64,000 nt of DNA from Candidatus Aeolococcus gillhamiae (GTDB taxonomy: Bacteria; Chloroflexota; Dormibacteria; Aeolococcales; Aeolococcaceae), in contig QHBU01000130.1 in the NCBI GenBank assembly GCA_003244045.1, positions 796 through 64,795 of the forward strand, written 5' to 3'. The translations under genes and the position numbers were made by a program. This document shows, piece by piece, positions 1-64,000 of this stretch. How positions within the stretch are numbered: the first letter of the stretch is position 1; every line of letters starts with the position of its first letter. The notes beneath the pieces were generated by a model. It searched no databases and was not told the DNA's origin. It was given only the letters and a program-made list of their open reading frames with translations.

Positions 1-118
1 CGTCACCATCATCCGCACCGACGCTCAGCAAGACGAGCAGTCCGGCGCCGATGTGCCCGACGGTCGAACCCTCGACCCTGACGGCGGCGCGGGCGGTGCG
101 CTGCACCACCGCCCTCAT
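1..118 (-). CDS. dtd: D-aminoacyl-tRNA deacylase, N-terminal fragment (continues beyond window start)
   Basis: It is absent from the ORF track because it has no stop in the window. The reverse-strand ATG at 118 reads [39 protein letters not shown], matching the conserved Dtd N-terminus (MRxVxQR..A.V.V.G...G.I..GLLVLLGV). The ATG overlaps the TGA of the upstream ORF (ATGA at 115-118). Confidence 0.7.
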
Positions 119-750
119 GCCCGATCGTCGGAAGGCATGGCCCGGAAGCCACGGAAGATGCGCATCGCTTCAGCCTCAGCGTCGAGGAAGGACTCATCGA
201 CGACGCGGATGTCGTGCACGATGAAGCTCCAACTGCTGTCTCCGTGGTCGCCGATGCGTTGCCCGAACGCGGAACTCCGCCCGTGGGGCGGGATCATCTC
301 CATGCGTGATCCATCCGGCATGCGCCGATAGATGACGCGGCGCACGAGAATGCTCTCCAGCGCGAGCCCGTTGCGCAGGCGACCGCTGACGAGCACGACG
401 TGGCGCAGCTTGGCGATGGGGTTGTCCGGGTCACGCAGCTCGACGTCGGCTGCCAGGTGCTCAGACACAGCGCGGGCGATGAACGCGAGCGCAAGCGCAT
501 CAGCCTCGTCACCGGCAATCCTCACGAACCCGGCGGCTGACAGCGGGCGCTCCTCGCCCGCCACTCGCGCCTCCTCCTGCGCGTTGTCGAAGAAGAGCTG
601 GGGCAGCAGGTCGCGCGAGAACGAATCGGCGAGCCAGGGTGTGCCGTCACGCCACTCACGGCCGCTCACGAGACCGCCGAATCGCTCCTGCAGCAGCTCG
701 CGCGCCTCGAGGGGAACCCGTCGCACGCGTACCTGGATGACCCGGCTCAT
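115..750 (-). CDS. hypothetical protein (211 aa), translationally coupled to dtd
   Basis: ORF 115..750 has high third-position GC and no family I recognise. Its stop overlaps the dtd start. Confidence 0.6.
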
Positions 751-833
751 CGCTCGATTGTAGGAGGGCCGCCGGCCTGCAGCCGGTCGGGCACAGGGAG
801 GGTGCGGTAACCCCCGCTACACTACCCGACCGC

Positions 834-906
834 GCCGAGGTAGCTCAGTTGGTAGAGCACAGGTCTGAAAAACCTGGTGTCGACAGTTCGATCCTGTCCC
901 TCGGCA
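834..906 (+). tRNA. tRNA-Phe (anticodon GAA)
   Basis: The 73-nt cloverleaf was folded by hand. The acceptor stem GCCGAGG pairs with CCTCGGC, with discriminator A. The D-arm is TAGCTCAGTTGGTAGAGCA. The anticodon stem CAGGT/ACCTG carries the loop CT-GAA-AA. The T-arm is GACAG-TTCGATC-CTGTC. CCA is not encoded. Confidence 0.95.
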
Positions 907-923
907 CGCCACAACCTGATGCG

Positions 924-2465
924 CTAGCCGATGGGGAATCCGTTCCTCACAAAGACCATCAGGCTGCCCGTCTTCACGCTGCTGAAGTCGTCCGCAATTT
1001 CGGCGCGGAGGGCTGGCACCAAAGGGATTCTGCCATTGCGGATGGAGTACAGCACCAGGTAATCAGCGTTCTCGATGGCATGCTGCCACACTGCCACCGC
1101 GGCGGCGGTGCGGCCGCCGTTGGAGATGGTGGTGCCGTATGGGTCGGTGATGTTGTCGGCACAACCGGGCCGGTCGGAGACGAAGCGATTGATCGTGATC
1201 AGGTATGCGGCGCTGTCGGACAGGGCGCACGAGTGCGCGGGGATGACGGCGCCCACGGTGGAGGTCAGGTCCGTCCCGTGGAGCCCGCTCACCACCCGCA
1301 CCTGGTTGGCGGCAAGTGCGAGAACCCCGACTGCCGCCACGGCCATCGCGACGCGGCGAGTCGCCCGCGCCGCGACCAACCCCACTCCGCAGCCCACCGC
1401 CATCGCCGCGAAGGGCGCGAAAAACGCCGAATAGTGATCGTAGAACTCCGCCGGGGCCATGAGCAGGACCCCGATTCCAAGCATGGATCCGAACACGAAC
1501 GACTCAAAGGTGGTCGGGTGTCCCCCGCGCCACACAACGGTTGCGATCGTCAGCGCGATGAGCGCCGCCAGCAGGACGATGGCAACGCCGAGGCTCGACC
1601 CCGCGTTGGGGGTGAGAGATGAGGATCCGGTGAGGTCGCCAAGACGAGTGCCCACGCCGACGCGTCCCGATCCCGCGATCCGGCCCAGCTGGGTCGACAC
1701 CACCTCGCGATAGAACGAAGCCGGCGCGAGCAGCGCAAACGGTAGCGTGGGAAGCGCAAAGCCGAGGGCCACGCCGCTCGCGAACGGCATGAGCCGGCGG
1801 CGGACCTGCGGCAAACAGAGCACGATGATCGCCAGAACGGGAATCAGCGCCCACCCCTTGATGGAGCCTGCGAAGCCGAACGCCAACCCTCCCATGACCA
1901 GGCTCCGGGTTCGACTGGTGAACCGGTCGCCGTCAAAGATCCGCACGGCGCCGACCAGGCAGAATAGATCGAGGAACGGCTCGAGCAGGAGCGTGTGCGT
2001 CGCATGAATCTCTGCCGGGAAGACCGTCATCACCCCGGTTGTCACCAGGGTTGCGACCGGACCGCGATGGCGTACCAGCACCCCAACCAGCACGACGTTG
2101 AGCGCGGCCACCATAGGCATCAAGATCCGCGCGACGGCGAGCGAAGCGTCGGTTCCCATGAGGTGGGACAGCAGCGCGACCGGACTGGCGAGGAGCGTGA
2201 AACCGGGTGGCTGGACCAGCACAAAGTCGCGATACGGCAGGGCGCCGTTGACGAGGCGGATGGCCGAGCCGAAGTACGCGCCGTCGTCGTACTCGCTGAC
2301 CCCGAACAGCATGTTGGGGCGACTCAGCTGGTACAAGCCCAGCGCCAGCGCAAGCGCGGCCATCGCCACGATGATGCCCCGGGTCAGCTGCGTGCTCCGC
2401 TCGCGTGGCCGCTCGAACGGGGCCGACGGGTTACTGGCTGGGCGAGGCTCGATGGCGCTGTCCAC
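924..2465 (-). CDS. GT-C fold membrane glycosyltransferase (DUF2029/GT87-like, polyprenyl-phosphate-sugar dependent)
   Basis: This is ORF 924..2522, a multi-TM protein. The motif LYQLSRPNMLFGVSEYDDGAYFGSAIRLVNGALPYRDFVLVQPPG is typical of actinobacterial DUF2029 mannosyl/arabinosyltransferases. I prefer GTG 2465 (1 nt after the upstream TAG at 2467-2469) over ATG 2522, which would give a 56-nt overlap. Confidence 0.7.
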   Translation of the reverse strand: MDSAIEPRPASNPSAPFERPRERSTQLTRGIIVAMAALALALGLYQLSRPNMLFGVSEYDDGAYFGSAIRLVNGALPYRDFVLVQPPGFTLLASPVALLSHLMGTDASLAVARILMPMVAALNVVLVGVLVRHRGPVATLVTTGVMTVFPAEIHATHTLLLEPFLDLFCLVGAVRIFDGDRFTSRTRSLVMGGLAFGFAGSIKGWALIPVLAIIVLCLPQVRRRLMPFASGVALGFALPTLPFALLAPASFYREVVSTQLGRIAGSGRVGVGTRLGDLTGSSSLTPNAGSSLGVAIVLLAALIALTIATVVWRGGHPTTFESFVFGSMLGIGVLLMAPAEFYDHYSAFFAPFAAMAVGCGVGLVAARATRRVAMAVAAVGVLALAANQVRVVSGLHGTDLTSTVGAVIPAHSCALSDSAAYLITINRFVSDRPGCADNITDPYGTTISNGGRTAAAVAVWQHAIENADYLVLYSIRNGRIPLVPALRAEIADDFSSVKTGSLMVFVRNGFPIG

Positions 2466-2466
2466 G

Positions 2467-3654
2467 CTAATTGCCGGCCCCGACCGCGACGTGAGCGGCC
2501 GCCGCGCCCGCCTGCGGAGCACCGCCGGCCTTCCCGATCGAACTGCGGGTGTGTTCGCTGAGGATCATGCAGGCCAGCGTAGCCGCGACGGCAAGCGCCA
2601 ACACGACGTTGAGCGCGACCGGTTGCACGCCAAATGGATGGTAGTGGGCGTTGACCAGCATGCCTGCGAGAGTGACCTCCGCGATCAGCAACCACGCCGC
2701 CCGGGAGCGGCGCCCGGCGCCGACGATAATCAGGAATGGCAGCGGCCAGATCAGGTACTGCTCGATGACCTGCTTGCTGAGCAGGAGGAACGCGACCAGT
2801 GTCGCCGCTGCCGCCAGGGCGAGATCGTCGACCAAGGCGATGGCGGCCGCCGCCACCACGAAGACGCCGAGCAGGACATCGCCCGTGCCGACCTGGAGCC
2901 CGGCGGGGAAGCCGTGGAGAACTACCTGCCAGGACAATCCTCCGGGGAGCTTGTCAGCGCTGTAGAGCAGGTCGGTCGCGAACGCTGCAGGGCTGGTGAT
3001 GAGGTAGGGCGCCGCCACAACGAAGAGGACGCCGGCGACCGTGACGAGCCGGCGCGCGATCCCGCTGCGGTTGTGCCGGGCGAGCCAGGGCAGCAGGAAG
3101 ATGGGGAAGGTCTTGGCGGCGATCGCCAGCGCATAGCAGATCGAGAAGCGCCCAGTCGCCGTTTGGTCTCTCTGATAGGCGCGAAAGGCCAGCAGCAACA
3201 GCGCCAGACAGACGCTGTCGAACCGCCCGTAGAACGCGCCGTTGTAGAGCACCAGCGGATTGAGGAAGAGCACCGCCGCCGCGATGGCCTGCAGCCGCGT
3301 GGTGACGTCCAGCCGCTTCAGCTCGCCCACGACGAGAAGGGTGGCCAGCAGGTCGGCAGCAACGATCGGCAGCTTGCCGAGGATGGTGAACGACACACCT
3401 GTGTGCAGGGCAAGCCACTGCATGGGCAGCTCGACATAGAGGAACAGGGGGAAGTACGGGTATGGGCCCCCGCTGTACGCTGGGTGATGGGCGTACACGT
3501 TGACCCCGTCGAGGGTCGCGCGCGAGGCGAGGTCCCAGACCGTGAAATCGGATCCGTGGGTGATGGGAACCAGGACGGCTCGCGTCACCAACCCGACGAT
3601 GAGGACAGCCGTCACTGGGCCGAGACGATGGCCCCGCTGCAGAGCGGATCCCAT
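2467..3654 (-). CDS. GT-C fold membrane glycosyltransferase (DUF2029/GT87-like)
   Basis: This is the C-terminal 395 aa of ORF 2467..4386. It starts MGSALQRGHRLGPVTAVLIVGLV and contains VYAHHPAYSGGPYPYFPLFLYVELP and KLPIVAADLL. The ATG at 3654 overlaps the upstream TGA by 1 nt (TGATG). Confidence 0.75.
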   Translation of the reverse strand: MGSALQRGHRLGPVTAVLIVGLVTRAVLVPITHGSDFTVWDLASRATLDGVNVYAHHPAYSGGPYPYFPLFLYVELPMQWLALHTGVSFTILGKLPIVAADLLATLLVVGELKRLDVTTRLQAIAAAVLFLNPLVLYNGAFYGRFDSVCLALLLLAFRAYQRDQTATGRFSICYALAIAAKTFPIFLLPWLARHNRSGIARRLVTVAGVLFVVAAPYLITSPAAFATDLLYSADKLPGGLSWQVVLHGFPAGLQVGTGDVLLGVFVVAAAAIALVDDLALAAAATLVAFLLLSKQVIEQYLIWPLPFLIIVGAGRRSRAAWLLIAEVTLAGMLVNAHYHPFGVQPVALNVVLALAVAATLACMILSEHTRSSIGKAGGAPQAGAAAAHVAVGAGN

Positions 3655-5081
3655 CAGCCGCACCCGGGAGCGATGTACAGGGAACGCGAGGCGCCGAGGT
3701 CCACGACCACCGGGTACCGTCGCGACACCCATGCCGTGAAGCCGGGGAGATGCGCGAATCGCCCGCTCGAGAACAGCACGGCGCAGACAGGCCGTGAGCC
3801 GTCGGCGACAGCCTCCAGCCCCTGCAGCGCGCCCGGTTCCGCATACAGGCGGGTGTTCGAGGTGTCGACGTACCCGGGCGGCGCCGCGCGATGCGCGAGT
3901 GCCTGCACGTACTGATCGTCGCCAACAAGCTGAGCCGACGCGGACGTGTGCGCACCGAGAGCACTCGCCAGCGCGCGGAAATCGGTGGTCGGTTGCAGCC
4001 CGCGGAGGCCGGACCAGAGGAAGAGCCCCGCGGCCGCCATGAGCCCCGCGGCGAACGCCGCGGTGGCGGCCCGGACGTGGCGACGTGTCAGTCGGCCGAG
4101 CCACTCGAATGCGGCCGACACGCCGGCGGCGGAGAGCAGCGCGTAGGCAGGCGACATCACCACCGCGTGGTGGGGCCAGAGGGGATGCGTGACCGACATC
4201 GCCAGCAGCGCGCCCGTCAGCCACACCACGCCGGTGGTCACCAAGAGGCGATGTCGCCGCCAGCCGATCACTGCCCCCACCAGCGCCACCACGGCAAGGT
4301 GCCAGCGAATCCTTAGGGCGTCGAGCACGCTGATGCCGGACGTCGCCGACCGAGTGTCGAGGTGCAGTCCGACCGACTGGTTCCACATCGCCTGCCAGGC
4401 GTCGTGCAGTGGGAGCAGGGTCGCCGCGGCGGCGAGCAGGCCGCCTACGATCGCGGCCGGCAGCAACCGGCGCCCGGCGCCGCGACTGGCCAGCACCACC
4501 AACAGGGGCGGGACGATGGCGACATCGAGGAGCTTGGTGAGGAAGCCGAGCGCCAGGACGGTTCCGGCCAGCGCCGCCGCCAGGGTGCGCCAGCGCGGGC
4601 CTCTCAAGGTCAGGGCGAGCGCACCGAGGGCGACCGCCGCCACGCCCAGCGCAGTCGCCGGCCCGTCAGCCTGAAGGATCACGGACTGGCGGACCATCAT
4701 GGGGTCGACCGCGAGGGTCCCCGCAGCGGCCAGCGCCGCCACACGACCGCCCAGGCGCCAGCCGATCACGCCGCCGCTCACCACCGCGATCGCGCCCCAG
4801 GCCAGCATGACCGCGCGCGCGGCGACGATGCCGCCGCCGAGCAGCGCCCAGGGCGGCTCGGTGAACAGCAGGAACGCAGGAGGCTGCGAGCTGTACACCG
4901 ATGCGTACAGTGCATGACCGCTCTGCATGGTTTGCATCGACAGCCAATACACGCCCTCGTCCCAGTCGATCTCGCCGACTCCCAGGACGGGCAGGCGGCT
5001 CGCCACGGTGATCACCACAACGATGCCGATGCCCAGCAGCATGAGCGCCTGCGGCCGATTCCGGTCGAACCACGATCGCAT
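3654..5081 (-). CDS. ArnT/PMT-like (GT39/GT83-type) membrane glycosyltransferase
   Basis: This is the C-terminal 475 aa of ORF 3654..5510. It starts MRSWFDRNRPQALMLLGIGIVVV and contains IDWDEGVYWLSMQTMQSGHALYASVYSSQPPAFLLF, the D-E-x-x-Y plus PP motif of the family. The ATG at 5081 overlaps the ppm1 TGA by 1 nt. Confidence 0.75.
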   Translation of the reverse strand: MRSWFDRNRPQALMLLGIGIVVVITVASRLPVLGVGEIDWDEGVYWLSMQTMQSGHALYASVYSSQPPAFLLFTEPPWALLGGGIVAARAVMLAWGAIAVVSGGVIGWRLGGRVAALAAAGTLAVDPMMVRQSVILQADGPATALGVAAVALGALALTLRGPRWRTLAAALAGTVLALGFLTKLLDVAIVPPLLVVLASRGAGRRLLPAAIVGGLLAAAATLLPLHDAWQAMWNQSVGLHLDTRSATSGISVLDALRIRWHLAVVALVGAVIGWRRHRLLVTTGVVWLTGALLAMSVTHPLWPHHAVVMSPAYALLSAAGVSAAFEWLGRLTRRHVRAATAAFAAGLMAAAGLFLWSGLRGLQPTTDFRALASALGAHTSASAQLVGDDQYVQALAHRAAPPGYVDTSNTRLYAEPGALQGLEAVADGSRPVCAVLFSSGRFAHLPGFTAWVSRRYPVVVDLGASRSLYIAPGCG

Positions 5082-5920
5082 CAGCGCGACTTGCCGGCAG
5101 CCACCTCGGCACGGTCGCGAACCGCTGCCGGCACCAGGCGCAAGCGCAGCTTCAGCACCATGATCATTGCCTCGGGGATCATGCCGATCCGCATCTTCGA
5201 CAGCCCGTGGGCGCGATCGTTGAACGTGATCGGAATCTCGACGACTCGCTGGCCGGCTCGTTTGATCGCCCAGTCGAGTTCGATCAGGAACCCGTAGCCA
5301 CTCGAGCGGATGCGGCTGAAGTCCATCACTCGCAGCGCCTCGGTGCGCATGCAGCGATAGCCACTGGTGCAGTCGTGCATCGGCAGACCGAGCACGGCGC
5401 GCGCCCAGATGCAGGCGCTTGCGGTCAACGCGACTCGCCACACGGGACGACCGACGACACGACCACCCGGGACGCGACGCGAGCCGATCGCCACGTCGGC
5501 GGTTGCGCACGCCGCGATCAACGCTGGGAGCGCCTCGGGGGGATGCGACAGATCCGCGTCCATCTCGATGGCCAGCTCATAGCCGTGCTCGAACGCGTGC
5601 GCGTAGCCGCGGAACAGCGCGCTGGCCAGCCCCGCTTTGCCCGCGCGGTGGATCACCTGGAGTCGCGGTTCGCGATCGGCAATCCGGTCGGCGACCGCGC
5701 CGGTCCCGTCGGGCGAGTTGTCATCGACGACCAGCACGTCGATGTCCGTCGCGGCCCAGATCCGCTCGAGGACGATGGGCAGGTTCCCGCGCTCGTTGTA
5801 GGTGGCAAGCACGACGAGCGCAGTCCGCCGCGGCACGGACCGCCCTGCCACGCCGCCCGGATCCGGGTGCGCCGTCTCCTCGCTGGGCGCGGTCACCTGG
5901 CCCCGGTCACTCGACGGCAT
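5081..5920 (-). CDS. ppm1: polyprenol-monophosphomannose synthase (GT2, DPM1/Ppm1 catalytic-domain type)
   Basis: This lies in ORF 5081..6052 and I start it at M45 (ATG 5920). The sequence ATYNERGNLP..VLVVDDNSPDGTG..EMDADLSHPP..AIGSR...SGYRCMRTEAL..GYGFLIELDW..EIPITFNDRAHGLSKM follows M. tuberculosis Ppm1-D2/DPM1 motifs. Confidence 0.85.
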   Translation of the reverse strand: MPSSDRGQVTAPSEETAHPDPGGVAGRSVPRRTALVVLATYNERGNLPIVLERIWAATDIDVLVVDDNSPDGTGAVADRIADREPRLQVIHRAGKAGLASALFRGYAHAFEHGYELAIEMDADLSHPPEALPALIAACATADVAIGSRRVPGGRVVGRPVWRVALTASACIWARAVLGLPMHDCTSGYRCMRTEALRVMDFSRIRSSGYGFLIELDWAIKRAGQRVVEIPITFNDRAHGLSKMRIGMIPEAMIMVLKLRLRLVPAAVRDRAEVAAGKSR

Positions 5921-5969
5921 CGGGCGACTCTGACAGGTGGTTCGATTGCCTTGACCCTCAGGGCGCGGT

Positions 5970-6389
5970 TCAGGCGGAGACGGCCACCTCGCCCGCGGAC
6001 GCGCCCACGGCGAGCTCGCGTGCCCTGGCCAGCGCGGCGTCGACGCCGCCACCGAGCGGGGCCACGCCGGCCCGCAGCGTGTCCTGAAGGCCCAGCCTGC
6101 TCATCTGCTGGAGAAGCCGTCGCGCGGCCACCTGTCCGGACGCGACACCGCCCTCGCGGATGAGCAGCGCGGCGGCGCCACCCTCGAGGATGGTCACGGG
6201 CTCGTTGGCGCGGGCGTAGGCGATCACCAGGGCTGCATACCCGGAGCGGGCGGTCGCGGGGATGGACTCGTCGATGACGAAAAGGCAGCAGGCCCCCTCC
6301 CCGGTCACCGCCCCGGCTGCGGCCAGGAATCGGTCGTGGCCAACCGCCCACGGCAGCTGGGAGATGGGCGGCAACTCCATCGACGGCAT
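5970..6389 (-). CDS. hypothetical protein (139 aa)
   Basis: The ORF starts 4 nt after the receiver gene stop and belongs to no recognised family. Its coding-like composition and operon position support it. Confidence 0.55.
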   Translation of the reverse strand: MPSMELPPISQLPWAVGHDRFLAAAGAVTGEGACCLFVIDESIPATARSGYAALVIAYARANEPVTILEGGAAALLIREGGVASGQVAARRLLQQMSRLGLQDTLRAGVAPLGGGVDAALARARELAVGASAGEVAVSA

Positions 6390-6393
6390 CCGG

Positions 6394-6828
6394 TCAGGTG
6401 ACCAGAAGGCCGGCGCTGAGCACGTTGAGCGCGGCCAGTCGTGCTGCCGGCGCGCTGGCCGTGTCCTTGGACCAGCTGATCAGCAGGCCGACGGCCTCGA
6501 GCAGCTCGCGCAGGCGCAGTGGCTTGGGCAGCGCGCTGACACCGTCGCGCATCACCAGCGGGTGGCGCAGCGACCCGCTGACGAAGCAGATGCCACTGCG
6601 GGTCGCTTTGGGGTGGACGATGAGTTGCTTGGCGAGCTCGATGCCGTGGGTGTCGGGGAGTAGGCCGTCGAGGAGGATCGCGCCGAAGCGACGAGCGTCG
6701 ACGGCGCGCAGCGCGTCCTTGCCGGTCGCGCATGCATCCACGTCAGCGTAGATGCCGGCGAGGGCCCGGCAAAGGAACGAACGGACCAGGTCGTCATCCT
6801 CGACAACCAGGATCGGCGAGTTGTCCAC
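6394..6828 (-). CDS. single-domain response regulator (CheY-like receiver, no output domain)
   Basis: [15 protein letters not shown] (acidic pocket), ILLDGLLPD (phospho-acceptor Asp) and ALPKPL (conserved Lys) are all present. The protein is 144 aa with a GTG start. Confidence 0.85.
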
Positions 6829-6846
6829 GTCGGTGATCCTACTGGC

Positions 6847-7824
6847 TCATTCCTGACGGTGCGGGCAGGAAACCAGATTGTGATGGCATCCGCACTGCGG
6901 TCGATGCTCGTCGATTGCGATCTCACCATCGGACACGACGATGCCTGGCAGCCCTGCTGCGGGCGCACCGCTGTGCGCCGCGAGCACATATGCGATGCGG
7001 CCGTCGATCACCGTCCACGCGGGCATGTTGGGCACGCCCGCGCGGATGAGGCGCAGGCCCGCGTCGACGGATGGCGCGTTGTCGATGTGGCGGTGACCGA
7101 CGGACGGCGCGTAGGTGGCGCCGGTCAGATCGATTGGCTCGCCGGGCGAATCTGCGAGCAGCCGGTTCACCGCCTCGCCGAGCACCTCAGTTCCCAACTC
7201 GCAGAGACGTCGCGTCAGCGTCCCCGACGTGTCGCTCGGCGAGACCTCGACGGTGCGTTGGGCGAGCATCGGCCCCGCGTCCACCTTGGGCACAGCCCGG
7301 TGCAGGGTGATCCCGGCGATCGGGTCACCGTCGGCGATGGTCCAGTACACGGGCTCGGGCCCGCGGCGCGCCGGGAGCGCGCTGGGATGGATGTTGATCC
7401 AGCCGTGCTTGGGGACCGCCAGAGCGCGCGAGTGGATGATCTGGTCAAAGCTGGCCATGACCACGCCGTCGAGGCGCAGCGCGGCCAGGTCGAGGATGGA
7501 ATGCTCGTCGTTGACGCGCCACGCGCGCAGGAGCGGGATCTCGAGGTGATCGGCGATCCTGCTGAGCGCGTTGTCGCCGAGGATCGCCTCGTGCGCGCCG
7601 GGCGAGGTGAGGATGCCGACCACCTGCACGTCGAGCTCCAGCAGCGCGAGAAGGAACGCCAGGCTGTAGTCGGACGGAAAGCCCGCGAACAGGATCCGCG
7701 CCTGCCCGGACTGCGCGGCCGTGCCCTCCAGGGCAGGCATGTTGCGGTCGGGGATGAAGGAGAACTCCGTTCGCTCCCACAGTGTGCGCCGGACCTCGGC
7801 CAGCGCGGGAGAGAAGGTTGCCAC
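6847..7824 (-). CDS. formyltransferase family protein (Fmt/ArnA-N-like)
   Basis: [27 protein letters not shown] carries the N/H of the catalytic triad and the HxSLLPxxRG motif. [16 protein letters not shown] carries the catalytic Asp. The start is uncertain, because an internal M29 is also possible. Confidence 0.8.
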
Positions 7825-7833
7825 CGCCGAATC

Positions 7834-8733
7834 CTACTGCCGCAGTGCCAATTCGCCCGCAATCAGCCCGTCAGCGATCAACCCGTCGAGCGCTGCGCGG
7901 ATGCGGTCAGCGGTCGCACCGGGTACGGCGCTGACTGCCATCGCCAGCTCGCCTGCAGTGGGTTGTGGGGTGCGCAGAGCCTGCTCGAGCAGCGCGCCGC
8001 GCAGCTGCCTGACGCTGCCGCGGTACGGCGCCTGGGGTGGTGCGGCCAAGGCCACCGCGCGGCCGCCAGCTCGCCAGGCGCAGGCCTCACGGAGCGGGCA
8101 CGCGGCGCAGTCGGGCCGGGCGCGGCAGAGCGTGGCGCCAACGTCGAACAGCGCGTAGCTGTAGTCGCGCATCGACATCGCAGGCGGCCGGCCCACGACC
8201 AGAGCGGTGTCGAGCAGCGCCGGCGCCACCTCATGTGGCTCGCACCCGAGGGCTGCGCGCGCGGCCACACGCCCGAGGTTGACGTCGCGAGGGGGCGCCT
8301 GCGCGTCCACGCCGAGGTCGCTGAACGCCAGCAGTGCCCGCGCCGTGTACACGCCGATCCCGGGCAGCGCGCGCAGACCCGTCTCGTCGCGGGGCCAACC
8401 GTGCTCGCTGACCGTCGCGGCCACCAGCCACAACGCTCGCGCCCGACGTGGATACCCCAGCCCGTGCCACTCGCGGAGCACCTCGTCGAGCGGATCGGCG
8501 GCACACGCCGCCGCGCTCGGCCAGCGCGTCATGAACCGGTCCCAGCGCGGCAGCACGCGCGCCACCGACGTCTGCTGGAGCATCACCTCGCTCACCAGCA
8601 CCGCCCAGGGGTCTGTGGTCAGCCGCCACGGCAGGTCGTGACGGCCGTTGGCCTGGAACCATTCCTGCAGGCCGGCGGTCCACACGGTGCCAGTGTCGCA
8701 GGAGACCAAGGGGGAACTGCGTCCTCCTCCCAT
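7834..8733 (-). CDS. mutY: A/G-specific adenine DNA glycosylase (actinobacterial short MutY type)
   Basis: This is the C-terminal 299 aa of the artefactually long ORF 7834..9705. It contains [16 protein letters not shown] (catalytic Glu), [17 protein letters not shown] (HhH) and DVNLGRV (Asp). It also has the Fe-S loop [16 protein letters not shown] and a [10 protein letters not shown] tail like Mtb MutY. The start at ATG 8733 is tentative. Confidence 0.8.
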
Positions 8734-8781
8734 CGCCTTCTGCGAGACTCCGCCGCGGAAAGAGACGAAGGAGGCAGTTCC

Positions 8782-9882
8782 ATGGCGCGCCACACCATCA
8801 CCCTGATCCCCGGTGACGGGATCGGTTACGAGGTCAGCGAGGCGGCGCGCCGGGTCATCGACGCCACCGGCGTGGACATCGAGTGGGAGGTGCAGAACGC
8901 CGGGCTCGACGTCGTCGAGGAGTTCGGGCAGCCCATGCCCGATCACGTCCTGGACTCGATCCGCAAGAACAAGGTGGCCATCAAAGGCCCGCTGACCACC
9001 CCGGTCGGCAAGGGCATCCGCAGTGTCAACGTGGCGCTGCGTCGCGAGCTCGACCTCTTCGCCCTGGTGCGTCCGTGCAAGTGGTACCCCGGGGTGCGCA
9101 GCCGCTACCAGGACGTCGACCTGGTGATCGTGCGTGAGAATACCGAGGACCTCTACGCTGGCATAGAGTTCGCGGAGGGTGAGAAGGACACGCTCGACCT
9201 CATCGAGAATATCGAGCGCCTCGGCGGCCGGCGCATCCGCGACGACTCCGGCATCAGCATCAAGCCCATCAGCGTCACGGCCACGCAGCGCGTCTTCCGC
9301 TTTGCCTTCAAGTGGGCGATCGACAACGGCCGCCGCAAGGTGACCGCCGTGCACAAGGCCAACATCATGAAGTTCACCGACGGGCTCTGGCTGCGCGTCG
9401 CCGAGGAGGTGGCCACGGAGTTCCCGCAGATGGAGTTCGAGGAGCGCATCGTCGACAACATGGCGATGCAGCTGGTGCAGAAGCCCGAGCTGTACGACGT
9501 GATGGTGATGCCCAACCTCTACGGCGACATCCTCAGCGACCTCTGCGCCGGCCTCGTCGGCGGCCTCGGCCTCGCGCCCGGTGCCAATACCGGCGATGAG
9601 ATAGCCGTCTTCGAGGCAACCCACGGAAGTGCGCCGAAGTACGCGGGCAAGAACGTCGCCAACCCGATGGCGATGATGCTGAGCGGCGTGCTCATGCTTC
9701 GACACATCGGCGAGAAGGAGGCCGGCGACCGCCTCGAGGCCGCGATCGCAGCCATCGTCGCCGACGGCAGCAATGTCACCTACGACATGAAGTCGAGCCG
9801 CGACGATCCCACCGCGGTGAGCACGTCGCAGGTGGCCGACGCCATCATCGCCGAGCTAGAGCGGGCCGCGGTCCCCTCCTGA
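8782..9882 (+). CDS. icd: isocitrate dehydrogenase (isocitrate/isopropylmalate dehydrogenase family)
   Basis: ATG 8782 is preceded by GAAGGAGG at 8767-8774. The sequence has [29 protein letters not shown] (close to E. coli Icd GIRSLNVALRQELDLY), [21 protein letters not shown] and [11 protein letters not shown]. The upstream part of ORF 6859..9882 is antisense to real genes. Confidence 0.9.
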
Positions 9883-9883
9883 G

Positions 9884-10438
9884 ATGGACATAACAGGCGA
9901 GCTGGTACGGCTGCGCGCGTTCCGCCCCGACGACGCTCCGGCGATCGCCGAAGCCCTCGCCGACCCGCGGGTGGTGGCGTACCTGGCGCAGTGGGCGCAC
10001 GGGCCGTACACCCTGGAGCAGGCGAGGGCCTGGACAACGGAACCGGCCACCCCGGGCGCGTTGAACTTCGCCATCGAGTCCATCGCCGACGGCGCATTCG
10101 TCGGATCCACCGGCTTCCACGACATCGACCACCACAATCGCCACTGCGGCTGGGGGATCTGGATCGGTCCGCCGCACCACTGGGGCAAGGGCTACGGCAC
10201 CGAGGCCTGCGTGCTCTCCGTGGAGTACGCGTTCCGATTCCTGGCCATGGAGAAGGTGCACCTGTACGTGTACGCTGGTAACGACCGTGCCCGGCCCAGC
10301 TACGAGAAGGCGGGTTTCGTCAGCGAGGGCATCCGTCGCCGCCACTACTGGCGTGATGGCGCGCTCACCGACGTCGAGCTGATGGCGGTGTTCCGCGACC
10401 ATCCCCTGTACTCCGAGCGGATCGCCCCCATCGCCTAG
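9884..10438 (+). CDS. GNAT family N-acetyltransferase (RimJ/RimL-like)
   Basis: The protein is 184 aa and contains LRAFRPDDAPAI, WGKGYGTEA and AGNDRARPSYEKAGF. It starts 2 nt after the icd stop. Confidence 0.8.
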   Translation: MDITGELVRLRAFRPDDAPAIAEALADPRVVAYLAQWAHGPYTLEQARAWTTEPATPGALNFAIESIADGAFVGSTGFHDIDHHNRHCGWGIWIGPPHHWGKGYGTEACVLSVEYAFRFLAMEKVHLYVYAGNDRARPSYEKAGFVSEGIRRRHYWRDGALTDVELMAVFRDHPLYSERIAPIA

Positions 10439-10448
10439 CATCGCCGGG

Positions 10449-11372
10449 GTGAAGGACAGGCTCTTCCGGTCGCTCCCGGTCCGGGCGATCGGCCGCTTCC
10501 TCAACGCCCAGGGGCCGAACTGGGGGACGATCATCGCCTGGAATCTGTTCTTCGCCTTCTTCCCGATGGTGTTCCTGGTGATCAGCGCGGTCGGGCTCGC
10601 ATTGCACGATCCATCCACGCGGGCCACCATTCAACAGCAGGTGCTGGCCGCGTTCCCGTCCTGCCAGGCGAAGCAGAGCAGCGGCGGCTCCTGCGAGCTG
10701 ATCACCGCTCTCAACGATTTCCGGCGTAGCAGCGGGCTGTTCGCCATCGTCGGCGTCCTCGGCCTGCTCTGGTCAGGCGCCAGCCTCTTCAGCGCCATCG
10801 AGAATGGGCTCAACAGCCTCTACCCCTGCAAGTCGCGCGATTTCCTGCAGCAGAAGCTGATGGCGATCGGCATGGTCGTGGTCTTCATCGTCATGGCGCT
10901 GCCGCTGCTGCTCAGCGGGAGCCTGCTCTCACTGCTGCAGTCCATCCCCGGATTGCCGGGCTTCCTGCACGGCGGGGTGGCCGGGATCCTTCTCCAGGTG
11001 AGCGCAGGCATCGTCGACGCCAGCTTGCTCTTCGGGATCATCTACTACGTCGTGCCGCACCGCAAACAGCACGTGCGCGACATCGTCGCGGGCGCCATCG
11101 CCGCCGGCGTGCTGTTCGAGACGCTCACCCTGGTGTTCCCGCTGTACTTCAAGTTGGTGACCAACGCGCCCCAGTGGGGACAGACGTTCGGGCTGGTGTT
11201 CGTGCTGCTCTTCTACTTCTTCCTGCTCTCCCAGATCATCGTGCTTGGCGGTGCGCTCAACGCCGAGATCGGCCGTGATGCCGAGAGCTGCGACGCGCCG
11301 GGGTTGCCGGCCGGCGGTCTGGATGGAGAGGCTCTCCTCAAGGAACGAGCCGTCGGATCCGCCACCCGCTGA
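10449..11372 (+). CDS. YihY/BrkB (RNase BN-like) family membrane protein
   Basis: The sequence has a GTG start, FLNAQGPNWGTIIAWNLFFAFFPMVFLV, LLWSGASLFSAIENGLNSLY and six TM-like segments. Confidence 0.75.
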   Translation: MKDRLFRSLPVRAIGRFLNAQGPNWGTIIAWNLFFAFFPMVFLVISAVGLALHDPSTRATIQQQVLAAFPSCQAKQSSGGSCELITALNDFRRSSGLFAIVGVLGLLWSGASLFSAIENGLNSLYPCKSRDFLQQKLMAIGMVVVFIVMALPLLLSGSLLSLLQSIPGLPGFLHGGVAGILLQVSAGIVDASLLFGIIYYVVPHRKQHVRDIVAGAIAAGVLFETLTLVFPLYFKLVTNAPQWGQTFGLVFVLLFYFFLLSQIIVLGGALNAEIGRDAESCDAPGLPAGGLDGEALLKERAVGSATR

Positions 11373-11402
11373 CCCGAAAATTCTGCTCGACCCGTCACAG
11401 GT

Positions 11403-12773
11403 GTGTCGCAGGGCGGAAACCACGGGGCGAGGCCCGGCATACAGCGCAGAGTGTCGCCTGTGACGGAGCCGAAGAAACCACATGGACGGAATGTGATCGC
11501 AGGAGAGAGCACGCCCGGCGACAACGCGCTGACCACGCTCGCCCTCGAGGAGCCCGCCCGGATGCTCATCGACGACATCCTCGAGGCGGCCCGCGAATAC
11601 CTGGACACTGACGTCGCGTTCGTCGCCGAGTTCGCCGGTGGCGAGCAGGTCTTCCGCCATGTCGCCGGCGATGCCGCGCTCTTCCGGCTCAGCTCGGAGC
11701 TGCGCGTCCCGCGCGGCTGGATGTACTGCCAGGCGATGACCGAGGGCGTCCTCAGCGAGGCCATCCCCGACACGGCCGCCGACCCCATCGCCTCCGCCAT
11801 GGAGGTCACCCTTGAGGCCAACATCGGCAGCTACGTTGGCGTGCCGGTCAGCCTGCCCGATGGGCGCGTCTGGGGATCGATGGCGTGTGTCAGCCGCAGC
11901 CCCGACCACAGCGTGGGCAAGCGCGACGTGCGTTTCATGCGCATGCTCGCCCGCATCTACGCCGAGCAGCTGGAGCGCGAGGAGCGCGAGGCCGTTGCCC
12001 GCCGCCAGAAGCGCGCCCAGATCCGCGCGGTGCTGCGCGAAGGGCGGCTCACCACCGTCCTGCAACCGATCGTCGACCTGGTCAGCGGCGCTGCCGTCGG
12101 TTTCGAGGCGCTGGCCCGCTTCGAGGGGGAGACCCCGCAGCCGCCCGACGTCTGGTTCGCCGCCGCCGAGGAGGTGGGCCTTGGGCCCGAGCTCGAGCTG
12201 GCCGCGGTACGGTCCGCGCTCGAGCACCTCGACACCCTCCCGCCCGACACGTACCTGTCGATCAACGTGTCACCGGAGACTGCGGTCAGCACCGAGTTCG
12301 CCACGCTCATCGAGAACGGCACCGACCGCATCGTCATCGAGGTCACCGAGCACGCTGCCATCGGCGACTACCCGCAGTTCAACAGCTCGGTGGCGCGGCT
12401 TCGTTTCCGGGGCATGCGCTACGCGGTCGACGACGCCGGCGCCGGCTTCGCCACCTTTAGCCACATCCTCAGCACCAAGCCCGACATCGTCAAGCTCGAC
12501 ATGTCACTGATCCGCGATATCCATCGTGACCTGGCGCGACGCGCGCTGCTGCACGGGCTCATCTACTTCATCGAGCAGATCAACGCGACGGCGGTCGCGG
12601 AGGGCGTGGAGACCGTCGAGGAGGCCGAGTCGCTGAAGCGCCTGGGTGTGCACTGCGCCCAGGGCTACTACTTCGGCCGTCCCGGCGAGGCGGTACGGAC
12701 TGTCGCGCCCAGCCGCCCCTCCCAGGCGGATGAGCGACGCGGCCGAGTCCGCGTTCTGCCGCTGGCGAAGTAA
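11403..12773 (+). CDS. GAF-domain c-di-GMP phosphodiesterase (EAL domain)
   Basis: EAL motifs are present: QPIVDLVSGAAVGFEALAR, IEVTEHA, VDDAGAGF, KLDMSLIRDI and AEGVETVEE..GVHCAQGYYFGRP. An N-terminal GAF-like region is also present (VAFVAEFAGGEQVF...GSMACVS). The start is uncertain, with alternatives GTG 11460 and ATG 11562. Confidence 0.8.
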   Translation: MSQGGNHGARPGIQRRVSPVTEPKKPHGRNVIAGESTPGDNALTTLALEEPARMLIDDILEAAREYLDTDVAFVAEFAGGEQVFRHVAGDAALFRLSSELRVPRGWMYCQAMTEGVLSEAIPDTAADPIASAMEVTLEANIGSYVGVPVSLPDGRVWGSMACVSRSPDHSVGKRDVRFMRMLARIYAEQLEREEREAVARRQKRAQIRAVLREGRLTTVLQPIVDLVSGAAVGFEALARFEGETPQPPDVWFAAAEEVGLGPELELAAVRSALEHLDTLPPDTYLSINVSPETAVSTEFATLIENGTDRIVIEVTEHAAIGDYPQFNSSVARLRFRGMRYAVDDAGAGFATFSHILSTKPDIVKLDMSLIRDIHRDLARRALLHGLIYFIEQINATAVAEGVETVEEAESLKRLGVHCAQGYYFGRPGEAVRTVAPSRPSQADERRGRVRVLPLAK

Positions 12774-12813
12774 TCTCTTGAGCGTGGAGCTCAAGGTCAG
12801 GCCGGCGGTGCCG

Positions 12814-13527
12814 ATGCAGGTTCCGGCACATCGCCCCGAGCATCACCGCAATGTCCAGGGGGGCGCCGCCCGCGCGGCCGTCTTCGGTGTGAGCGACGGT
12901 CTGCTCACCAACGTCTCCCTCATCCTCGGCGTCGCCGGCGCCCACCCCGCGGCGGGCGTGGTCCGCCTGGCCGGCCTGGCCGGGCTCGTCGCCGGTGCGT
13001 TCTCCATGGCCGCCGGCGAGTACGTCTCGATGAGCGCCCAGAAGGAGCTGATCCAGCGGGAGGTCGCCATCGAGCGCGAGGAGCTGCGCCGCCACCCCGA
13101 ATCTGAGCACAAGGAGCTGGTGGCGCTGTACGTCTCCCGCGGCGTCCCGGTGGGCGCGGCCGAAGAGGTGGCCACCGCCCTGGCCAGCGATCCCGAGCTC
13201 GCGCTGGAGGTGCACACGCGCGAGGAGCTCGGTGTCAATCCGGGCTCGATCGGGTCGCCCCCCGCTGCGGCGGCCTCCTCGTTCGGCAGCTTCGCGGTGG
13301 GCGCCCTGGTCCCGCTCCTCCCCTGGTTCTTCGGCAGCGGCACTGCGGCGGTGCTGGCCTCGATCATTCTCGGGGCCGTGGCTGCGCTCGCAGTCGGGGT
13401 CGCGCTTGCGTACTTCACCGGGCGTTCACCGGTGCGCACCGCGCTGCGCCAGATCGTCATCGCCGCGGTCGTCGCTGCCGTCACCTACGGCATCGGGACG
13501 GCGGTGGGAGTGCACACCGGCGCCTGA
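12814..13527 (+). CDS. VIT1/CCC1 family iron/manganese transporter
   Basis: This lies within ORF 12646..13527, and I use ATG 12814 (GTG 12784 is also in frame). The sequence has AVFGVSDGLLTNVSLILGVAG, FSMAAGEYVSMSAQKE and C-terminal TM helices. Confidence 0.8.
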   Translation: MQVPAHRPEHHRNVQGGAARAAVFGVSDGLLTNVSLILGVAGAHPAAGVVRLAGLAGLVAGAFSMAAGEYVSMSAQKELIQREVAIEREELRRHPESEHKELVALYVSRGVPVGAAEEVATALASDPELALEVHTREELGVNPGSIGSPPAAAASSFGSFAVGALVPLLPWFFGSGTAAVLASIILGAVAALAVGVALAYFTGRSPVRTALRQIVIAAVVAAVTYGIGTAVGVHTGA

Positions 13528-13528
13528 G

Positions 13529-14350
13529 GTGCAGCCGTCCGGCCTCTTCGAGGTTCTCGCCGAGATCGAGACGTCGCCGCCGCGGTGCGTCCTCGAGGAG
13601 GAGTACGGCGCCGCCCTGCGTCTCGATAGCGACCGGGTTGCGGTCAACTTTGTCAGCACCATCGACGGCATCGTCAGCTTCGGCAAGGACACGGACGAGT
13701 CGCGCGCAGTGGGCGGAGGGATCGCTGCCGACCGCACCCTGATGGCGATGCTGCGTTCGGTCGCCGGCGTCATCGTGGTGGGCGTCGGCACGCTGCGGGC
13801 CACCACCAACCACCAGTGGACGCCGCGCGCGCTGGCGCCCGAACGCGCTGCCGACATGGATGCGCTGCGCGCGGCGGCGGGACTACCGGCAGACCCCGCC
13901 CCGCTCTTGGTGGTCTCCGGCTCGAACGTGCTGCCGCGCGACGCCGAGGCGGTGGGCCGGCCGGCCGTGCCGCTCCACGTGCTCTCCGCCGACGGCGTGC
14001 TCCCCGCAGCCGAGGCTTTGGCCCGGACCGGCGCACCGACCAGCGCCGCACCGGTTTCCGCGGCGGCCGTCGTCGAGGCGGCGCGGCAGCTGAGTGAGGG
14101 AGGACCGGTCCTGTGCGAGGGTGGCCCGCACCTCTTCGGCACCCTGCTCGACGGCCGGGTGCCGATCGATCTCTTCTTGACGGTGGCGCCGCAGCTGGCC
14201 GGTCGCAGCAACCACTCGGCGGAGCGGCGCAGCCTTGTCGAAGGAGTCGCGCTACCGTCCTTCACGCGGCGCGGCACGCTGCGTTCGGTGCGGCGCGCCG
14301 ACAACCATCTGCTGCTCCGCTACCGGATCGACGCCGCCGGCAACGCGTAG
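13529..14350 (+). CDS. RibD C-terminal domain (pyrimidine/dihydrofolate reductase-like) protein
   Basis: GTG 13529 lies 2 nt after the VIT1 stop. The sequence has VAVNFVSTIDGIVSF, LRSVAGVIVVGVGTLRA, LCEGGPHLFGTLL and DLFLTVAPQLAG. Confidence 0.75.
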   Translation: MQPSGLFEVLAEIETSPPRCVLEEEYGAALRLDSDRVAVNFVSTIDGIVSFGKDTDESRAVGGGIAADRTLMAMLRSVAGVIVVGVGTLRATTNHQWTPRALAPERAADMDALRAAAGLPADPAPLLVVSGSNVLPRDAEAVGRPAVPLHVLSADGVLPAAEALARTGAPTSAAPVSAAAVVEAARQLSEGGPVLCEGGPHLFGTLLDGRVPIDLFLTVAPQLAGRSNHSAERRSLVEGVALPSFTRRGTLRSVRRADNHLLLRYRIDAAGNA

Positions 14351-14390
14351 CTGGAGCTGTGCGCGCGCGTTGCAGTGGGACAATCGCGGC

Positions 14391-14942
14391 GTGACCATCC
14401 CGCATTCGCGCGCACTCGCATGGCGTTCAGCGATGGTGCTCGTCGTGGTCATCGCCGGGGTGTTCTTCGCGATCCGCGGAACGTCCTCCGCGCCCCAGCC
14501 CGCCATCACGTCGACCGGCGCCACCAATTGGGAGCTGCCCCGGCTCAACGGCGGCGGCACCCTCAAGCTGGCCGACCTGCGCGGCCATCCCGTGGTGCTC
14601 GACTTCTTCGCCTCGTGGTGCACCGCCTGCCGCGGCGAGCTGCCCGGGATGGCCGCGCTGTCCCACCGGCTCTCGGGCCGGGTCACGTTCGCGGGAATCG
14701 ACTCCGAGGAGACCGGCGACGGCCAGGCGATGGCGCACCAGTACGGGATCGATGGCTGGCCGCTGGCGCGCGACGTCGGAGGCAGCCAGGCCAGCGGATT
14801 GCACGATGCCCTCGGCACCCGCGGGATGCCGGTCACCGCGTTCTACGACAGCAACGGCCGGCTCGTCACGGTGGTCCCGGGAGCGATCGGCGAAGACGAC
14901 CTGCGCGCTCGGATCCACTCTCTGTTCGGCATCAGCACCTAG
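14391..14942 (+). CDS. TlpA/ResA-like thiol-disulfide oxidoreductase (thioredoxin fold, membrane anchored)
   Basis: GTG 14391 is followed by an N-terminal TM (AMVLVVVIAGVFFAI). The active site is in VVLDFFASWCTACRGELP (WCxxC). The start is tentative. Confidence 0.8.
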   Translation: MTIPHSRALAWRSAMVLVVVIAGVFFAIRGTSSAPQPAITSTGATNWELPRLNGGGTLKLADLRGHPVVLDFFASWCTACRGELPGMAALSHRLSGRVTFAGIDSEETGDGQAMAHQYGIDGWPLARDVGGSQASGLHDALGTRGMPVTAFYDSNGRLVTVVPGAIGEDDLRARIHSLFGIST

Positions 14943-15931
14943 GTCGTCGCACCGCCCTCCCGCTCCGCCCGCAGCTCCTCGACGAGCCGCTCGGCCGCGG
15001 GTGTGAGCTGGCTGGGCAGGCGCACGGACACCTCCGCGATGAGGTCGCCATGGCCGTCGCCATGGAGCTTGGGCAGGCCCAGGCCGCGGAGGCGCAGCCT
15101 CGCCCCGTTCTGGGTGGTGGGAGGGATGCTCAGCTGGGCGGTCGTGCCCCGCAGCGTCCGCACCGGGATCTCACCGCCCAGCAGGGCGACGTCGAGCGGC
15201 ACCTCGACCTGCTCGCGCAGATCGCTGCGGTCCCGCGTGAAGCGGGGATGCGGACGAACCCGCACGCGCACGAAGAGGTCGCCGGAGCCGGCGCCATCAC
15301 TGCCGGCGCCACCCTGGCCGGCGGCTCGCACTCGGGCGCCGTCGGCAACACCGGCGGGGATGCTGATCTCGACGCGGCGCGACCGTCCGCCGCCGCTCAG
15401 CTCGATGATTCGCTTGGTGCCGGTGTAGGCCTCCTCCAGGGTGATATCGGTCGTCCCCTCGACGTCCTCACCGCGCCGCGGCGCCACCCGGGTGCGCGAG
15501 CGCGCGCCTCCGGCGGAGGAGCGCCCGAACATCGAGTGGAAGAAGTCGGAAAAGGGGTCGGCGTCGCCGAACATGCTCTCCAGCTCGTCCGGCGAGACGG
15601 TGCGGTACTCCACCTGGGGACCGCCGCCGGAGCCGAACCCGCCTTGCGCCGCACCGAACGGGGACGGGCCGGGACGTCCCGCCTTGTCCCAAGCCTCATA
15701 CTCGCGCCAGCGCGGGCCAACCTCGTCGTAGAGGCCGCGCTTCTTGGGATCGCTGAGCACCTCGTTGGCCTCGTTGATCTCCTTGAAGCGGCGCTCGGCC
15801 GCGGAGTCGTTCTGGTTGAGGTCGGGGTGGTGCTTGCGCGCCGCCTTCCTGAAGGCGGCCTTGATTTCCTTCTGGGTGGCCGTCTTGGGCACCCCGAGGA
15901 TCGCGTAATAGTCCTGAAAGGCTGTGGCCAC
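14939..15931 (-). CDS. J-domain co-chaperone, CbpA-like (no zinc-finger region)
   Basis: This is the C-terminal 330 aa of ORF 14939..17026, starting at GTG 15931. It has DYYAILGVPKTATQKEIKAAFRKAARKHHPDLN (the HPD motif), a G/F-rich linker and DnaJ C-terminal domains. No CxxCxGxG repeats are present. Confidence 0.85.
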   Translation of the reverse strand: MATAFQDYYAILGVPKTATQKEIKAAFRKAARKHHPDLNQNDSAAERRFKEINEANEVLSDPKKRGLYDEVGPRWREYEAWDKAGRPGPSPFGAAQGGFGSGGGPQVEYRTVSPDELESMFGDADPFSDFFHSMFGRSSAGGARSRTRVAPRRGEDVEGTTDITLEEAYTGTKRIIELSGGGRSRRVEISIPAGVADGARVRAAGQGGAGSDGAGSGDLFVRVRVRPHPRFTRDRSDLREQVEVPLDVALLGGEIPVRTLRGTTAQLSIPPTTQNGARLRLRGLGLPKLHGDGHGDLIAEVSVRLPSQLTPAAERLVEELRAEREGGATT

Positions 15932-16030
15932 TGCCCCACGTTGTACCCGATCGCGCCGGACCGCAAAACGACAGACGCGACAAATGCGCCGCGCGTTGGC
16001 GGCCAGCGGCCATCCGATACAGTCGCGCCC

Positions 16031-16624
16031 ATGGAGAATCCGCCGTCCGCGCGACGTGCGGCCCCGGCTGAGGTGGACCTGGTCGCTACGATCTTCGGCC
16101 TGGCGTTGGCACAGGACCCGCTGTGGAGCCGCGCGCTGCGGACCCTCCCCCTCGAACAGCGCGCACCGTTGTGGCACCTGTTCGTCGAGGGCGGGATCCG
16201 CCACTCGTGGACCTGGCTGGCGGACGGCGGTGCCGCGGCCTCCGTGTGGATCCCACCGGGAGAGACCGAGTTGGGGCCGGAGCAGGAGGCTCAGGTGGAT
16301 GAGTTTGCCCTTCAACTCGGCCCTGGGGAGGCGGATTTCCGCGAGCTTCTCAGTCGCTTCGACGCTGCGCATCCGCACGCCGAACCGCACTACTACCTCT
16401 CGCTGCTCGGCACGCACCCGGAGCATCGCGGTCGCGGCACCGGCATGTGGCTCCTCGCCCACGACCTGGCCCTCATCGACGCCGAGCATCACGCCGCATA
16501 CCTCGAGTCGTCGAACCCGCGCAACGACGCACGCTACCGGAGCGTCGGATTTGAGCCGGTCGGCGAGTTTTCCTACCCGGGCAACGGGCCTGTCGTGACG
16601 ACCATGTGGCGCCTGCCGCGCTGA
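16031..16624 (+). CDS. GNAT family acetyltransferase
   Basis: ATG 16031 lies within the artefactual ORF 14375..16624. The sequence has YLSLLGTHPEHRGRGTGMWLL and YLESSNPRNDARYRSVGF. Confidence 0.7.
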   Translation: MENPPSARRAAPAEVDLVATIFGLALAQDPLWSRALRTLPLEQRAPLWHLFVEGGIRHSWTWLADGGAAASVWIPPGETELGPEQEAQVDEFALQLGPGEADFRELLSRFDAAHPHAEPHYYLSLLGTHPEHRGRGTGMWLLAHDLALIDAEHHAAYLESSNPRNDARYRSVGFEPVGEFSYPGNGPVVTTMWRLPR

Positions 16625-16658
16625 CGAGCCACCAGGTCGCGGCCAGGTCCCGGCTATC

Positions 16659-17591
16659 GTGGACCGGGTGACCACGGTTGCCGACGTCCCGGTCCCCGAG
16701 CGGCGCTTCCCCATAGCCCACCTTCCGGTCGACCTGGCCACCACCACGTTCCCCCTGCGCCAGGGCACGCACGACCCCACCACCCGCGTCGCGGTCGGCC
16801 AGGTGTGGCGCGCTCTGCGCACCCCGGGCGGCCCTGCGACCCTCCATCTCCGCGTCGATGGTCGGGAACTCGTCGCCGGGGCGGTCGGCCCCGGATCCGT
16901 GCAGGCCCTCGAGCTCGCTCCGCGGTTGGCGGGCCTCCATGACGACCCCACCGCACTCCGGCCGCGGCACCCCGTCGTGACGGAGGCGCGGCGGCGCACG
17001 CCGGGCCTCCGCCTCACCTCCGGCACCGCCGTGTTCGACGCCCTGGTTTGGTCGGTTCTTGCCCAGAAGGTGGTCGGGTTCGACGCCCGCCGGGCCTACC
17101 GGGACCTCGTCACCCGGCTCGGAGAGCCGGCGCCCGGGGACGCCGGCCTGCTCCTCCCGCCCGACCCCGGTCGCATCGCGCGCACCCCGTACTGGACCTT
17201 CCACGAGTGCAACGTCGAGCGCCGGCGCGCGACCGTCATCGTGGCTGCTGCGCATCGCGCCGGCTCGCTCAACGCGCTCGCCGCCCTGCCCGCCGCCGAG
17301 GCCCGCGTCCGCCTGCAGTCACTGCCTGGCATCGGACCGTGGACAGCCGCCGAGGTAACCGCGGTGAGTCACGGCGACCCGGACGCCGTGCCGCTCGGTG
17401 ACTATCACCTGCCCAACGCGGTTGCCTACGCGCTCGCCGGCGAGCCGCGAGCCGACGACGCGCGCATGCTCCAGCTGCTCGAGCCCTACGCCGGCCAGCG
17501 CGGCCGCGTCATCCGCCTGCTCATGTCCGGCGGTCGCGGCGCGCCGCGTTACGGTCCGCGGCTCAGCCGGCAGGACATCCGCGCCCGCTGA
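16659..17591 (+). CDS. DNA-3-methyladenine glycosylase II family protein (AlkA-like, HhH-GPD)
   Basis: The protein is 310 aa. It contains VLAQKVVGFDARRAYRDL, LPGIGPWTAAEV (HhH) and PLGDYHLPNAV (catalytic Asp region). It ends 52 nt before the helicase gene. Confidence 0.75.
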   Translation: MDRVTTVADVPVPERRFPIAHLPVDLATTTFPLRQGTHDPTTRVAVGQVWRALRTPGGPATLHLRVDGRELVAGAVGPGSVQALELAPRLAGLHDDPTALRPRHPVVTEARRRTPGLRLTSGTAVFDALVWSVLAQKVVGFDARRAYRDLVTRLGEPAPGDAGLLLPPDPGRIARTPYWTFHECNVERRRATVIVAAAHRAGSLNALAALPAAEARVRLQSLPGIGPWTAAEVTAVSHGDPDAVPLGDYHLPNAVAYALAGEPRADDARMLQLLEPYAGQRGRVIRLLMSGGRGAPRYGPRLSRQDIRAR

Positions 17592-17642
17592 GCGGGCGGT
17601 GAGCATTGCCACCCGAACGGATGTTCGCTACACTCCGCCACC

Positions 17643-20108
17643 GTGGCCACCCTCGCCGATCCGGTCGCCGGCGCCCTGGCACGGCTGCGTGCCAGCGCCA
17701 CCGTCGAGGGTCGCATCGTCCATGAGGAGCTGATCCCGGCCAACGCCGCCCAATACGCGGAGTGGCCGGCGCCGCTCGATCCCCGCCTGCTGGCCGCGCT
17801 GGACCGGCGCGGCATCGACCGTCCGTACATCCACCAGGCCGAGGCCATCGAGCACGCACTCGCCGGCCGGGACGTTGTGGTGGTGACGCCGACGGCGAGC
17901 GGCAAGACGCTGGCGTTCGCGGCCCCCGTTCTCGACGCGTGGCTGCACGACCCTGACGCGCGCTCGCTGTGGCTGTTCCCCACCAAGGCGCTGGCGCAGG
18001 ACCAGCTCGCCGGCCTGCAGGACCTCGCCAAGCATCTTCCTGAGGGCCTGCGCGCCGCCACCTACGACGGCGATACCGCTCCGGGCCTGCGCCGCGCGGT
18101 ACGCAACGACGGCAACATCGTAGTCACCAACCCGGACATGCTGCACAGCGGCATCCTGCCGCACCACACCAGCTGGGTCCGTCTCTTCCAGCACCTCCGT
18201 TACATCGTCATCGACGAGCTGCACGCCTACCGCGGCCTGTTCGGCTCGCACCTCGCCAACGTCCTCCGCCGCCTGCTCCGCCTCTGCCGCTTCTACGGCA
18301 GCAATCCCACGGTGATCGCGTGCAGCGCCACCATCGCCAACCCGCGCGAGCTCGCCGAGAAGCTGCTCGAACGTCCGGTTCACCTGGTCGATCGCAACGG
18401 CGCTCCCCGTGCCGCGCGCCGGCTGTGGTTCTGGAACCCGCCGCTGGTCGACGGCACCATGGGAGTGCGCAGGTCCGCGACGCTGGAGGCGAGGCGGCTG
18501 ATGACCCAGCTGCTCACCAGCAACCTGCAGACCATCGCCTTTGCCCGCAGCCGCTCCAGCGTGGAGGTGCTGCTCACCTACCTGCAACGGCTGCACCCGG
18601 CGCCGCGCGAGGGCGGCACCGGGCCGGTGCGCGGCTATCGCGGTGGCTACCTGCCGCTGGAGCGGCGCGCCATCGAAGCCGGGCTGCGCGACGGCAGCGT
18701 GCGCGGGGTCGTCAGCACCAACGCGCTCGAGCTCGGCATCGACATCGGCAACCTTGATGCGGCCATCCTTGTCGGCTACCCGGGGAGCATCGCCTCGACC
18801 TGGCAGCAGCTCGGCCGGGCAGGGCGGCGCAACACCGAGTCGCTCGGCGTCTTCATCGCCACCGACTCACCGCTCGACCAGTTCCTGGTCAACAACCCGC
18901 GCTACGTCCTCGAGGCGCCCCCCGAGCACGGACTCATCAACCCCGACAACCTGCTCGTGCTCGGCGGACACCTCCAGGCAGCGGCCTTCGAGCTCGCCTT
19001 CGAAACCGGCGAGTCGTTCGGCGAGGCCGGCGTTGACACCACCGGCGCGCTCCTCGACCTCTTCAGGGACGACGGCCTCGTCCACCGCAGCGGCTCGCGC
19101 TACCACTGGGCTGCTGACGCCTTCCCGGCGGAGGCGATCTCCCTGCGCCGCGCCGCTGCGACCAACGTGGTGATCATCGACACCTCCACCGGTGCAGGAG
19201 GGCCGGGCCAGGGACCGCAGGGCCCGTGGGCGGGGAGCGGGGGTGGGCGTCCCGGCAGCGATGGCCGGGTGATCGGTGAGGTGGACCAGTTCGCCGCGCC
19301 CGTGCTGGTGCACGACGACGCCATCTACCTGCACGAGGGCCGCCAGTTCCACGTCGAGCGGCTCGACTGGGAGGAGAAACGGGCCTACGTCCACCCCGTC
19401 AGCGTCGATCACTTCACGCTCGCGGAGACACGGACCACCCTGCAGATCCTCGAGCGCTACCAGGGCCCGGTCGGCGACGTCTGCCGCCGCTCGCTCGGGG
19501 AGGTCCGGGTCAGCCGGCTCGCCACCATCTACAAGAAGGTGCGCTTCCTCACCCAGGAGACGATCGGCGCCGGGCCGATCACCCTGCCTGAGCAGGACCT
19601 GCACACCATCGCCGCCTGGACCGCCTTCGACCCGGAGCAGCTCCCCGGCATCGACCGCGCCGGGCTGGACTCCGGCCTCAGCGGTCTCGCCGCGGTGCTC
19701 CATTCGGCGGCTTCCCTGCTCTGCATGTGCGATCCGCGCGACATCGGCGCGCAGGCGCAGCTGCGCGCCAGTCCGTCACCCGCCGCGGTGCTCGGCACTC
19801 CGAGAGCGGATGCCGTGGCGCCGGCGACCGAACCGCAGGAGTTCACGCCCGGGTGGCGTCCGTCGGCCGATCGCAGTGCGATCGCACAGGAGGTGGGCTG
19901 GCCCACCGTCTACATCTACGACTCGGTGGCGGGCGGTGTCGGCTTCGCCGAGCGGTGCCACGAGCGAAGCGCCGACCTGGTGCGCATGAGCACCCAGCTG
20001 GTCACCGGCTGTGGGTGCGAGACGGGCTGCCCGTCCTGCGTGGGCCCGAGCCGCGCGCGAGTGGACGGCAAGTCGGCCACGCTGCGTCTTCTCGACCTGG
20101 CCCGCTGA
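17643..20108 (+). CDS. DEAD/DEAH-box helicase with C-terminal DUF1998 (MrfA/YprA-like)
   Basis: Helicase motifs are present: TPTASGKTLAF (Walker A), VIDELH (DExH), CSATI, STNALELGIDIG and QQLGRAGRR. The C-terminal zinc module is CGCETGCPSCV, typical of DUF1998. Confidence 0.85.
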   Translation: MATLADPVAGALARLRASATVEGRIVHEELIPANAAQYAEWPAPLDPRLLAALDRRGIDRPYIHQAEAIEHALAGRDVVVVTPTASGKTLAFAAPVLDAWLHDPDARSLWLFPTKALAQDQLAGLQDLAKHLPEGLRAATYDGDTAPGLRRAVRNDGNIVVTNPDMLHSGILPHHTSWVRLFQHLRYIVIDELHAYRGLFGSHLANVLRRLLRLCRFYGSNPTVIACSATIANPRELAEKLLERPVHLVDRNGAPRAARRLWFWNPPLVDGTMGVRRSATLEARRLMTQLLTSNLQTIAFARSRSSVEVLLTYLQRLHPAPREGGTGPVRGYRGGYLPLERRAIEAGLRDGSVRGVVSTNALELGIDIGNLDAAILVGYPGSIASTWQQLGRAGRRNTESLGVFIATDSPLDQFLVNNPRYVLEAPPEHGLINPDNLLVLGGHLQAAAFELAFETGESFGEAGVDTTGALLDLFRDDGLVHRSGSRYHWAADAFPAEAISLRRAAATNVVIIDTSTGAGGPGQGPQGPWAGSGGGRPGSDGRVIGEVDQFAAPVLVHDDAIYLHEGRQFHVERLDWEEKRAYVHPVSVDHFTLAETRTTLQILERYQGPVGDVCRRSLGEVRVSRLATIYKKVRFLTQETIGAGPITLPEQDLHTIAAWTAFDPEQLPGIDRAGLDSGLSGLAAVLHSAASLLCMCDPRDIGAQAQLRASPSPAAVLGTPRADAVAPATEPQEFTPGWRPSADRSAIAQEVGWPTVYIYDSVAGGVGFAERCHERSADLVRMSTQLVTGCGCETGCPSCVGPSRARVDGKSATLRLLDLAR

Positions 20109-20136
20109 TCGGCGGCGGCGCGGTACGGTCACGCGC

Positions 20137-20802
20137 GTGCGCGCCACAACGGCCGCGGCATCGCCGCCACCGGTCATCACCAAGCCGCTGCGGTCGCCTG
20201 CGGCGATCGCCAAGCGCCTGGTCCGTCTCGACCCGGCGTTCGCACCCGTGGTCCGCGCCGCCGGGCCGTTCGCGCCGCGCCCGCCCAGCGGCGATGCCTT
20301 CAACGCCCTGGCCCGGGCCATCGCCTACCAGCAGCTGGCCGGCCGTGCCGCCGCCGCCATCCACGGCCGCTTCCTCGCCATCTACGGCACCGACCCGCCC
20401 ACGCCTGACGCCGTGCTGGCCAGCCCCGTCGAGACGCTGCGCGCCGCCGGCCTGTCCGGGGCCAAGGCGGCAGCGCTCATCGACCTGGCCACCAAGATCA
20501 GCGACGGCACCATCCCGCTCGACCAGCTGGCGAGCATGCCCGACGACGAGGTGGTCGCCCGCCTGACCGCGGTGCGCGGGGTGGGGCGGTGGACGGCTGA
20601 GATGTTCCTCCTCTTCGACCTGCGCCGCCCGGACATCTGGCCGGTCGACGATTACGGCGTGCGCAAGGGCTGGACGCTGATACACGGGCAGGCGGCGATG
20701 CCCACCGCGAAGGAGCTCACGACGCTCGGGGACTCGCTTCGACCGCATCGGTCCGCGGCTGCCTGGTACTGCTGGCGCGCGGTGGATACGCTGACCCCGT
20801 GA
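20137..20802 (+). CDS. DNA-3-methyladenine glycosylase II family protein (short AlkA-like, HhH-GPD)
   Basis: GTG 20137 lies within ORF 20011..20802, 29 nt after the helicase stop. The sequence has AIAYQQLAGRAAAAIHGRF, LSGAKAAALIDLA, VRGVGRWTAEMFLLF and WPVDDYGVRKG. Confidence 0.8.
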   Translation: MRATTAAASPPPVITKPLRSPAAIAKRLVRLDPAFAPVVRAAGPFAPRPPSGDAFNALARAIAYQQLAGRAAAAIHGRFLAIYGTDPPTPDAVLASPVETLRAAGLSGAKAAALIDLATKISDGTIPLDQLASMPDDEVVARLTAVRGVGRWTAEMFLLFDLRRPDIWPVDDYGVRKGWTLIHGQAAMPTAKELTTLGDSLRPHRSAAAWYCWRAVDTLTP

Positions 20803-21139
20803 GGTGCAGGGATCCCGGTGCATTGGTGCCGGTCCGCCGCCGCGCCACCCGGGACCGCCCGCCCCGCCAGCGGATGAGCTTGGTCCGGGTGGTCACCGCC
20901 GGCAGGTACTCGAGGCGTCCGAGCGGCGACTGAGCCCCGGCCACGCCGGCACCGTGCCGGGCACGGTGGCGCAGGCCGTCCGCGATCAGCACGATGGCCA
21001 CCGACAGGCCCACGGCCACGGCAAAGGCGAAGAGGCCGAGTGAGACGCGCTCCTGCGGGCTGGGCAGCAGGAGTCCGGTGATCGCGGAGGCGATGGCCAC
21101 CGACCAGGCGACGGAGGCGACGGTCAGGGGACGGGCCAT
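20717..21139 (-). CDS. small membrane protein, hypothetical
   Basis: There are two N-terminal TM helices and high GC3 over the first ~100 codons. The Arg-rich tail overlaps the 3' end of the convergent glycosylase gene, so the real stop or extent is uncertain. Confidence 0.4.
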   Translation of the reverse strand: MARPLTVASVAWSVAIASAITGLLLPSPQERVSLGLFAFAVAVGLSVAIVLIADGLRHRARHGAGVAGAQSPLGRLEYLPAVTTRTKLIRWRGGRSRVARRRTGTNAPGSLHLTGSAYPPRASSTRQPRTDAVEASPRAS

Positions 21140-21429
21140 CGGGCGATTCTAGGGAGGGGCCGCGGCATCGCACGCGAGCCGCCGGGCGTGCGCAAAGCAC
21201 AACGGAGAAGCCCCTGAGGGAGCGGTCGGCGGACGAACCGCCAACCGCTCCACAGGAAGGGGGATGCAGCTTGCGCTGCCCTCGCAGTATACGGTCGCAA
21301 CGGCGCTGCTCAGCATCCGCCGGTCGGTCGCTCGGTGGTCTTGCCGGGGTAGAGACGATTGAAGTCCTCGCCTCGAATCGCGGATACTCCTGAGCCGCAC
21401 GTACACGTAAGGGTGGAGGAAGTACCGCG

Positions 21430-23142
21430 ATGCGACGCAGCCTGATGGTGTTCGGCATGATCCCCGTGGTTCTGGCGCTCAACGCCGGCTCGGGTGGAGC
21501 GGCGACGGCGAGCGACCACAACACGCGCGACACGCGCGTCAACGTCGGCAGCCCCAGCACGCACTTTCCGCGCAACAAACAGAATGAGCCCGCGGTCTCC
21601 GTCGCCATTGACCCCACACATCCCAACGTGGTCGTGTCGGGCTCCAACGATGAGATCGACAACGCTCCGTGCAACGGCAGCCACTGCTCATTCACGCCGG
21701 GTATTTCAGACAACGGTGTCTATTTCTCGTTCAACGGTGGCACGAGCTACACCGAGCCTACCTACACGGGGTGGAGCGCGCGCACCGGGACGCCCAAGGT
21801 CGGCCCGATCGGCACCGTGCCGAAGTTCTATGAGAAGGGGCTGGTGGGAGACGGCGACCCGGCGCTGGCATTCGGCCCCAAGCCCGGCCCTCATGGGTTC
21901 TCGTGGTCGAACGGGTCGCGCCTCTACTACGCAAGCCTGACCTCCGATTTCCTCACCAGCACCACCATCCCGCAAGGCGCTGAGGGCATCGCGGTCTCGC
22001 GCACCGACAACGTCGCCAACGCCGCGGCGGGTGCCAAGAACGCCTGGATGGCACCGGTGGTGGCCTCGCGCCAGCTCGACCCCACCATCTTCAGTGACAA
22101 GGAGGCGCTGTGGGCCGACAACGCGTCGAGCAGCGACTACTTCGGCAACACCTACCTATGCTGGGCGTCGTTCAACGCCGTCGACAATCAGCCGCCGCTG
22201 GTGTTCGCGCGCTCGACCAACGGCGGCAGCAGCTGGTCCAACCCGGTGACCATCCTGCCCGGTTCCAGTGGCAATGCAGGTCCCAGCGGCTGCACCATCC
22301 GCACCGACAGCCACGGCGTGGTGTACGTCATGTGGCTCTCGGACAACTACCCGGGCACCTCGGCACAGATGCTGGCGCGCTCGTTCGACGGCGGCCGCAC
22401 CTTCGAGGCCCCGCGCACGGTGACCAGCGTCATCGACGTCGGCAAGACGGACCCGGTGCACGTCGCCAATGGCGATCCGCGCCTGACCTTCGACGGCATT
22501 GCCGGCGCGCGCACGGGCAGCGATCCGAGCATCGACATCGCCAACGGCGCCCCGACCGGCAAGGACGCCACCGACCAGATCGTGATGACCTGGTCGGACG
22601 CCCGCCAGGGCCTCAACCACGAGAAGGCTCTGGTGCGGACCAGTTCGGATGGCGGGCGGCATTGGACAGAGGCGGTGGCTGCGCAGCAGGGCGGTGACCG
22701 TCCGGACTTCCCGGCCATCGCCATCTCACCCGACGGCACCAACGTGTACCTCACCTACGACGCCTTCATCGCGCCGTGGCGTGAGACCACCTCGACGCCG
22801 CGCCCGATGCAGGGCGTGGTCCGCCACGCGCGCGTCTCCCAGGTGGACCAGACGCTGAGCGGCTTCGGAACCCTGCATCGCGGCGCGGTCGGTGACGCGC
22901 GGGGCTCGTCGGAGAACAACCTGTGCTGCGAGTTCCTCGGCGACTACAACTACGTGTCCGCGACGCGGACATCGGGCGTGGCGGTGTGGAACGACGTGAG
23001 AGCGGCGCAGGTCTGCCCGGTGATGAACGCCTACCGGCAGTCGTTCCTGGCCGTCACTCGCCTGCCCAAGCCGTCGCCGGCGACGGATTGCCCGCCGCGG
23101 TTCGGCAACAGCGACATCTTCGGAGGCGCCTACACGCCGTAG
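21430..23142 (+). CDS. secreted BNR/Asp-box repeat protein (sialidase-like beta-propeller)
   Basis: A signal peptide is present (MRRSLMVFGMIPVVLALNAGSGGAA). Repeated SxDxGxTW-type boxes are present: FNGGTSYT, STNGGSSWS, SFDGGRTFE and SSDGGRHWT. Confidence 0.75.
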   Translation: MRRSLMVFGMIPVVLALNAGSGGAATASDHNTRDTRVNVGSPSTHFPRNKQNEPAVSVAIDPTHPNVVVSGSNDEIDNAPCNGSHCSFTPGISDNGVYFSFNGGTSYTEPTYTGWSARTGTPKVGPIGTVPKFYEKGLVGDGDPALAFGPKPGPHGFSWSNGSRLYYASLTSDFLTSTTIPQGAEGIAVSRTDNVANAAAGAKNAWMAPVVASRQLDPTIFSDKEALWADNASSSDYFGNTYLCWASFNAVDNQPPLVFARSTNGGSSWSNPVTILPGSSGNAGPSGCTIRTDSHGVVYVMWLSDNYPGTSAQMLARSFDGGRTFEAPRTVTSVIDVGKTDPVHVANGDPRLTFDGIAGARTGSDPSIDIANGAPTGKDATDQIVMTWSDARQGLNHEKALVRTSSDGGRHWTEAVAAQQGGDRPDFPAIAISPDGTNVYLTYDAFIAPWRETTSTPRPMQGVVRHARVSQVDQTLSGFGTLHRGAVGDARGSSENNLCCEFLGDYNYVSATRTSGVAVWNDVRAAQVCPVMNAYRQSFLAVTRLPKPSPATDCPPRFGNSDIFGGAYTP

Positions 23143-23157
23143 CGCCCCGGTAGGGGG

Positions 23158-24501
23158 ATGGCAGGGCGTGCGCGGCGCCCTGCCAAACCCCGCAACCCCG
23201 TTGCCAGGCGAACAGGTGTTCGCTACCCTGCGCGGGTGATCGACGCCAGGGCGGCCACCGTCAGCGCTCTGCGCGCGCGCATCGCCCAGCTCGGCGGCAC
23301 TGGCGCATTCGCTCCCCGCCCCAGGCCGCCCGAGCCTGACCTCGGCGGGCGCGCTGCCGAGCTCGGCTTCCGCGTGGTCGAGACGGCGGCGGGCGCCACC
23401 TTCGTCCGCCCCCACACCGTCGACCTCGTCCCCTACCTCGAGGCCGCCGGCCTCGCAGCGGCACCGCCGGTCGCTGACCTCCTCGCGCTGCTCGGCCATC
23501 CCTCCGGTGACGGCGGCCCCGCCTGGGTGAGCGGCGAGGGCGTCGGCGTGCTCGACATCGAGAGCCTAGGCCTGCGCGGTAGCGGCGTCATGGCCTTCCT
23601 GGTGGCCCTCGGCGTCCAGCGCGGCGAGGTGCTCGAGTGCGAGCAGTTCCTGCTCGTCGACCCCGGCGACGAGGCGGCCATGCTCACCGCCATCGCACAG
23701 CGCATCCGCAGCCATCGCCTCTGGCTGACCTACAACGGGCGCAGCTTCGACATCCCCGTCCTGGCGGCGCGATGCACCCTCAACCGCCTCGACCCCACCG
23801 GCGTCGAGCCGCGCCTCCACGGCGACCTGCTCGGCCCGGTCCGCCGCCTCTTCCGGGAGCGACTCGGTGCCTGCACCCTGCGCCACGCCGAGATGTCGCT
23901 GCTCAACCACCACCGCGTCGACGACGTCCCCGGCATCGAGGCGCCGGGACGCTATCGCGCGTGGTTGCGCGGCGCACGGCCCGCGGTCGTCGCCGGGGTG
24001 GTGGAGCACAACCTCCAGGACATCGTCAGCACCGTGGTGGTGGGCGCCCGCCTGGCCGCCCACGTTGGTGGCGAGCGCATCCGTCCCGCCCACGCCGCCG
24101 ACCCGTACCACCTCGCGCGCCACCTCCAGCGCCACGGGCTCGCCGACGCCGCCGAGGTGGAACTGCGCAGCACCATCGACGCCGGCATCGATCCGTGGGC
24201 GCGTCAAGCCGCGCACCGCCTCGCCGTCGTCCTGCAGCGGCGCGGCGAGATGAAGGAGGCGCTCGAGCTGTGGCGGCGTCTTCACGTCGAGGACCCCCGC
24301 GACCTGCGCGCCGCCCGCGGTTTCGCCATCCGCTTGGAGCGCGCCGGCGATCTCGGCACCGCGCTCGAGGTGTGCCGCAGCGTGCGCGGCACCCGCAGCG
24401 AGCTGGGCCGCTGGTGGTCGAGGCTGGGCGGTGGGGGAGACGCGGGCGACGAGGAGTGGGTACGTCGCGAAACCCGCTTGCAGCGTCGATTGCATTCGTA
24501 G
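23158..24501 (+). CDS. RNase H-like/DnaQ-fold exonuclease with C-terminal TPR-like repeats (MrfB/YprB-like)
   Basis: VLDIESLGLRGSGVMAFLVALG...EQFLLVDPGDEAAML...LTYNGRSFDIPVL follows the YprB pattern (DxE ... YNGxxFDxP). The helical repeat tail reads EALELWRRL.., RAGDLGTALEV. An alternative start is GTG 23236. Confidence 0.65.
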   Translation: MAGRARRPAKPRNPVARRTGVRYPARVIDARAATVSALRARIAQLGGTGAFAPRPRPPEPDLGGRAAELGFRVVETAAGATFVRPHTVDLVPYLEAAGLAAAPPVADLLALLGHPSGDGGPAWVSGEGVGVLDIESLGLRGSGVMAFLVALGVQRGEVLECEQFLLVDPGDEAAMLTAIAQRIRSHRLWLTYNGRSFDIPVLAARCTLNRLDPTGVEPRLHGDLLGPVRRLFRERLGACTLRHAEMSLLNHHRVDDVPGIEAPGRYRAWLRGARPAVVAGVVEHNLQDIVSTVVVGARLAAHVGGERIRPAHAADPYHLARHLQRHGLADAAEVELRSTIDAGIDPWARQAAHRLAVVLQRRGEMKEALELWRRLHVEDPRDLRAARGFAIRLERAGDLGTALEVCRSVRGTRSELGRWWSRLGGGGDAGDEEWVRRETRLQRRLHS

Positions 24502-24512
24502 AATGAGCCACC

Positions 24513-26003
24513 TTGCAGGAGACGACGCCGCCGCAGACGCCCGGCACCGTCACGACTGACTCCACCGGCGGGCTCGGGTCGAGGGCGCTCCGCTTCACCA
24601 TCCTCATACTGCTGGCGCGCGTCGCGTCGCGGGTGCTCGCGCTCATCGGCGTCGTCGCCATCGGCAACGCGCTCGGTGACACCCGATTCGGACAGATGCA
24701 GACGGTGGTCACCTACACTGCCCTGGTCAGCGCGGTTGTCGACATCGGTTTCACCGCGCTGTACATCCGCGAGGGGGCGCGCGACCCGCAGCACCTGGCT
24801 CGCTATTTCAACAACGTCGCCTCGATCAAGCTGTTCCTGGTGGCGGTGGCGCTGCCGCTGCTGGCCGGGTGCCTGTGGTTCTCGGGCATCGAGTCCCTCC
24901 TGCTGCCCGGCTTCGCGCTGCTCGTGGTGAGCGGCTACTCGCTGCTTCTGCGCAGCACCCTGTACGCGTTGCAGCGGCTCAACTTCGAGGTTGCCGAGAT
25001 CATCCCCGAGACAGCGGTGGTGCTTGTCCTGGCGCTGATCGGAGCACACATCCACGCCGGCACCGGCTTCTTCCTGTGGGCGTACGTCGCCGGCTACGCG
25101 TTCGCCACCGTGTACTTCATCGCGGTCCTGCTTGGCACGCGCATCCTGCGCCCGCGCTGGGAGCTGGACGTGAACCTCTTCCGCACGTGGATCCGCGCCG
25201 GCATCCCGCTGGCGATCACCTACGTGCTCACCACCGTGTACTTCAAGCTCGACGTTCCCATCCTCCAGCACTACCGCTCCTACGCGGAGGTGGGCTGGTA
25301 CACGTTCGCGTACCGCCCCTTCGAGGCGCTGCTGTTCATCCCAGCGACGTTGCGCACGGTGATCTTCCCGGTGCTGTCGATCTACTACCGCAACGCACCC
25401 AACCGGGTGCTGGCCGCGGCGGAGAAGCTGTTCAAGGGCCTGGCGATCATGGGCTGGCCGATCAGCGTCGGTATCTTCCTCCTGGCGCCTCAGTTCAACG
25501 AGATCCTGGGCCTGTACCCGCAGAGCGCCGCCGCGCTGCAGATCCTCGGCATCGCCATCGCGGTCATGTTCGTCGACAACACCTTCGCGGCCATCTTCAA
25601 CGCCATCAACCGCCAGAAGCTGTACGCCTACGTGGCGCTGTGCGGGCTGGCCATCAATTTCGCGCTCAACATGGTGCTGATCCCGCAGTTCGGCTACATC
25701 GGGGCAAGCTGGGCGACAGTCGCCACCGAGGTCGGCCTGGTGGCGGCGGGATGGTTCGCGCTGCGCGGCGCGCTGGGCACGTTGCGGCTGGTGCACATCT
25801 GCTGGAAGCCGCTCATCGCCGGCCTGGTGATGGGGGGCTTCATCGCGTTCGTCCATCCCCACGGCCGCTTTGCCGTGCTCGCGGTCACCGCGGTGGCAGC
25901 GGTGATCTACGCAGCCGTGCTGATTCTGCTCCGGACGGCCGACGACGAGGAGAAGGCGATCCTGCGCCGCACCCTGGGACTGCGCCGCCGGGCTAGCGGC
26001 TGA
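24513..26003 (+). CDS. polysaccharide/oligosaccharide flippase (Wzx-like, MOP superfamily)
   Basis: TTG start; the protein is 496 aa with ~12-14 TM segments. An N-terminal RFTILILLARVASRVLALIGVVAIGNALG stretch fits the Polysacc_synt family pattern. Confidence 0.7.
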   Translation: MQETTPPQTPGTVTTDSTGGLGSRALRFTILILLARVASRVLALIGVVAIGNALGDTRFGQMQTVVTYTALVSAVVDIGFTALYIREGARDPQHLARYFNNVASIKLFLVAVALPLLAGCLWFSGIESLLLPGFALLVVSGYSLLLRSTLYALQRLNFEVAEIIPETAVVLVLALIGAHIHAGTGFFLWAYVAGYAFATVYFIAVLLGTRILRPRWELDVNLFRTWIRAGIPLAITYVLTTVYFKLDVPILQHYRSYAEVGWYTFAYRPFEALLFIPATLRTVIFPVLSIYYRNAPNRVLAAAEKLFKGLAIMGWPISVGIFLLAPQFNEILGLYPQSAAALQILGIAIAVMFVDNTFAAIFNAINRQKLYAYVALCGLAINFALNMVLIPQFGYIGASWATVATEVGLVAAGWFALRGALGTLRLVHICWKPLIAGLVMGGFIAFVHPHGRFAVLAVTAVAAVIYAAVLILLRTADDEEKAILRRTLGLRRRASG

Positions 26004-26907
26004 CGGGCACCTCGAACGTGTCGGCGTGGCCGCGGTCGACGAGGTACTGGTTGGGGATGTGGCGGCTGGTGGAGGAGGAGCGGACCTCCGACCGCACCGG
26101 GTGGTCCATCACGTGCAGCGAGTAGATCTGCCGGAACCACTGCGGATTGCGGAAGATGCGCTGCGTCGGCAGCAGCGCGGCCAGCTCGATCTTGCGGCGA
26201 TCGTGGGCAGCGTTGAACTCTTCGATCGCGAGCAGCTCACCCTGCCACCGGTTGTGTCCGTCGAAGAGCACGTCGTCGAGGTACATGACCGTGGTCGGCA
26301 GGTACTGCTCTGGGGCGCCGTCGAGGACGCGCAGGGCCTCTACCGTCGACCAGTAGTAGTCGACGTCGATCGACACGAAGCCGATCGGCTCACCCCTGGG
26401 CAGCGACTGCAGGAACGCGGGGATGGTCTCGTTGAGGTCGCCAAGCACCAGCTTGGTGTTGGCGGGCAGGTTGGCGCGCAGCGCGTCGAGGTCCATGCGG
26501 AAGTCGCCCTGCTGGTAGTACTCCGGATGGTCGCGGTAGTCACGCGCGGGGGGCATGCCCTGGCCGGTATCGAAGCCGTAGAGGCGGAAGTTGATGCCGA
26601 GCTCCTCGCCGACATGGCGGGCTATCTCGGCCATGTTCATCAGGCCGGCGCCACTCGCCACACCGAACTCGAGCAGGCTGACGGTGTGGATGTCACGGTA
26701 CTTGGCGAAGCGCGCCGCCTTGAGCACGCTGTAGGCGTACGGCTGCTTGTAGATGAGATCCCAGTCGATCTTGCGGGTGTACGAGCCCAACGCCCATACC
26801 GCCGCCGAGGCGAGGTTGAGGTGGATCGGCTCAGTGAGGCGCTCGCGCGCGACGCGGCCCCAGACGCGGTTGGCACGCAGCACCCGCATCGTGTAGCGCA
26901 TGGACAT
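25993..26907 (-). CDS. class I SAM-dependent methyltransferase-like protein
   Basis: The protein is 304 aa. LLEFGVASGAGLMNMA resembles SAM motif I, and ...VSIDVDYY resembles the TylF/Methyltransf_24-like DxD. Its 3' end overlaps the flippase 3' end by 11 nt (convergent). Confidence 0.55.
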   Translation of the reverse strand: MSMRYTMRVLRANRVWGRVARERLTEPIHLNLASAAVWALGSYTRKIDWDLIYKQPYAYSVLKAARFAKYRDIHTVSLLEFGVASGAGLMNMAEIARHVGEELGINFRLYGFDTGQGMPPARDYRDHPEYYQQGDFRMDLDALRANLPANTKLVLGDLNETIPAFLQSLPRGEPIGFVSIDVDYYWSTVEALRVLDGAPEQYLPTTVMYLDDVLFDGHNRWQGELLAIEEFNAAHDRRKIELAALLPTQRIFRNPQWFRQIYSLHVMDHPVRSEVRSSSTSRHIPNQYLVDRGHADTFEVPVSR

Positions 26908-26954
26908 CGCGAGCTAGCTTAGCCAACCCACCTCGGCGGGCGGCGCGATCTGCG

Positions 26955-28199
26955 CTAGGGACCGCCGGCAGTCGAGGGGGGAGCGGTGTTCGACCCCTGC
27001 GCAACGCCGCTGTTGTCCCACTGCGCGAAGGGGATCTGCCAGTCGGCTTCGCCGTTGGAGAGGTCGGCGATGTTGCCGGTGTGGCTGATGATCACCACGT
27101 CGCCGGGGATCGCGTAGCTGTAATAGGTGGCGGCATGCGACGTGCTCAGGTTGATGCAACCGTGTGAGACGTCGGCGAACCCCTGCGAGCCCTCCGACCA
27201 CGGCGCCGCGTGGATGAAGAAGCCGTTGGTCGACACCGCGGTGTCCCAGTACACGTAGTCGTGGTAGTAGTTCGCACCGCCGGGATGGCAGGCGGCCCCA
27301 CCGAAGGTGCTGCACGAATCCATCATCACCTTCTGCGCCTTGTAGAGCACCACCAGTGTGCCCTCGAGGGTGCGGAACCCGGACTTGCCGAGGCTGACCG
27401 GCCAGGTGTTCACCAGCTGGTCGTTGGTGTACACCTTCATCGTGTGCGTGGTGTCATCGATCATCGACACGTGCTTGGCGCCGACGGTGAAGCTCTTCGT
27501 CCAGCTGGCCAGGCCGTACACGCCATTGCCGGCGTTGAGGCCGTGGAAGTTGGCGGTCACCGTGACCGTGGTGCCGCTCTGCCAGTAATTCTCGGGCCGG
27601 TAGTGCAGGCTGGCGCCGTCGAACCAGTGCCAGCCGCCCGTCTGGGGCGGGTTGGAGACGACGTGGAGGTGCTGCACCAGCGCGGCGCGCTGCGCTTGCG
27701 GCACCGAGGTGTTGAAGTGCAGGTCGACGGGAGCGCCCACGCCGACGGTGGCGCCGTCATCCGGCGTGCTGGTGGTGAGCAGGCGTGCCGACACCGAGCG
27801 CACCGTGGCGAAGGTCACGGCGGTCGAGGTGTGCGTGCCTCCGGGGCCGCTGGCGTTCGCGGTCACCTGGTACTGGGCGGCGAGATCGAGGCCGTCGCTG
27901 GCCGTCCAGGTCCGTCCGTCATCCGCGATGGCGCCGGGGACGGCGGCGCCGCCGACCTTGGTGACGCTCACCGAGGTCAGGGTGCCGATGTTGCTGGTGA
28001 CCGTCACCGGGGCGTCCAGCGCCACACCGGTGGCGTGGTCGACGGGCGTGACGGTGACGTCAGGCGCGGCCGCGGCGAGCACAGCGTTGGCGCTGCCATT
28101 GGAGGCGGGGCCGCCCCCCGCGACCGGGGCGGAGCAGCCGGCCAGGATGCCCACGCCGCCAAACGTGGCGGCGAGCAGGAGAATTCGGCGAGAAATCAT
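26955..28199 (-). CDS. L,D-transpeptidase lipoprotein (YkuD domain with Ig-like N-terminal domains, LdtMt-like)
   Basis: Start ATG 28199 gives MISRRILLLAATFGGVGILAGCS (lipobox). The catalytic motif is in FIHAAPWS...SHGCINLS. Confidence 0.85.
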   Translation of the reverse strand: MISRRILLLAATFGGVGILAGCSAPVAGGGPASNGSANAVLAAAAPDVTVTPVDHATGVALDAPVTVTSNIGTLTSVSVTKVGGAAVPGAIADDGRTWTASDGLDLAAQYQVTANASGPGGTHTSTAVTFATVRSVSARLLTTSTPDDGATVGVGAPVDLHFNTSVPQAQRAALVQHLHVVSNPPQTGGWHWFDGASLHYRPENYWQSGTTVTVTANFHGLNAGNGVYGLASWTKSFTVGAKHVSMIDDTTHTMKVYTNDQLVNTWPVSLGKSGFRTLEGTLVVLYKAQKVMMDSCSTFGGAACHPGGANYYHDYVYWDTAVSTNGFFIHAAPWSEGSQGFADVSHGCINLSTSHAATYYSYAIPGDVVIISHTGNIADLSNGEADWQIPFAQWDNSGVAQGSNTAPPSTAGGP

Positions 28200-28252
28200 C
28201 GAATCGAACCGTACCATGAGGTCACCGATCCAAGCCGCGCGGAAGTACATAT

Positions 28253-29149
28253 GTGCGCCGGTTCATGATGACAGAACGTCCAGCGGACCTCCCGGGTTCC
28301 GGCGCAGAGCAAGGTCCCACCATCGCAGTCGCCGAGCTTGCCGCCCTCATGGACGGCGCCGAGCCTCTGGTCCTGCTCGACGTCCGCTGGAGCCTGACCG
28401 GGCCGCCCGGTGCCGGCGACTACCGGCGTGGACACCTCCCCGGAGCATGCTTCGTCGACCTCGATCGCGACCTCGCCGGACCGCCGGGCGGTGGCCGAGG
28501 CCGCCACCCCCTCCCCGAGGCGGCCGTCTTCGAGAGCGCGATGCGGCGGGCCGGTGTGACCAGCGGGTCGACGGTGGTCGTGTACGACGCCGGCGGTGGG
28601 CTGAGCGCGGCCCGCGCCTGGTGGCTGCTGCGCCACCACGGCCACCGCGACGTGCGCGTCCTCGATGGCGGCGTCGGCGCCTGGACCGCCGCCGGGCAGC
28701 CGCTGAGCAGCGAGGCGGTCGCCGCTGCCGGCGGCGACTTCGCCGCCGCCCCCGGTGCGATGCCGGTCCTCGACTCCGCGGCGGCCGCTCGCCTGGCCCG
28801 CGAGGGCGTCCTCCTCGACGCCCGCGCAGCCGAGCGTTACCGCGGCGAGACGGAGCCGATCGACCCAGTCGCCGGGCACATCCCGGGCGCCCGCAGCGCG
28901 CCCACGACCGCCACCCTCGGCCCCGGTGGCACCTTCCTGGCGCCCGCCGAGCTGCGAGCCCATTTCGCCGAGCTGGGGGCGGACGGAGATGGCGTGGTCG
29001 GTGCCTACTGCGGCTCGGGTGTCACGGCCGCCCATGAGGTCCTGGCGCTGGCCATCGCCGGCATCCCCGCCGCGCTCTACCCGGGCTCGTGGAGCGAGTG
29101 GATCAGCGACCGCTCACGCCCGGTCGCGGTCGGCGCCGAACCCGGCTGA
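28253..29149 (+). CDS. thiosulfate/3-mercaptopyruvate sulfurtransferase (tandem rhodanese)
   Basis: The sequence has LLDVRW, YRRGHLPGA, the active-site loop YCGSGVTA, and SWSEW. GTG 28253 is preceded by GGAAG, with alternatives ATG 28265/28268. Confidence 0.8.
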   Translation: MRRFMMTERPADLPGSGAEQGPTIAVAELAALMDGAEPLVLLDVRWSLTGPPGAGDYRRGHLPGACFVDLDRDLAGPPGGGRGRHPLPEAAVFESAMRRAGVTSGSTVVVYDAGGGLSAARAWWLLRHHGHRDVRVLDGGVGAWTAAGQPLSSEAVAAAGGDFAAAPGAMPVLDSAAAARLAREGVLLDARAAERYRGETEPIDPVAGHIPGARSAPTTATLGPGGTFLAPAELRAHFAELGADGDGVVGAYCGSGVTAAHEVLALAIAGIPAALYPGSWSEWISDRSRPVAVGAEPG

Positions 29150-29159
29150 GCGGCCGCGC

Positions 29160-29720
29160 TCAGCAGGCGGTGACGGCCGTCCCGTAGATGGTGTGTGGTG
29201 ACGGGCTGCAATAGATGACGTCGTCGACCAGGAACTGGCCGGCCGCGGAGACCACCAGGTAAGCGACCTGGGGCGCGCCGAAGGCGCTGACATGGATGGT
29301 CCCGGCGCCCTTGGGCACCCCGGGGGCGTACGTCACTGTCTGGTGGGCGTCGATGGCCTGGCAGCCGCACAGAGGATCGGCGGCGCCATTGGGGTTGGCC
29401 AGGGCGGCGGACAGGGCGGAGGCCAGCCGCTGGGTGACCGGACAGGCCAGCACCGACGCCGGACCGGGGCTGCTCGAGAGGCAATCGCCACCGCCGGGCG
29501 CAGAGGGGTAGAGCAGCCCCTCCACCTTCGCCAACTCCGCCTGGGTCGGCCCGCCACCGGAGGTGGCGCTTGCGGTGGCTGCCGCGGAGCCGCTCCCGTT
29601 GGCGACGGCGCTCGGCGTCGCCGGCGCGGACGTCGGCGTGCCCGGCGGCGCCGGCCCGCAGCCGCAGAGCAGGGCGAGGCAGGCGGCGCCGGGCAGGAGG
29701 AGCCGTGCGGTGCCGCGCAT
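29160..29720 (-). CDS. lipoprotein, hypothetical (Cys-rich)
   Basis: ATG 29720 gives MRGTARLLLPGAACLALLCGCG (lipobox). A Ser/Ala/Thr linker follows. The gene starts 11 nt after the thiolase stop. Confidence 0.6.
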   Translation of the reverse strand: MRGTARLLLPGAACLALLCGCGPAPPGTPTSAPATPSAVANGSGSAAATASATSGGGPTQAELAKVEGLLYPSAPGGGDCLSSSPGPASVLACPVTQRLASALSAALANPNGAADPLCGCQAIDAHQTVTYAPGVPKGAGTIHVSAFGAPQVAYLVVSAAGQFLVDDVIYCSPSPHTIYGTAVTAC

Positions 29721-29731
29721 GGGCCGCGAGT

Positions 29732-30898
29732 CTAGTTGAGGCGTTCCACCACCATGGCCATGCCCATGCCGCCGCCGACGCACATGGTCTCCAGCCCGAT
29801 GGTCTTGTCGAGCGTGCGCAGGTCGTTGAGGAGCGTGCAGAGGATGCGCGCGCCGGTCATGCCGAAGGGATGGCCGAGCGCGATTGCGCCACCGTGGGGG
29901 TTGAAGCGCTCGTCCCAGGGTTCGATGCCGATGCCGCGCGCGGCGGGGATGACCTGCGCCGCGAACGCCTCGTTGATCTCGACGATGTCGACGTCGTCGA
30001 TTCCCATCCCGGTCTGCTCGAGCAGCGCCCGGATCGCGGGGATCGGCCCGAGGCCCATGATCTCCGGCCGAATCGCGGCGACGGTCGAGGCGACGATTCG
30101 AGCCATCGGCTCGAGGCCGAGGCCGCGGGCCTTCTCATCCGACATCACCAGCACGGCTGCGGCGCCGTCGTTGAGCGGGCAGGAGTTTCCGGCGGTGACG
30201 GTGCCCTCCTCGCGGAACACGGGCGCCAGGCTGCTCAGCTTCTCGAGGCTGGTCTCGCGGCGCGGGCCGTCGTCCTTGGTCATCTCGCCGGCACCGTCGC
30301 CGAGCGGCACGGGGATGATCTCGCGATCGAAGAAGCCGCTGTCCTGGGCGGCGACGGCGCGCTGCTGGCTTCGCAGCGCGAACTTGTCCTGCTCGTCGCG
30401 GGAGATCTCCTCGCGGCGGGCCACGTTCTCGGCGGTCTGCCCCATGGCGATGTAGATGTCGGGGTAGCCATGCGTGTTGCCGGGCTTGAGCAGCTCGTTC
30501 TCGTTCTGGGGGTTGTCGCTCATCCCGTTGATGAAGCGCGAGACGCACTCGATGCCGACGGAGAGGAAGGCGTCGCCCTCGCCGGCCTTGATGGCGTGGG
30601 CCGCCATCCGCGTGCTCTGCAGGGAGCTCGAGCAGTAGCGGGTGATGGTCGTGCCGGGGACGTCGAGGTTGGCGAGGATGCTTACCGCCCGTCCGAGGTT
30701 GAACCCCTGCTCGCCACCGGGCAGGCCGCAGCCGCAGATGAGGTCCTCGATCTCCGAGCGGTCGAGCTCGGGCAGCGTCTCGAGCACCTTGATGACGATG
30801 TGGGCGCCGAGGTCGTCCGCGCGGACGTTGACCAGCGACCCCTTCACGGCGCGCCCGATCGGCGAGCGACCGGCGGCGACGACGACGGCTTCAGGCAT
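29732..30898 (-). CDS. acetyl-CoA C-acyltransferase (thiolase)
   Basis: The sequence has RYCSSSLQS (the active Cys region), NEAFAAQV, GGAIALGHPFGMTGAR and CVGGGMGMAMV. Confidence 0.9.
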   Translation of the reverse strand: MPEAVVVAAGRSPIGRAVKGSLVNVRADDLGAHIVIKVLETLPELDRSEIEDLICGCGLPGGEQGFNLGRAVSILANLDVPGTTITRYCSSSLQSTRMAAHAIKAGEGDAFLSVGIECVSRFINGMSDNPQNENELLKPGNTHGYPDIYIAMGQTAENVARREEISRDEQDKFALRSQQRAVAAQDSGFFDREIIPVPLGDGAGEMTKDDGPRRETSLEKLSSLAPVFREEGTVTAGNSCPLNDGAAAVLVMSDEKARGLGLEPMARIVASTVAAIRPEIMGLGPIPAIRALLEQTGMGIDDVDIVEINEAFAAQVIPAARGIGIEPWDERFNPHGGAIALGHPFGMTGARILCTLLNDLRTLDKTIGLETMCVGGGMGMAMVVERLN

Positions 30899-30920
30899 GG
30901 CGCGACAGGCCTCCGGACAA

Positions 30921-30940
30921 AATTGACGTGGATGTCAATT
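30921..30940. promoter_or_regulatory. candidate operator: perfect palindrome AATTGAC-N6-GTCAATT in the thiolase/acyl-CoA-reductase divergent intergenic region
   Basis: aattgac gtggat gtcaatt is the only AT-rich stretch in a 125-bp GC-rich intergenic region. It is flanked by the direct 8-mers GGCGCGAC (30900-30907 and 30943-30950). Confidence 0.4.
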
Positions 30941-31023
30941 GTGGCGCGACGGTACGGCGGACGGTTCCGCGGGCTATTCTCCGCGTCGCACAGGGCCGCT
31001 GTGCGGATGCGGGCGAGGAGGTC

Positions 31024-33015
31024 GTGGTGCAGTACTTTGTCACCGGTGCCACCGGGTTCATCGGCAAGCAGCTGATCCCGCTGCTGCTGGCGCGCGAGGG
31101 CGAGATCAACGTCCTGGTCCGGCCCGGCTCGCGGCACCGCTTTGCCGCGCTGCGCGACCGGCTCGATCCCCAGGGCACCCGGCTGCGCGCGGTGTTCGGT
31201 GACATCGCCGAGCGCGGCCTGGCGATGGCCGCGGAGGACCGCAACCGGCTCCGCGGCGCCACCGTGTTCCACCTCGCCGCGGTGTACGACCTGACGGCAT
31301 CGGAGGACGACACTGCCCGGGCCAACATCGATGGCACACACCACACCGTCGAGTTCGCCAACGCCATCGGCGCTGCGCGCCTCCACCACGTCAGCTCGAT
31401 CGCCGTCGCCGGCCGCTTCAACGGCGTCTTTACCGAGCAGATGTTCGCGGAGGGCCAGGAGCTCGACCACCCGTATTTCTCCACGAAGTACGAGGCCGAG
31501 CGCATCGTGCGCGACGAGGCCACCGTGCCCTGGCGGGTGTACCGGCCGGGCATGGTGATCGGCTCGGCGGAGACCGGCGAGGCCGACCGCATCGACGGCC
31601 CGTACTACGCGTTCAAGCTCATCCAGACGCTGCGCAGCCAGTTCCCACAATGGGCACCGTTCGTCGGTCCCGAGGGCGGCCCGCTCAACCTCGTGCCCGT
31701 CGACTTCGTGGCCCGCGCCATGGACCACATCGCCCACCTCGACGGTCTCGACAACCGCGCCTTCCACCTCGTCGATCCCAAGCCGCTCTCGCTCGGAGAC
31801 ACGCTCAACACGTTCTGCCGCGCCGCCCACGCCCCGGAGTTCGCGCTGCGCTTCGACCGGCGCATGACCAAGATGATCCCTGGCGACACGCTCAAGGTGG
31901 TCGGCGATCTCCCGGCCATCAAGCGGGTGCGCCAGCAGGTGCTCGACCGTCTCGGCATCCCCGAGACCGCGCTCGAGTACATGGACTACCCGGCGACGTT
32001 CGACGCCGCGCAGGCCCAGGAGGCGCTCGCCGGCAGCGGCATCCGCGTCCCGCACCTGCACGACTACGCCTGGAAGGTGTGGGACTACTGGGAGCGCCAC
32101 CTCGACCCCGACCTGCCCACCGCGCACAACATCCGTCGCGTCGCCGGCGACAAGGTGGTGGTGATCACCGGTGCGTCGAGCGGGATCGGCCGCGCCGTGG
32201 CCAGCGCCCTGGCCGGCTCGGGGGCGACGATCATCGGAGTCGCTCGCGGCGTCGAGAAGCTCGAGGAGATGAAGGCCGAGGTGGAGGCGCTCGGCGGCAC
32301 CGTGCAGCTGCGCCCCACCGACCTCAGCGACCCGGCCGCGTGCAAGGAGATGCTCCACGGAGTCATCGAGGAACACGGGCGCGTCGACGTGCTCATCAAC
32401 AACGCGGGGCGCTCGATCCGCCGCTCGGTGATGGACTCGCTCGATCGCTTCCACGATTTCGAGCGGACCATGCAGCTCAACTACTTCGGCGCCATCGCGC
32501 TGATCATGGCGGCGCTGCCGAGCATGAGCCAGCGCGGCAGCGGTCACATCATCAACATCACCTCGATCGGCGGCCAGACGTACCCGCCGCGCTTTGCGGC
32601 GTACGTGGCCAGCAAGGCCGCGCTCGACGCCTACTCACGCTGCCTCGCGCCCGAGGTGGCCGCCGACGGCGTCGACATCACCACCGTGCACATGCCACTG
32701 GTGCGCACCCCGATGATCGCCCCGACCGGGATCTACAAAAACTTCCCCACCATCAGCCCGGAGGAGGCGGCGGAGATGGTGGTGCAGGCGATGATCACCC
32801 GCCCGCACGAGGTGTCGACGCGGCTCGGCAAGTTCGGCGAGCTGACCCATGCGACGGCGCCCGGCCTGCACAACCTGATCATGAGCGCGGCCTACCACAT
32901 GCTCCCCGACAGCGGCGGCCGCTCCAAGGACAAGGACGGCGAGGCCAAGGAGGAAGCCCCGGTCACGGCTGAGGCGTACGCGCTCGGCATGCTGATGCGC
33001 GGGATCCACCTCTAG
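31024..33015 (+). CDS. two-domain fatty acyl-CoA reductase (N-terminal thioester-reductase/epimerase-like NAD domain plus C-terminal SDR)
   Basis: A GTG at 31024/31027 follows GAGGAGG. The N-domain has YFVTGATGFIGKQL and YFSTKYEAE. The C-domain has VVVITGASSGIGRA, NNAG and YVASKAALD. The architecture matches Mtb AcrA1 (Rv3391)/Marinobacter FAR-type enzymes. Confidence 0.8.
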   Translation: MVQYFVTGATGFIGKQLIPLLLAREGEINVLVRPGSRHRFAALRDRLDPQGTRLRAVFGDIAERGLAMAAEDRNRLRGATVFHLAAVYDLTASEDDTARANIDGTHHTVEFANAIGAARLHHVSSIAVAGRFNGVFTEQMFAEGQELDHPYFSTKYEAERIVRDEATVPWRVYRPGMVIGSAETGEADRIDGPYYAFKLIQTLRSQFPQWAPFVGPEGGPLNLVPVDFVARAMDHIAHLDGLDNRAFHLVDPKPLSLGDTLNTFCRAAHAPEFALRFDRRMTKMIPGDTLKVVGDLPAIKRVRQQVLDRLGIPETALEYMDYPATFDAAQAQEALAGSGIRVPHLHDYAWKVWDYWERHLDPDLPTAHNIRRVAGDKVVVITGASSGIGRAVASALAGSGATIIGVARGVEKLEEMKAEVEALGGTVQLRPTDLSDPAACKEMLHGVIEEHGRVDVLINNAGRSIRRSVMDSLDRFHDFERTMQLNYFGAIALIMAALPSMSQRGSGHIINITSIGGQTYPPRFAAYVASKAALDAYSRCLAPEVAADGVDITTVHMPLVRTPMIAPTGIYKNFPTISPEEAAEMVVQAMITRPHEVSTRLGKFGELTHATAPGLHNLIMSAAYHMLPDSGGRSKDKDGEAKEEAPVTAEAYALGMLMRGIHL

Positions 33016-33040
33016 CCGCTGAGGAATCCGCCGCGCGGCG

Positions 33041-33771
33041 TCAGGCGGGCGCGGTCAGCAGGGTGAGCTCGTCGTCGACGCCGAGCGTGCGCGCGGTCGG
33101 CGACGTCGGTACCGCGTTCTTGGCTGGATGGGTGCGCAGCACGTAGTCGGCCACTGGGTTGGTGACGCCGAACCAGTACTGCTCGTTCTTGTAGTGATGG
33201 AGGGTGTGCGCTCGCCACACCGCCCGGAACGCTGCGGTGCGGGGCACGTACGGCGAATGGATAAGGTAGTGCGACCACTCGTAGCCGAGCAGGAACGTGG
33301 TCATCGTCGCGAACGCGGTGAGGCCGAGGCGGTGATCAGGGAAACCCAGCCCGCCGACCGCCGCGAGCAGCACGAAGAACCCCGCCAAAACCGGCAGCGG
33401 CACAAAGACGAGCGGAATGTTGCGCGGGTCGCGGTGGTGCATGCGGTGGCGCTTGGCGAAGAGCGGTCGAGGCGCCTGCTCCCGATCGTGCGCGGCTTGA
33501 AGTGGAGCACGAAAACGTGCAGCAGCCATTCCGCGAACGGCTCCACCGCGAGGATCGCGCCGACCACGACCAGGTCGGCCCAAGGGAGGTGGCCGACCAG
33601 CATGCGCGCGACCACCGCGACGCCGGCGGCGATGGCCATCAGTCGCGGGCTTCCGTATTCGAAGAAGATGCGCGCCGCGCCACCGAGGCCCAGCGTACCT
33701 CTGCCGGCTGTCACTGCCTCGCCGACCGACGCGGCACCGGCGGATCCGCCGCCCAGGTTCCTCACCCGCAC
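33041..33771 (-). pseudogene. fatty acid hydroxylase/sterol desaturase superfamily gene interrupted by a 1-nt frameshift (or sequencing error)
   Basis: The N-terminal half lies in frame of ORF 33301..33771 (..EWLLHVFVLHFKPRTIGSRRLD, His box HxxxxH). The C-terminal half lies in frame of ORF 33041..34078 (PLFAKRHRMHHRDPRNIPLVFVPLP...WRAHTLHHYKNEQYWFGV, two HxxHH boxes). The frames join at ~33463-33470 (minus strand ctcgaccgctcttc). Confidence 0.7.
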
Positions 33772-33774
33772 AGT

Positions 33775-35364
33775 CTACGAGCCGTTGCGCAGCCAGATGG
33801 CCACCTGGCCGCTGCCGAAGACACGCTGGTAGGCGCCGCCAGCGAGAATGCCGATGATCTCCGGCCACTGGCTCTCTGCGTCCGCTGAGACGATGATCAG
33901 CAGGGGTTTGATGGTGGCCACCGCGGTGGCCACCGGCCCGTTGTTGCCAAGCAGCACCTCGTCGTTGTAGATCGGCGGGGTGGGCATGAGCACGTCGAGA
34001 TCCGCCAGTGAGTACACCCACGAGTCCGATGACCAGACCACCGCGGAGGCGCCCGCGTAGCCGTGCTGCGAGATCCACGACGCCACCGCCGTGTCGGCGG
34101 GCACGTGCGAGTCGAACTGTCCGTCCCAGTCGGAGTCGTCACCGCTGAATGCCGCCCGCACGGCGCCGCCGTAGTACTGGGTGAGCGTGCGGGTCGCGTT
34201 CTGCGCCGGTGAGGGCGCCGCCTCGGGGATCCAGTCAAGCCCGGTCACCCTGGCCAGCGCGGCCGCGATCACCAGGGCGGCGACGGCGGGGCCAAGCCGC
34301 AGCGCGTCGGTGCGGCTGAATCTGCGCAGGCGGTTGGGCAGGGGAACCGCGGCCACCGCGAGAGACACGGGGGCTGCGGCGGCGGTGAGGTAGTGCGCGT
34401 ACGGCTGACCCGCCATGGCGGCGACGAGCAACGCGGCCCCCGCCCACAACAGCACAGCCCAGGCAGCAGTGCTCAGCCGCCGACAGAGGAACGCACCGAC
34501 GCACAGCAGGATCGCGGCGACTCCCACCTCGGCGATGTGCATGACCACGCCGCTGCCCGCGGACGGCAGCACGGAGCGCGTGTAGGGGATGTAGAAACCG
34601 ACCAGCGCGAAGGCAACCCGGCCCGCACCGGCGGTGACGATCGCCACAGCTAGCCAGGCGGCCGTGATCGCCACCACGGTTCCGGCGTACGCCATCAGGT
34701 CGCGCCAGCGGGTCCGCGGGCTCAGCGCGATGATGAGCCCGAACGCGGTTGCCTCAGCGACCACCGTCTGCTGGTAGGCGATGCCGGCGGCAACGAGCGC
34801 GCCGACCACGAACGGCCAGATCGCGAGACGATGCGGCGGCACGCTGACCACACGGCGCGGATCGATGCGCACCAGCAACAGCGCACCCGCCCAGGTGACC
34901 GGCGCGATCAGCAGGCTCTCGGGAAGGGCCAGCTCGGCGTCGACGACGGGCAACCCGAGCGCGATCGCGCAGAGCAGCGTGGCCATGCAGGCGCGCCGCA
35001 TACCGAGGATCCTGGTGCCCGCGTAGGCAACCGCGGCGAGCGCGGCGAGACCGGTGAGATAGGTGAGCAGGTGCAGGCCGAACTCGCTCGCCCCGAAGAA
35101 GCGCACCTCGGTGGCGATCGTCCACGACTGCAGCGGTGGCTTGTTGTTCCAGATCTGGCTGTAGAGCACACGGCCGCGCAGCAGCGACTTGGCGACGTTG
35201 ACGTAGCTCGCCTCGTCCGTGTACCAGTGCGGCTCGAAGAAGGACGGAAGCCGCAGGACGGTGAAGACCAGGAAGCTTGGCGCCGTCCACCCCAGCGGGC
35301 TGTGGTGGGCCGGCGCCCTCCAGCTAGGCCGGCGCAACCGCATCTGTGGAGAAGGTCGGCTCAT
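33775..35364 (-). CDS. GT-C fold membrane glycosyltransferase (ArnT/PMT_2-like)
   Basis: The protein is 529 aa and multi-TM. It contains LRLPSFFEPHWYTDEASYVNVAKSLLRGRVLYSQIWNNKPPL (the D-E-x-x-Y...PP signature). An alternative start is ATG 35343. Confidence 0.7.
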   Translation of the reverse strand: MSRPSPQMRLRRPSWRAPAHHSPLGWTAPSFLVFTVLRLPSFFEPHWYTDEASYVNVAKSLLRGRVLYSQIWNNKPPLQSWTIATEVRFFGASEFGLHLLTYLTGLAALAAVAYAGTRILGMRRACMATLLCAIALGLPVVDAELALPESLLIAPVTWAGALLLVRIDPRRVVSVPPHRLAIWPFVVGALVAAGIAYQQTVVAEATAFGLIIALSPRTRWRDLMAYAGTVVAITAAWLAVAIVTAGAGRVAFALVGFYIPYTRSVLPSAGSGVVMHIAEVGVAAILLCVGAFLCRRLSTAAWAVLLWAGAALLVAAMAGQPYAHYLTAAAAPVSLAVAAVPLPNRLRRFSRTDALRLGPAVAALVIAAALARVTGLDWIPEAAPSPAQNATRTLTQYYGGAVRAAFSGDDSDWDGQFDSHVPADTAVASWISQHGYAGASAVVWSSDSWVYSLADLDVLMPTPPIYNDEVLLGNNGPVATAVATIKPLLIIVSADAESQWPEIIGILAGGAYQRVFGSGQVAIWLRNGS

Positions 35365-35440
35365 TCATCTCAACCGAAGTAATACCACCGCGCCTGTGCG
35401 GCCCGGTTCGCCGTCCGACCATGGGGCGCGCCTCTGAGGC

Positions 35441-36244
35441 TCAGCCGCCGAGAGGTCGGTCGGCGTGCGTGATCGCCAGCACCTCGTCGTGGAGCAGGCC
35501 GTTGGTCGAGAGACCAGTCCCTCCCAGCGGCCCGTCGGCGGAGCGATCGAGAAAGCGGCCGCCGGCCTCCTCGACGATCAGTGAGAGCGCGGCGTAATCC
35601 CACAGGTTGGCGCGCGAGGTCCAGCCGATGTCGGCGATGCCGCGGGCGACCGCCAGGTGCGAATGCGTGTTGCCCAGGCCGCGGGCCTCCCAGCAGAGCC
35701 TGGTGATGTCGAGGAGCTCGGCCCAGAGGCCGACGCGCTGGAACCCGCGCACCGAGCTGTGGGCGACCATCGACTGGGCGACGCTGTCAACCCGCGACAC
35801 GCTGATCGGATGGCCGTTGGCGGTGGCGCCGCCGCCGCGCACGGCGGCGTGACGATGCCCGTCCGCCGGCGTCGAGGCCACCGCCACCATCGAGATGCCG
35901 TCGTGCTGCAGCGCGATCAGCGTGCCCCACGTCTCCATCCCGCGCACGAAGCTCTTGGTGCCGTCGATGGGATCGATGACCCAGCGCCAGCCGTTGCGGG
36001 CGGACACCTCGCCGCCGAACTCCTCGCCGACGATGGCATGCGTGGGCCTGTGGCTGCCGATCCGCTCGCGCAGCGCTCGCTCGATGCCGTGGTCGGCCTC
36101 GGTGACCGGGCTGAAGTCGGGCTTCGTGGTCACCACCAGGTCGAGCGCGCGGAAGCGGCTCATGGAGATGGCGTCGGCGGCGTCGGCCAGCTCGTTGGCG
36201 AACGCCAGCTCTTCCTGGAGAGCGGCGGCCGAGGCGTCGATCAC
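35441..36244 (-). CDS. inositol monophosphatase family protein (paralog of hisN)
   Basis: The sequence has PVTEADHGIE, IVGEEFGG and WVIDPIDGTKSFVRG, followed by WDYAALSLIVEEAGG. Confidence 0.8.
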   Translation of the reverse strand: MIDASAAALQEELAFANELADAADAISMSRFRALDLVVTTKPDFSPVTEADHGIERALRERIGSHRPTHAIVGEEFGGEVSARNGWRWVIDPIDGTKSFVRGMETWGTLIALQHDGISMVAVASTPADGHRHAAVRGGGATANGHPISVSRVDSVAQSMVAHSSVRGFQRVGLWAELLDITRLCWEARGLGNTHSHLAVARGIADIGWTSRANLWDYAALSLIVEEAGGRFLDRSADGPLGGTGLSTNGLLHDEVLAITHADRPLGG

Positions 36245-36325
36245 CGGGCAAGCCTAGCGGCGACCCGGACCGCGACGCCCGTCGTACCCTAGGGAGCGCT
36301 CATCACCACAGGAGTCACTCCCACC

Positions 36326-36976
36326 ATGGCCCACCACAAGCTGCCGGTCTTCGACGAGAAGGGTTTTGTCATCCTGCGTGACTACGACGGCCCAGAGATC
36401 CCGCAGAGCGAGTGGATGGGCCTCGAGTACATGGACTGGAAGAGCGGGGGAGACACCAACTTCGCGCCGCTGGCCTCGGCTCTCGGCGAGATGGAGTGCG
36501 CCGGCTTCTGGGACCACGGCAAGCCCGACAAGGACGGAATCTGGACCAAGAACCGCGAGATCGCGCCGTCGTTCGTGCGCTACGTCGAGGCGGTGGGCTC
36601 GCGGTACGGGCGCGTGCGCGTCATCAAGCTCAACCCCAGCGACGAGCCGTTCGCGCGCCGCCAGCTGCACCTCGACGACAACAACCGCCTCAATCCCGAG
36701 GGCGAGGGCTGGGTGGTGCGTTCGTGGCTTGAGCTGACCGACAACAACGCCACCTTCATCCTCCGCGAGGACAAGGAGGACCAAAGCACCGAGTCGCGGA
36801 TCCCGCTGCACAAGGGCATGCAGTTCATCATCGACACCCAGCGGCTCTGGCATGTGGTGCACAATCCCGGTCCGGAGCCGCGCTACGCGCTAATCACGTC
36901 CTGGGAGTCCGGCGACGCGCTGCAGGCGTGGATCGACGCGCAGCTGCCGGTCGGCGAGGGCGCCGGCGCCCGCTGA
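36326..36976 (+). CDS. aspartyl/asparaginyl beta-hydroxylase-like cupin (putative Fe(II)/2OG oxygenase)
   Basis: The protein is 216 aa with high GC3. The pattern RRQLHLDDNN...WLELTDNNATFIL...HKGMQFIIDTQRLWHVVHNPGPEPRYALI fits the HxD...H triad layout of the Asp_Arg_Hydrox family by eye. Confidence 0.5.
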   Translation: MAHHKLPVFDEKGFVILRDYDGPEIPQSEWMGLEYMDWKSGGDTNFAPLASALGEMECAGFWDHGKPDKDGIWTKNREIAPSFVRYVEAVGSRYGRVRVIKLNPSDEPFARRQLHLDDNNRLNPEGEGWVVRSWLELTDNNATFILREDKEDQSTESRIPLHKGMQFIIDTQRLWHVVHNPGPEPRYALITSWESGDALQAWIDAQLPVGEGAGAR

Positions 36977-36988
36977 CGCTCCGCGAGG

Positions 36989-37096
36989 TTAGCGGCTGAC
37001 CGACTCGGGATCAATCGCCTCGCCGCACGTCGGACAGAACTCCGCCGCCGTGTCGTCGACCCATTCCCCGCATGACGGGCACTGCTGCACTGCCAT
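36989..37096 (-). CDS. 35-aa zinc-ribbon mini-protein (not in ORF track)
   Basis: The reverse strand ATG 37096..TAA 36989 reads MAVQQCPSCGEWVDDTAAEFCPTCGEAIDPESVSR, with two CxxC pairs. GGAG lies 7 nt upstream of the ATG. Confidence 0.45.
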   Translation of the reverse strand: MAVQQCPSCGEWVDDTAAEFCPTCGEAIDPESVSR

Positions 37097-37247
37097 AGCC
37101 GTTCTCCAAGTGCGTCCGCCTGGCACAGACAGGTTGCCCCGTGCCGGCGGACACGCGGCGGCCGATCGGTCAACTCCTCCAAGGGAGCGCAGCCTCGCCT
37201 GGTTCGCGATGCTCTCCCAGCCCGGTAGGCTGCCAAACTAGCGGTTT

Positions 37248-38102
37248 GTGCGGACGCGATTCACCGAGCTCGTCGGGTGCAGCCTGCCATTTCAGCTCGC
37301 TGCCCTCGGCGGTGTCGGCACGGAGGCGCTTGCCAGGGCTGTCGAGGCAGCGGGTGGCCTCGGCATGGTGCCCGGCCGGGTCACCCTCGGCGAGCCGCGT
37401 GACGGCGCGCTCGGCAAGGGGTTTCTGATCCCGTACCTGCCCGAGGTGACGGACGTCGTCGAGGATGTTCGTGGCCTGCGGGTTGCCGAGTTCTTCTGGG
37501 GCGAGCCCGACGCGAACCTCGTCGATGCCGCCCACTCCGCCGAGGCGCTTGTCTCGTGGCAGATCGGCTCGGCGACAGAGGCACGAGCGGCCGAGGCCGC
37601 CGGATGTGACCTGGTCGTCGCCCAGGGGGTGGAGGCGGGGGGGCACGTCCGCGGTAACCAGCCGCTCGACGACCTGCTCGCAGAAGTACTCGTCGCGGTG
37701 TCGGTACCGGTTGTGGCCGCGGGCGGGATCGGGAGTGCGGCGCGCGTGGCGGAGCTGATGGCGGCTGGAGCCGACGCGGTGCGCATCGGCACGCGCTTCC
37801 TCACGTGCCCCGAGTGCGACACGCATGCCGACTACGTCCGCGCTTTGATCGCCGCCACTGCCGACGATGCGGTCATCACCGACCATTTCGACAACGACGG
37901 GGGCTGGCCCGCCCCGGTGCGCGTTCTTCGCTCGGCGCTGGAGGCGGCTGTCGTAGCCGGCAACCGGAGCACGTCTCCACCGACCCGGGCGGCAGAGGCC
38001 CCGCTCACGATGGCGTGCTACGCCGGCCTCTCTGTTGCGCACGTTGGTGACGTGAAGGCCGCTGCCGAGGTAGTCCGCGAGCTCACTGCTCTAGTGGATT
38101 AG
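37248..38102 (+). CDS. nitronate monooxygenase / FabK-like FMN oxidoreductase (NMO family)
   Basis: GTG start. The sequence has VAQGVEAGGHVRG, VPVVAAGGIGSAARVAELMAAGADAVRIGTRFL. Confidence 0.8.
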   Translation: MRTRFTELVGCSLPFQLAALGGVGTEALARAVEAAGGLGMVPGRVTLGEPRDGALGKGFLIPYLPEVTDVVEDVRGLRVAEFFWGEPDANLVDAAHSAEALVSWQIGSATEARAAEAAGCDLVVAQGVEAGGHVRGNQPLDDLLAEVLVAVSVPVVAAGGIGSAARVAELMAAGADAVRIGTRFLTCPECDTHADYVRALIAATADDAVITDHFDNDGGWPAPVRVLRSALEAAVVAGNRSTSPPTRAAEAPLTMACYAGLSVAHVGDVKAAAEVVRELTALVD

Positions 38103-38376
38103 GGCGGGGCCTGAGGCGGCCGCCACAGCCATCGCCGCCAAGCCTCAAGTAGTCATTTTGCGCCTCCTGGCCTGCGCAGTGCGGACCGCCCTGGTCCTCC
38201 ATGTTCGGCGGGGGGTCAGACGTGATGCCCGCCCCGCGCCCGAAGTCGCGGCAATCCGTCGTATTGGTAGAGATGACGGATACGGCCCTCATCGTGACGG
38301 TGTGCCACCCACGGCCTCGCCATCCGCTCGCAGGATCGAGCTCACCGACGCCAACAAGCGCTGCGAGGTGTTTCAT
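38083..38376 (-). CDS. hypothetical 97-aa ORF, doubtful
   Basis: Its ATG overlaps the FAH gene stop (ATGA at 38373-38376). Hand-counted GC3 is only ~73%, which is lower than neighbours. No family is recognised, and the 3' end overlaps the convergent NMO gene by 20 nt. Confidence 0.25.
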   Translation of the reverse strand: MKHLAALVGVGELDPASGWRGRGWHTVTMRAVSVISTNTTDCRDFGRGAGITSDPPPNMEDQGGPHCAGQEAQNDYLRLGGDGCGGRLRPRPNPLEQ

Positions 38377-39257
38377 GCGACCACCTCGTTGGCGATCCGT
38401 CCCACGCCTTCGATCTCCACCTCGCAGAGCTGCCCCGGCTGGAGCCAGGGCGGTGGCGTGCGCCCCATGGCCACGCCGGACGGCGTCCCCGTGAGGATGA
38501 TGTCGCCCGGCTCCAGCGTTGTCGCCGCGCTGCAGTGCGCGATCAGCGTGGGGATGGCGAAGATCATCAGGGCCGTGCGCGAGTCCTGGCGTGTCTCACC
38601 GTCAACGTGGCAGGTGATCCGCAGGTCCTGCGCGTCGCCCACCTCATCGCGGGTGACGATCGCCGGCCCCAGCGGGCAAAAGCCGTCGAACGACTTACCG
38701 CGCACGAACTGCCCGGTGGCCATCTGCGCGGTGCGCGCCGACACGTCGTTGGCACAGCAATAGCCGAGCACGTGGTCGAGCGCATCGGCCTCGCTGATGT
38801 CGCGCCCACGGTGGCCGATGACCACGGCCAACTCCGCCTCGTAGTCGAGGTCGTTGACGAACGATGGCCGCGGGATGGAATCGAATGGGCCGCTCACTGC
38901 CGTCGTGTACTTGACGAAGATCAACGGTTCGGCGGGGACATCGTTGCCGAGCTCGCGCGCGTGGTCGGCGTAGTTGCGGCCGATGGCGATGATCTTGCCG
39001 GGACGCGCGATCGGTGCGCCCAGGCTTTCGAGCGAATGAGCCGACAGGCCGCCGTCGAAGAGCTCATCGAGCCGCTCCGCGATAGTGCGCAACGGCCGCT
39101 CCATTGATGTCCAGTCGCGCACCAGTGAGAGCGTGTCGATGACGCCGTGCACATCGACGCGCGCGGACGCGGCGGCCTCCGCCAGCAGGGCGGCGCGGTC
39201 CCCCGACACCAGCGCGGGGGCGCGTCCCTGGCCGAGCCGGAGCGTGCCGATCCTCAC
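38373..39257 (-). CDS. fumarylacetoacetate hydrolase (FAH) family protein
   Basis: GTG 39257 lies within ORF 38373..39452, 4 nt after the upstream TAA. The sequence has KIIAIGRNYADHARE, EPLIFVKY, DYEAELAVVIG, GYCCANDVSAR, GKSFDGFCPLGP and GDIILTGTPSGV. Confidence 0.85.
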   Translation of the reverse strand: MRIGTLRLGQGRAPALVSGDRAALLAEAAASARVDVHGVIDTLSLVRDWTSMERPLRTIAERLDELFDGGLSAHSLESLGAPIARPGKIIAIGRNYADHARELGNDVPAEPLIFVKYTTAVSGPFDSIPRPSFVNDLDYEAELAVVIGHRGRDISEADALDHVLGYCCANDVSARTAQMATGQFVRGKSFDGFCPLGPAIVTRDEVGDAQDLRITCHVDGETRQDSRTALMIFAIPTLIAHCSAATTLEPGDIILTGTPSGVAMGRTPPPWLQPGQLCEVEIEGVGRIANEVVA

Positions 39258-39261
39258 GCGG

Positions 39262-39762
39262 TTACGCCTGTGATTCGATCTTCGTCCAGGCCACGTGCAT
39301 GACGTCGGCGGCGACCGATGCGGCCAACAGCGCGCTGACGTCGCGCGTGGCCTTGGGGGCATGCAGCCAGGCAATCCCCAGCGCGGTCGCTGCCCACTGG
39401 TTGAAGCAGAACGGACAGGTGAGCAGCTCGCCGATGGCGTAGCGCAGGCCATCGCCGCGCGGTGCCTCGTTGACCTCGGCGCCGTCGCCCTCCTCGACGA
39501 ACTCCGTAAAGGGGGCGCGCGCGAAGCCCGTAACCTTGTCCTTGGTGATCAGCCGGCTCAGCTTGAACGCCGCCACCGCCAGCAGCGCGCCGTCGCTCAG
39601 CGTTGGGCGCGGGATACCGCCTCGGCGCACGCCGCTGATCACCCCCACCCCGGTCACCGCCGCGTAGGTGGCGAAAAGCGCCGCGTACGGGCCGAGCTGG
39701 CGCTCGCGGCCGTAGCCGGACACGAGGCCGGCGATCGACGGGCGCTGGCGGAGGGGACGCAC
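39262..39762 (-). CDS. DUF1360-like membrane protein
   Basis: The protein is 166 aa. FKLSRLITKDKVTGFARAPFTEF...GLRYAIGELLTCPFCFNQWAA matches my recollection of the DUF1360 signature (KLSRLIT.D.vT...R.PF....G.G.....GEL..CP.C...W). Confidence 0.55.
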   Translation of the reverse strand: MRPLRQRPSIAGLVSGYGRERQLGPYAALFATYAAVTGVGVISGVRRGGIPRPTLSDGALLAVAAFKLSRLITKDKVTGFARAPFTEFVEEGDGAEVNEAPRGDGLRYAIGELLTCPFCFNQWAATALGIAWLHAPKATRDVSALLAASVAADVMHVAWTKIESQA

Positions 39763-39778
39763 CTCGCCAGCCTAGGGG

Positions 39779-40558
39779 TCAGGGACCGTCGGAGGCGTCC
39801 AAGCACGCCAGCACCTGCTCGTGGAGCAGGCCGTTGGTGGTCACCACGTTGCCGCCGTGGATCTGGTCCACACCCGCGAAATCGCTGAACCTGCCGCCGG
39901 CCTCGCAAACGATGAGCCGGACCGCGCTGACGTCCCACTCGTTGACGACCGGCTCGACCCCACAGTCGATGGCACCCTCGGCCACCAGCATGTGCGACCA
40001 GAAGTCGCCGAAGCCGCGCACCACACGGCACCCGTCCGCCAGGCGCGTGAAACCGTCCGCCCGCCCGTGGCGCGCGAAGTCGCGCACGTCGGTCACCGAC
40101 AGGGTTGCGTTCGCCAGCAGGTTGACGGTCGACACATGCAGCGGTCCGTCCTTGTCGTGGGCGCCGGCGCCGCGCACCGCCCACCACCGCCGCTCCAGCG
40201 CCGGCGCCGAGACCACCGCGCACGTCTCGTCGCCGCGGTGCTGCAGCGACAGGAGCGTTGCCCACACCGGTACGCCGCGCGCGAAGTTCTTGGTCCCATC
40301 GATGGGATCGACGATCCAGCGCCACTCGGCGTCGCCGCTCGACCCCTCCTCCTCGCCGAGCACCGCGTGGCCGGCCCGGGCCGCCTGCACCCGCTCGCGC
40401 ACCATCTGCTCGACGCGCCGATCGGCGTCGGTCACCGGGGTGTCGTCGGGCTTGGTGTCGACGCGCAGGTCGGACGCACGGAACCGCGCCATGGTGATCG
40501 CGTCGGCGAGGTCGGCCAGCTCGAGCGCCAGCGCCAGGTCGTCGGGGCGCTCAGTCAC
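39779..40558 (-). CDS. hisN: histidinol-phosphatase, IMPase family
   Basis: GTG 40558 overlaps the hisI stop by 8 nt. The sequence has PVTDADRRVE, VLGEEEG, WIVDPIDGTKNFARG and WDVSAVRLIVCEAGG. Its position as the last gene of the his operon supports the HisN assignment. Confidence 0.75.
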   Translation of the reverse strand: MTERPDDLALALELADLADAITMARFRASDLRVDTKPDDTPVTDADRRVEQMVRERVQAARAGHAVLGEEEGSSGDAEWRWIVDPIDGTKNFARGVPVWATLLSLQHRGDETCAVVSAPALERRWWAVRGAGAHDKDGPLHVSTVNLLANATLSVTDVRDFARHGRADGFTRLADGCRVVRGFGDFWSHMLVAEGAIDCGVEPVVNEWDVSAVRLIVCEAGGRFSDFAGVDQIHGGNVVTTNGLLHEQVLACLDASDGP

Positions 40559-40880
40559 CCGGCTCCAGCTCCACGACCGTGAAGAAGCAGGAGGGCTCGC
40601 CGGTGTGGCACGCGGGACCGCTTGGATGGACGCGGAGCAGCACGCTGTCGTCGTCGCAGTCGAGGCGCACCTCGATCACCGCCATGCGGTTGCCGCTGGT
40701 GGCGCCCTTCTCCCACAGCTCGCCGCGCGACCGGCTCCAGAACCACGCCTGCCCGGTGCGCAGCGTGCGGTGCCAGGCCTCGTCGTTCATGTGGGCGAGC
40801 ATCAGGACGGCGCCGGTGTCCGCGTCCTGCACCACCGCGGGCACCAGCCCGTCGCTGCCGAAGCGAGGCTGCGCGCTCAC
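40551..40880 (-). CDS. hisI: phosphoribosyl-AMP cyclohydrolase
   Basis: The protein is 109 aa and contains [39 protein letters not shown] and [10 protein letters not shown]...GPACHTG. Its GTG start overlaps the hisF TGA (GTGA). No HisE (PRA-PH) domain is attached. Confidence 0.9.
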
Positions 40881-41635
40881 AGCCGCACGTCCACGCCGGC
40901 GCCGGCAAGGTATCGCTTGGTTGCCGGGATCGGATGCGAGTCGAAGTGAAAAATCGACGCCGCCAGCGCCGCGTCGGCACCTCCCTCGGTGAGCACCGCG
41001 CGGAGGTGGTCGGGCTCGCCGGCGCCGCCGCTGGCAATGACCGCGACGGGCACCGCCGCAGCGACGGTCGCGGTCAGCTCGAGGTCATACCCGCTGACGG
41101 TGCCGTCCCTGTCCATGCTGGTGAGCAGGATCTCGCCGGCACCGCGGTCCGCCACCTCGCGGGCCCACGCGACGGCGTCACGACCGGTGTCGTGGCGGCC
41201 GCCGTGCGAGAACACGGACCAGCCCTGTCCGCTGCGTCGCGCGTCGATGGCCACCACCACGCACTGCTCGCCGAAGCGAGCGGCGGAGTCGGTGATCAGC
41301 TCGGGCCGGTCGAGCACTGCGGTGTTGAGCGACACCTTGTCGGCGCCGGCGCGCAGGAGACGATCGATGTCGTCGAGGCCGCGGACGCCGCCGCCGACGG
41401 TGAGCGGGATGAAGACGACGTCCGCGGTGCAGCGCACCGCGTCGATGAGGATGTCGCGGCTGTCGCTCGAGGCGGTGATGTCGAGGAACACGAGCTCGTC
41501 GGCGTGGTCGGCGTCGTAGCGCGCGGCCAGCTCGGCGGGGTCGCCGGCGTCCCGGAGGTCGAGGAAGTGGACGCCCTTGACGACGCGGCCGCGGACCACG
41601 TCGAGGCAGGGGATGATCCGCTTGGCCAGGCTCAC
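40877..41635 (-). CDS. hisF: imidazole glycerol phosphate synthase, cyclase subunit
   Basis: GTG 41635 overlaps the hisA TGA. The sequence has [34 protein letters not shown] and SGGAG. Confidence 0.9.
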
Positions 41636-42369
41636 GACGCTGTCCCGGCCGTGAACTGCTCGATGGCCCTGCGAAGGTCGAAAACCCCGAGATGGAGCGC
41701 CCGGCCGACGATCACCCCGGCCGCACCCGCGTCGCGGCACGCGCTGACGTCGTCGATCGTGGTCACCCCACCGCTGGCCAGCACCTCACCGCGGAATCGC
41801 TCGCACACGGTGCGCAGCGTGTCGACCGCCGGCCCCGTCAGGGTCCCGTCGCGCTCGATGGCGGTGTGCACGATCCCGGCGAGCGGCCACTCGTTCCAGC
41901 GTTCGAGGTGTTCGAGCGCATCGCCACCGCCCTCGGTCCAGCCCTGCGCGCGGGCCTCGCCGTCGCTCACGTCCAGCCCGGCCAGAACGCGCCCCGGAAA
42001 CGCAGCACACAGCGACTCGGCTGCGGCGGGATCGCGGACAGCGAGGCTGCCGATGACCACGAAGGCGGCGCCGAGGTCGAACCACCGCTGCGCGGCGGCC
42101 ATGTCACGGATCCCTCCGCCTACCTCGGCATGCGCACCGAGCTCCACGAGCGCGCTCACCGCGGCGCGGACAACGTCGGTGGAGCCGGCGTCGGGCCGGC
42201 CGCGAGCCGAGTCGAGGTCGACGATGTGCACCCGGGGGGCGCCCGCGGCGACGAACGACTGCACGAGGTCGACGGGATCCTGGTCGAAGAGCGTCTCCTG
42301 TGCGTAGTCACCACGAAGCAGACGGACCAGCTGGCCGCCGCGCACGTCGACCGACGGCATGACCAGCAC
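41632..42369 (-). CDS. hisA: ProFAR isomerase (HisA; possibly PriA-type bifunctional as in actinobacteria)
   Basis: (V)[28 protein letters not shown] and SGGV are present. GTG 42369 is preferred, with ATG 42360 as the alternative. Confidence 0.85.
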
Positions 42370-42377
42370 CGCCGCGC

Positions 42378-43022
42378 TCAGGCGCGAACCGCTGCGGCAC
42401 AGCGTGCCGCGAAGTTGGCGTACACGCGCAGCCCGGCGCTTCCGCTCTTCTCGGGATGGAACTGCGCGCCGTGGACATTGTCGTGCTCGACGACCGCCAC
42501 CAGCTCGCCGCCGTAGTCGGTCGTCGCCACCACGTCGGTGCGCTGTCCGGGGGTGACTGCGTAGGCGTGGACGAAGTACATGTACTCGCCGTCGGCGACG
42601 CCGTCGAGCAGCGTCGAGGAGCGCGTCATCGCCAGGCGGTTCCAACCGATCTGCGGGACTTTGCCTCGACTGGGGTCGATGCGCCGCACCTGGCCGGGCA
42701 ACAGGGCGAGGCCGGCACCGCCCTCACCCTCATCGCTCTCGTCGAAGAGCAGCTGGAAGCCGAGGCAGACGCCGAGCAGCGGCCGACCGCGCGCCACCAT
42801 CTCGCGGATCATCGCGTCCATGCCGCGCTCGCGGAGCGCGCCGGCCGCCACCGCGAATGCGCCCACCCCGGGGAGCACCACGCCGTCGCACCCCGCCAGC
42901 CGCTCGGGATCGTCGCTGATCACGGGGTCCGCCCCGCACGCACGCAGGGCTCGTTCGACGCTGCGCAGGTTGCCCACCCCGTAGTCGCAGATGCCGACGC
43001 GCACCGACTGGGTGACATTCAC
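42378..43022 (-). CDS. hisH: imidazole glycerol phosphate synthase, glutamine amidotransferase subunit
   Basis: The sequence has VGICDYGVGNLRSV, LPGVGAF, LGVCLGFQLL (catalytic Cys) and GAQFHPEKS. The GTG start overlaps the hisB TGA. Confidence 0.9.
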   Translation of the reverse strand: MNVTQSVRVGICDYGVGNLRSVERALRACGADPVISDDPERLAGCDGVVLPGVGAFAVAAGALRERGMDAMIREMVARGRPLLGVCLGFQLLFDESDEGEGGAGLALLPGQVRRIDPSRGKVPQIGWNRLAMTRSSTLLDGVADGEYMYFVHAYAVTPGQRTDVVATTDYGGELVAVVEHDNVHGAQFHPEKSGSAGLRVYANFAARCAAAVRA

Positions 43023-43603
43023 AGACTTCCCTTGGTGGAGGGGATGCCGACCCCGATCACGGTCAGAGCATCCCGTGTCGCCAGCCCGAGCGCTTTGAAC
43101 GCGGCCTCCGCGATGTGGTGCAGGTTGTCGCCGCGGATGAGGTCGAGGTGGAGGCTGATGCCGGCAGTCTGGGCGTAGCCGCGCACGAACTCATGGAGCA
43201 CGCTGACGTCGAAGTCGTTGATGCGCCCGTGCAGCGCGGCCATCTCATAGACCACGTGCGGCCTCTTGCTGTAGTCGAGCGCGCAGCGCACCAGCGATTC
43301 GTCCAGAGGTGCGTAGGTGTGGCCGAAGCGGGCGATTCCGGCGCGGTCGCCGAGCGCTTCCGCGACGCACGATCCCAGCACGAGCCCGGTGTCCTCGACG
43401 AGGTGGTGCGCGTCCACCTCGACGTCACCACGGCCGCTGAGTTCGACGTCCATGCCGCTGTACTTGACGAACGACTCGATCATGTGGCGGAAGAAGGGGA
43501 GGGGCAGCTCGATATTCGCCCGTCCGCTGCCCTCCACGGTCACCGTGCACTCGATGCGCGTCTCCTTGGTCTCGCGCACTGTGTGCGCGCGCCGCTCGCT
43601 CAT
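43019..43603 (-). CDS. hisB: imidazoleglycerol-phosphate dehydratase
   Basis: ATG 43603 overlaps the hisD TGA (ATGA). The sequence has RETKETRI, FFRHMIESF, DAHHLVEDTG and GDNLHHIAEAAFKALG. Confidence 0.9.
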   Translation of the reverse strand: MSERRAHTVRETKETRIECTVTVEGSGRANIELPLPFFRHMIESFVKYSGMDVELSGRGDVEVDAHHLVEDTGLVLGSCVAEALGDRAGIARFGHTYAPLDESLVRCALDYSKRPHVVYEMAALHGRINDFDVSVLHEFVRGYAQTAGISLHLDLIRGDNLHHIAEAAFKALGLATRDALTVIGVGIPSTKGSL

Positions 43604-44934
43604 CGCGCTCGCTGCCCCATGCGCAACCGGATCGCCTGCTCGTGCCCGTACAGGCCCTCGGCGGCGGCCAGCGTCACCGCCACCGGGGCCAGCGTGTCGA
43701 ACTCCTCGCGGGTGAGGTCGACGACCGACGGCCAGCGCACGAAGTCCATCACCGACAACGGTCCCCGATAGCGCGCTGCGCCCTGCGTCGGCAGCGTGTG
43801 GTTGGGGCCGGCGACGTAGTCGCCCATGGACACCGGCGACAGCGCGCCGCAGAACACCGCGCCGGCGCCACGGACCCGGTCGCGCAGCGCCTCGGCTGCG
43901 CCTCCCTGAAGCGAGAGGTGCTCGGGTGCGAAGGCGCGCACCATCGGCAGCGCGCTCTCTAGGTCGTCGACAACCACCACGGCGCCGTGCCTGCCGGCGG
44001 AGTCGGCGATGATCCCGGCCCGCGCCGCGGCCGGTGCAACGCGGTCGAAGCTCGCCTTGACTGCGTCTGCGAGCGCGCTGCTGTCCGTGATGCAGACCGC
44101 CCACGCCAGCGGGTCATGCTCGAGTTGGGAGACGAGGTCGGCAGCGATGTCGTCGGGGTCGGCGCCCTCGGACGCCAGCACCATGATCTCGCTCGGCCCG
44201 GCGAGCTGGTCGATGTCGACGGCGCCGAACACCTCGCGCTTAGCCAGCGTGACGTAGAGGTTGCCCGGTCCAACCACCTTGTCGACGGCGGTGATCGTCC
44301 CCGTCCCGTAGGCGAGGGCGGCGATCGCCTGGGCGCCGCCGATGGCGTGCACCTCGTCGACCCCGAGCAGGTGCGCCGCCGCGGCGACGAGCGGGTGGAC
44401 GGTGCCGACGAGCGTCGCCGGACTGGTGATCGCGATCGACTCCACGCCGGCCTCCTGCGCGGGAATGACGCTCATGAGCACGGTGCTCGGGTACGCGGCG
44501 CGGCCGCCGGGCACGTAGCAGCCGACGCGGCGCAGCGGTTCGGGGCGCAGGCAGAGCCGCGGCTCTCCGCGCAGGCGCGCGTCCACCTGGAGCGCGTGGA
44601 AACTGCGCAGGCGGTCGGCCGCCGCGCTCAGCGCGTCGCGGAGCGGCGCGTCGAGGTCATCCCAGCAGCTCCGCATCCACGCGGGGTCGGCGCGAGAACC
44701 CTCGACGTGGGCGCTGTCGAGCTTTTCGGTCCACTCCACGACCGCGGCGTCACCGCGATCGCGCACGTCGGCGACGATCTCGCGCACCGCGTCGACCGCC
44801 GCGATGCTCCGCCCAAACAGGCCGCGCAGCCGCTCCGCGGCGGCAGCGTCGGGCTCGGGGATGGTGAAGCGCCGCTCCGCCCCGCCCGCGTGCGCCTGCC
44901 ACTGCTCGCGCGTCAGCACCGGCAGCGCGGTCAC
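43600..44934 (-). CDS. hisD: histidinol dehydrogenase
   Basis: The protein is 444 aa and contains VGCYVPGGRAAYPSTVLM, AIGGAQAIAALAYGT, KVVGPGNLYV, AGPSE, APEHL and DYVAGPNHTLPT. The GTG start overlaps the upstream TGA. Confidence 0.9.
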   Translation of the reverse strand: MTALPVLTREQWQAHAGGAERRFTIPEPDAAAAERLRGLFGRSIAAVDAVREIVADVRDRGDAAVVEWTEKLDSAHVEGSRADPAWMRSCWDDLDAPLRDALSAAADRLRSFHALQVDARLRGEPRLCLRPEPLRRVGCYVPGGRAAYPSTVLMSVIPAQEAGVESIAITSPATLVGTVHPLVAAAAHLLGVDEVHAIGGAQAIAALAYGTGTITAVDKVVGPGNLYVTLAKREVFGAVDIDQLAGPSEIMVLASEGADPDDIAADLVSQLEHDPLAWAVCITDSSALADAVKASFDRVAPAAARAGIIADSAGRHGAVVVVDDLESALPMVRAFAPEHLSLQGGAAEALRDRVRGAGAVFCGALSPVSMGDYVAGPNHTLPTQGAARYRGPLSVMDFVRWPSVVDLTREEFDTLAPVAVTLAAAEGLYGHEQAIRLRMGQRAR

Positions 44935-46583
44935 ATTCCCCGCTCCTCGACGGTGCGGCGCAACGTGGTGGCCAGCGCGGTGATGGCGGCGCTGCGCGTC
45001 TTCATCGAGGCCACGTTGACCACCAGGCGGGCGGTGGAGGTGGCGATGGTGGCCACCTCGCAGAGCCGGTTGGCGCGCAGCGTGGCGCCAGTGGCGACGA
45101 GATCGACGATGCCATCGGACAGGCCGGCGGACGGTGCCAGCTCCACGGAGCCGTGCAGGCGGATGAGCTCGGCGCCGTCACCGCGGCCCGCGAAGAACCG
45201 CCGCGCCGCCTGCGGGTACTTGGTGGCCACGCGCAGCGCCGCCGGCCAGCTGCCGCCCGCCAGCGCCGACCCCTCCGGGGCGGCGAGCACCAGCCGGCAC
45301 ACACCGAAGCGCAGGTCGGCGAGCTCGTACAGCTCGCGGCGCGACTCCCAGAGCACGTCCTTGCCGACGATACCGCAGTCGCACGCCCCCATCTCCACGT
45401 ACACCGGCACGTCTGTGGGGCGCACGGTGATGACCTCGTGGTCGCCGACGTCGAGATGGAGGCGGCGTTCGAAGGACTCCGGGCGCAGCTCGGGCGCGAC
45501 GCCCGACTCGCGCAGCAGGGCGCAGGCGTCGGTCAGCAGCGCCCCGGTGGGCACCGCGATGCGCAACCCTTCTCCGGCGCGCGGCGTCGCCGACTCACGG
45601 CGGCGGGTGATCGCGTCGTGGCAGCGATCGGCGTGGACCACGAAGCCGGTGGCCGGCTGGACCAGCCCGAAGCGCTCGAGCAGGGAGTCGTACCGTCCGC
45701 CCGCGCCGAGCGGGAAGCCCACGTCTCCGCTGAACAACTCGAAGGTGGGCCCGGTGTAGTAGTTCCAGTCGCGGACTGCGCCGAGGTCGAGGTGGACGCG
45801 GTCCTCGAGGCGGCGCTCGCGGAGCAGCTCCCACAGCCGGGCGAGCTCGTCGAGCGCGCGCAGCGGCTGCTCCGCGGTCAGGCCCGCGCGAGCCTGCTCG
45901 AGCAGCTCGCGGCCGCCGCGCAGCGCCGGGAAGCGGAGCAGGAGCGCGTGCTCCGCCGGGCCGAGCGCGGTGGCCGCCAGGGCTCGCTCGACCGCCACGA
46001 GGTCGCGCGCGGCCAGCGCTGCGCCGATCTCCTCGCGTGCGGCGGCGCCCACCCCCGCGCCTGCGAGGAGGGCGGGGAGGAAGGCGGCGTGGCCGACGTC
46101 CACCTGGATGTCGGTCACCCCGGCGGCGTCGACGGCGGCGATCGCCAGGGCGATGCACTCGGCGTCGGCGCCGAAGTCGGCGTCGCCGACCAGCTCGCAG
46201 CCTGCCTGCACCGCCTCGCGGCGCCGTCCGCCCAGCAGGGTGCGATTGCGCACCACCGGGCCCGCGTAGCAGAGGCGCATTGGGAAGGGGCCGTGACGCA
46301 GCTGCGCGGCCACGGTGCGGGCCACGCTCACGGTTCGCTCGCCGACCAGCGCGAGCATGCTGCCGTCGGCGTCCATGAAGCGGAACAGCTCATCGCCGGC
46401 GTCTGGTCCGAGCCCGCGCTCGATGGTCTGCGCGTACTCGACCGTGGGCGTGTCGATGAGCTCGTAGCCGGCGGCTTCGAACGTCCCCACCAGGGCGCCC
46501 GTCAGCGCCCGCCGTGCGGAGGCTGCGCCGGGCAGCCAGTCGCCGAATCCGCCTGGCCGCGCGGCGGCGCCGTGTGCTGTCAT
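44931..46583 (-). CDS. hisZ-hisG: single uninterrupted ORF encoding HisZ (HisRS-like regulatory subunit, ~339 aa) fused in frame to short-form ATP phosphoribosyltransferase HisG (~211 aa)
   Basis: ATG 46583 gives MTAHGAA..FGDWLPGAASARRAL..FEAAGYELIDTPTVEY..RLCYAGPVVR..NYYTGPTFELF..GGRYDSLL (HisZ). With no stop, the frame continues into (L)RIAVPTGALLTDACALL...VEMGACDCGIVGKDVL...KYP...LHGSVELAP..GLSDGIVDLVATGATLRAN (HisG_S). An internal TTG at 45566 preceded by GGAGAAGGG could also start HisG independently. Confidence 0.8.
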   Translation of the reverse strand: MTAHGAAARPGGFGDWLPGAASARRALTGALVGTFEAAGYELIDTPTVEYAQTIERGLGPDAGDELFRFMDADGSMLALVGERTVSVARTVAAQLRHGPFPMRLCYAGPVVRNRTLLGGRRREAVQAGCELVGDADFGADAECIALAIAAVDAAGVTDIQVDVGHAAFLPALLAGAGVGAAAREEIGAALAARDLVAVERALAATALGPAEHALLLRFPALRGGRELLEQARAGLTAEQPLRALDELARLWELLRERRLEDRVHLDLGAVRDWNYYTGPTFELFSGDVGFPLGAGGRYDSLLERFGLVQPATGFVVHADRCHDAITRRRESATPRAGEGLRIAVPTGALLTDACALLRESGVAPELRPESFERRLHLDVGDHEVITVRPTDVPVYVEMGACDCGIVGKDVLWESRRELYELADLRFGVCRLVLAAPEGSALAGGSWPAALRVATKYPQAARRFFAGRGDGAELIRLHGSVELAPSAGLSDGIVDLVATGATLRANRLCEVATIATSTARLVVNVASMKTRSAAITALATTLRRTVEERGM

Positions 46584-46617
46584 CCGCGACAGTGTACGGA
46601 CGGCCGTGCGACAGGCC

Positions 46618-47649
46618 TCACCCCAGCGCGGCGATGAGAGCGTCGTTCTCGGCCACGTTGCCGACGGTGATGCGCACGCTGCCCCGGTCCGGCGTCGCGA
46701 AGCAGCGCACCAGGACGCGCCTGTCGCGGAGCTGCGCTGTGGCCTCCGCGGCCGTGCCGGTGGGCGGCACCGCGCACACGAAGTTGGCATGCGACGGCGT
46801 CACCACCCAGCCACGATCGGCCAGCGCGGTGCTTATGCGGGCCCGTTCGGCGACCACCTGCTCGACGAGACGGCGATGGTGGTCGATGTCCTCAAGGGCG
46901 GCCAAGGCCCCGGCAACGGCGCAGCGATCAACGGGGTAGGACTCGCCGACGGCGCTGAGATCGGCGATCAGCGCCGCGTTGCCCACGGCGTAGCCGACCC
47001 GCAACCCCGCCAGCGCGTACGACTTGGAGAAGGTGCGCAGCACGACCCAGCTTGGACGATCGGCGAGCAACGGGATGCAGGAGCTCGGCGCGAAGTCGCA
47101 ATAGGCCTCGTCGATCACCAGCACGCCCGGGGTGTGCTCGAGGTCACCCGCCAGCTGCTCGGGCTCCCACCATGTGCCGGTCGGGGTGTTGGGGTTGACG
47201 AGGAAGCGCAGTGGCGCGTCCATGGTCGCGAACTCGGCGGGCACGCGACGGTCGCCGTCGAGCTCGACCTGCCCGGTGCGCGCCCCGTGGAGCTGCGCCG
47301 CCACAGGCAGAAGCGAGTAGGTGGGTTCGGTGAGCAGCACGGTCGCACCCGGTTCGCAGAACGCGCGCAAGCAGTCGTTGATGAGCGCGTCCGCGCCGTT
47401 GCCCACCACCACCTGTGACGGTTCGACGCGGTGGTGGTCCGCCAGCGCGCTGCGCAGCGGCTCGGCATCGGGATTGGGATAGCGGTTGAGGTTGGAGGCC
47501 GCCGCGCTCACCGCCGCCGCGACACGTGGTGACGGCGGCAGCGGGGATTCGTTCGTGTTGAGCTTGACCCACGCGGTGCCGTCGGCCGGCTGCTCGCCGG
47601 GCACGTAGCCGAAACCGGCGCCGAGCGAGGGGCGCAGGAACCGGGACAT
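46618..47649 (-). CDS. hisC: histidinol-phosphate aminotransferase
   Basis: The protein is 343 aa and contains KLNTNESP, YPNPDAEPLR, VGNGADALI, NPNTPTG, IDEAY and RTFSKSYALAGLRVGY (PLP Lys). Confidence 0.9.
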   Translation of the reverse strand: MSRFLRPSLGAGFGYVPGEQPADGTAWVKLNTNESPLPPSPRVAAAVSAAASNLNRYPNPDAEPLRSALADHHRVEPSQVVVGNGADALINDCLRAFCEPGATVLLTEPTYSLLPVAAQLHGARTGQVELDGDRRVPAEFATMDAPLRFLVNPNTPTGTWWEPEQLAGDLEHTPGVLVIDEAYCDFAPSSCIPLLADRPSWVVLRTFSKSYALAGLRVGYAVGNAALIADLSAVGESYPVDRCAVAGALAALEDIDHHRRLVEQVVAERARISTALADRGWVVTPSHANFVCAVPPTGTAAEATAQLRDRRVLVRCFATPDRGSVRITVGNVAENDALIAALG

Positions 47650-47771
47650 GGTCAGCTGGCCGAACCGTCTGTCATCGGCGCAGTCTACGAAGCGGGCGCG
47701 GCGCGGCCGCCGGGGCTCACGCTATCCTCGCGCGACTCCGCAGACGACGAATCCGGGGAGGCCTTGGCGCT

Positions 47772-49289
47772 GTGAGCAACGCGAACGCGGCTCTCGCACG
47801 TTCAGCATCGTCGCGACCGCGCCTCACCCTCACCGTCGGCGGGCTCGTCGTGCTCGCGGTGATGATCGCCATGCTGCCGCTCATCATCCGCCGGGTTGGC
47901 GACGCCGACTACTGGTGGCACATCACCACCGCGCGGTGGATCCTCGATCACCACGCGCTGCCAACCCATGACCTCTTCACGTACACGGTGCCCAGCCACG
48001 TCTGGACCGACCACGAATACCTGACCGAGCTGGCCATGTCCGGCCTCGGCCGCCTCGGCGGCCAGCTGGCCATCAGCATCGGGCTCGGGTTGGTCACCTG
48101 GGCCGGTTTCTGGTTCATCCTCAAGCGGATCGCCGCCCAGCCGACGCACTTCGTGGCCACCGCGGGTGCTCTGGGGTTGGCCGCTCTGGCCGGCGTCGCA
48201 GTGTGGGGGCCGCGGCCGCAGGTGGTCACCTTCGCGCTGGTCTGCGTCGAGCTGTACCTCATCGAGCGGTTCCTGCGCACCGGGTATCGCGGCCTCTACG
48301 CGATGCCGCTGATCATGGTGGCGTGGGCGAACCTGCACGGCGGCTTCGTGATCGCCTTCCTCTTCCTCGGTATCGCGGTGGTGGTGGAGCTCATCAAATG
48401 GCTAGTCGACCGCGGCAACCTGGAGGCGCGGTGGAAGGCGGGGCGAATCGCGCTCGTGACTGTGGCCTCGGCGGTCGCTGGACTGCTCAACCCGCACTTC
48501 TTCTCGCTGTACGTGTACTCGTGGCGCACCCAGACCAGCACCGTGCAGCAGTCGTTCATTGAGGAGTGGCAGTCGCCGGACTTCCACAGCTGGTCGATGC
48601 GCGGCTTCGAGGCGATGATCGTGCTGCTGCTCATCGGCCTGGCCGTTCGGCGCGCCCGGCCCACCTGCTTCAGCGTGGCCATAACGGTGGTGACGCTGCT
48701 GTTCGCCCTGCAGTCGTGGCGCCACATCATCCTGTTCACTGCTGCCGCGACGCCTCTGCTGGCCTGGTCGTGGGCACCCGCCATGGAGGAGCTGGGGCGG
48801 CGCTGGTCCGGGTTGGGCAGGCGGTTGCGGCTGAGCGCACAGCAACTGGTGCGTGGGGCCGCCCTGGTCACCGCGGTCGTCGCCCTGGCAGTGCTGGTGG
48901 TTTTGCGCTCTTTGCTGGCGCACCAGGCGGCGAGCACGCTCGATAACTACCCGGCGGGCGCCGCTGACTACCTCGACGCCCATGCCAACGTCGGCACGCA
49001 CATGTTCAGCGACTATGCGTGGGGCGGTTACTTCATCTACCGCTTCTATCCGGAGCCGTCGCGACGCGTGTTCATCTTCGGTGAGGCAGACCTGATGGGT
49101 GACACCATCATGAACCAGTACGTCGAGGTGGTCGGCCAACACAGCGACTGGATGGATGTGCTCAACAGCCACAACGTGGACTACGTGGTGTTCGCGCCCA
49201 ACCGGCCGCTGACCTCGGCGCTGGCGGCCTCCCCGAACTGGCACCTCGTGTACTCCGACAAACTTTCGGTGATCTACGTCCGCGGCTGA
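47772..49289 (+). CDS. integral membrane protein, possible GT-C-like glycosyltransferase
   Basis: GTG start; the protein is 505 aa with ~11 TM segments. An N-terminal loop YWWHITTARWILDHHALPTHDLFTYT..WTDHEYL is present, and the C-terminal soluble domain is ~130 aa. The family is not recognised with certainty. Confidence 0.6.
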   Translation: MSNANAALARSASSRPRLTLTVGGLVVLAVMIAMLPLIIRRVGDADYWWHITTARWILDHHALPTHDLFTYTVPSHVWTDHEYLTELAMSGLGRLGGQLAISIGLGLVTWAGFWFILKRIAAQPTHFVATAGALGLAALAGVAVWGPRPQVVTFALVCVELYLIERFLRTGYRGLYAMPLIMVAWANLHGGFVIAFLFLGIAVVVELIKWLVDRGNLEARWKAGRIALVTVASAVAGLLNPHFFSLYVYSWRTQTSTVQQSFIEEWQSPDFHSWSMRGFEAMIVLLLIGLAVRRARPTCFSVAITVVTLLFALQSWRHIILFTAAATPLLAWSWAPAMEELGRRWSGLGRRLRLSAQQLVRGAALVTAVVALAVLVVLRSLLAHQAASTLDNYPAGAADYLDAHANVGTHMFSDYAWGGYFIYRFYPEPSRRVFIFGEADLMGDTIMNQYVEVVGQHSDWMDVLNSHNVDYVVFAPNRPLTSALAASPNWHLVYSDKLSVIYVRG

Positions 49290-49344
49290 CCACGCCGCGC
49301 CCCAGGAAGCGACGGCGAGCGCCGAGGATCGCGCGCTGGGCACG

Positions 49345-50241
49345 GTGGTGCGCGTGGTGGTGACACGTCCGCAGCGACTCGCCGCCGCCAAGGAGGCGGT
49401 GGATCACGTCCTGAGCGACATCGACCAGGCGTGCAGCCGCTTTCGCGAGGACAGCGAGCTGAGCCGGCTGAACGCCGGGGCCGGGCGGGAGCAGTCGGTG
49501 AGTCCGCTGCTCGCGCTGGCGATCGGCCACGGGCTGCGCGCTGCTCAGCTGACCGGCGGCGACGTCGACCCCACCGTCGGCACGGCGATGCGACTGATCG
49601 GCTACGACGTCGACTACGCGTCGGTGGCCGCAACCGGCGAACCGCTGGTGCTGACCGTGCAGCCAATCCCGGGCTGGCGCAGCGTCCGCTTCAGCGAGCT
49701 GACCCGTAGTGTGTTCATCCCGGATGCCGTCGAGCTCGACCTCGGGGCCACCGCCAAGGCTCTGGCCGCAGACCTCGCTGCGGCGGCAGCGCTGGCAGCG
49801 CTGGCGGGAGGGGGCGCTCTGGTCAGCCTCGGTGGCGACATCGCCCTGGCCGGCACTCCTCCGACGGGAGGATGGACCGTCCAGGTGTCCGACAACAGCA
49901 CCGATCCCCTCGACAGCGCGGCGGAGCGCATCAACCTGGCGGTGGGCGCGATGGCGACGTCGAGCACCCGCACCCGCAGCTGGCGGCGCGGCGGCGTCGT
50001 GCTCCATCACATCATCGACCCGCGCACTGGGGGCCCTGTCGAGAGCCCGTGGCGGCTCGCCACGGTGGTCGCGGCGACGTGCGTCGACGCCAACACCGGG
50101 TCGACGGCCGCCATCGTGCGTGGCGCGGCGGCGGTGCCGTGGCTAGAGGAGCAGAAGCTGCCCTCGCGCCTAGTGGGCAACGACGACGCGGTGGTGCGCA
50201 TCGCCGGCTGGCCCGCGCCCGCCGCGCGCGCTGGGGACTGA
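49345..50241 (+). CDS. apbE: FAD:protein FMN transferase (ApbE family); start codon unresolved
   Basis: The sequence has SRFREDSELSRLN, DPTVG, DLGATAKALAAD, SLGGDI, ATSST and HHIIDPRTG. The conserved N-terminal (A/M)-x-G-T strand (RALGTVVRVVV) begins upstream of the first canonical start (GTG 49345). Confidence 0.75.
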   Translation: MVRVVVTRPQRLAAAKEAVDHVLSDIDQACSRFREDSELSRLNAGAGREQSVSPLLALAIGHGLRAAQLTGGDVDPTVGTAMRLIGYDVDYASVAATGEPLVLTVQPIPGWRSVRFSELTRSVFIPDAVELDLGATAKALAADLAAAAALAALAGGGALVSLGGDIALAGTPPTGGWTVQVSDNSTDPLDSAAERINLAVGAMATSSTRTRSWRRGGVVLHHIIDPRTGGPVESPWRLATVVAATCVDANTGSTAAIVRGAAAVPWLEEQKLPSRLVGNDDAVVRIAGWPAPAARAGD

Positions 50242-50496
50242 CTCACAGCCAGCCCTCAGGGTCTCCTCATCCCGCTCCGATGCGGCGTGACCAGCATGAG
50301 GTCATGACCCGCAGAGAGAACGGACCGGCCGGGCCACGGGCAGCGATGCAGCGCCGCGACCGCGCGATCCGGCTCCGCCGCCGCCTCACCGCCACCGCCG
50401 CCGCGGCGGGCGTGGGAGCTGTCGGCGCATTCGGCTTCCTGGCTGCCGCCCACAACTCCGGCAGCGTTGCCGTGGCGAGCACCACCGCCACGTCGG

Positions 50497-50739
50497 ATGC
50501 GCCGGCGCACGGCCTTGGCGGTCACAACGGCCGGGCTTCTTGGCGGTGCATTCGCGGGCGGGTTCATCGTGACCCAGGCGGCCACCGCCACGCCGAGCGC
50601 CACCACAAGCCCGAGCACTGGCACGACAACGCCGACCGCGGGCAGCTTCCACTCCAACGAGAACGCCACCCACGAGGCGGGCGAGAGCGCTGCGCGCGAG
50701 GCCCAAGAGAACGCGGGACAGGTCCCCACCGTCCCGTAA
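50497..50739 (+). CDS. small secreted protein (80 aa), hypothetical
   Basis: ATG 50497 lies within ORF 50467..50739. The sequence has MRRRTALAVTTAGLLGGAFAGGFIVTQAATA (an RRR twin-arginine-like signal), a Thr/Pro linker and an acidic tail HSNENATHEAGESAAREAQENAG. GC3 is high. Confidence 0.5.
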   Translation: MRRRTALAVTTAGLLGGAFAGGFIVTQAATATPSATTSPSTGTTTPTAGSFHSNENATHEAGESAAREAQENAGQVPTVP

Positions 50740-50820
50740 CCCAGCCTCCAGACAGACGGCAACATCAGGGCCGGCAATGCGCCGGCCCTTTCGCGTGTGT
50801 GGGCGTGCGTATGCTGATCC

Positions 50821-51882
50821 GTGATGACACCGCGCACCGCCAGGCTCTGCGCAGGCGTGCTGCTGGTGGCGGCCGCCGTCTTCGGTGTCGTCCGCCTCAC
50901 CGCAGCCCCCACCGCACCCGCTGCCTCGGCACGCGCTACCCCCACGGCCCACGCCACCGCGACCGCGAGCATCAACGCCGCGCCGCTGGATCCCCTGACT
51001 ATCGCGGCGATGCGTGCGCGAGCCTACGCGGCGAGCACGCTGACGACGGTGCGGTCCGATGGTGACCAGGGTGGCTACGTCAACAGCGTGGTCTCGTTCG
51101 TATCCGACGGGCTCATCGAGTACGCGCTGCAGAGCGTCCCCGACGGCAGTCGGCCGGCGGCCGGCTGGCCGGTGGTGATCCTCAGCCACGGCTACATCGA
51201 TCCCAGGACGTACCGCACCGACGACAGCTCCTACGCGCAGTTCATCGCCACGCTGGCGCGAGCGGGGTACCTGGTTCTGAAGCCGGATTTCCGCGGCCAC
51301 GGCCGGAGCCAAGGGGTGCCCGAGGGCGGATACCTCTCGCCGGTGTACACCTACGACCTGCTCAACCTGATCAGCACGGTCAAGGTCGACCCTCGAGTCG
51401 ACGCGTCGCGCATCGGCCTGTTCGGTCACAGCCTGGGTGGCTACCAGGCCCTGCGCGCGATGGTGATCTCGACCAGCGTGAAAGCGGCCGTCTTCATGTC
51501 CGCTGTCGTCGGCTCGCTGGACGACATCTTCTTCCACTGGTCGACGGTCACGGCCACACCGACCGCGGCACCGCCGCCCGTGCAGCAGCAGGTCGCCCAG
51601 TCGCTGATCGCCAACAGGGGGACGCCGAAGACGGACCCCAACTTCTACAACGAGGCCTCGGCGATCAACTACGTGAGCGCGTCCACAGCCGCGGTGCAGA
51701 TCGACGAGGACGTCAGCGACAGCCAGGTGCCGAAGCTGTTCTCAGACCACCTGTACGCCGCTCTGCAGGCCGCGGGCAAGACCGTCGAGTACGTGCCGTA
51801 CCTCGGCGACGACCATCAGTTCACCAGAAACCGCGCCGCCGTCCTGGGCAACGTGCTGGCCTTCTACCGCACCCATCTCTGA
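50821..51882 (+). CDS. secreted alpha/beta hydrolase (S9/dienelactone-hydrolase-like)
   Basis: GTG start with a signal/TM segment. The sequence has the nucleophile elbow GLFGHSLGG, D..V and DDHQF (an Asp/His pair). Confidence 0.75.
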   Translation: MMTPRTARLCAGVLLVAAAVFGVVRLTAAPTAPAASARATPTAHATATASINAAPLDPLTIAAMRARAYAASTLTTVRSDGDQGGYVNSVVSFVSDGLIEYALQSVPDGSRPAAGWPVVILSHGYIDPRTYRTDDSSYAQFIATLARAGYLVLKPDFRGHGRSQGVPEGGYLSPVYTYDLLNLISTVKVDPRVDASRIGLFGHSLGGYQALRAMVISTSVKAAVFMSAVVGSLDDIFFHWSTVTATPTAAPPPVQQQVAQSLIANRGTPKTDPNFYNEASAINYVSASTAAVQIDEDVSDSQVPKLFSDHLYAALQAAGKTVEYVPYLGDDHQFTRNRAAVLGNVLAFYRTHL

Positions 51883-52596
51883 AACAGACGAGAAGACGCG
51901 GACTGATTCAGCTGGTCGGCGGCGTTCCCGGCGCACCACCGGGCGCACCACCGGGGGGCCCCAGCCACCGCGGGGCGGCCCGCTAGTTGGGTGGGTGCCG
52001 TCGACCATGTCGGTGACCCGCTGCTGGGTCAGCGTCTTGTCCTGTGCGGCCTGCGCCGGGGTGATCTGTCCACTGGCAGCGCGCTGGTCGATCTCGGCAT
52101 TCTCGGACGCGACCAGTGCGCTGATGACGTCGGCCGCGGTCTTGCTGTGCGCGGTGGCGATTGCCGCTATCGTCTTGCCTGCGGTGAGCTCGGTCTGCAG
52201 CTGGTTGGTGCTGATGCCGATGGCTGTGGCGATCACCTGCTGGTCCTCAGCCTGCGCACCCGGTCCGCCGTGACCTCCCGAGCCGTGCTCCGGCTCGGTG
52301 CCGTTGACCATGTCGGTGACGCGGCGGGTCGTCTGTGCCTTCATCTGCGTGGCCTGGGCGCTGGTGATCGTGCCGGCCTTGGCCGCCGCGTCGATCTCGG
52401 CGTTCTCGTCGCCGACAAGCGTTGCGATGACCGTTGTCAGGTCGACGCTGCGCTCCTTGGCGATGGCCGCGATCGTCTTGCCGGCCGCCATGTCCGTCTG
52501 CAGCTGCGTGGCGTGGGCAGGCGGTGGTGGGGGCGGCGGTGGTGGAGGGGTCAGGTCCGCGGTGCCCGGGCCGCTGCTGGTGAGGTCGTCCGACAT
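51742..52596 (-). CDS. tandem-repeat helical protein with poly-proline tract; 3' end probably mis-framed
   Basis: ATG 52596 is preceded by GGAGG 6 nt upstream. The sequence MSDDLTSSGPGTADLTPPPPPPPPPP is followed by two ~75-aa repeats (LQT[DE]..AGKTIAAIA...ENAEID..A..G.IT.AQA.Q.K..T..RVTDMV.GT). After the G6/C4 run at 51953-51962 the literal frame loses GC3 bias and runs 140 nt into the convergent hydrolase gene. See findings. Confidence 0.6.
   Translation of the reverse strand: MSDDLTSSGPGTADLTPPPPPPPPPPAHATQLQTDMAAGKTIAAIAKERSVDLTTVIATLVGDENAEIDAAAKAGTITSAQATQMKAQTTRRVTDMVNGTEPEHGSGGHGGPGAQAEDQQVIATAIGISTNQLQTELTAGKTIAAIATAHSKTAADVISALVASENAEIDQRAASGQITPAQAAQDKTLTQQRVTDMVDGTHPTSGPPRGGWGPPVVRPVVRRERRRPAESVRVFSSVSEMGAVEGQHVAQDGGAVSGELMVVAEVRHVLDGLARGLQSGVQVV
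51931..51954. repeat. perfect tandem 12-mer (GCGCACCACCGG x2) abutting a G6C4 homopolymer run
   Basis: Read directly from the sequence: gcgcaccaccgg gcgcaccaccgg gggg cccc. Confidence 0.9.
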
Positions 52597-52657
52597 GCTC
52601 GGCCTCCGGGTCGTTGTATGGCTTGTTGCTGCCGTCGAACACTGTGATCGCGCAGCC

Positions 52658-53156
52658 TTACAACTCCGTGACCCGGGGCTGTGATTTCGCTGTGAGTGTC
52701 GCTGTTTCGCGGCGATCGGAGATGAGTCGCAATGCCAGCATCGGGCAGCTCGAGACCGCCCGGCGAGCCTGCGCGAGCAGGGGAAGCGGAACGATCCGGT
52801 CGGCCACGACGGGTATCCCCAGTCGTCGAGCGTGATGACCTCAGGAAAGAGTTCTGCGCACACCCCACGCCCGTCGCAGCGCGTGCGGTCGACGGCGAAG
52901 CGCGAGCTCCTGCGGCCACCGCTCGGCAGCGCGTCATCGTGCAGCCGCGTCGCTGTGCATGGGCTTCGAACTCATCGGCAAAGACGCGCAGCGCACTGAG
53001 CAGCATGGCCGCGGCGCCGTCGGGTGATGGCATGCCCCGCGACCACTGAGCTGGGTTGCCCAGCGCTGCGCGCGCGCCAGCTCATCCGACGCGGCCGTGC
53101 CAGCGGCGATCCGTTGCACCCCCTCGGCGACGGCGCGCAGACGCTGAGAGCTGCGG
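52658..53156 (-). pseudogene. decayed remnants: C-terminal fragment of a NuoF-like 4Fe-4S-binding-domain protein followed by a small ferredoxin, disrupted by multiple frameshifts
   Basis: Pieces on the minus strand lie in three frames. The pieces are ..RLRAVAEGVQRIAAGTAASDELARAQRWATQLSGRGACHHP / DGAAAMLLSALRVFADEFEAHAQRRGC / RFAVDRTRCDGRGVCAELFPEVITLDDWGYP / VVADRIVPLPLLAQARRAVSSCPMLALRL..* (TAA 52658-52660). The fragment begins directly at the stop of the upstream Ldt gene, so the N-terminal bulk of the NuoF-like gene is missing. Confidence 0.6.
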
Positions 53157-54545
53157 CTAAGCGCTGATCACCACCGGCGTGCCGATCGGCGTCCAGTCAT
53201 ACGCCCACGCCATCACCGGGGTGGGGGTGTGCACGCAGCCGTGGCTGGCGGCCTGCTGGTTGTATTCGCCGCCCGGGCCGTACGAGCTGGTCGATTCCCA
53301 CCAGGCGTCGTGAATGTAGTAGCCGCCGCTCGCGAACCCGAGGCCCCACTTGCACGGGGTGGGGTTGTAGTAGAAGGGCGAGCCCTTCGGCCACGGCGAG
53401 ACGAATGTGTAGTTGGTGGGCTTGCTCATCACCGAGAAATGGCCCGTCGGGGTGGGCAGCAAGGGCCGGCCGGTGGTCACCGGGGTGGCCTTGACAACGC
53501 AGCCGTCCTGGTAGAAGAGCATCTCCTGCAGCGAGAGCGAGATGGTGATCACCTTGCCGGCGCCGACGGAGTACCCGCATTGGTGGGCCGCGAGCTCGGT
53601 GGCGATCTGGTTCTGGAGCGAGCTCACCGACGCGGCGGCCGCGTTGAGCTGGTCGGCGGTGCGCGCCGCGCGGAATTGGACGCCGATCCCCGCTTGCTGT
53701 GCGCTGAGGGCTGCGGCGTTGGGCGTGTGCTCGGCAACCGCCTGGTCGGCGCTCCACAGCAGCGGCTGGATCTGGCCACCCACCTGGTTGTTGAGGTTGA
53801 CCAGCGACTGCAACGTGCTGAGAGCGGGGAGGAGCTGCTCACCGGTGTTGATGGCGGCGAGGTTGTCATTGGCGGCGATCTGGTTGCTCAGCTGGTCGGC
53901 GAGCGCGCCCACGTTGCCGGCGTCGAGGTTGGCGCCGGCCGCCACGGCGACCAGGTGCCGAGCGGTGGAGAGGACCTGCTGCGGCCCTCCCGCAGACTGC
54001 AGCGCCGCCGCCAGCTTGACGCGCTGGGCGGCGACGACGGCCGTCCGCTGCTGCGCGATGAAGCTCTGCCACGAACTCGCCAGGGCACTGATCGCGGCGG
54101 GACTCCTGGCTGCGCTGAGCTGCCTCGGCCACTGTCCCGCAGCCGCAGTGGCGTCGCCGGTCAGCCAGGAGGACTGCTGCGCGGCCAAGTCGTTCCACTG
54201 GGCGATCACCGCCTGGGCCCGGCTGCGCTGCGCGTCGAGCGCCGCGCTCCAGGCCGACTGGGTCTTGGTACGGAGCCGGTCGAGCAGGGCCGGGCCCTCG
54301 TTGCCGAACCACCCCGGCGACCACCACGCTGCGGTTGGCGCCTGGCTGCCCAGCTCGGCGCGGAGCGGCGCCAGGCTGGCGGCGGGCACGCCCGCGGCCT
54401 GGTCGCGGTCCCACTGGGCGCTGAGCTGGGCGGCGGCGTCAGTGAAACTCTTCTGGCGGTCGCCGGCGGCGTGCGCTGTGACTGCGCCGGCAGCGACGCC
54501 GCAGACGAGCAGCAGAAGAGGGGGGATCAGGTAGCGAGGGCGCAT
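53157..54545 (-). CDS. L,D-transpeptidase (YkuD) with long Ala/Gln-rich helical N-terminal domain
   Basis: ATG 54545 gives MRPRYLIPPLLLLVCGVAAGAVTAHA (signal). A ~330-aa A/Q/L-rich region follows, then a C-terminal YkuD domain with YYIHDAWW....SHGCVHTP. Confidence 0.8.
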   Translation of the reverse strand: MRPRYLIPPLLLLVCGVAAGAVTAHAAGDRQKSFTDAAAQLSAQWDRDQAAGVPAASLAPLRAELGSQAPTAAWWSPGWFGNEGPALLDRLRTKTQSAWSAALDAQRSRAQAVIAQWNDLAAQQSSWLTGDATAAAGQWPRQLSAARSPAAISALASSWQSFIAQQRTAVVAAQRVKLAAALQSAGGPQQVLSTARHLVAVAAGANLDAGNVGALADQLSNQIAANDNLAAINTGEQLLPALSTLQSLVNLNNQVGGQIQPLLWSADQAVAEHTPNAAALSAQQAGIGVQFRAARTADQLNAAAASVSSLQNQIATELAAHQCGYSVGAGKVITISLSLQEMLFYQDGCVVKATPVTTGRPLLPTPTGHFSVMSKPTNYTFVSPWPKGSPFYYNPTPCKWGLGFASGGYYIHDAWWESTSSYGPGGEYNQQAASHGCVHTPTPVMAWAYDWTPIGTPVVISA

Positions 54546-54660
54546 GGTGATGAGGATCGTGGGGCTGGGATGAGCCAACTGTAGCCGGTGAGCCCGGAAT
54601 CGAACTCGGCAATCGGGGAACCCGGGGTGGCCGGCGATGGTTACGGACCGCCTGGCGGGC

Positions 54661-55659
54661 TCAGCCCGGGGACTCCTCCCGGCGGTGCGTCGCGGCCAGC
54701 TCGGTGAGCATCCGCGGGTCGAGGTCGGCCCCGCTGATGGTGGCCACCTTGCAGGCGGTCACCGCGCGCACGGTGGCGGTGCGGCGGCCGCCTTCGATGA
54801 GCGCCCGCTCGCCGAGCACCGCTCCGGGTCCCAGCTGGCCGAGCGGCTTGCCACCGACCTCCACCGCCACCACTCCGTCGAGCACCAGGAAGACGTCGCT
54901 GCCCTCATCGCCCTGCTCGAGCAGCGTCCCGCCCTGGGCCACCTTGCTGATCCGCGGCTTGGTGCCGCCGCGCATGATGTGGCCAGATAGCTCACGCTCC
55001 AACGCCGTCTCGACCTCGCTCACCAGCGCCGGCGAGTCCTCGTCGCCCCACGGGGTGTGCGAACCGAAAGCGCGTTGGTACCAGTCCTTGAAGTCCACCA
55101 GGCCCGATTTCAGGACCAGCTTCCCGTCCCTGTCGTAGATCCAGTGGCGAGGGAACGGGCTGGCGCCGGTCACCTCGTGGACGGAGCTGCCGTCGGCGTA
55201 CAGGGTCAGCGACAGCGTGGTCCACACCAGCGGCGCCGATATCTGCACGAACGGTGGGTACTTGACGCGGCGCGGCGCGGGCACGCCGGTGCGACCACCG
55301 TAGGTCTGCACGAACTTCACCCAGCCCTCGGAGACGACCGGGGCGTGCTGCCGGTCGGGGAAGGCGACGGCAGCGAAGGTGGCGACCCGGCCGGCCAGAC
55401 GCATGGTGGTGGACCCGATGTGGCCGCCGCCGCTGTAGCCGTGCCCGGTGATCCGGCCGTCGTCGACCTCGATCCACGCGCTGAGGCGATTGGCGAAGCG
55501 GAACCGGTCGGCCTCGCGGAGTGCCTCGAGGTCGTCGACCTGGTCGGGCGGGGGCTCGTCGTAGTGGGCGACGCCCATGTCGAACGGCATCCGGGTCATG
55601 CCTCGAACGGCTTCCGAGGGGATCCACGAGATCGACGTGACGGACGACTCGATTTTCAT
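54661..55659 (-). CDS. cyclic-nucleotide-binding (CAP_ED) protein with uncharacterised ~220-aa N-terminal domain
   Basis: ATG 55659 is preceded by GGGAGG upstream. The C-terminus GGTLLEQGDEGSDVFLVLDGVVAVEV..LGPGAVLGERALIEGGRRTATVRA is a canonical cNMP-binding fold with the phosphate-binding cassette. The N-terminal domain (MKIESSVTSISWIPSEAV...) is not recognised. Confidence 0.8.
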   Translation of the reverse strand: MKIESSVTSISWIPSEAVRGMTRMPFDMGVAHYDEPPPDQVDDLEALREADRFRFANRLSAWIEVDDGRITGHGYSGGGHIGSTTMRLAGRVATFAAVAFPDRQHAPVVSEGWVKFVQTYGGRTGVPAPRRVKYPPFVQISAPLVWTTLSLTLYADGSSVHEVTGASPFPRHWIYDRDGKLVLKSGLVDFKDWYQRAFGSHTPWGDEDSPALVSEVETALERELSGHIMRGGTKPRISKVAQGGTLLEQGDEGSDVFLVLDGVVAVEVGGKPLGQLGPGAVLGERALIEGGRRTATVRAVTACKVATISGADLDPRMLTELAATHRREESPG

Positions 55660-55735
55660 TGTCAGGTACCTCCCGGCGGCCATGATCGTCCACGGGCAGC
55701 GACGGCGTCGAGGGTGCCGGCGCGACTGTTGGAGG

Positions 55736-55771
55736 GGTGCTCCCCACCGGCCAACCGTGGTGCTCACCCCA
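55736..55771. promoter_or_regulatory. direct repeat GGTGCTC(A)CCCCA x2 (23-nt register) in the divergent promoter between the cNMP-binding gene and the REC-HTH-cyclase gene
   Basis: ggtgctcccca lies at 55736-55746 and ggtgctcacccca at 55759-55771, 35 nt upstream of ATG 55806. They may be a binding site, but this is untested. Confidence 0.3.
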
Positions 55772-55805
55772 TTGCCGATTTTCCGGCCCCCCCTACAGTC
55801 GCCCC

Positions 55806-57128
55806 ATGGCCAGAGACGCATCCATACGGGTTGTGCTCGCCGACGACAACCTGATCGTCCGCGAGGGCGTGCGGGCGCTCCTCCTGATCGCCGGGGACAT
55901 CGAGGTCGTGGGCGTTGCCGGCGACTACGACGAGCTGGTGGCGGGCGCGGACGCGCTCACCCCGCAGGTGGTGGTCACCGACATCCGCATGCCGCCGAAC
56001 TTCACCGACGAGGGCATCAGGGCGGCCCGCCTGATCCGCAAGCAGTACCCGGGCACGGGCGTGGTCATCCTCTCCCAGTACGACGAGCCCGAATACGCCA
56101 TCTCGCTGCTCAGCGAGGGTGCCGCCGGCTACGCGTACCTGCTCAAGGACGGCGTCGCTGAGGGCGACCAGCTGGCCCGGGCGGTGCGTGAGGTCAGCGC
56201 GGGTGGCTCGATGCTCGACCCGCGCATCGTCAACGCGCTGACCAAGCCGGTGACCGACGGCGGCAGCCTCAGTGACAGCGACGAGCGGCTCCTCCAGATG
56301 GTCGCCGAGGGGCGGCCGATGAAGTCCATCGCGGTGGCCATCAACTCCACGGCCGAGGCCGTCTCCGACGCCGTTGAGCACCTCTTCCTGCAACTTGCAC
56401 AGCAGGCCAGCAGTGGGACGCAGAGCGCGTTGCAGCGGCTGCGGCTCCTGCACCGCGCCATCGTCGACCGCGAGGAGCAGGGCGAGAGCCTCAGCCGGAT
56501 GCTCCCCGGCGGGCTGGCCCAAAAGCTGCGCGAGCAGGGCGTCAAGCCGGGGGAAACGGAGCGCCTCACCGTCACCGTGCTGATGTCGGACATCCGCGCC
56601 TACTCGACAATCGCGGAGGTGGCCGACCCCAGCGTCCTTGCCGGCCAGCTGCACGAGCACCGCGCCGAGATGAACCACGCGCTCCTCGGTGAGAACGGCA
56701 CGGTCATGCAGTTCGTCGGCGACGCCGTGATGGCGGTGTTCGGCGCGCCGTTCCCGCAAGCGGACCAGTGCGAGCGAGCGGTGGCGGCAGCGGAGGCCAT
56801 GCACGCTCGGCAGGCCGAGCTCAACGCCCGCTGGGCTGCCGCCGGCCTGCCGCCGTTCCATCTCGGCATCGGCGTGTCCACCGGCGACGTCGCAGCCGCC
56901 CTGCTCGGGTCGGATGAGCGCCTCGAGTACTCGGTTGTCGGTGATGCGGTCAACCTCGCCCAACGGCTCCAGCAGTGGGCCGAGGGCGGTCAGACCGTGC
57001 TCAGCGATCCCACCTTTGCAGCGCTGTCGCCGCCGCCGCACGCCGAACGGCTGGAGCCCGCCCTTGTCAAGGGACGGCAGACGCCTGTCGGCGCGCACCG
57101 GCTGGGTACTGCCCTCGTCGCGACGTGA
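55806..57128 (+). CDS. response regulator fusion: REC + degenerate LuxR/GerE-type HTH + class III nucleotidyl cyclase domain
   Basis: ATG 55806 gives MARDASIRVVLADDNLIVREG.. The REC domain has VVVTDIRMP (Asp acceptor), VVILSQY and YLLKDG. The HTH region is LSDSDERLLQMVAEGRPMKSIAVAINSTAEAVSDAVEHLFLQL. The cyclase has VTVLMSDIRAYS, MQFVGDAVMAVFGAP, HLGIGVSTGDV and YSVVGDAVNLAQRLQ. Its TGA overlaps the first kinase GTG. Confidence 0.85.
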   Translation: MARDASIRVVLADDNLIVREGVRALLLIAGDIEVVGVAGDYDELVAGADALTPQVVVTDIRMPPNFTDEGIRAARLIRKQYPGTGVVILSQYDEPEYAISLLSEGAAGYAYLLKDGVAEGDQLARAVREVSAGGSMLDPRIVNALTKPVTDGGSLSDSDERLLQMVAEGRPMKSIAVAINSTAEAVSDAVEHLFLQLAQQASSGTQSALQRLRLLHRAIVDREEQGESLSRMLPGGLAQKLREQGVKPGETERLTVTVLMSDIRAYSTIAEVADPSVLAGQLHEHRAEMNHALLGENGTVMQFVGDAVMAVFGAPFPQADQCERAVAAAEAMHARQAELNARWAAAGLPPFHLGIGVSTGDVAAALLGSDERLEYSVVGDAVNLAQRLQQWAEGGQTVLSDPTFAALSPPPHAERLEPALVKGRQTPVGAHRLGTALVAT

Positions 57129-59266
57129 GCAGCAACGGTTCGCCGAGCCGGCGCGTTCTGCGCTTCGCTGCGGCGCTCAGCGTGCTGGCACCGTGCATCG
57201 CCCTTGCCCTTGCGGCCTCCCTGGGAGTGCTCATCTACGCGGACCGCAGCGTGCCCGAGAATGAGTGGATTCGCGGTGTCGGTGCCGCGGTTTTCGCCCT
57301 GCTGGTGGCGCCGATGGGCAGCCTTCTGCTGCGCCGCGTCCCGCGCAACCCACTCGGCTGGATCTTCAGCGCGGCCGCGGTCACCACCGGTCTCATCGAG
57401 CCACTGGCGTTCCTCGCCATCCACGGCACCTACGTCGAGCACGACCGCTCGTGGTGGACACTCCTCAGCGCCTGGCTGACCGAGCCTCTCGCGGTGGTGT
57501 CCGTCGGCCTTCTCGTCGGCGTGGTCCCGTTGCTCTTTCCCGACGGAGTGGTGGCCTCCGCCCGGTGGCGGCGCTACCGTAGATTCCTAACGGCCTTCGT
57601 ACCGCTGGCCGCGCTGGCTGTCGCGGTGCAGACGGGTGTCGGGCTCACCACAGTTCGCGTCAACAGCAGCGGCGGCCTTTCCTCGGACACGCAGAGCGCG
57701 TCGGTGGCGATCGCCTTCCTCGGCCTCCTGGCGTGCTCCGCCCTGTCAGCCGCCAACCTGGTCGGCCGCTACCGTCGCGCCGAAGGGATCCGCCGCCGCC
57801 AGCTCCGCAGCTTCGCCATCGCTGTGGTCGTGATCATCGCCTTCGGCTTCATCCCGCACCTCATCAGCAACATCGCCCTGGAGGACCCCACCGCGCTGGC
57901 CGTGGCCATCACCAACGCGGTGATGGTCGGGTCATTCTCACTCCTGCTCCTGGCCATGGGGATCGCCATCCTGAGGTACCGGCTGTTCGGTATTCAGGTG
58001 CTGGTCAGCCGCACGCTGGTCTACGGATCGCTGGCTGTTTTCATCACCGCCGTGTACGTCGGCATCGCCGTCGGCATCGGGGCGCTGGTCGGCGGCGGTG
58101 GCAAGCCCAACCTCGGGCTGTCGATCCTGGCCACCGCAATCGTCGCCATCGGGTTCCAGCCGGTGCGCGAGCGTGTCCAGAAGATTGCCAACCGGCTCGT
58201 GTACGGCAAACGGGCGACACCATACGAAGTGCTGTCGCAGTTCTCAGAGAGGGTGGCCGAGTCGTACTCCCTGGACGACGTGATGCCACGGATGGCGCGC
58301 GTCCTGGCCGAGGGGACGGGGGCGCAGCGCGCCGACGTCTGGCTGCGCAGCGGAAACATGTGGCACAACGCGGCTGTCTGGCCTGGCGATGCGACGGCGG
58401 CGAATCCGGTCGCTGCGGACGGATCGCTGCCCGCCATCAACGGAGCCAGCCGGCTGGTCGAGGTGCGCCACCAGGGTGATGTGCTGGGCGCTCTGGGCGT
58501 CACCAAACGCAGTGGCGAATCGCTGACGCCCGTGGAGGACAACCTGCTCTCGCATCTTGCCTCGCAGGCGGGATTGGTCCTGAAGAACGTCGGCCTCACC
58601 GGTGACCTGCAAGCGCGGCTTGTCGAGCTGCGCGCGTCGCGGCAGCGGCTGGTGACGGCACAGGACGAGGAGCGCCGCAAGCTGGAGCGCAACCTCCACG
58701 ACGGGGCACAGCAGCACCTTGTCGCCATCAAGGTGAAGCTCGGCCTTGCCGAGATGCTGATGCGCCGCGACCCGGAGACGGCCAAGCTCACCCTGGATCA
58801 ACTGAAGGGCGACGCCGACGAAGCGCTGGAAACCCTGCGCGATCTGGCGCGTGGCATCTACCCACCGCTCCTCGCCGAGAAGGGCTTGGGCGCTGCTCTC
58901 GCATCGCAGGCTCGGAAGGCGACCGTCCCGGTGACCGTCGAAGCCGACGGCATCGGCCGCTATTCGCAGGACGTCGAGGCCGCCGTGTACTTCTCAGCGC
59001 TGGAGGCGCTGCAGAACGTGCAGAAGTACGCGCAGGCGTCGGAGGCGACCGTGCGACTGCGTGAGGACGCTGGTGCGTTGCACTTCGAGGTCGCTGACGA
59101 CGGGAGAGGTTTCGATGTCGCCAGCACCACCAGGGGCTCGGGTCTCACCAACATGGCCGACCGCATCGACGCTCTTGGCGGCGAGCTAGGGATTGAGTCC
59201 GCGCCGGGCCATGGCACCAGGCTGCACGGCCGGCTGCAGGTGACCGCCGCGAGCGTACCCGCGTGA
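57125..59266 (+). CDS. sensor histidine kinase paralog 1 (multi-TM sensor + GAF + HisKA_3 + HATPase_c)
   Basis: GTG 57125 forms a GTGA overlap with the cyclase gene. The dimerisation/His region is DEERRKLERNLHDGAQQHLVAIKV. The ATPase region has ALQNVQKYA, DDGRGFD, GSGLTNMADR and GGELGIES.PGHGT. Confidence 0.9.
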   Translation: MSSNGSPSRRVLRFAAALSVLAPCIALALAASLGVLIYADRSVPENEWIRGVGAAVFALLVAPMGSLLLRRVPRNPLGWIFSAAAVTTGLIEPLAFLAIHGTYVEHDRSWWTLLSAWLTEPLAVVSVGLLVGVVPLLFPDGVVASARWRRYRRFLTAFVPLAALAVAVQTGVGLTTVRVNSSGGLSSDTQSASVAIAFLGLLACSALSAANLVGRYRRAEGIRRRQLRSFAIAVVVIIAFGFIPHLISNIALEDPTALAVAITNAVMVGSFSLLLLAMGIAILRYRLFGIQVLVSRTLVYGSLAVFITAVYVGIAVGIGALVGGGGKPNLGLSILATAIVAIGFQPVRERVQKIANRLVYGKRATPYEVLSQFSERVAESYSLDDVMPRMARVLAEGTGAQRADVWLRSGNMWHNAAVWPGDATAANPVAADGSLPAINGASRLVEVRHQGDVLGALGVTKRSGESLTPVEDNLLSHLASQAGLVLKNVGLTGDLQARLVELRASRQRLVTAQDEERRKLERNLHDGAQQHLVAIKVKLGLAEMLMRRDPETAKLTLDQLKGDADEALETLRDLARGIYPPLLAEKGLGAALASQARKATVPVTVEADGIGRYSQDVEAAVYFSALEALQNVQKYAQASEATVRLREDAGALHFEVADDGRGFDVASTTRGSGLTNMADRIDALGGELGIESAPGHGTRLHGRLQVTAASVPA

Positions 59267-61422
59267 CGGTCGCAGCGCAGCGGCGCGCGTGGACCACGCC
59301 TCTGGCCGTCGGCCTGGCCGCAATGGCAGTTGCGGCGGCAGCGACCACGGCCACGCTTGCCTTCCTCAACCGCGCGTCGTTCCCCAACCTGGATGCAGCC
59401 GACCCGACGTCGATCCTCATCCCGCTCGGAGTTGCAGTATTGGGCGCGCTGGTTGCCTCACGCCGTCCACACAACCCGACCGGCTGGCTCTTCTTGGTTC
59501 TCGCTGTGGTGGGGGGGCTGCAGGGGGTGGAGGATCAGTACGTCAGGTACGCGCTGGTGACTCACCCGGGTTCATTGCCCGGGGCAGCATGGGTGGCGTG
59601 GTTGAACAGCTGGTTCACCTTCCTCGTCTTCCCGTCCGGCGCCCTGGCCGCGGTCCTGCTGCTGCTCCCTGACGGACATCTCCCCTCGCGACGATGGCGG
59701 CCGGTCCTCGTTGCAGCGGCCGTCATGACCGCGGTGAACATCGTCTTCACTGCGCTCGCGCCCGGGCCGCTGACGCTCAGCTCGAGCGGGGCTAACTTCC
59801 CGACTCCGGACAACCCCGTTGGCCTAGCCGTTCTGAGCAGCGTCGACCAGACGTCTGGATCGGTTGTGGCCAATGGCGCCCTCTGGTTCGTCGCCCTGGC
59901 CGTCCTCCTCGTGGCGGCGGCCGCTCCGATGGTGCGGATGCGCAAATCGAAGGGCGACCAGCGACAGCAGTTGAAATGGATCGCCTACGCGGTGTTGGGC
60001 ACCGTTGTCGGAATCGTCGTCTTCACTGTCCTCGCCGGGCAGATCCTGCCATCCTGGACCTTCGACATCCCGCTGGTTCTCGGTTTCGGCGTGGCACTGC
60101 CGGCGGCGGCCGGTGTCGCCATCTTCAAACACCGGCTCTACGACATCGACATCGTCATCAGTCGCACACTCGTGTACGGCGCACTGGCTGTGTTCATCAC
60201 CGCCGTGTATGTCGGCATCGCAGTCGGCATTGGTGCGCTCATCGGCGGCGGCGGCAAGCCGAACCTGGCTCTGTCCATCCTCGCCACGGCGGTCGTGGCA
60301 GTTGGCTTCCAGCCGGTTCGCGAACGCGTGCAGAAGGTTGCCAACCGCCTCGTGTACGGAAAGCGCGCCACCCCATACGAGGTGTTGGCCCAGTTCTCCG
60401 AGCGCGTCGCCGGCTCGTACGCCGCCGCCGACGTACTGCCGCGGATGGCCCGTGTTCTTGCCGAGGGGACGGGCGCGCAGCGTGCGGATGTGTGGTTGTG
60501 CAGCGGCGACGCTTGGGCCGATGCCGCAGTCTGGCCCGGTGACGCCACGCCCTGCGCTCCATGGACTGCGCCCAACGGTGACCTGCCGTCGTCCAGTCCG
60601 GGTGACAGGGTTGTCCCTGTTTCACACCAGGGCACTGTGCTCGGAGCTCTTGGCGTCACCAAGCGCTTCGGTGAATCGCTGACCCCGGTCGAGGAGAACC
60701 TGTTGAGTCACCTCGCCGGCCAGGCAGGGCTGGTGCTCAAGAACGTCGGCCTCACCGGCGATCTTCAGGCGCGCCTGGTGGAGCTCCGCGCGTCGCGGCA
60801 GAGGCTGGTGAGCGCGCAGGACGAGGAGCGCCGCAAGCTCGAGCGCAACCTCCACGACGGAGCCCAGCAGCACCTCGTGGCCATCAAGGTGAAGCTCGGC
60901 CTGGCCGAGATGCTCGCGAGCAGAGACCCCGAGAAGGCGCGGGCCACCATCGAGCAGCTCAAGGGCGACGCCGATGAAGCCCTGGAAACCTTGCGCGACC
61001 TGGCGCGCGGCATCTATCCACCGCTCCTGGCCGAGAAGGGCTTGGGCGCAGCCCTCGCGTCGCAGGCTCGGAAGGCGACCGTCCCGGTGACGGTCGAAGC
61101 CGACGGCATCGGCCGCTATTCGCAGGACGTCGAAGCCGCCGTGTACTTCTCGGTGCTCGAAGCGCTGCAGAACGTGCAGAAGTACGCGCAGGCGTCCCAT
61201 GCCGCGGTCACTCTGGGTGAGCACGACGGTGCGCTGACGTTCGATGTCGTCGACGACGGCAGTGGCTTCGACGTTGGGTCCACCACCAAGGGTTCCGGCC
61301 TGACCAACATGGCCGACCGCATCGACGCTCTCGGCGGCGATCTGGAGATTGAGTCCACGCCGGGCAGTGGGACGCGCCTCCATGGCCTGCTCCGGGTGGC
61401 GTCAGTGGCAGCACTGGCGTGA
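59263..61422 (+). CDS. sensor histidine kinase paralog 2 (multi-TM sensor + GAF + HisKA_3 + HATPase_c)
   Basis: GTG 59263 overlaps the upstream TGA (GTGA). The C-terminal ~430 aa are near-identical to paralogs 1 and 3, while the N-terminal membrane domain has diverged. Confidence 0.9.
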   Translation: MTVAAQRRAWTTPLAVGLAAMAVAAAATTATLAFLNRASFPNLDAADPTSILIPLGVAVLGALVASRRPHNPTGWLFLVLAVVGGLQGVEDQYVRYALVTHPGSLPGAAWVAWLNSWFTFLVFPSGALAAVLLLLPDGHLPSRRWRPVLVAAAVMTAVNIVFTALAPGPLTLSSSGANFPTPDNPVGLAVLSSVDQTSGSVVANGALWFVALAVLLVAAAAPMVRMRKSKGDQRQQLKWIAYAVLGTVVGIVVFTVLAGQILPSWTFDIPLVLGFGVALPAAAGVAIFKHRLYDIDIVISRTLVYGALAVFITAVYVGIAVGIGALIGGGGKPNLALSILATAVVAVGFQPVRERVQKVANRLVYGKRATPYEVLAQFSERVAGSYAAADVLPRMARVLAEGTGAQRADVWLCSGDAWADAAVWPGDATPCAPWTAPNGDLPSSSPGDRVVPVSHQGTVLGALGVTKRFGESLTPVEENLLSHLAGQAGLVLKNVGLTGDLQARLVELRASRQRLVSAQDEERRKLERNLHDGAQQHLVAIKVKLGLAEMLASRDPEKARATIEQLKGDADEALETLRDLARGIYPPLLAEKGLGAALASQARKATVPVTVEADGIGRYSQDVEAAVYFSVLEALQNVQKYAQASHAAVTLGEHDGALTFDVVDDGSGFDVGSTTKGSGLTNMADRIDALGGDLEIESTPGSGTRLHGLLRVASVAALA

Positions 61423-63566
61423 CTCAACAAGAGCGACATCCTCGCTGGACGACGCCGCTCGCGCTGGCCTTGGCGGCGCTCGCCCTGGCGGCCGCGGCCG
61501 CAACTGTCGCGCTGGCCATCGCCAACCGTGCCACGCTGCCGAACCTCGACGCGGCGGACCCCATCTCCATCGTCGTGCCGATCGGTGTCTCCGTCGTCGG
61601 GGCGCTCATCGCCTCTCGGCACCCGCGCAACCCCACAGGCTGGCTGTTCCTCTTCGCCGCCGCCGTCGGCGGCTTGCAGGGGGTGGAGGACCAGTACGCC
61701 CGGTTTGCGCTGGTCACACACGGTGGCGGTCTGCCCTGGGGCGCATTCTCTCTATGGCTGAACAGCTGGTCGTTGTCCCTCATCTATCCGTGTGGCGCGG
61801 TGGCCATGTTCTTCCTCCTGCTGCCCGACGGTCACCTGCCCTCGAGGCGGTGGCGCGCAGTGGTCGCCTTGGCGGTTGTCGTGTCCACCGCGGCTGTCCT
61901 GCTCACCGCACTGGCGCCCGGCCCGCTCGTTCCGAGCACCAACGGTCTGAACTACCAGACGCCGGTCAATCCCGTGGGGTTGGCGGGTTTCAGCGGTGCT
62001 GTTGTGGGGGCCCTGAACAGTGCGCTGTACATCGCCGGGCTCGTCCTGCTGTTGGCGTCGGCGTCGGCGCCGCTGGTGCGTTCGCGGCGGTCGCATGGCG
62101 AGCTCCGCCAGCAACTGAAGTGGATCGCGTATGCGGTCATCATCACCGTGGTCGTCAATCTCACGCTGGCCATCTTCTTCAACCAGCTGCCAGGCTGGGT
62201 GTACGACCTTCCTATCGTGGTCGGCTTCGGCGTCGCCATGCCCGTGGCAGCTGCGATCGCGATCTTCAAGTACCGCCTCTACGATATCGACGTCGTCATC
62301 AGCCGCACGATCGTCTACGGCTCGCTGGCGGTGTTCATCACCGCGGTGTACGTTGGCATCGCGGTCGGCATCGGGGCGCTGGTCGGCAGCGGCGGCAAGC
62401 CCAACCTGGGCCTGTCCATCCTCGCCACCGCCATTGTGGCCGTTGGGTTCCAACCGGTGCGCGAGCGCGTGCAGCGGATTGCCAACCGCCTCGTGTACGG
62501 CAAGCGTGCGACGCCATACGAGGTGCTTGCCCAGTTCTCCGAGCGCGTCGCTGAGTCCTACGCAGCGGACGACGTCATGCCGCGGATGGCGCGGGTGCTC
62601 GCCGAGGGAACCGGCGCGCAGCGCGCCGATGTTTGGCTGCGCGGTGGAACACAGTGGCGCAACGCGGCCGTGTGGCCGTCGGACGCCTCACCGGAGCGTC
62701 CGCTCGCCGTCGAGAACGACATGCTGCCAGCGCTTGGCTCAGCGATGCGGGTGGTCGAGGTTCGCTACCAGGGAGACCTGCTCGGAGCGCTGGGTGTCAC
62801 CAAGCGCAGCGGCGAGTCGCTGACCCCGGTGGAGGAGAACCTCCTGTCCCACCTCGCGGGACAGGCCGGCCTGGTGCTCAAGAACGTCGGGCTGACCTCG
62901 GACTTGCAGGCGCGGCTCGAAGAGCTACGAGCCTCGCGTCAGAGGCTGGTCACTGCCCAGGACGAGGAGCGCCGCCGGTTGGAGCGCAACCTCCACGACG
63001 GTGCCCAGCAGCACCTGGTGGCGCTGAAGGTGAAGCTCGGCCTTGCCGAGTTGCTGATGAGCCGTGACCCAGCGAAGGCCAGAGCCACCATCGAGCAGCT
63101 CAAGGGCGACGCTGACGAGGCGCTCGAGACCCTGCGCGACCTGGCTCGCGGCATTTATCCGCCGCTTCTCGCCGAAAAGGGTTTGGGTGCGGCGCTCGGG
63201 TCGCAGGCGCGCAAGGCCACGATCCCGGTGACGATCGATGCTGAGGGCGTCGGCCGTTACTCACAGGACATCGAGGCCGCCGTGTACTTCTCCGTGCTCG
63301 AGGCGCTGCAGAACGTGCAGAAGTACGCGCAGGCCTCGAAGGCGACTGTCCTGCTTCGCGAAGCCGACGGCGTGCTGCGATTCGAGGTCGCCGACGACGG
63401 CCAGGGGTTCGACGTCCTCACCAGGGCGAAGGGATCAGGCCTCACCAACGTGGCTGACCGCGTCGACGCTCTTGGTGGTGCGATCGACGTGCACTCCGTG
63501 CTCGGACGGGGAACGACGCTCGCTGGAACCCTGTCCGTGCCGGTTCGTGTCGCGGTGCCCGCGTGA
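61419..63566 (+). CDS. sensor histidine kinase paralog 3 (multi-TM sensor + GAF + HisKA_3 + HATPase_c)
   Basis: GTG 61419 overlaps the upstream TGA. The domain order and motifs are the same (DEERRRLERNLHDGAQQHLVALKV; DDGQGFD; GSGLTNVADR). Confidence 0.9.
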   Translation: MTQQERHPRWTTPLALALAALALAAAAATVALAIANRATLPNLDAADPISIVVPIGVSVVGALIASRHPRNPTGWLFLFAAAVGGLQGVEDQYARFALVTHGGGLPWGAFSLWLNSWSLSLIYPCGAVAMFFLLLPDGHLPSRRWRAVVALAVVVSTAAVLLTALAPGPLVPSTNGLNYQTPVNPVGLAGFSGAVVGALNSALYIAGLVLLLASASAPLVRSRRSHGELRQQLKWIAYAVIITVVVNLTLAIFFNQLPGWVYDLPIVVGFGVAMPVAAAIAIFKYRLYDIDVVISRTIVYGSLAVFITAVYVGIAVGIGALVGSGGKPNLGLSILATAIVAVGFQPVRERVQRIANRLVYGKRATPYEVLAQFSERVAESYAADDVMPRMARVLAEGTGAQRADVWLRGGTQWRNAAVWPSDASPERPLAVENDMLPALGSAMRVVEVRYQGDLLGALGVTKRSGESLTPVEENLLSHLAGQAGLVLKNVGLTSDLQARLEELRASRQRLVTAQDEERRRLERNLHDGAQQHLVALKVKLGLAELLMSRDPAKARATIEQLKGDADEALETLRDLARGIYPPLLAEKGLGAALGSQARKATIPVTIDAEGVGRYSQDIEAAVYFSVLEALQNVQKYAQASKATVLLREADGVLRFEVADDGQGFDVLTRAKGSGLTNVADRVDALGGAIDVHSVLGRGTTLAGTLSVPVRVAVPA

Positions 63567-64000
63567 TGGGCGATATCCGCCGTCCCTCGACGACTCTCCT
63601 CGGGGTGGCGTGCGCCGCGCTCGCGGTGGCGATGGCGATGGCAGCGGCAGCATTGGTAGCCGCCAACGGACTCAATGCGACGACGGTGTCCGACGTGCCG
63701 CTCATCGTGGTATCGGCGAGCTACGCGCTGCTCGGAGCGCTGGTGGCCTCTCGGCAGCCAAGAAACATCACGGGATGGTTGTTCCTCTTCGTCGCGGTGT
63801 TCACAGGGATGGGCGGTGTCGCCAGTGAGTACGCGCTGTACGCCCGGGCGGCACGGCACGGCGCTCTTCCCGGTGCGGTGTGGGCCATCTGGTTCACATC
63901 GTGGTCGCAGTACGTGTTGTTCCCGACCGGTGCCATCGCCCTGCTCATGCTCTACCTGCCCGACGGGCGCGTTCCCTCGCCGAGGTGGCGGCCGCTAGCG
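63566..64000 (+). CDS. sensor histidine kinase paralog 4, N-terminal fragment (runs off window end; absent from ORF track)
   Basis: ATG 63566 overlaps the upstream TGA by 1 nt (TGATG). My translation is MGDIRRPSTTLLGVACAALAVAMAMAAAALVAANGLNATTVSDVPLIVVSASYALLGALVASRQPRNITGWLFLFVAVFTGMGGVASEYALYARAARHGALPGAVWAIWFTSWSQYVLFPTGAIALLMLYLPDGRVPSPRWRP. It is collinear with the N-termini of paralogs 2 and 3 (..SR.PRNPTGWLFL......LLLLPDGHLPSRRWR). Confidence 0.8.
   Translation, partial: MGDIRRPSTTLLGVACAALAVAMAMAAAALVAANGLNATTVSDVPLIVVSASYALLGALVASRQPRNITGWLFLFVAVFTGMGGVASEYALYARAARHGALPGAVWAIWFTSWSQYVLFPTGAIALLMLYLPDGRVPSPRWRPLA

Follow-up and report, generated by a model that had tools for sequence, protein, structure and literature searches.

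Gene content and organization of the locus

The window analysed, that is, the whole stretch of DNA, comprises 64,000 nt of Candidatus Aeolococcus gillhamiae (GCA_003244045.1, QHBU01000130.1:796-64795), and the module under study occupies positions 54,661-64,000. A cNMP-binding protein gene is divergent from a cyclase gene, which is followed by four HisKA_3 kinase genes:

54661..55659, minus strand: cNMP-binding protein, 332 aa, novel N-terminal domain and C-terminal CNB domain (ORF; Pfam cNMP_binding)
55660..55805, no strand: divergent intergenic (promoter) region, 146 bp, spacing conserved in relatives
55806..57128, plus strand: response regulator-cyclase, 440 aa, REC, degenerate GerE-like HTH, helical linker and class III cyclase
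57125..59266, plus strand: sensor histidine kinase 1, 713 aa, HisKA_3 and HATPase_c; start overlaps the cyclase stop (GTGA)
59263..61422, plus strand: sensor histidine kinase 2, 719 aa, HisKA_3 and HATPase_c; GTGA overlap
61419..63566, plus strand: sensor histidine kinase 3, 715 aa, HisKA_3 and HATPase_c; GTGA overlap
63566..64000, plus strand: sensor histidine kinase 4, truncated at the window end, 737 aa in full on the source contig; TGATG overlap

All six ORFs were found where a preliminary description of this DNA had placed them, as were the 146-bp divergent gap between the cNMP and cyclase genes and the start/stop overlaps (GTGA at 57125, 59263 and 61419, TGATG at 63564). The start codons of the cNMP and cyclase genes are backed by conserved N-termini of their homologues. 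Among the domains then proposed, Pfam supported the cNMP-binding, receiver, cyclase and HisKA_3 assignments, so that the cyclase and cNMP-binding domains are both real, whereas HTH and GAF remained below threshold.

The receiver of the cyclase had been taken for the only one at the locus. In fact, the source contig encodes two more receivers no further than about 1.1 kb from kinase 4; the claim was an artefact, because the window edge cuts the locus. The source-contig sequence continuing beyond the window end (L001) carries:

L001 17761-19974: kinase 4, full length (HisKA_3 E 6.5e-17, HATPase_c E 4.9e-9)
L001 19875-20258, minus strand: stand-alone REC, 127 aa (Response_reg E 1.3e-23)
L001 20336-21049: canonical NarL-type regulator, REC+GerE (GerE E 1.4e-11, 44.2 bits)

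A cognate regulator just 3′ of the window had been considered incompatible with the scheme initially proposed, and a canonical NarL-type regulator together with a single-domain receiver does follow the kinases. The cluster is less unusual than supposed. Its surroundings on the source contig show conserved housekeeping synteny (hisG/hisZ, aminotransferase, ApbE, YkuD). The literature and database searches made returned no earlier characterization of the cluster.

Sensor kinases

HisKA_3 and HATPase_c were detected by Pfam in kinases 1-3 in the window and in kinase 4 from the source contig, and the kinase alignment shows the H-box LERNLHDG with His, N and G boxes. The DHp helices of kinases 1-4 are near-identical (H-box ERNLHDGAQQHLVA(I/L)KVKLGLAE), helix 2 being identical (DADEALETLRDLARGIYPPLL). 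The N-terminal sensor regions of the four are only 25-60% identical, that of kinase 1 sharing only 25-29% with kinases 2-4. No Pfam match was obtained for the N-terminal multi-TM region (about 330 aa), and GAF matches, at 13.9-20.7 bits, did not reach the gathering score. The array of four kinases represents an expansion specific to this lineage; related loci encode between 1 and 5.

The regulator-cyclase

Three regions can be delimited in the 440-aa protein:

55830..56132, plus strand: receiver domain, residues 9-109; D13, D14, D59, S90, K114 (PF00072 E 3.2e-14)
56256..56450, plus strand: GerE/LuxR-type HTH-like region, degenerate, residues 151-215; its 'recognition helix' is acidic (AEAVSDAVEHLF)
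56568..57080, plus strand: class III cyclase catalytic domain, residues 255-425 (PF00211, Guanylate_cyc, E 3e-16)

The receiver has the acidic pocket, phospho-acceptor Asp, Thr/Ser and Lys expected of NarL/FixJ-type regulators, and the five residues listed show no or almost no variation among 75 orthologues. NCBIfam NarL-type models align, below their cut-offs, over residues about 1-198. The HTH claimed in the preliminary description could be retained only in part: GerE scored 12.1 bits against a Pfam threshold of 23.5 (E 0.15), although the region can be aligned to the canonical regulator's GerE HTH. It is the least conserved stretch of the protein in the 75 orthologues, and a precomputed PF00196 match exists for 2 of 120 Acidimicrobiia orthologues. 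Over the first 215 aa (REC and HTH region) the protein is 43% identical to the downstream canonical regulator; identity amounts to 64% in helix α1 and the loops expected at the kinase contact, 45% in the remaining REC and 28% in the HTH.

The cyclase domain (60 bits, PF00211 cut-off 21.9) was aligned residue by residue to Cya2 2w01 (E 1.9e-29), CyaB 3r5g and CyaC 1wc0, which located the metal (D262/D306) and specificity (Q302/S376) positions as well as N383 and R387. D262, D306, N383 and R387 match the catalytic residues of all three structures and are invariant in the 75 orthologues. At the specificity positions, Q302 is invariant, while 33 orthologues have S and 42 have T at position 376. 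This Gln plus Ser/Thr pair fits no canonical combination (ATP: Lys/Asp, Lys/Thr; GTP: Glu/Cys, Glu/Gly), and the cyclase product is therefore not assignable from sequence. Invariance of the receiver and catalytic residues in two phyla argues for an active enzyme that can be phosphorylated.

The usual partner of a HisKA_3 kinase is a REC+GerE regulator, such as the locus encodes. The canonical NarL-type regulator could thus be the kinases' true partner, the cyclase receiver competing for phosphate or being otherwise regulated, or the cyclase being constitutive or inactive, to which the Gln at its Lys/Glu specificity position would lend some weight. We consider this unlikely, given the same invariance of phospho-chemistry and catalytic residues and the tight linkage of cyclase and kinase genes.

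The divergent cNMP-binding protein

Two domains make up the 332-aa protein:

54955..55659, minus strand: N-terminal beta-rich domain, residues 1-235 (no Pfam family)
54721..54945, minus strand: CNB domain, residues 239-313, phosphate-binding cassette GERALIEGGRRTATVRA (PF00027 E 2.8e-15)

As first described, the cNMP-binding domain is its sole recognizable part: Pfam returned cNMP_binding (56.5 bits, cut-off 27.5) and nothing else, and a search with residues 1-235 gave no match even at E=10. The protein is kept full-length in >120 clusters at 70-89% identity, and the conserved N-terminus, M(R/K)IESSVTSISWIPSEA, confirms the start codon. The N-terminal domain matched 1346 clusters (50%-identity representatives) at E<=1e-3, with members mostly of about 330 aa; viral matches were searched and none found. 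Its AF2 model (pLDDT 78.8, pTM 0.75) had a single significant fold match in the PDB, 3c5p (BAS0735, unknown function; TM 0.45/0.53).

In the CNB domain, the phosphate-binding cassette (Gly-Glu ... Arg-Thr/Ala) is present as an invariant GERA...RRTAT, residues G283, E284, R293, T294 and A295 being invariant in 25 homologues. CNB folds were the top PDB matches (CNB domains of HCN, PKA, PKG, CRP and MloK1). Identity as a CRP/FNR transcription factor was rejected: the CNB is C-terminal, there is no HTH, and the CRP model covers the CNB part only, with 23.7 bits against 266.

Conservation in relatives

Synteny was sampled in 80 related loci of Dormibacterota and Actinomycetota MAGs; every relative among the best 120 of each protein search, and 79 of the 80 fetched loci, carry a MAG label, with no cultured strain named. 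Kinase gene(s) directly follow the cyclase gene, on the same strand, in 47 of the 53 loci extending downstream, and in 45 of these 53 the kinase(s), single receiver and NarL-type regulator are all found downstream of the cyclase. In a few loci the kinases stand on the opposite side (L022, L025). Two-receiver co-evolution gave 0.639 for same-genome against 0.626 for other-genome comparison, a tiny gap also present at non-contact positions. Overall, at least 554 species-representative genomes, from two phyla, contain the cluster, which is a genuine signalling gene cluster, conserved across soil Dormibacterota and Acidimicrobiia.

These data bear on the linear scheme initially proposed, in which the four kinases phosphorylate the cyclase's receiver alone and the cyclic nucleotide is the system's only output. 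The cyclase is indeed the receiver-encoding gene inside the kinase operon, joined to it by a stop/start overlap, and its position directly 5′ of the kinase(s) in relatives agrees with such a scheme. Its basis, a single receiver, disappeared with the window-edge artefact, and the canonical regulator and stand-alone REC that follow kinase 4 are conserved alongside the kinases. Moreover, the canonical regulator has the same kinase-facing surface as the cyclase's receiver. We thus regard a purely linear pathway as improbable.

Of the 76 loci in which the gene neighbourhood could be assessed, 62 have the cNMP gene next to the cyclase gene and divergent from it; it is near but displaced in 8 and absent within the flank in 6. 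In 57 of 60 related loci, about 136-174 bp separate the two genes, and the pair geometry is kept between Dormibacterota and Acidimicrobiia at only 51-66% protein identity. The displaced or missing copies, and the occurrence of the N-terminal family elsewhere in other fusions (Mpo1-like, second CNB, TrkA_N), would suit a mere neighbour sharing a divergent promoter and reading a cyclic nucleotide made elsewhere, or none. Against this, adjacency, divergence and spacing have persisted over that distance and the cNMP-contact residues are invariant, which leaves such an accidental association with little likelihood. A signal-gated, Pycsar-like anti-phage system, in which cNMP made on infection would activate a toxic CNB effector, is very improbable: PADLOC matches (PycC 65.8 bits, CNB part of PycTIR about 44 bits) and the CNB domain of a PycTIR among the fold matches concern only generic cyclase and CNB domains (residues 234-314 of the CNB protein), no TIR or TM effector domain is matched, the genes are divergent rather than a two-gene operon, the surroundings are the housekeeping genes named above, and the distribution is syntenic rather than sporadic.

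The intergenic region and a shared cis-element

Blocks GTCGAGGGTGC, CGTGGTGGCAGCCCCAT and CTACAGT of the divergent intergenic region are conserved in Dormibacterota loci. The region also contains an element with a second copy 5′ of the downstream NarL-type regulator gene:

55711..55732, plus strand: 22-nt element AGGGTGCCGGCGCGACTGTTGG

The second copy (L001 20297-20318, 19/22 identities) lies in the REC/RR intergenic region, and no further copy exists in the window or L001. Related CCAC-N6-9-GGTG inverted repeats were observed in both intergenic regions of relatives. An element common to both divergent promoters suggests co-regulation, which probably corresponds to autoregulation by the canonical regulator.

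A probable branched two-component system

Gene content, domain integrity, residue conservation and synteny were read directly from the sequences, and the locus is probably one representative of a conserved signalling module with five components: multi-pass membrane HisKA_3 kinase(s), a canonical NarL-type regulator, a stand-alone receiver, the regulator-cyclase and the divergent cNMP-binding protein. The regulator-cyclase would be a NarL-type paralogue that has a degenerated HTH and carries a class III nucleotidyl cyclase, fused to it by a helical linker. We favour, as the likely reading, a two-component system that branches into a transcriptional and a cNMP arm. Intact receiver and catalytic residues, the likeness of the kinase-facing surfaces, gene overlaps, DHp near-identity, synteny, the CNB cassette and the 22-nt element support it.

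The phosphotransfer, activation and binding steps are here inferred from sequence. The four kinases, with differing sensors and a near-identical phosphotransfer surface, would transfer phosphate to Asp59 of the regulator-cyclase as well as to the canonical regulator. Phosphorylation may release or dimerize the regulator-cyclase, as in NarL-type regulators, so that the dimeric cyclase active site would assemble and a cyclic nucleotide rise (cAMP and/or cGMP, the Gln-Ser/Thr pair not saying which). In the 332-aa protein, this cNMP is predicted to occupy the C-terminal CNB domain and thereby to switch the conserved N-terminal domain. The stand-alone receiver is probably a phosphate sink or connector, while the canonical regulator would probably autoregulate via the cis-element.

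Comparison with known systems

Several kinases with differing sensors and a common phosphotransfer specificity feed more than one receiver protein in branched or many-to-one networks from this class of kinases and regulators, such as NarX/NarQ with NarL/NarP and the sporulation kinases KinA-E acting on Spo0F. In contrast to both networks, the kinases here are tandem paralogues in one operon and the second output arm is a nucleotide cyclase, not a second transcription factor.

A precedent for the branched reading is CyaC, a cyanobacterial class IIIb adenylyl cyclase (Spirulina, Anabaena) that is activated by receiver phosphorylation (PMC3009899). As here, its receiver is N-terminal to a class III cyclase, and CyaC and CyaB carry Thr at the second specificity position, Ser/Thr being found here, as in class IIIb. 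CyaC differs in that a single polypeptide also includes kinase and GAF domains, where the present kinases are separate genes, in a Lys at the first specificity position instead of an invariant Gln, and in having no counterpart of the degenerate NarL-type HTH between REC and cyclase. The guanylyl cyclase Cya2 of Synechocystis (PDB 2w01), the best sequence match among solved structures, has the same catalytic residues, with a Glu/Gly pair and a CHASE2 membrane sensor in place of Gln/Ser and receiver input; a single change, E488K, converts it to an adenylyl cyclase (PMC5995499).

The Mycobacterium tuberculosis Rv0386 family (cyclase, ATPase and LuxR-type HTH), from a Gram-positive lineage, likewise unites a class III cyclase and a LuxR/GerE-type HTH and shows non-canonical substrate selection. 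Castro et al. are said to have reported, in 2005, a Gln-Asn specificity pair for Rv0386. Here the second residue is Ser/Thr rather than Asn; furthermore, the cyclase of Rv0386 is N-terminal (reversed order), no receiver is present and the HTH is intact. An alternative substrate-binding mechanism for Rv0386 is mentioned as cited work in PMC3466318.

In REC-GGDEF diguanylate cyclases (PleD/WspR), receiver phosphorylation leads to dimerization, with the active site at the dimer interface (PMC8041772); the logic is alike, while fold and product (c-di-GMP) differ. In Rhodospirillum centenum, the gcyB-gcyC-cgrA cluster joins cyclase subunit genes to that of the receptor reading their product, cGMP (PMC4681086). 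The R. centenum receptor belongs to the CRP-type transcription factors (CNB and HTH), whereas the present CNB is C-terminal to a 235-aa domain, with no HTH. Pycsar (PycC and a CNB-TIR/TM effector) similarly places a class III-like cyclase beside a CNB-domain protein; the present cluster differs by the lack of an effector domain, its conserved, non-sporadic distribution and its two-component input.

Finally, we tentatively raise the possibility that the product of the invariant Gln-Ser/Thr clade is not simply cAMP (cGMP, dual or another cNMP), and that the Pfam-less 235-aa domain represents a new class of cNMP-controlled effector. Together, the two would make up a second-messenger arm not described before, belonging to a two-component system that is common among Dormibacterota and Acidimicrobiia.

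Gene content of the locus

All six ORFs reported in the preliminary description were recovered from this stretch of ~70% G+C, and the genes were then followed on the source contig (L001), which runs past the window end. The coding features are as follows (window positions unless L001 is indicated):

54661-55659, minus strand: 332-aa protein with a cyclic nucleotide-binding (CNB) domain, the cNMP protein
55806-57128, plus strand: 440-aa REC/HTH-like/class III cyclase protein, the regulator-cyclase
57125-64000, plus strand: HisKA_3 sensor kinase genes 1 to 4, the fourth cut by the window end
L001 17761-19974: kinase 4, complete on the source contig
L001 19875-20258, minus strand: single REC, a stand-alone receiver of 127 aa (Response_reg, E 1.3e-23)
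L001 20336-21049, plus strand: canonical REC+GerE regulator of the NarL type (GerE, E 1.4e-11)

Pfam searches bore out the main domain assignments: cNMP_binding at residues 239-313, the sole Pfam match of the 332-aa protein; Response_reg (9-109) and Guanylate_cyc (255-425) in the regulator-cyclase; and HisKA_3 with HATPase_c in the three complete kinases (1-3) as well as in kinase 4, which has 737 aa on the source contig. The gene overlaps were also as described (GTGA at 57125, 59263 and 61419, TGATG at 63564), as was the divergent gap of 146 bp. Two assignments were weaker than claimed: the HTH of the regulator-cyclase scored 12.1 bits, where the GerE model requires 23.5, and the GAF matches in the kinases lay under the gathering score. 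Among 120 orthologues, the middle region was still scored by Pfam GerE in two (P0440 and P0449, Acidimicrobiia); thus the HTH of this family sits right at the limit of detection and is not uniformly lost.

The regulator-cyclase had been taken to carry the only receiver of the locus. This was an artefact of the window edge, since two more receiver genes, the single REC and the canonical regulator, follow kinase 4; cognate regulators just past the window, which the preliminary description had named as counter-evidence to its own reading, are therefore present. The single REC gene and kinase 4 share 100 bp at their 3′ ends (L001 19875-19974). In the same interval, just past the window, kinase 4 carries a C-terminal tail of ~25 aa, which kinases 1-3 do not have.

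Two MAG contigs (GCA_036840865.1, DAITXG010000005.1 and GCA_016464765.1, JAEKNS010000014.1) carry the regulator-cyclase gene in identical form, and close homologues bear the label Candidatus Dormibacterota. The gene immediately downstream of that for the cNMP protein encodes a YkuD L,D-transpeptidase (53157-54578, minus strand; C-terminal domain E 3.8e-22) whose N-terminal region is long and rich in Ala and Gln; among the relatives, only the closest (L003-L005) were seen to have it at this place. A further minus-strand ORF (51742-52863) contains two internal repeats of ~70 aa (AGKTIAAIA, ENAEID, GxITxAQAxQ, RVTDMVxGT) and a proline run; the gene call on the source contig gives it 284 aa and it has no Pfam family.

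The regulator-cyclase is a NarL paralogue with an appended cyclase

Over its first 215 residues, HTH segment included, the regulator-cyclase is 43% identical to the canonical regulator, which indicates that it is a paralogue of this adjoining NarL-type protein with an appended cyclase. Cyclase residues were assigned by residue-by-residue alignment to the solved class III enzymes Cya2 (2w01, E 1.9e-29), CyaB (3r5g) and CyaC (1wc0). The metal aspartates are D262 and D306, the transition-state Asn and Arg are N383 and R387, and the substrate-specifying positions are occupied by Q302 and S376. Among 75 orthologues from two phyla, D262, D306, Q302, N383 and R387 were invariant, and position 376 was Ser in 33 and Thr in 42. 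In the receiver, D59, S90 and K114 showed no exception either, and the near-invariant D13 and D14 were missing only where the alignment has gaps. With both sets of residues kept, the regulator-cyclase looks catalytically competent and phosphorylatable; the same double invariance disfavours a cyclase that is not regulated by phosphorylation.

Q302 corresponds to Glu in the guanylyl cyclase Cya2 and to Lys in CyaB, CyaC and the engineered adenylyl-cyclase variant 6fht, whereas S376 corresponds to Thr in CyaB and CyaC and to Gly in Cya2. The sole precedent known to us for a Gln-type cyclase is Rv0386, whose specificity pair is Gln-Asn. Non-canonical substrate selection by Rv0386 is cited in PMC3466318, and in Cya2 one change at the first specificity position switches between GTP and ATP (PMC5995499). 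The sequence does not reveal the nucleotide specificity of the regulator-cyclase.

The HTH-like segment is the least conserved region in the orthologue alignment, and the equivalent of its recognition helix is acidic (AEAVSDAVEHLF, versus DRAVEKHINAIF in the canonical regulator). This segment would no longer bind DNA and would instead act as a structural or regulatory spacer. Directly N-terminal to the catalytic core lies SLSRMLPGGLAQKLRE, a putative cyclase transducer element assigned by position only; such an element is described at that place in class III cyclases (PMC5995499).

The module is conserved across phyla

In a motif scan with two peptides taken from the linker and cyclase, each GTDB species was represented by one genome, and at least 554 of these species-representative genomes gave a confirmed match. 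Six-frame ORFs of the best 80 of these at least 554 loci, by their labels ~26 Dormibacterota, ~48 Actinomycetota (mostly Acidimicrobiales, also Nitriliruptorales) and 6 others, were compared with the proteins of the window. The conservation check proposed for the divergent pair came out in its favour: upstream DNA was sufficient in 76 loci, and in 62 of them the cNMP-protein gene diverged from the cyclase gene at a distance of no more than 700 bp; a further 8 had it nearby and 6 lacked it. Spacing of the divergent genes was 136-174 bp in 57/60 loci. Where at least 6 kb of downstream DNA was available (53 loci), we observed kinase(s) in 47, a NarL-type regulator in 47, a single receiver in 48 and all three in 45. 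The conserved unit thus comprises five gene families, not the three initially proposed. Kinase number varied from 1 to 5 per locus. The single REC and regulator genes diverge from each other in Dormibacterota loci; in Acidimicrobiales loci both lie on the strand opposite the kinase.

Between Dormibacterota and Acidimicrobiia/Nitriliruptorales (loci L003-L082), the cyclase domain plus linker was ~67-74% identical and the whole regulator-cyclase ~63-71%. Such cross-phylum identity is unusually high and would mean that the module is under very strong constraint or has spread by lateral transfer. When a Microthrixaceae orthologue served as protein query, few of the matches listed bore an organism name, nearly all of these were MAGs, and none named a cultured organism.

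The cNMP protein carries an unannotated N-terminal domain

The phosphate-binding cassette of the CNB domain is complete (GERALIEGGRRTATVRA), with its Gly-Glu and Arg-Thr-Ala invariant in 25 homologues, and fold searches matched CNB domains of HCN, PKA, PKG, CRP and MloK1. The Arg-Thr cassette is found in cAMP- and in cGMP-responsive domains; hence it does not fix the ligand.

The 235 N-terminal residues are highly conserved (motifs SWIPSEA, DRFRFAN, QTxGGRTGxPxPR and GASxFPRHWxYD) and had no match in NCBIfam, nor in Pfam even at E=10. An exhaustive HMMER search defined a family of 1346 clusters (50%-identity representatives), mostly of ~330 aa, with a CNB domain in the longer members checked with Pfam. 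Rare architectures (P0249, P0254, P0336) combine this domain with CNB plus an Mpo1-like dioxygenase domain, two CNB domains or TrkA_N, and these unusual fusions may hint at its function. Since a fold search with the full-length model gave CNB domains only, the N-terminal domain was modelled separately. The AlphaFold model is beta-rich (pLDDT 78.8, pTM 0.75); its sole significant PDB match was 3c5p, a Bacillus anthracis protein of unknown function (TM 0.45/0.53), and a viral library gave no match.

The kinases combine divergent sensors with a fixed DHp

Kinases 1-4 are paralogues with a mosaic pattern of identity: the N-terminal multi-pass membrane region (~300 alignment columns) is 25-60% identical, and identity is 65-92% over the membrane-proximal, GAF-like, DHp and catalytic parts. 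The four show practically no differences around the phospho-His, ERNLHDGAQQHLVA(I/L)KVKLGLAE, or anywhere along the second DHp helix, DADEALETLRDLARGIYPPLL. A fixed DHp combined with differing sensors would be expected of different inputs that converge on the same receiver(s).

We compared the nearest relatives of the two kinase halves for 40 kinases from 16 multi-kinase loci (e.g. L007, L012, L022, L025). For the sensor half, the nearest relative was in another genome for 34/40 kinases; for the transmitter half, it was in the same genome for 19/40, including all four kinases of the window's genome. This pattern suggests that sensor modules have been swapped or that the transmitter has undergone (older) gene conversion. 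Very recent gene conversion as the cause of the within-genome clustering was discarded because the C-terminal halves share just 76-82% DNA identity and no long identical tracts. In a co-evolution test, the same-genome excess of the two NarL-type receivers was tiny and was also seen at non-contact positions.

A shared element in both intergenic regions

A 22-nt element occurs in both divergent intergenic regions:

window 55711-55732: AGGGTGCCGGCGCGACTGTTGG, cNMP/cyclase intergenic region
L001 20297-20318: AGGGTGCCAGCCCCACTGTTGG, REC/regulator intergenic region, second copy, 19/22 identical

We found no further copy in the window or the L001 contig, and our own estimate of the chance expectation for such a pair is ~1e-3. 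The 10-mer TCGAGGGTGC alone, observed 19 times in the window versus 10.7 expected, was not significantly enriched and was dropped in favour of the longer element. A CCAC-N6-9-GGTG inverted repeat is kept in both intergenic regions of other Dormibacterota loci. Together, the element and the repeats suggest that both promoters are co-regulated; the 22-nt element is a candidate operator and the canonical regulator is plausibly the agent.

A proposed branched two-component system

The evidence best fits a branched two-component system in which kinases with distinct membrane sensors would share one phosphotransfer specificity. They would phosphorylate the canonical NarL-type regulator as a transcriptional arm and also the regulator-cyclase as a second-messenger arm; the stand-alone receiver would act as sink or connector, and the cNMP product would be read by the adjoining CNB protein. 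We infer all phosphotransfer, activation and binding steps of this model. Receiver phosphorylation controls a class IIIb cyclase in cyanobacterial CyaC (PMC3009899), and in Rhodospirillum centenum cyclase genes are clustered with their receptor gene (PMC4681086).

An adjacency kept across phyla speaks against a CNB protein that only happens to lie next to the cyclase gene. A linear many-to-one scheme, in which all kinases signal to the cyclase's receiver, is contradicted by the extra receivers conserved in the locus. The Pycsar-like defence system raised in the preliminary description is rejected: PADLOC matches exist but are generic and at domain level only, the effector domain is absent, and the synteny indicates a conserved, non-sporadic distribution.

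Every part of the module belongs to a known kind, and source annotations are generic (e.g. 'class 3 adenylate cyclase/response regulator', 'cyclic nucleotide-binding domain-containing protein'). No description of the module came up in the literature searched, whether under its architecture or under cyclases from Dormibacterota. A single receiver for four kinases, initially its most unusual feature, is not real; its new variations on these kinds are the fusion of a NarL paralogue with degenerate HTH to a cyclase, the invariant Gln-Ser/Thr specificity pair, the tandem kinase array of variable number with fixed DHp, and the linked CNB protein carrying an unannotated domain.

Dormibacterota and Acidimicrobiia are abundant in soil, peat and permafrost and mostly uncultured, and to our knowledge their signalling is essentially unstudied. 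Its presence in at least 554 genomes and ~70% cross-phylum identity (cyclase domain, linker) place the module among the more strongly conserved regulatory circuits of both groups. It would be a clean example of a single phosphorelay divided between transcriptional and second-messenger outputs, and the 1-5 kinases form a natural series for how sensor diversity joins fixed phosphotransfer specificity. It also raises two directly testable biochemical questions: which nucleotide a class III cyclase with a Gln-Ser/Thr pair uses, and what role an unannotated domain family of ~1300 clusters plays.

Follow-up and report, generated by a model that had tools for sequence, protein, structure and literature searches.

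The 64,000-nt window analysed here, from an uncultured soil bacterium of Candidatus Dormibacterota, ends within an array of four head-to-tail, co-oriented paralogous HisKA_3 kinase genes, K1 to K4 (Table 1). The operon begins with a response regulator fusion, the REC-cyclase (Response_reg E 3e-14, Guanylate_cyc E 3e-16), whose receiver domain and linker are NarL-like and share 45% identity with the NarL-type regulator downstream of the array. The stop codon of this gene overlaps the K1 start as GTGA. The kinase genes are joined by stop/start overlaps of the same 4 nt (GTGA), and all five genes from the REC-cyclase to K4 overlap. The divergent cNMP-binding protein gene was called at the same coordinates in an identical public assembly, in which K4 has 737 aa and an ATG start one codon later. 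The initial annotation had asked how many further copies lie beyond the window. When the sequence was extended past the window end, K4 proved complete and no fifth kinase copy was found after it. K4 is the last of four copies, and is followed by a minus-strand single-domain receiver gene and then by a NarL-type (REC+GerE) regulator.

Table 1. Features of the kinase array and its surroundings, in window coordinates.
Feature	Position	Strand	Details
cNMP-binding protein gene	54661..55659	-	Pfam PF00027, E 3.9e-15; transcribed divergently from the operon
REC-cyclase (REC-NarL-like linker-class III nucleotide cyclase, response regulator fusion)	55806..57128	+	first gene of the operon
K1 kinase	57125..59266	+	sensor 57125..57961, core 57962..59266
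K2 kinase, 719 aa	59263..61422	+	sensor end near 60114; core from 60115
K3 kinase, 715 aa	61419..63566	+	core from 62256
K4 kinase, 738 aa	63563..64000 in the window; full gene to 65779	+	core from 64397
K1-K2 conversion-like tract	K1 58862..58975; K2 61018..61131	+	permutation test
Tract unusually like the G014 array (K3 3' end and K4 sensor)	63305..64000, on to about 64700	+	DNA identity

The order of the locus (cNMP binder, REC-cyclase, kinases, REC and LuxR regulator) is conserved across Dormibacterota with 0 to 5 kinases. The partner genes are kept beside the kinase array in dozens of genomes, the pairing of the cNMP-binding gene with the cyclase is kept in about 80 loci, and a single-kinase form of the locus was found in Acidimicrobiia.

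Each kinase consists of a polytopic membrane domain followed by GAF, HisKA_3 and HATPase_c domains. In all four, HisKA_3 (PF07730) scored 55.8-62.3 bits against a cut-off of 24, and HATPase_c (PF02518) scored 32-38 bits against 26.4. The H, N, G1 and G2 boxes are retained in every copy, with the phosphoacceptor histidine of LHDGAQQ at residues 525, 531, 526 and 525 in K1, K2, K3 and K4, respectively. Foldseek matched the fold to DesKC chains (E 4e-8 to 1e-6; K1 core, E 4e-8). Judged by the presence of HisKA_3, HATPase_c and an adjacent NarL/LuxR-type regulator, K1-K4 are assigned to the HisKA_3 (DesK/NarX-class) sensor kinases. They resemble DesK/NarX/LiaS-class kinases in having both domains above the Pfam cut-offs, the DesKC fold and the neighbouring NarL-type regulator, but differ in their input, which combines a 10-TM domain with GAF and has no match among the Pfam families. 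Scores of K1-K4 against NCBIfam equivalogs were far under the cut-offs, for example 109-113 bits for MctS against 700. Identity as a PrsK- or LuxN-type polytopic kinase was rejected, since the K1 scores were 26 bits for TIGR02916 (PrsK) and 25 bits for LuxN, with cut-offs of 300 and 1550, respectively. The membrane region of K1, modelled by AlphaFold (pLDDT 87.8) with helices over residues 9-284, shows only a weak likeness to PrsK/LuxN-type sensors.

Two parts can be distinguished in each kinase: a variable sensor of about 280 aa with eight predicted TM helices, and a conserved core of about 428 aa comprising two TM helices, GAF, DHp and CA. The junction between them sits within the membrane domain. 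Pairwise alignment with windowed identity confirmed the contrast between transmitter and sensor that the initial annotation had described; it is sharp, and divergence is not uniform along the genes. Sensor protein identity is 23-29% between K1 and K2-K4 and 41-60% among K2-K4 (24-29% and 45-60% when taken over columns 1-300), so that K1 is the outlier, as had been noted, and K2 and K3 are the closest pair. Core protein identity is 78-83% over 428 codons, or 81-84% over the 375 aligned codons from the motif IAILRYRL onward, and the K1 core is 80-83% identical to those of K2-K4. The estimate of 85-95% identity made by eye for the last ~430 aa holds for local 30-codon windows but not for the whole core, in which a variable GAF patch is at 53% and the CA domain at 75%. 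The long identical DNA runs that had been reported are absent. Core nucleotide identity among the copies is 77-80%. The three longest exact matches, of 41, 35 and 32 nt, are all between K1 and K2, with 17-24 nt typical elsewhere.

Sensor and core trees were built separately from 80 kinase homologues from Dormibacterota (quick searches, LG+G4), and they conflict strongly. Lineage-group labels change 9 times on the core tree, 20 times on the sensor tree and 38 times when shuffled; array labels change 32 times on the core tree against 40.1 +/- 1.2 when shuffled, and 39 times on the sensor tree against 40.0. All 27 genus-level cores fall into one clade (support 99), whereas K1-type and K4-type sensors pair with sensors of other lineage groups. 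The K1 sensor is of a rare type, the K1-type, and its nearest neighbour in the tree, L089_11161p, comes from another lineage group (53% identity, support 100). K1-type sensors were also found in a large protein database at 74% and 52-63% identity, one of them named from Candidatus Dormibacter sp. The K2 sensor falls in a group with four sensors that belong to other species of the genus (support 99), and each sensor type has nearer relatives in other species than within the array. The sensor alignment rejects a K1-K4 clade (p 6e-50) and a K2-K4 clade (p 2e-5). In AU tests, for which clades were picked after viewing the sensor tree, the core alignment rejected K1 + L089 (p 3e-42) and three more sensor-derived clades (p 5e-5, 1e-6 and 0.004), and the sensor alignment rejected core-derived clades. 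The core alignment did not reject orthology for K4+G014b (p 0.42) or G002+G001 (p 0.30), and the anomaly in these two pairs is only an over-similar sensor. These comparisons show in part that the cores follow the host lineage and that sensor types are spread over several lineages. The tree pattern is the same under ancient core conversion as under lateral sensor exchange, and events older than the genus are undatable because synonymous sites are near saturation.

Several ortholog pairs have a sensor pS far below that of their own core and flanks, which points to recombination at the sensor/core junction. For L066/L074, both on long-read contigs, pS is 0.12 in the sensor, 0.60 in the core and 0.30-0.40 in the flanks, and identity changes in sharp steps from 87% in the flanks to 92-99% in the sensor and 65-75% in the core, and then to 82-93%. 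Corresponding sensor, core and flank values are 0.26, 0.50 and 0.45-0.53 for K4/G014b, 0.31, 0.51 and 0.53-0.64 for L085/L087, and 0.35, 0.57 and 0.50-0.57 for L081/L086; G002/G001 gave 0.30 for the sensor, 0.51 for the core and 0.47 for REC. At least five species pairs thus share this pattern, two of them with short contigs (4.2 and 2.6 kb) whose coverage is low and which are possibly chimeric. In the colinear control L083/L084, pS is 0.15 in the sensor, 0.19-0.20 in the core and 0.14-0.21 in the flanks. At the window end, DNA identity to the G014 contig is 0.82-0.96 over the tract made up of the 3' end of K3 and the sensor of K4, against 0.62-0.84 for the K4 core, REC and LuxR genes.

We consider it likely that the locus is an old array of four co-transcribed kinases maintained by selection, with recombination at the sensor/core junction over evolutionary time, and that it likely serves one shared pathway. 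The initial annotation had favoured recent tandem duplication or ongoing gene conversion that homogenises the transmitter DNA while the sensors diverge, a reading that now appears improbable. Several observations do agree with it. The K1-K2 tract, 110 nt in the ATPase-domain region, is 95.5% identical, agrees at 29 of its 34 polymorphic sites (global permutation P=0.0005) and holds a 41-nt and a 32-nt exact run; in a wider 3' block (K1 58814-59219) codon identity is 0.73 against 0.48 expected. K1 and K2 are sisters in the core tree (support 97-98), in which K3 and K4 are not resolved. Cores cluster by array and lineage beyond chance, and core identity is 0.78-0.79 within an array against 0.73 between genomes at equal sensor distance. 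The five G020 cores group with support 97 in a 36-row tree, with one other-genome copy inside, and with support 85 in the 80-row tree, within an eight-row clade of support 99, a grouping that lateral sensor exchange would equally produce. However, the core synonymous sites of K1-K4 are nearly randomised (pS about 0.5, dS 0.79-0.86), and, where residues are identical, codon identity is 0.54-0.61 against the 0.48 that codon usage alone would give. Since core pS is the same as that of single-copy flanking genes when species of the genus are compared (median pS 0.47-0.52), recent duplication is refuted; the rejected sensor clades, and the closer relatives that the K2, K3 and K4 sensors each have in other species, also speak against it. 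A GENECONV-type test found no significant fragment in five of the six kinase pairs, even K1-K2 was non-significant by third codon positions alone (P 0.10), and across 20 arrays all 40 same-array pairs had a core pS of at least 0.41. What stands of the proposed conversion in this genome is the single K1-K2 tract. Because the core DNA is only 77-80% identical and its synonymous sites are saturated, current conversion does not maintain the likeness of the cores, which is owed to purifying selection on the protein. K1-K4 lack the low synonymous divergence that marks conversion-homogenised tandem paralogues under concerted evolution.

A history free of recombination, in which the contrast arose after an ancient duplication solely through constraint that was strong for the transmitter and weak for the sensor, is also unlikely. 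It would agree with the dN/dS values (0.13-0.16 in the core, 0.2-0.8 in the sensor), with the star-like core tree and its saturated synonymous sites, and with the two pairs whose orthology the core alignment did not reject. On the other hand, it is contradicted by the AU tests, in which each alignment rejected clades derived from the other, by the low sensor pS of the mosaic pairs and by the identity steps on two long-read contigs. There remains the warning in the initial annotation that the repeats are an assembly hazard. The genome was binned from a metagenome, comprises 302 contigs and has an estimated contamination of 5.9%, and contigs of related short-read bins often stop inside these kinase genes. 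Nevertheless, it is very improbable that the array or its copy number arose from a collapsed or expanded repeat or from a chimeric metagenome contig. The copies have one 41-mer and no 55-mer in common, each carries a distinct sensor with orthologues elsewhere, and the array sits between unique flanks on a single 71-kb contig. Two further public assemblies, with contigs of 107.6 kb and 19 kb at this locus, contain the same four genes at 99.995-100% identity, and long-read genomes of relatives hold arrays of 2-3 kinase copies. With three concordant assemblies and no shared 55-mer, the hazard is low.

The data show in part that junction recombination has added to the contrast between sensor and core over evolutionary time. 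Sensor cassettes thus appear to be traded or reshuffled, and the conserved transmitter sequence that borders them on each side is the likely homology anchor.

The suggestion that a sensor repertoire feeds one pathway gains support by inference. In the DHp domain, whose helices select the partner, 70 of 85 columns are invariant across K1-K4, and helix 1 beyond the histidine and helix 2 (GDADEALETLRDLARGI) differ little or not at all among the kinases; the catalytic boxes, the five-gene overlaps and the conserved partners point the same way. Since the DHp is near-invariant and the operon is shared with a receiver-fused class III cyclase, the four kinases most likely target the same receivers. 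The four sensors would then direct phosphorylation of one small receiver set, putatively the REC-cyclase, the adjacent NarL-type regulator and the single-domain receiver. The REC-cyclase would produce a cNMP, which the divergently encoded cNMP-binding protein likely reads. Taken together, the conserved residues of the DHp and the order of the genes suggest that this is probably a many-sensors-to-one-pathway design.

Many-to-one two-component pathways include KinA-KinE, which converge on Spo0F in Bacillus subtilis, and LuxN, LuxQ and CqsS, which converge on LuxU in Vibrio harveyi. As in these systems, several kinases with different inputs appear to present partner-selecting surfaces to shared receivers. 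In contrast to them, the kinases described here are tandem, translationally coupled paralogues of one operon; a species may carry from 0 to 5 copies, and the likely outputs include a receiver-fused cyclase.

It is possible, and we propose it only tentatively, that the 8-helix sensors of Dormibacterota are cassettes which homologous recombination carries between species and from one array position to another. The upstream anchor would be the conserved 3' end of the kinase or cyclase gene before the sensor, and the downstream anchor the pair of conserved TM helices. In this way a resident transmitter already matched to its partner might gain inputs without rewiring of the pathway, and the arrays might act as a plug-in repertoire driving a cyclic-nucleotide output.

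Lineage-specific histidine kinase expansion with N-terminal sensor domain shuffling as a hallmark was described by Alm, Huang and Arkin (2006; PMC1630713). The present arrays resemble those expansions in that kinase domains cluster within a lineage but the sensory regions upstream of them have had different histories, and in that the expansion is local with no visible transposon. They differ in that their sensors are all members of a single homologous 8-TM family and do not represent different Pfam domain types, in that the K1-K4 junction is fixed inside the membrane domain, and in that whole sensor segments are younger, by synonymous sites, than the attached core and flanks. The last difference implies interspecies exchange and not only within-genome shuffling.

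When a genome has 70% G+C, a signalling module that looks highly alike in protein by eye does not imply recent duplication or conversion, and synonymous sites need to be checked. This undescribed signalling locus, with 0-5 tandem kinases, is conserved across a soil phylum that is uncultured and poorly known. If cassette exchange is true, it would show how new inputs join an existing two-component pathway at a fixed junction in the membrane domain, and would bear on the engineering of chimeric sensors.

The window corresponds to bases 796-64795 of a 71-kb contig, and the source genome bin comprises 2.96 Mb in 302 contigs. Five consecutive genes on the plus strand, linked by stop/start overlaps (GTGA), form an operon-like block. 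They encode a fusion of a response regulator with a class III cyclase (REC-cyclase) and the four HisKA_3 sensor kinases K1-K4. The gene for a cNMP-binding protein lies upstream of the REC-cyclase and is divergently transcribed. Downstream of K4 there is no fifth kinase copy; the next genes encode a single-domain receiver (minus strand), a NarL/LuxR-type regulator and a surface protein. A 442-aa Thr/Ser/Gly-rich protein with a weak Big_3_5 match and a C-terminal TM helix followed by RRRRSQ is kept downstream of the regulator in several genomes; a cold-shock gene is annotated between the two in an identical public assembly.

Features of the kinase locus (window positions)
Feature	Position	Strand	Remark
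REC-cyclase	55806-57128	+	first of five overlapping genes
K1 kinase, 713 aa	57125-59266	+	
K2 kinase, 719 aa	59263-61422	+	
K3 kinase, 715 aa	61419-63566	+	
K4 kinase, 738 aa	63563-65779	+	extends beyond window
K1 polytopic sensor domain	57125-58204		residues 1-360
GAF patch, K1	58337-58469		
GAF patch, K2	60490-60625		
GAF patch, K3	62631-62766		
K1-K2 conversion-like tract	K1 58862-58975; K2 61018-61131	+	
442-aa protein	67369-68697		outside window; L001 16165-17493

HisKA_3 and HATPase_c exceeded the Pfam cut-offs in all four kinases, and the GAF matches were weak. The AlphaFold model of K1 (pLDDT 87.8) predicts ten TM helices (residues 9-360), a GAF domain, a long DHp hairpin and an ATPase domain. 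A fold search with the whole model matched the core to DesKC structures; it returned kinase-core matches only, none of them informative on the membrane domain, and the sensor reached no family cut-off in Pfam or NCBIfam. The polytopic domain is not confined to kinases: many metagenome proteins of ~400-430 aa (P0018-P0121) carry it but lack a kinase part, and in one protein (P0078) it is fused to a SARP-type regulator. Its conserved motifs include PRNPxGW, LLFPDG..RWR and ERQQLKW.

In an alignment of all four kinases, the N-terminal ~280 residues with their eight TM helices were 24-29% identical between K1 and the other kinases and 45-60% among K2-K4, whereas the core from the motif IAILRYRL on was 81-84% identical over 375 codons and 78-83% over 428. 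The contrast between sensor and transmitter reported in the initial annotation is therefore real, as is the position of K1 as the outlier. The transmitter identity of 85-95% given there holds only locally: the means were 87% for the last two TM helices and linker and 90% for DHp (70 of 85 columns invariant), but 75% for the CA domain and 53% for a patch inside GAF. The long identical DNA runs are absent; core DNA is 77-80% identical and the longest exact matches, all between K1 and K2, are 41, 35 and 32 nt. The GAF patch, 45 residues long in an otherwise conserved domain, varies between the copies about as much as the membrane sensor does.

The contrast had been taken to suggest recent duplication and/or ongoing gene conversion, with the repeats seen as a likely assembly hazard. 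In the K1-K4 comparisons, core dS was 0.79-0.86 (pS about 0.5) and dN/dS 0.13-0.16. At 54-61% of the identical residues the codon was the same as well, where the genes' own codon usage predicts 48%, so that synonymous sites of the core are roughly four-fifths of the way to random. The between-species median pS within the genus is 0.47-0.50 for the single-copy cyclase, receiver and regulator and 0.52 for the cNMP-binding protein; the paralogous cores are therefore no younger than the species of the genus, synonymous saturation barring the dating of old events, and recent duplication is contradicted. Protein-level identity of the core reflects purifying selection. Gene conversion was assessed by a GENECONV-type permutation on the polymorphic sites of K1-K4; in the strict no-mismatch version the signal was weak (12 concordant sites at a global P of 0.017). 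The mismatch-penalty version gave one significant fragment and no other, a 110-nt K1-K2 tract at alignment codons 601-638 (95.5% identical, global P=0.0005), which lost significance when third positions alone were used. Codon identity in the wider K1-K2 3' block is 0.73 versus 0.52-0.63 in other pairs, which explains the sister position of the K1 and K2 cores in the tree. Conversion may account for this single tract, and the array is not a case of nucleotide-identical, actively homogenised transmitters. Our literature search yielded nothing directly relevant on gene conversion in tandem kinases.

An assembly artefact is argued against by the k-mer content and by two other public assemblies. 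A single 41-mer and no 55-mer is shared among the four copies, and the 41-mers of the array occur nowhere else in the assembly. In the other assemblies the four genes are present at 99.995-100% identity, on contigs of 107.6 kb and 19 kb; both assemblies probably represent the same population and are independent as assemblies only. Contigs of related short-read bins (G014, G005, G012 and G002; loci L003, L007, L009, L027 and L038) often end inside kinase genes. Such arrays do fragment low-coverage short-read assemblies; the array in the window is intact.

The order cNMP binder, REC-cyclase, kinases, receiver and NarL-type regulator recurs throughout Dormibacterota. The number of kinases between cyclase and receiver ranges from 0 to 5 and is usually one or two; four is towards the upper limit, and at least five occur in one genome. 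The arrays of long-read genomes comprise two or three copies. In Acidimicrobiia and other Actinomycetota (loci L098-L131), the same neighbours, with a REC-cyclase 65-69% identical and the cNMP binder, receiver and LuxR regulator alongside, surround a single kinase that shares the core only (residues ~298-706). Since these neighbours are conserved in another phylum, the output module is much older than the sensor expansion in Dormibacterota. Three further family members lie on other contigs of the window's genome (C61, L042 1979-9001; C156, L043 5147-7480); two are in tandem, and after them comes another cNMP-binding paralogue, 73% identical to that of the window. Comparison of two long-read contigs (L066 11300-11500 with L074 11300-13360) showed that L066 lost its first kinase through an internal deletion between two 8-nt copies of GGCGTGGG, leaving about nine N-terminal codons joined to the last ~60 codons. 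This deletion is a direct example of array contraction.

Sensor and core have separate histories. We aligned 80 full-length homologues, split them at the junction and built trees by quick searches under LG+G4, with lineage groups defined from cyclase identity. The core tree follows these groups (9 label changes versus 38 shuffled), and all 27 cores of the window's genus fall in one clade (support 99). The sensor tree has 20 lineage-group changes; in it the K1 sensor pairs with one from another lineage group (support 100), and the K4 sensor clade covers three groups. Array labels are clustered on the core tree (32 changes versus 40.1 +/- 1.2 shuffled) and show no clustering on the sensor tree (39 versus 40.0). 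In AU tests, with clades picked from the other partition's tree, the sensor alignment rejected three clades: K1-K4 (p 6e-50), K2-K4 (2e-5) and the five copies that make up another array (7e-49). On the core alignment, a clade joining K1 to the partner of its sensor was rejected (3e-42), as were three further clades taken from the sensor tree (5e-5, 1e-6 and 0.004).

The clearest mosaic is the pair of long-read contigs L066 and L074, in which identity is 87% in the flanks, 92-99% in the sensor, 65-75% in the core and 82-93% in receiver and regulator. Two of the mosaic pairs depend on short contigs. In a sixth pair (G009/L074_11199p), sensor pS is 0.28 versus 0.57 for the core; the G009 kinase is alone on its contig, and this pair thus has no flank baseline.

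Synonymous divergence (pS) in mosaic species pairs and a colinear control
Pair	Sensor	Core	Flanks
L066 / L074	0.12	0.60	0.30-0.40
K4 / G014b	0.26	0.50	0.45-0.53
G002 / G001	0.30	0.51	0.47 (REC only)
L085 / L087	0.31	0.51	0.53-0.64
L081 / L086	0.35	0.57	0.50-0.57
L083 / L084 (colinear control)	0.15	0.19-0.20	0.14-0.21

Replacement of the core by a resident paralogue was ruled out for K4/G014b and G002/G001, because flank pS equals core pS and the sensor is therefore the part that is too similar. Sensors younger than their surroundings imply that lineages have exchanged these segments, with breakpoints at the junction. For the K4 tract, the upstream boundary falls within the 3' end of K3; for L066 it falls at the end of the cyclase gene plus a kinase remnant. 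Conserved transmitter sequence may have served as the homology anchor, which would fit both boundaries.

All four kinases are catalytically complete by motifs, the partner-selecting DHp is almost invariant, and three receiver proteins, two of them paralogous (45% identity over REC and linker), are kept beside the array. Judged from genes and sequence, all four sensors would pass phosphate to one shared set of receivers. Signals that differ at the membrane would in that case have two common outlets: transcription, through the NarL-type regulator, and cNMP synthesis, whose product the divergently encoded cNMP-binding protein would read. The single-domain receiver may serve as a sink or connector, and the variable GAF patch could provide a second input on the cytoplasmic side. 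The literature gave no match for the Dormibacterota kinases and nothing directly relevant on receiver-fused cyclases. Many-to-one kinase sets are textbook knowledge. Lineage-specific kinase expansion in which sensors are shuffled has been described before (PMC1630713), and the K1-K4 array belongs with it, in an unstudied phylum. What the array contributes to this known pattern is fairly direct evidence for the exchange of whole sensor segments at a fixed junction.

Follow-up and report, generated by a model that had tools for sequence, protein, structure and literature searches.

An invariant glutamine at the purine-selecting position of a predicted receiver-linked, class IIIb-like nucleotide cyclase clade from Dormibacterota and Actinomycetota

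A response-regulator cyclase gene, located in a window of 64,000 nucleotides (the whole stretch of DNA analyzed here, from Candidatus Aeolococcus gillhamiae), probably encodes a catalytically competent class IIIb-type nucleotide cyclase mounted on a complete NarL-family response regulator. The purine-selecting lysine of this enzyme is replaced by a glutamine (Gln302), which is found at all 80 loci inspected from Dormibacterota and Actinomycetota; what had first been presented, from the sequence alone, as the property of a single gene is rather a fixed trait of a large clade that extends over two phyla. In genome annotation, two residues are routinely used to predict what a class III cyclase makes, yet the base-selecting residue of the Gln clade fits neither rule despite its strict conservation, and the cyclase is accompanied by a receptor gene of its own. 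The identity of the messenger, once settled, would hold for all genomes of the clade. As an enzyme type, the Gln-Ser/Thr class IIIb clade is best regarded as a variant on a known kind of cyclase, in which only the exchange of Lys for Gln appears unusual. The literature search turned up no paper on this clade and none on REC-HTH-cyclase fusions.

The enclosing open reading frame (55737-57128, + strand) is judged to be real, and translation likely begins at the ATG at 55806, because the resulting 440 residues agree with the length of the homologues (437-442 aa and 70-91% identity for the best 120 of 7527 matches). Among the matches listed, members of the clade are annotated as "adenylate/guanylate cyclase" or "adenylate cyclase". 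The AF2 monomer model of the whole protein has a mean pLDDT of 69 and drops below 50 precisely at residues 302-305 and 363-378; with both specificity loops in that range, the model of the cyclase served domain-level fold matching alone, and pocket geometry was left aside. The features of the locus are collected in Table 1.

Table 1. Coordinates of the cyclase gene, its domains and key residues, and the neighboring genes (window numbering).
Feature	Position	Strand	Basis or remark
Divergent partner gene, 332 aa	54661..55659	-	All-beta N-domain of about 215 aa plus C-terminal cNMP-binding domain
Response-regulator cyclase gene	55806..57128	+	440 aa; REC, degenerate HTH, helical linker, class IIIb-like cyclase domain
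Receiver (REC) domain, residues 9-109	55830..56132	+	Pfam PF00072 (Response_reg), E 3e-14
Degenerate LuxR/GerE-type HTH, residues ~153-200	56262..56405	+	Sub-threshold GerE, Foldseek
Helical linker and cyclase-transducer-like segment, residues ~204-250, LQRLRLLHRAIVDREEQGESLSRMLPGGLAQKL	56415..56555	+	Joins HTH to catalytic core
Class III cyclase catalytic domain, residues 255-425	56568..57080	+	Pfam PF00211 (Guanylate_cyc)
D262, first metal-binding Asp, motif LMSDI, codon gac	56589..56591	+	Alignment to solved cyclases
Q302, purine-selecting position, codon CAG	56709..56711	+	phmmer alignment to solved cyclases
D306, second metal-binding Asp, motif VGDAV, codon gac	56721..56723	+	Alignment to solved cyclases
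S376, second substrate position, codon tcg	56931..56933	+	phmmer alignment to solved cyclases
N383...R387, transition-state-stabilizing Asn and Arg, VNLAQR	56952..56966	+	Both invariant
Histidine kinase 1, HisKA_3 and HATPase_c	57125..59266	+	Pfam; GTG start overlaps cyclase stop (GTGA)
Histidine kinase 2, GAF-like, HisKA_3, HATPase_c	59263..61422	+	GTGA overlap with kinase 1
Histidine kinase 3, HisKA_3, HATPase_c	61419..63566	+	GTGA overlap with kinase 2
Fourth open frame, continues kinase series	63563..64000	+	GTGA overlap; genome contig ORF

Assignment of the catalytic domain to the class IIIb-like cyclases follows from both sequence and predicted fold, because its best matches by either measure are Cya2 (Synechocystis PCC 6803, a class IIIb guanylyl cyclase, PDB 2W01), CyaB (Pseudomonas aeruginosa, 3R5G), and CyaC (Spirulina/Anabaena, 1WC0), the latter two being class IIIb adenylyl cyclases of the same fold. 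The Pfam PF00211 score of 60 bits (E 3e-16) exceeds the cut-off of 21.9, and the profile matches 42 of 42 family members. Sequence searches of the PDB gave E-values of 2e-29 for Cya2, 4e-25 for CyaB, and 1e-21 for CyaC, and Foldseek with the AF2 model gave TM scores of 0.76-0.82 to the same three enzymes (about 0.77-0.80 for Cya2). Rv1625c and the mammalian enzymes rank below these three and the Cya2-derived fusion 6FHT, and Ser376 stands where class IIIb enzymes replace the class IIIa substrate Asp with Thr or Ser. Rv1625c, the class IIIa (Lys/Asp) enzyme against which the sequence-only reading had measured the domain, is accordingly an unsuitable yardstick. That reading was sound as to the catalytic machinery: all of its quoted motifs occur in the DNA (LMSD262I, MQ302FVGD306, EYS376VVGD, and VN383LAQR387), and D262, D306, R372, N383 (56952-56954), and R387 (56964-56966) align by phmmer with their counterparts in Cya2, CyaB, and CyaC and are invariant in the homologue alignments. 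The phosphate-binding Arg (R372) and Lys (K422) are both present, metal, phosphate, and transition-state residues are shared with Cya2, and all six residues are invariant or nearly so over the two phyla. The interval it had assigned to the cyclase (56480-57128) does contain the catalytic core, although it also takes in the N-terminal helical linker.

Ungapped, high-posterior phmmer (HMMER) alignments with class III cyclases of solved structure supplied the equivalences at the two specificity positions. Gln302 falls opposite Glu488 of Cya2 (IDEFMGD) and opposite the Lys of CyaB (IDKFVGD) and CyaC (VDKFVGD), as had been proposed for the Lys-equivalent position, whereas Ser376 aligns with the Gly of Cya2 (KYGVVG) and the Thr of CyaB (DYTIIG) and CyaC (DFTAIG). 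Neither textbook rule describes this protein, for adenylyl cyclases have Lys (in K-x-x-G-D) as the purine-selecting residue and guanylyl cyclases have Glu, where this protein has Gln; profile alignment to the solved cyclases placed neither Lys/Asp nor Glu/Cys at the pair of positions in any case. At the second position, class IIIb adenylyl cyclases have Thr, Cya2 has Gly, and class IIIa enzymes have Asp. The earlier view that both substrate positions are non-canonical therefore stands for the exchange of Lys for Gln and falls for Ser376, which is no anomaly and represents the normal class IIIb state: Thr or Ser occupies this position in the subclass to which CyaC and CyaB belong, and the two residues alternate freely within the clade (113 Ser and 8 Thr among close homologues; 31 Ser and 49 Thr across the 80 loci). 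Gln302, by comparison, is fixed in 121 of 121 close homologues, in a further count of 43/43, and in 80/80 loci from the two phyla, and is encoded by CAG in 74 cases and CAA in 12; this pattern of conservation indicates that it is under purifying selection. In Cya2, substitution at the matching position (E488K) suffices to switch the enzyme between GTP and ATP (PMC5995499), which upholds the caution that cAMP cannot be assumed to be the product, and the second position of guanylyl cyclases accommodates Ser, Thr, Gly, Ala, or Cys (PMC4215837).

A wider scan found at least 595 stretches that encode a relative of the cyclase, and the clade ranges over abundant soil lineages, including Dormibacterota, Acidimicrobiia, and other Actinomycetota. 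In the tree, the Gln clade is monophyletic (support 100/99, stem length 1.05), and its nearest outgroups, P0130 and P0131, are Lys/Thr REC-HTH-cyclases of the same architecture, which points to a single origin of the clade from Lys-type ancestors that were already built in this way. Changes fixed on the stem branch at or near the base pocket comprise F260M, D301M, and K302Q, as well as V363A, G365A, and I/F367L; Met260, which lies two residues N-terminal of D262, is a clade-specific change from Phe. Cya2 groups with the Lys/Thr enzymes outside the clade. The source genome encodes a separate Lys/Thr cyclase besides the Gln-type enzyme, and seven further genomes hold exactly one Gln-type cyclase each beside Lys-type ones; a genome with the Gln-type enzyme as its sole cyclase was sought, since such a genome, had it also encoded cAMP receptors, would have identified cAMP as the product, and in each of the eight genomes examined Lys-type cyclases are present as well. 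The cyclase module occurs once per genome and retains 65-90% identity across whole lineages.

Upstream of the catalytic domain, the protein resembles a full-length NarL/FixJ regulator. The acidic pocket of the receiver (D13/D14), its phospho-acceptor (D59), S90, and K114 are all invariant in the homologue alignment, NarL-family NCBIfam models align over residues 3-200, and Foldseek aligns model residues 1 to about 220 with full-length VraR, LiaR, RcsB, DesR, and NarL. The receiver thus carries the marks of the family, whereas the helix-turn-helix does not: the Pfam GerE score of 12.3 bits (E 0.14) lies below the cut-off of 23.5, and an E-value of 0.01 or better is attained by only 12 of 42 family members. 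In NarL, the bases are reportedly contacted by K188, V189, and K192, the equivalents of which we take, from a hand alignment to NarL, to be S187, D188, and E191. The HTH scaffold is conserved while the recognition helix is acidic or neutral, with Glu at the K192 equivalent in 67 of 73 sequences. The suspicion that the HTH lacks the usual recognition-helix signature is thereby borne out, and the segment appears to have lost DNA binding; whereas NarL/FixJ regulators have a DNA-binding output, the output here would be an enzyme domain, and the fusion would show that a NarL-type DNA-binding domain can be kept as a structural part after its DNA-reading residues have been lost. Between the HTH and the catalytic core, helices are modeled with low confidence at residues 206-223 and 236-243, and 73 sequences show little or no variation at L209, R211, and L212; by analogy with the element described in PMC5995499, this linker may act as a cyclase transducer.

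The genes on either side of the cyclase provide it with a plausible input and a plausible reader. GTGA start/stop overlaps chain the cyclase to three kinases with domain-confirmed HisKA_3 and to the fourth open frame, which extends past the window to 65779 (window numbering), and the five genes are predicted from this arrangement to form one operon, the fourth kinase being putative. HisKA_3 kinases are the usual partners of NarL/FixJ regulators and would here be co-transcribed with the cyclase. On the opposite strand, the partner gene adjoins that of the cyclase at 6 of 8 loci in one comparison and at 57 of the 80 loci from the two phyla, and its product, the C-terminal domain of which matches Pfam PF00027 (E 4e-15; phosphate-binding cassette GERALIEGGRRTAT), probably serves as the receptor for what the cyclase makes. 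The N-domain of the partner is strongly conserved and has no sequence match in Pfam, NCBIfam, or the PDB; Foldseek with the partner AF2 model listed matches to the cNMP-binding domain throughout and none to the N-domain, and neither a TIR nor a transmembrane domain was found in the partner by Pfam or in the AF2 model. The cassette (GERAL...RRTAT) matches PKG, PKA, and HCN domains of the PDB about equally, and RTA cassettes are found in both cAMP and cGMP binders. The partner C-helix is too short for alignment with CRP T127/S128, XC_0249 E146, or PycTIR N143. At a separate locus (L025), a Crp-type regulator adjoins a 7TM Gln-type cyclase, and alignment of the regulator C-helix with that of E. 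coli CRP is ambiguous.

Taken with the gene order, these features make it reasonably likely that the protein is active as a purine cyclase, is gated by phosphorylation, and supplies a receptor of its own. In the mechanism that we propose, D59 would be phosphorylated by the translationally coupled HisKA_3 kinases encoded downstream (four, counting the putative one), and phosphorylation would drive dimerization, as for other NarL-type regulators. Class III cyclase active sites are formed by a head-to-tail dimer; the former DNA-binding domain, no longer on DNA, could together with the helical linker serve as a dimeric stalk that pairs two cyclase domains in this orientation, thereby creating two active sites. 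The cyclic nucleotide would then be read by the divergently encoded cNMP-binding protein with its N-domain. As for the base, the amide of Gln302 is able to act as hydrogen-bond donor and acceptor alike and could therefore, in principle, pair with adenine (N1/N6) or guanine (O6/N1). The clade hence bears on whether a Gln amide can be a switchable purine reader in cyclases, for which the invariant glutamine of phosphodiesterases offers an analogue. Judged from sequence, cAMP as the main product falls slightly short of an even chance, cGMP or a dual cAMP/cGMP output is a serious though lesser prospect, and another nucleotide or no activity would account for the remainder. The remodeling of the pocket on the stem branch, the presence of one Gln-type beside Lys-type cyclases, and the private receptor would fit a non-cAMP messenger at least equally well. 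More tentatively, the private messenger of the Gln-Ser/Thr cyclases may be cGMP or another cNMP in place of plain cAMP, produced only when the membrane kinases fire, and the receptor N-domain may represent a new cNMP-controlled output, possibly acting back on the histidine kinases.

The narrower proposal that the protein is a dedicated guanylyl cyclase, wherein Gln302, isosteric with Glu, recognizes guanine by its O6/N1 edge and the clade constitutes a cGMP channel insulated from the cAMP of the Lys-type cyclases in the same genome, is rather unlikely, although several observations are compatible with it. The top solved sequence match is a guanylyl cyclase (Cya2, 2e-29) with Glu488 opposite Gln302, a single position decides between GTP and ATP in that enzyme (PMC5995499), and the Ser/Thr/Gly/Ala/Cys range tolerated at the second position of guanylyl cyclases (PMC4215837) admits the residues seen here. 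The pocket was remodeled on the stem branch, the source genome and seven others keep Lys-type cyclases beside their one Gln-type enzyme, and the linkage of the cyclase to a cNMP receptor of its own recalls the cGMP pair XC_0250/XC_0249 of Xanthomonas (PMC3770947). Gln nevertheless lacks the carboxylate that pairs with guanine N1-H and N2-H, and the assayed Gln-type class III enzyme, the mycobacterial Rv0386, is reported to act chiefly as an adenylyl cyclase, the guanylyl cyclase side activity that depends on its Gln-Asn pair being minor (bioRxiv 10.1101/2024.03.06.583649, citing Castro et al. 2005), a precedent that also speaks for the favored reading. The clade is also placed among Lys/Thr enzymes in the tree and not with Cya2, and the RTA cassette of the receptor, common to cAMP and cGMP binders, matches PKA, PKG, and HCN domains alike. 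To our knowledge, no other Gln-type class III enzyme has been assayed. Bacterial cGMP signaling is known from very few systems (PMC3770947), to which the clade would add a widespread one if cGMP were the true product.

Two further readings depart from a purine cyclase altogether, and both are most improbable. A non-catalytic, nucleotide-sensing or dimerizing pseudo-enzyme that signals by protein-protein contacts would be in keeping with the missing base-selecting Lys and with the seeming loss of DNA binding, a precedent for decay in the same protein; it is hard to reconcile with the invariance or near-invariance of D262, D306, R372, N383, R387, and K422 over two phyla, with the apparent purifying selection on Gln302 itself, and with the co-conservation of a cNMP receptor gene. 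Even less credible is a pyrimidine (cCMP/cUMP) cyclase akin to Pycsar PycC, with the neighboring cNMP-binding protein as defense effector. PADLOC PycC models do match the cyclase domain (best 65.8 bits, E 9e-19), PycTIR models match the cNMP-binding domain of the partner, and the strongly conserved N-domain could be an effector, but the matches are no stronger than generic Pfam (60 bits) and are confined to the shared domains, and the partner comprises only PF00027 and a soluble all-beta domain, with neither TIR nor transmembrane domain. The residues that narrow the PycC pocket for pyrimidines (Bc Y50/D94/R97; Ea F100/R142/Q144; PMC11224242) correspond, when mapped by offset from the metal Asp alone, to M260, Q302, V304, and G305, with no Arg beside the GD motif. 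Two-component control, a single copy per genome, and 65-90% identity lineage-wide are likewise unlike patchy defense islands. Pycsar membership was consequently rejected as the main reading, the PADLOC matches reflecting generic domain homology, and the PycC comparison raised by the sequence-only reading gains no specific support.

Several known systems come close to the favored reading, a receiver-gated purine cyclase. Cya2 shares the fold and catalytic residues but carries Glu/Gly in place of Gln/Ser and is regulated by CHASE2 and the membrane rather than by a receiver. CyaC and CyaB, unlike the present enzyme, carry the canonical Lys, and their regulatory domains differ, neither having a NarL-type REC-HTH unit upstream of the cyclase; cyanobacterial CyaC is also controlled through receiver domains. 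Rv0386 of Mycobacterium tuberculosis likewise has Gln for the purine-selecting Lys and a fused LuxR-type HTH, yet its second residue is Asn as opposed to the Ser/Thr of the clade, and its order is cyclase, ATPase, HTH, without a receiver, as against REC-HTH-cyclase; the Gln common to both may be convergent. In Xanthomonas campestris, the class III cyclase gene XC_0250, the product of which also departs from the textbook specificity residues, adjoins XC_0249, a cNMP-binding protein that reads its product (PMC3770947); the output of XC_0249 is a GGDEF domain, whereas the partner described here has an all-beta domain, and the Xanthomonas cyclase differs from ours in its TPR repeats, in the lack of a receiver, and in its altered transition-state residues. 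Finally, a canonical REC-GerE regulator, 45% identical to the REC-HTH part of the cyclase protein, is encoded downstream at 66168-66854.

One gene (table) accounts for the interval 56480-57128, which spans its C-terminal half; the window has about 70% G+C, and close homologues bear names indicating Candidatus Dormibacterota. The 440 aa read from the gene's ATG agree with the lengths of homologues (437-442 aa). The motifs quoted in a sequence-only reading of the window were all recovered from the DNA (LMSD262I, MQ302FVGD306AVMAV, and EYS376VVGDAVN383LAQR387), and its description of the catalytic residues as intact extends to the family: D262, D306, R372, N383, R387, and the K422-G-R motif show little or no variation within the clade. 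Given that a homodimeric class III cyclase takes all of its catalytic residues from one polypeptide, their retention argues for a working enzyme; the conserved neighbor with a cyclic-nucleotide (cNMP)-binding domain, discussed below, provides a second line of evidence for activity.

Features of the cyclase locus (window numbering unless residues are stated)
Feature	Position	Strand	Remarks
Response-regulator cyclase gene	55806-57128	+	ATG at 55806; 440 aa; N-terminus MARDASIRVVLADD
Receiver domain	residues 9-109		Pfam
Class III cyclase domain	residues 255-425		Pfam, 60 bits vs cut-off 21.9
Partner gene	54661-55659	-	332 aa; C-terminal cNMP-binding domain, Pfam E 4e-15; divergent from cyclase
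Three tandem paralogous HisKA_3 kinases (~715-765 aa) and fourth, putative kinase frame of similar length	57125-64000, continuing to 65779	+	
Canonical REC-GerE regulator	66168-66854 (beyond window end)		After fourth open frame

When the cyclase half was compared with all PDB chain sequences by phmmer, the top matches were class IIIb enzymes, including the guanylyl cyclase Cya2 from Synechocystis (2W01, E 2e-29), the phytochrome-Cya2 fusion 6FHT, CyaB of P. aeruginosa (3R5G, E 4e-25), and CyaC of Spirulina (1WC0, E 1e-21), with the class IIIa enzyme Rv1625c, the yardstick of the earlier reading, far weaker (~1e-9 to 1e-11). The same relatives were retrieved by Foldseek (TM 0.76-0.82 across the cyclase domain) from an AlphaFold2 model of no more than moderate quality (pLDDT 69), which is weak over residues 302-305 and 363-378 and offers no basis for pocket geometry. 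At both specificity positions the phmmer alignments are free of gaps and carry top posterior marks: GTVMQFVGDAV is set against GTIDEFMGDGI (Cya2), GTIDKFVGDCV (CyaB), and GTVDKFVGDAI (CyaC), and RLEYSVVGDAVNLAQR against RTKYGVVGAQVNLTYR, RMDYTIIGREVNLASR, and RSDFTAIGPSVNIAAR, respectively. Gln302 thus falls, as had been claimed, on the Lys of adenylyl cyclases (here CyaB and CyaC); its counterpart in the guanylyl cyclase Cya2 is Glu. In none of these alignments do Lys/Asp or Glu/Cys of the query come to lie at the two positions, the outcome that would have refuted the earlier reading. Ser376, which had been counted as a second anomaly, aligns with Thr of CyaB and CyaC and with Gly of Cya2; it is ordinary, because Thr/Ser is the state of these class IIIb adenylyl cyclases and the two residues interchange freely across the clade (Ser 113 and Thr 8 in the query and its 120 closest homologues; Ser 31 and Thr 49 in the best 80 loci across two phyla), encoded by several different codons. 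The exchange of Lys for Gln is the sole true departure from the specificity rule, and it still matters because the single exchange E488K at the equivalent position of Cya2 turns GTP use into ATP use (PMC5995499).

The Gln had been presented as a trait of this gene; the residue is real, and it is the invariant signature of a clade spanning two phyla. Gln302 is unchanged in the query and its best 120 homologues (70-91% identity), and a HMMER search of 1.84 billion cluster representatives, which added fragments and more distant relatives, gave M/I-Q at the site in all 43 sequences that retain the whole cyclase domain and group on the same side of the tree as the query, among them ~600-aa proteins in which a polytopic membrane N-terminus replaces the receiver. 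In the maximum-likelihood tree all Gln sequences group together as a single clade (support 100/99) whose stem is long, at 1.05 changes per site, and the nearest outgroups, the Lys-type relatives P0130 and P0131 (45-46% identical), are likewise REC-HTH-cyclase proteins but bear the canonical D-K...T residues. When a single genome of each prokaryotic species was scanned with two peptide patterns that left out the Gln motif, at least 595 stretches were confirmed as relatives; the best 80 loci belong to Dormibacterota and to many Actinomycetota (Acidimicrobiales, Microthrixaceae, Ilumatobacteraceae, Streptosporangiaceae, Nitriliruptorales, and others), with Gln in all 80 and a receiver in 78. As both Gln codons are in use (CAG 74, CAA 12), the residue is held by selection and not by shared descent alone. 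Eight exchanges were fixed on the stem (F260M, L281Q, L/F286R, D301M, K302Q, V363A, G365A, and I/F367L). Judged by their distance in sequence from the metal-binding Asp residues, M260 and Q302 would be the counterparts of F100 and R142, two of the three base-determining residues of the cytidylate cyclase EaPycC (metal Asp D102 and D146; PMC11224242), a mapping that suggests remodeling of the base pocket as a set.

Residues 1 to ~200 constitute a complete NarL-family response regulator: the NCBIfam models for NarL, UvrY, RcsB, and ErdR align over residues 3-209, ~215 columns of the query model are aligned by Foldseek with full-length VraR, LiaR, RcsB, DesR, and NarL, and the receiver residues D13, D14, D59, S90, and K114 are invariant. 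NarL-type receivers usually work with HisKA_3 kinases, and here the GTG start of such a kinase shares bases with the stop codon of the cyclase (GTGA at 57125); an identical overlap of four bases joins kinase 1 to kinase 2, kinase 2 to kinase 3, and kinase 3 to the fourth open frame. Phosphotransfer from these neighbors to the cyclase receiver would follow; as a REC-GerE regulator sharing 45% identity with residues 1-207 of the query comes after the series, the kinases may serve both a transcriptional and an enzymatic regulator. The suspicion that DNA binding has been lost gains support in a refined form. GerE scores only 12.3 bits on the HTH segment (E 0.14, cut-off 23.5) and reaches E<=0.01 in only 12 of 42 family members; L155, L162, L163, A167, G169, A176, F194, G204, L209, and L212 are invariant over 73 sequences from two phyla, and I175 is kept in 72. 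Maris et al. reportedly described in 2002 that Lys188, Val189, and Lys192 of NarL contact bases. The clade equivalents are D/A/S, A/D/E, and Glu (67/73), a pattern indicating a conserved fold whose DNA-reading face has turned acidic, not a decaying remnant. The HTH would now act as a dimeric stalk, its last helix continuing into a linker, also helical (residues ~204-250, ending ...SRMLPGGLAQKL), which is similar to the cyclase transducer element known from class IIIa/b enzymes (PMC5995499). One homologue, P0121 (561 aa), has a second receiver after the cyclase domain (REC-HTH-cyclase-REC).

The partner protein, with the phosphate-binding cassette GERALIEGGRRTAT, is encoded with the same unclassified N-domain beside the cyclase in six of the first eight loci and in 57 of the 80 best loci, in both phyla. 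Flanking genes beyond the pair vary, and the two Lys-type loci examined (L023:6001-7296 and L024:1813-3120, encoding P0130 and P0131) have no cNMP-binding neighbor, their cyclases sitting among MacB/FtsX-type ABC transporter genes (joined at L023 by a HisKA_3 kinase and a REC-GerE regulator); cyclase and cNMP-binding protein are therefore a conserved two-gene module. The N-domain (residues 1 to ~215) is very strongly conserved (e.g., SWIPSEA, HYD, RFRFAN, GGRTGVPAPRR, PFPRHWIYD, TPWGDEDSP), is predicted to be all-beta, has no sequence match in Pfam, NCBIfam, or PDB, and, from its invariant polar residues, could be an enzyme. A partner paralogue elsewhere in the genome (P0362, C61:7964-8999, +; same two domains, 74% identical) directly follows a 741-aa ORF whose C-terminal residues resemble the window's histidine kinases; no cyclase lies near it on that contig, which hints at a functional link between receptor family and kinases. 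At another locus, a Crp-family regulator (cNMP_binding + HTH_Crp_2; L025:3066-3746) lies convergently after the gene for P0164, a ~600-aa Gln-type cyclase with a 7TM-like N-terminus (L025:1148-2965), and represents another receptor type associated with the clade. In the window, the cNMP-binding gene also adjoins a gene for a YkuD-type L,D-transpeptidase (53157-54578, -; Pfam E 4e-22) whose N-terminus is extended by a long Ala/Gln-rich stretch; this gene is not conserved at the other loci examined.

The caution that the product cannot be assumed to be cAMP was well placed, as sequence alone does not decide the nucleotide. We lean tentatively, at slightly under even confidence, toward cAMP as the main product: the Gln clade is nested among Lys/Thr enzymes of the adenylyl cyclase type, and a class III cyclase from mycobacteria that carries a Gln-Asn pair is reported to be an adenylyl cyclase with guanylyl cyclase side activity (bioRxiv 10.1101/2024.03.06.583649, citing Castro et al. 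2005). Output of cGMP, or of both nucleotides, is a sizeable though lesser possibility, since Gln is isosteric with the guanylyl cyclase Glu, the closest solved relative, Cya2, is a guanylyl cyclase with specificity set by this position alone (PMC5995499), and Ser or Thr is tolerated at the second site of guanylyl cyclases (PMC4215837). The genomic setting points the same way: a separate TM-HAMP cyclase with K...T is present in the window's genome, seven larger genomes each encode exactly one M-Q cyclase and 1-12 others, mostly Lys-type, and the private receptor gene beside the cyclase recalls the Xanthomonas cGMP cyclase/receptor pair XC_0250/XC_0249 (PMC3770947). Another nucleotide, or no activity, is less likely than either. 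Against a PycC-like pyrimidine product, the G of the GD motif is retained and the pocket appears not to be narrowed by Arg, Tyr, or Phe (by offset mapping to PMC11224242), the PADLOC PycC matches (65.8 bits) are no better than the generic Pfam match and reflect shared domains only, the partner has no TIR or membrane domain, and the module is vertically conserved, one per genome, under two-component control.

All components are of known kinds (class IIIb cyclase, NarL-type receiver, HisKA_3 kinases, cNMP-binding domain), and for Gln in place of the Lys there is a single biochemical precedent, the Gln-Asn mycobacterial cyclase (bioRxiv 10.1101/2024.03.06.583649). The literature searched contained no large class IIIb clade in which a Gln-Ser/Thr pair is invariant, no Gln-type cyclase fused to the end of a full NarL-type regulator whose HTH is disarmed, and no fixed pairing of such a cyclase with a receptor bearing the unclassified N-domain. 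A more distant cyclase from the same phylum (L016:124-2454, +) has Met at the purine-selecting position (GTVTMFIGD) and Thr at the second, a further departure from the Lys/Glu rule.
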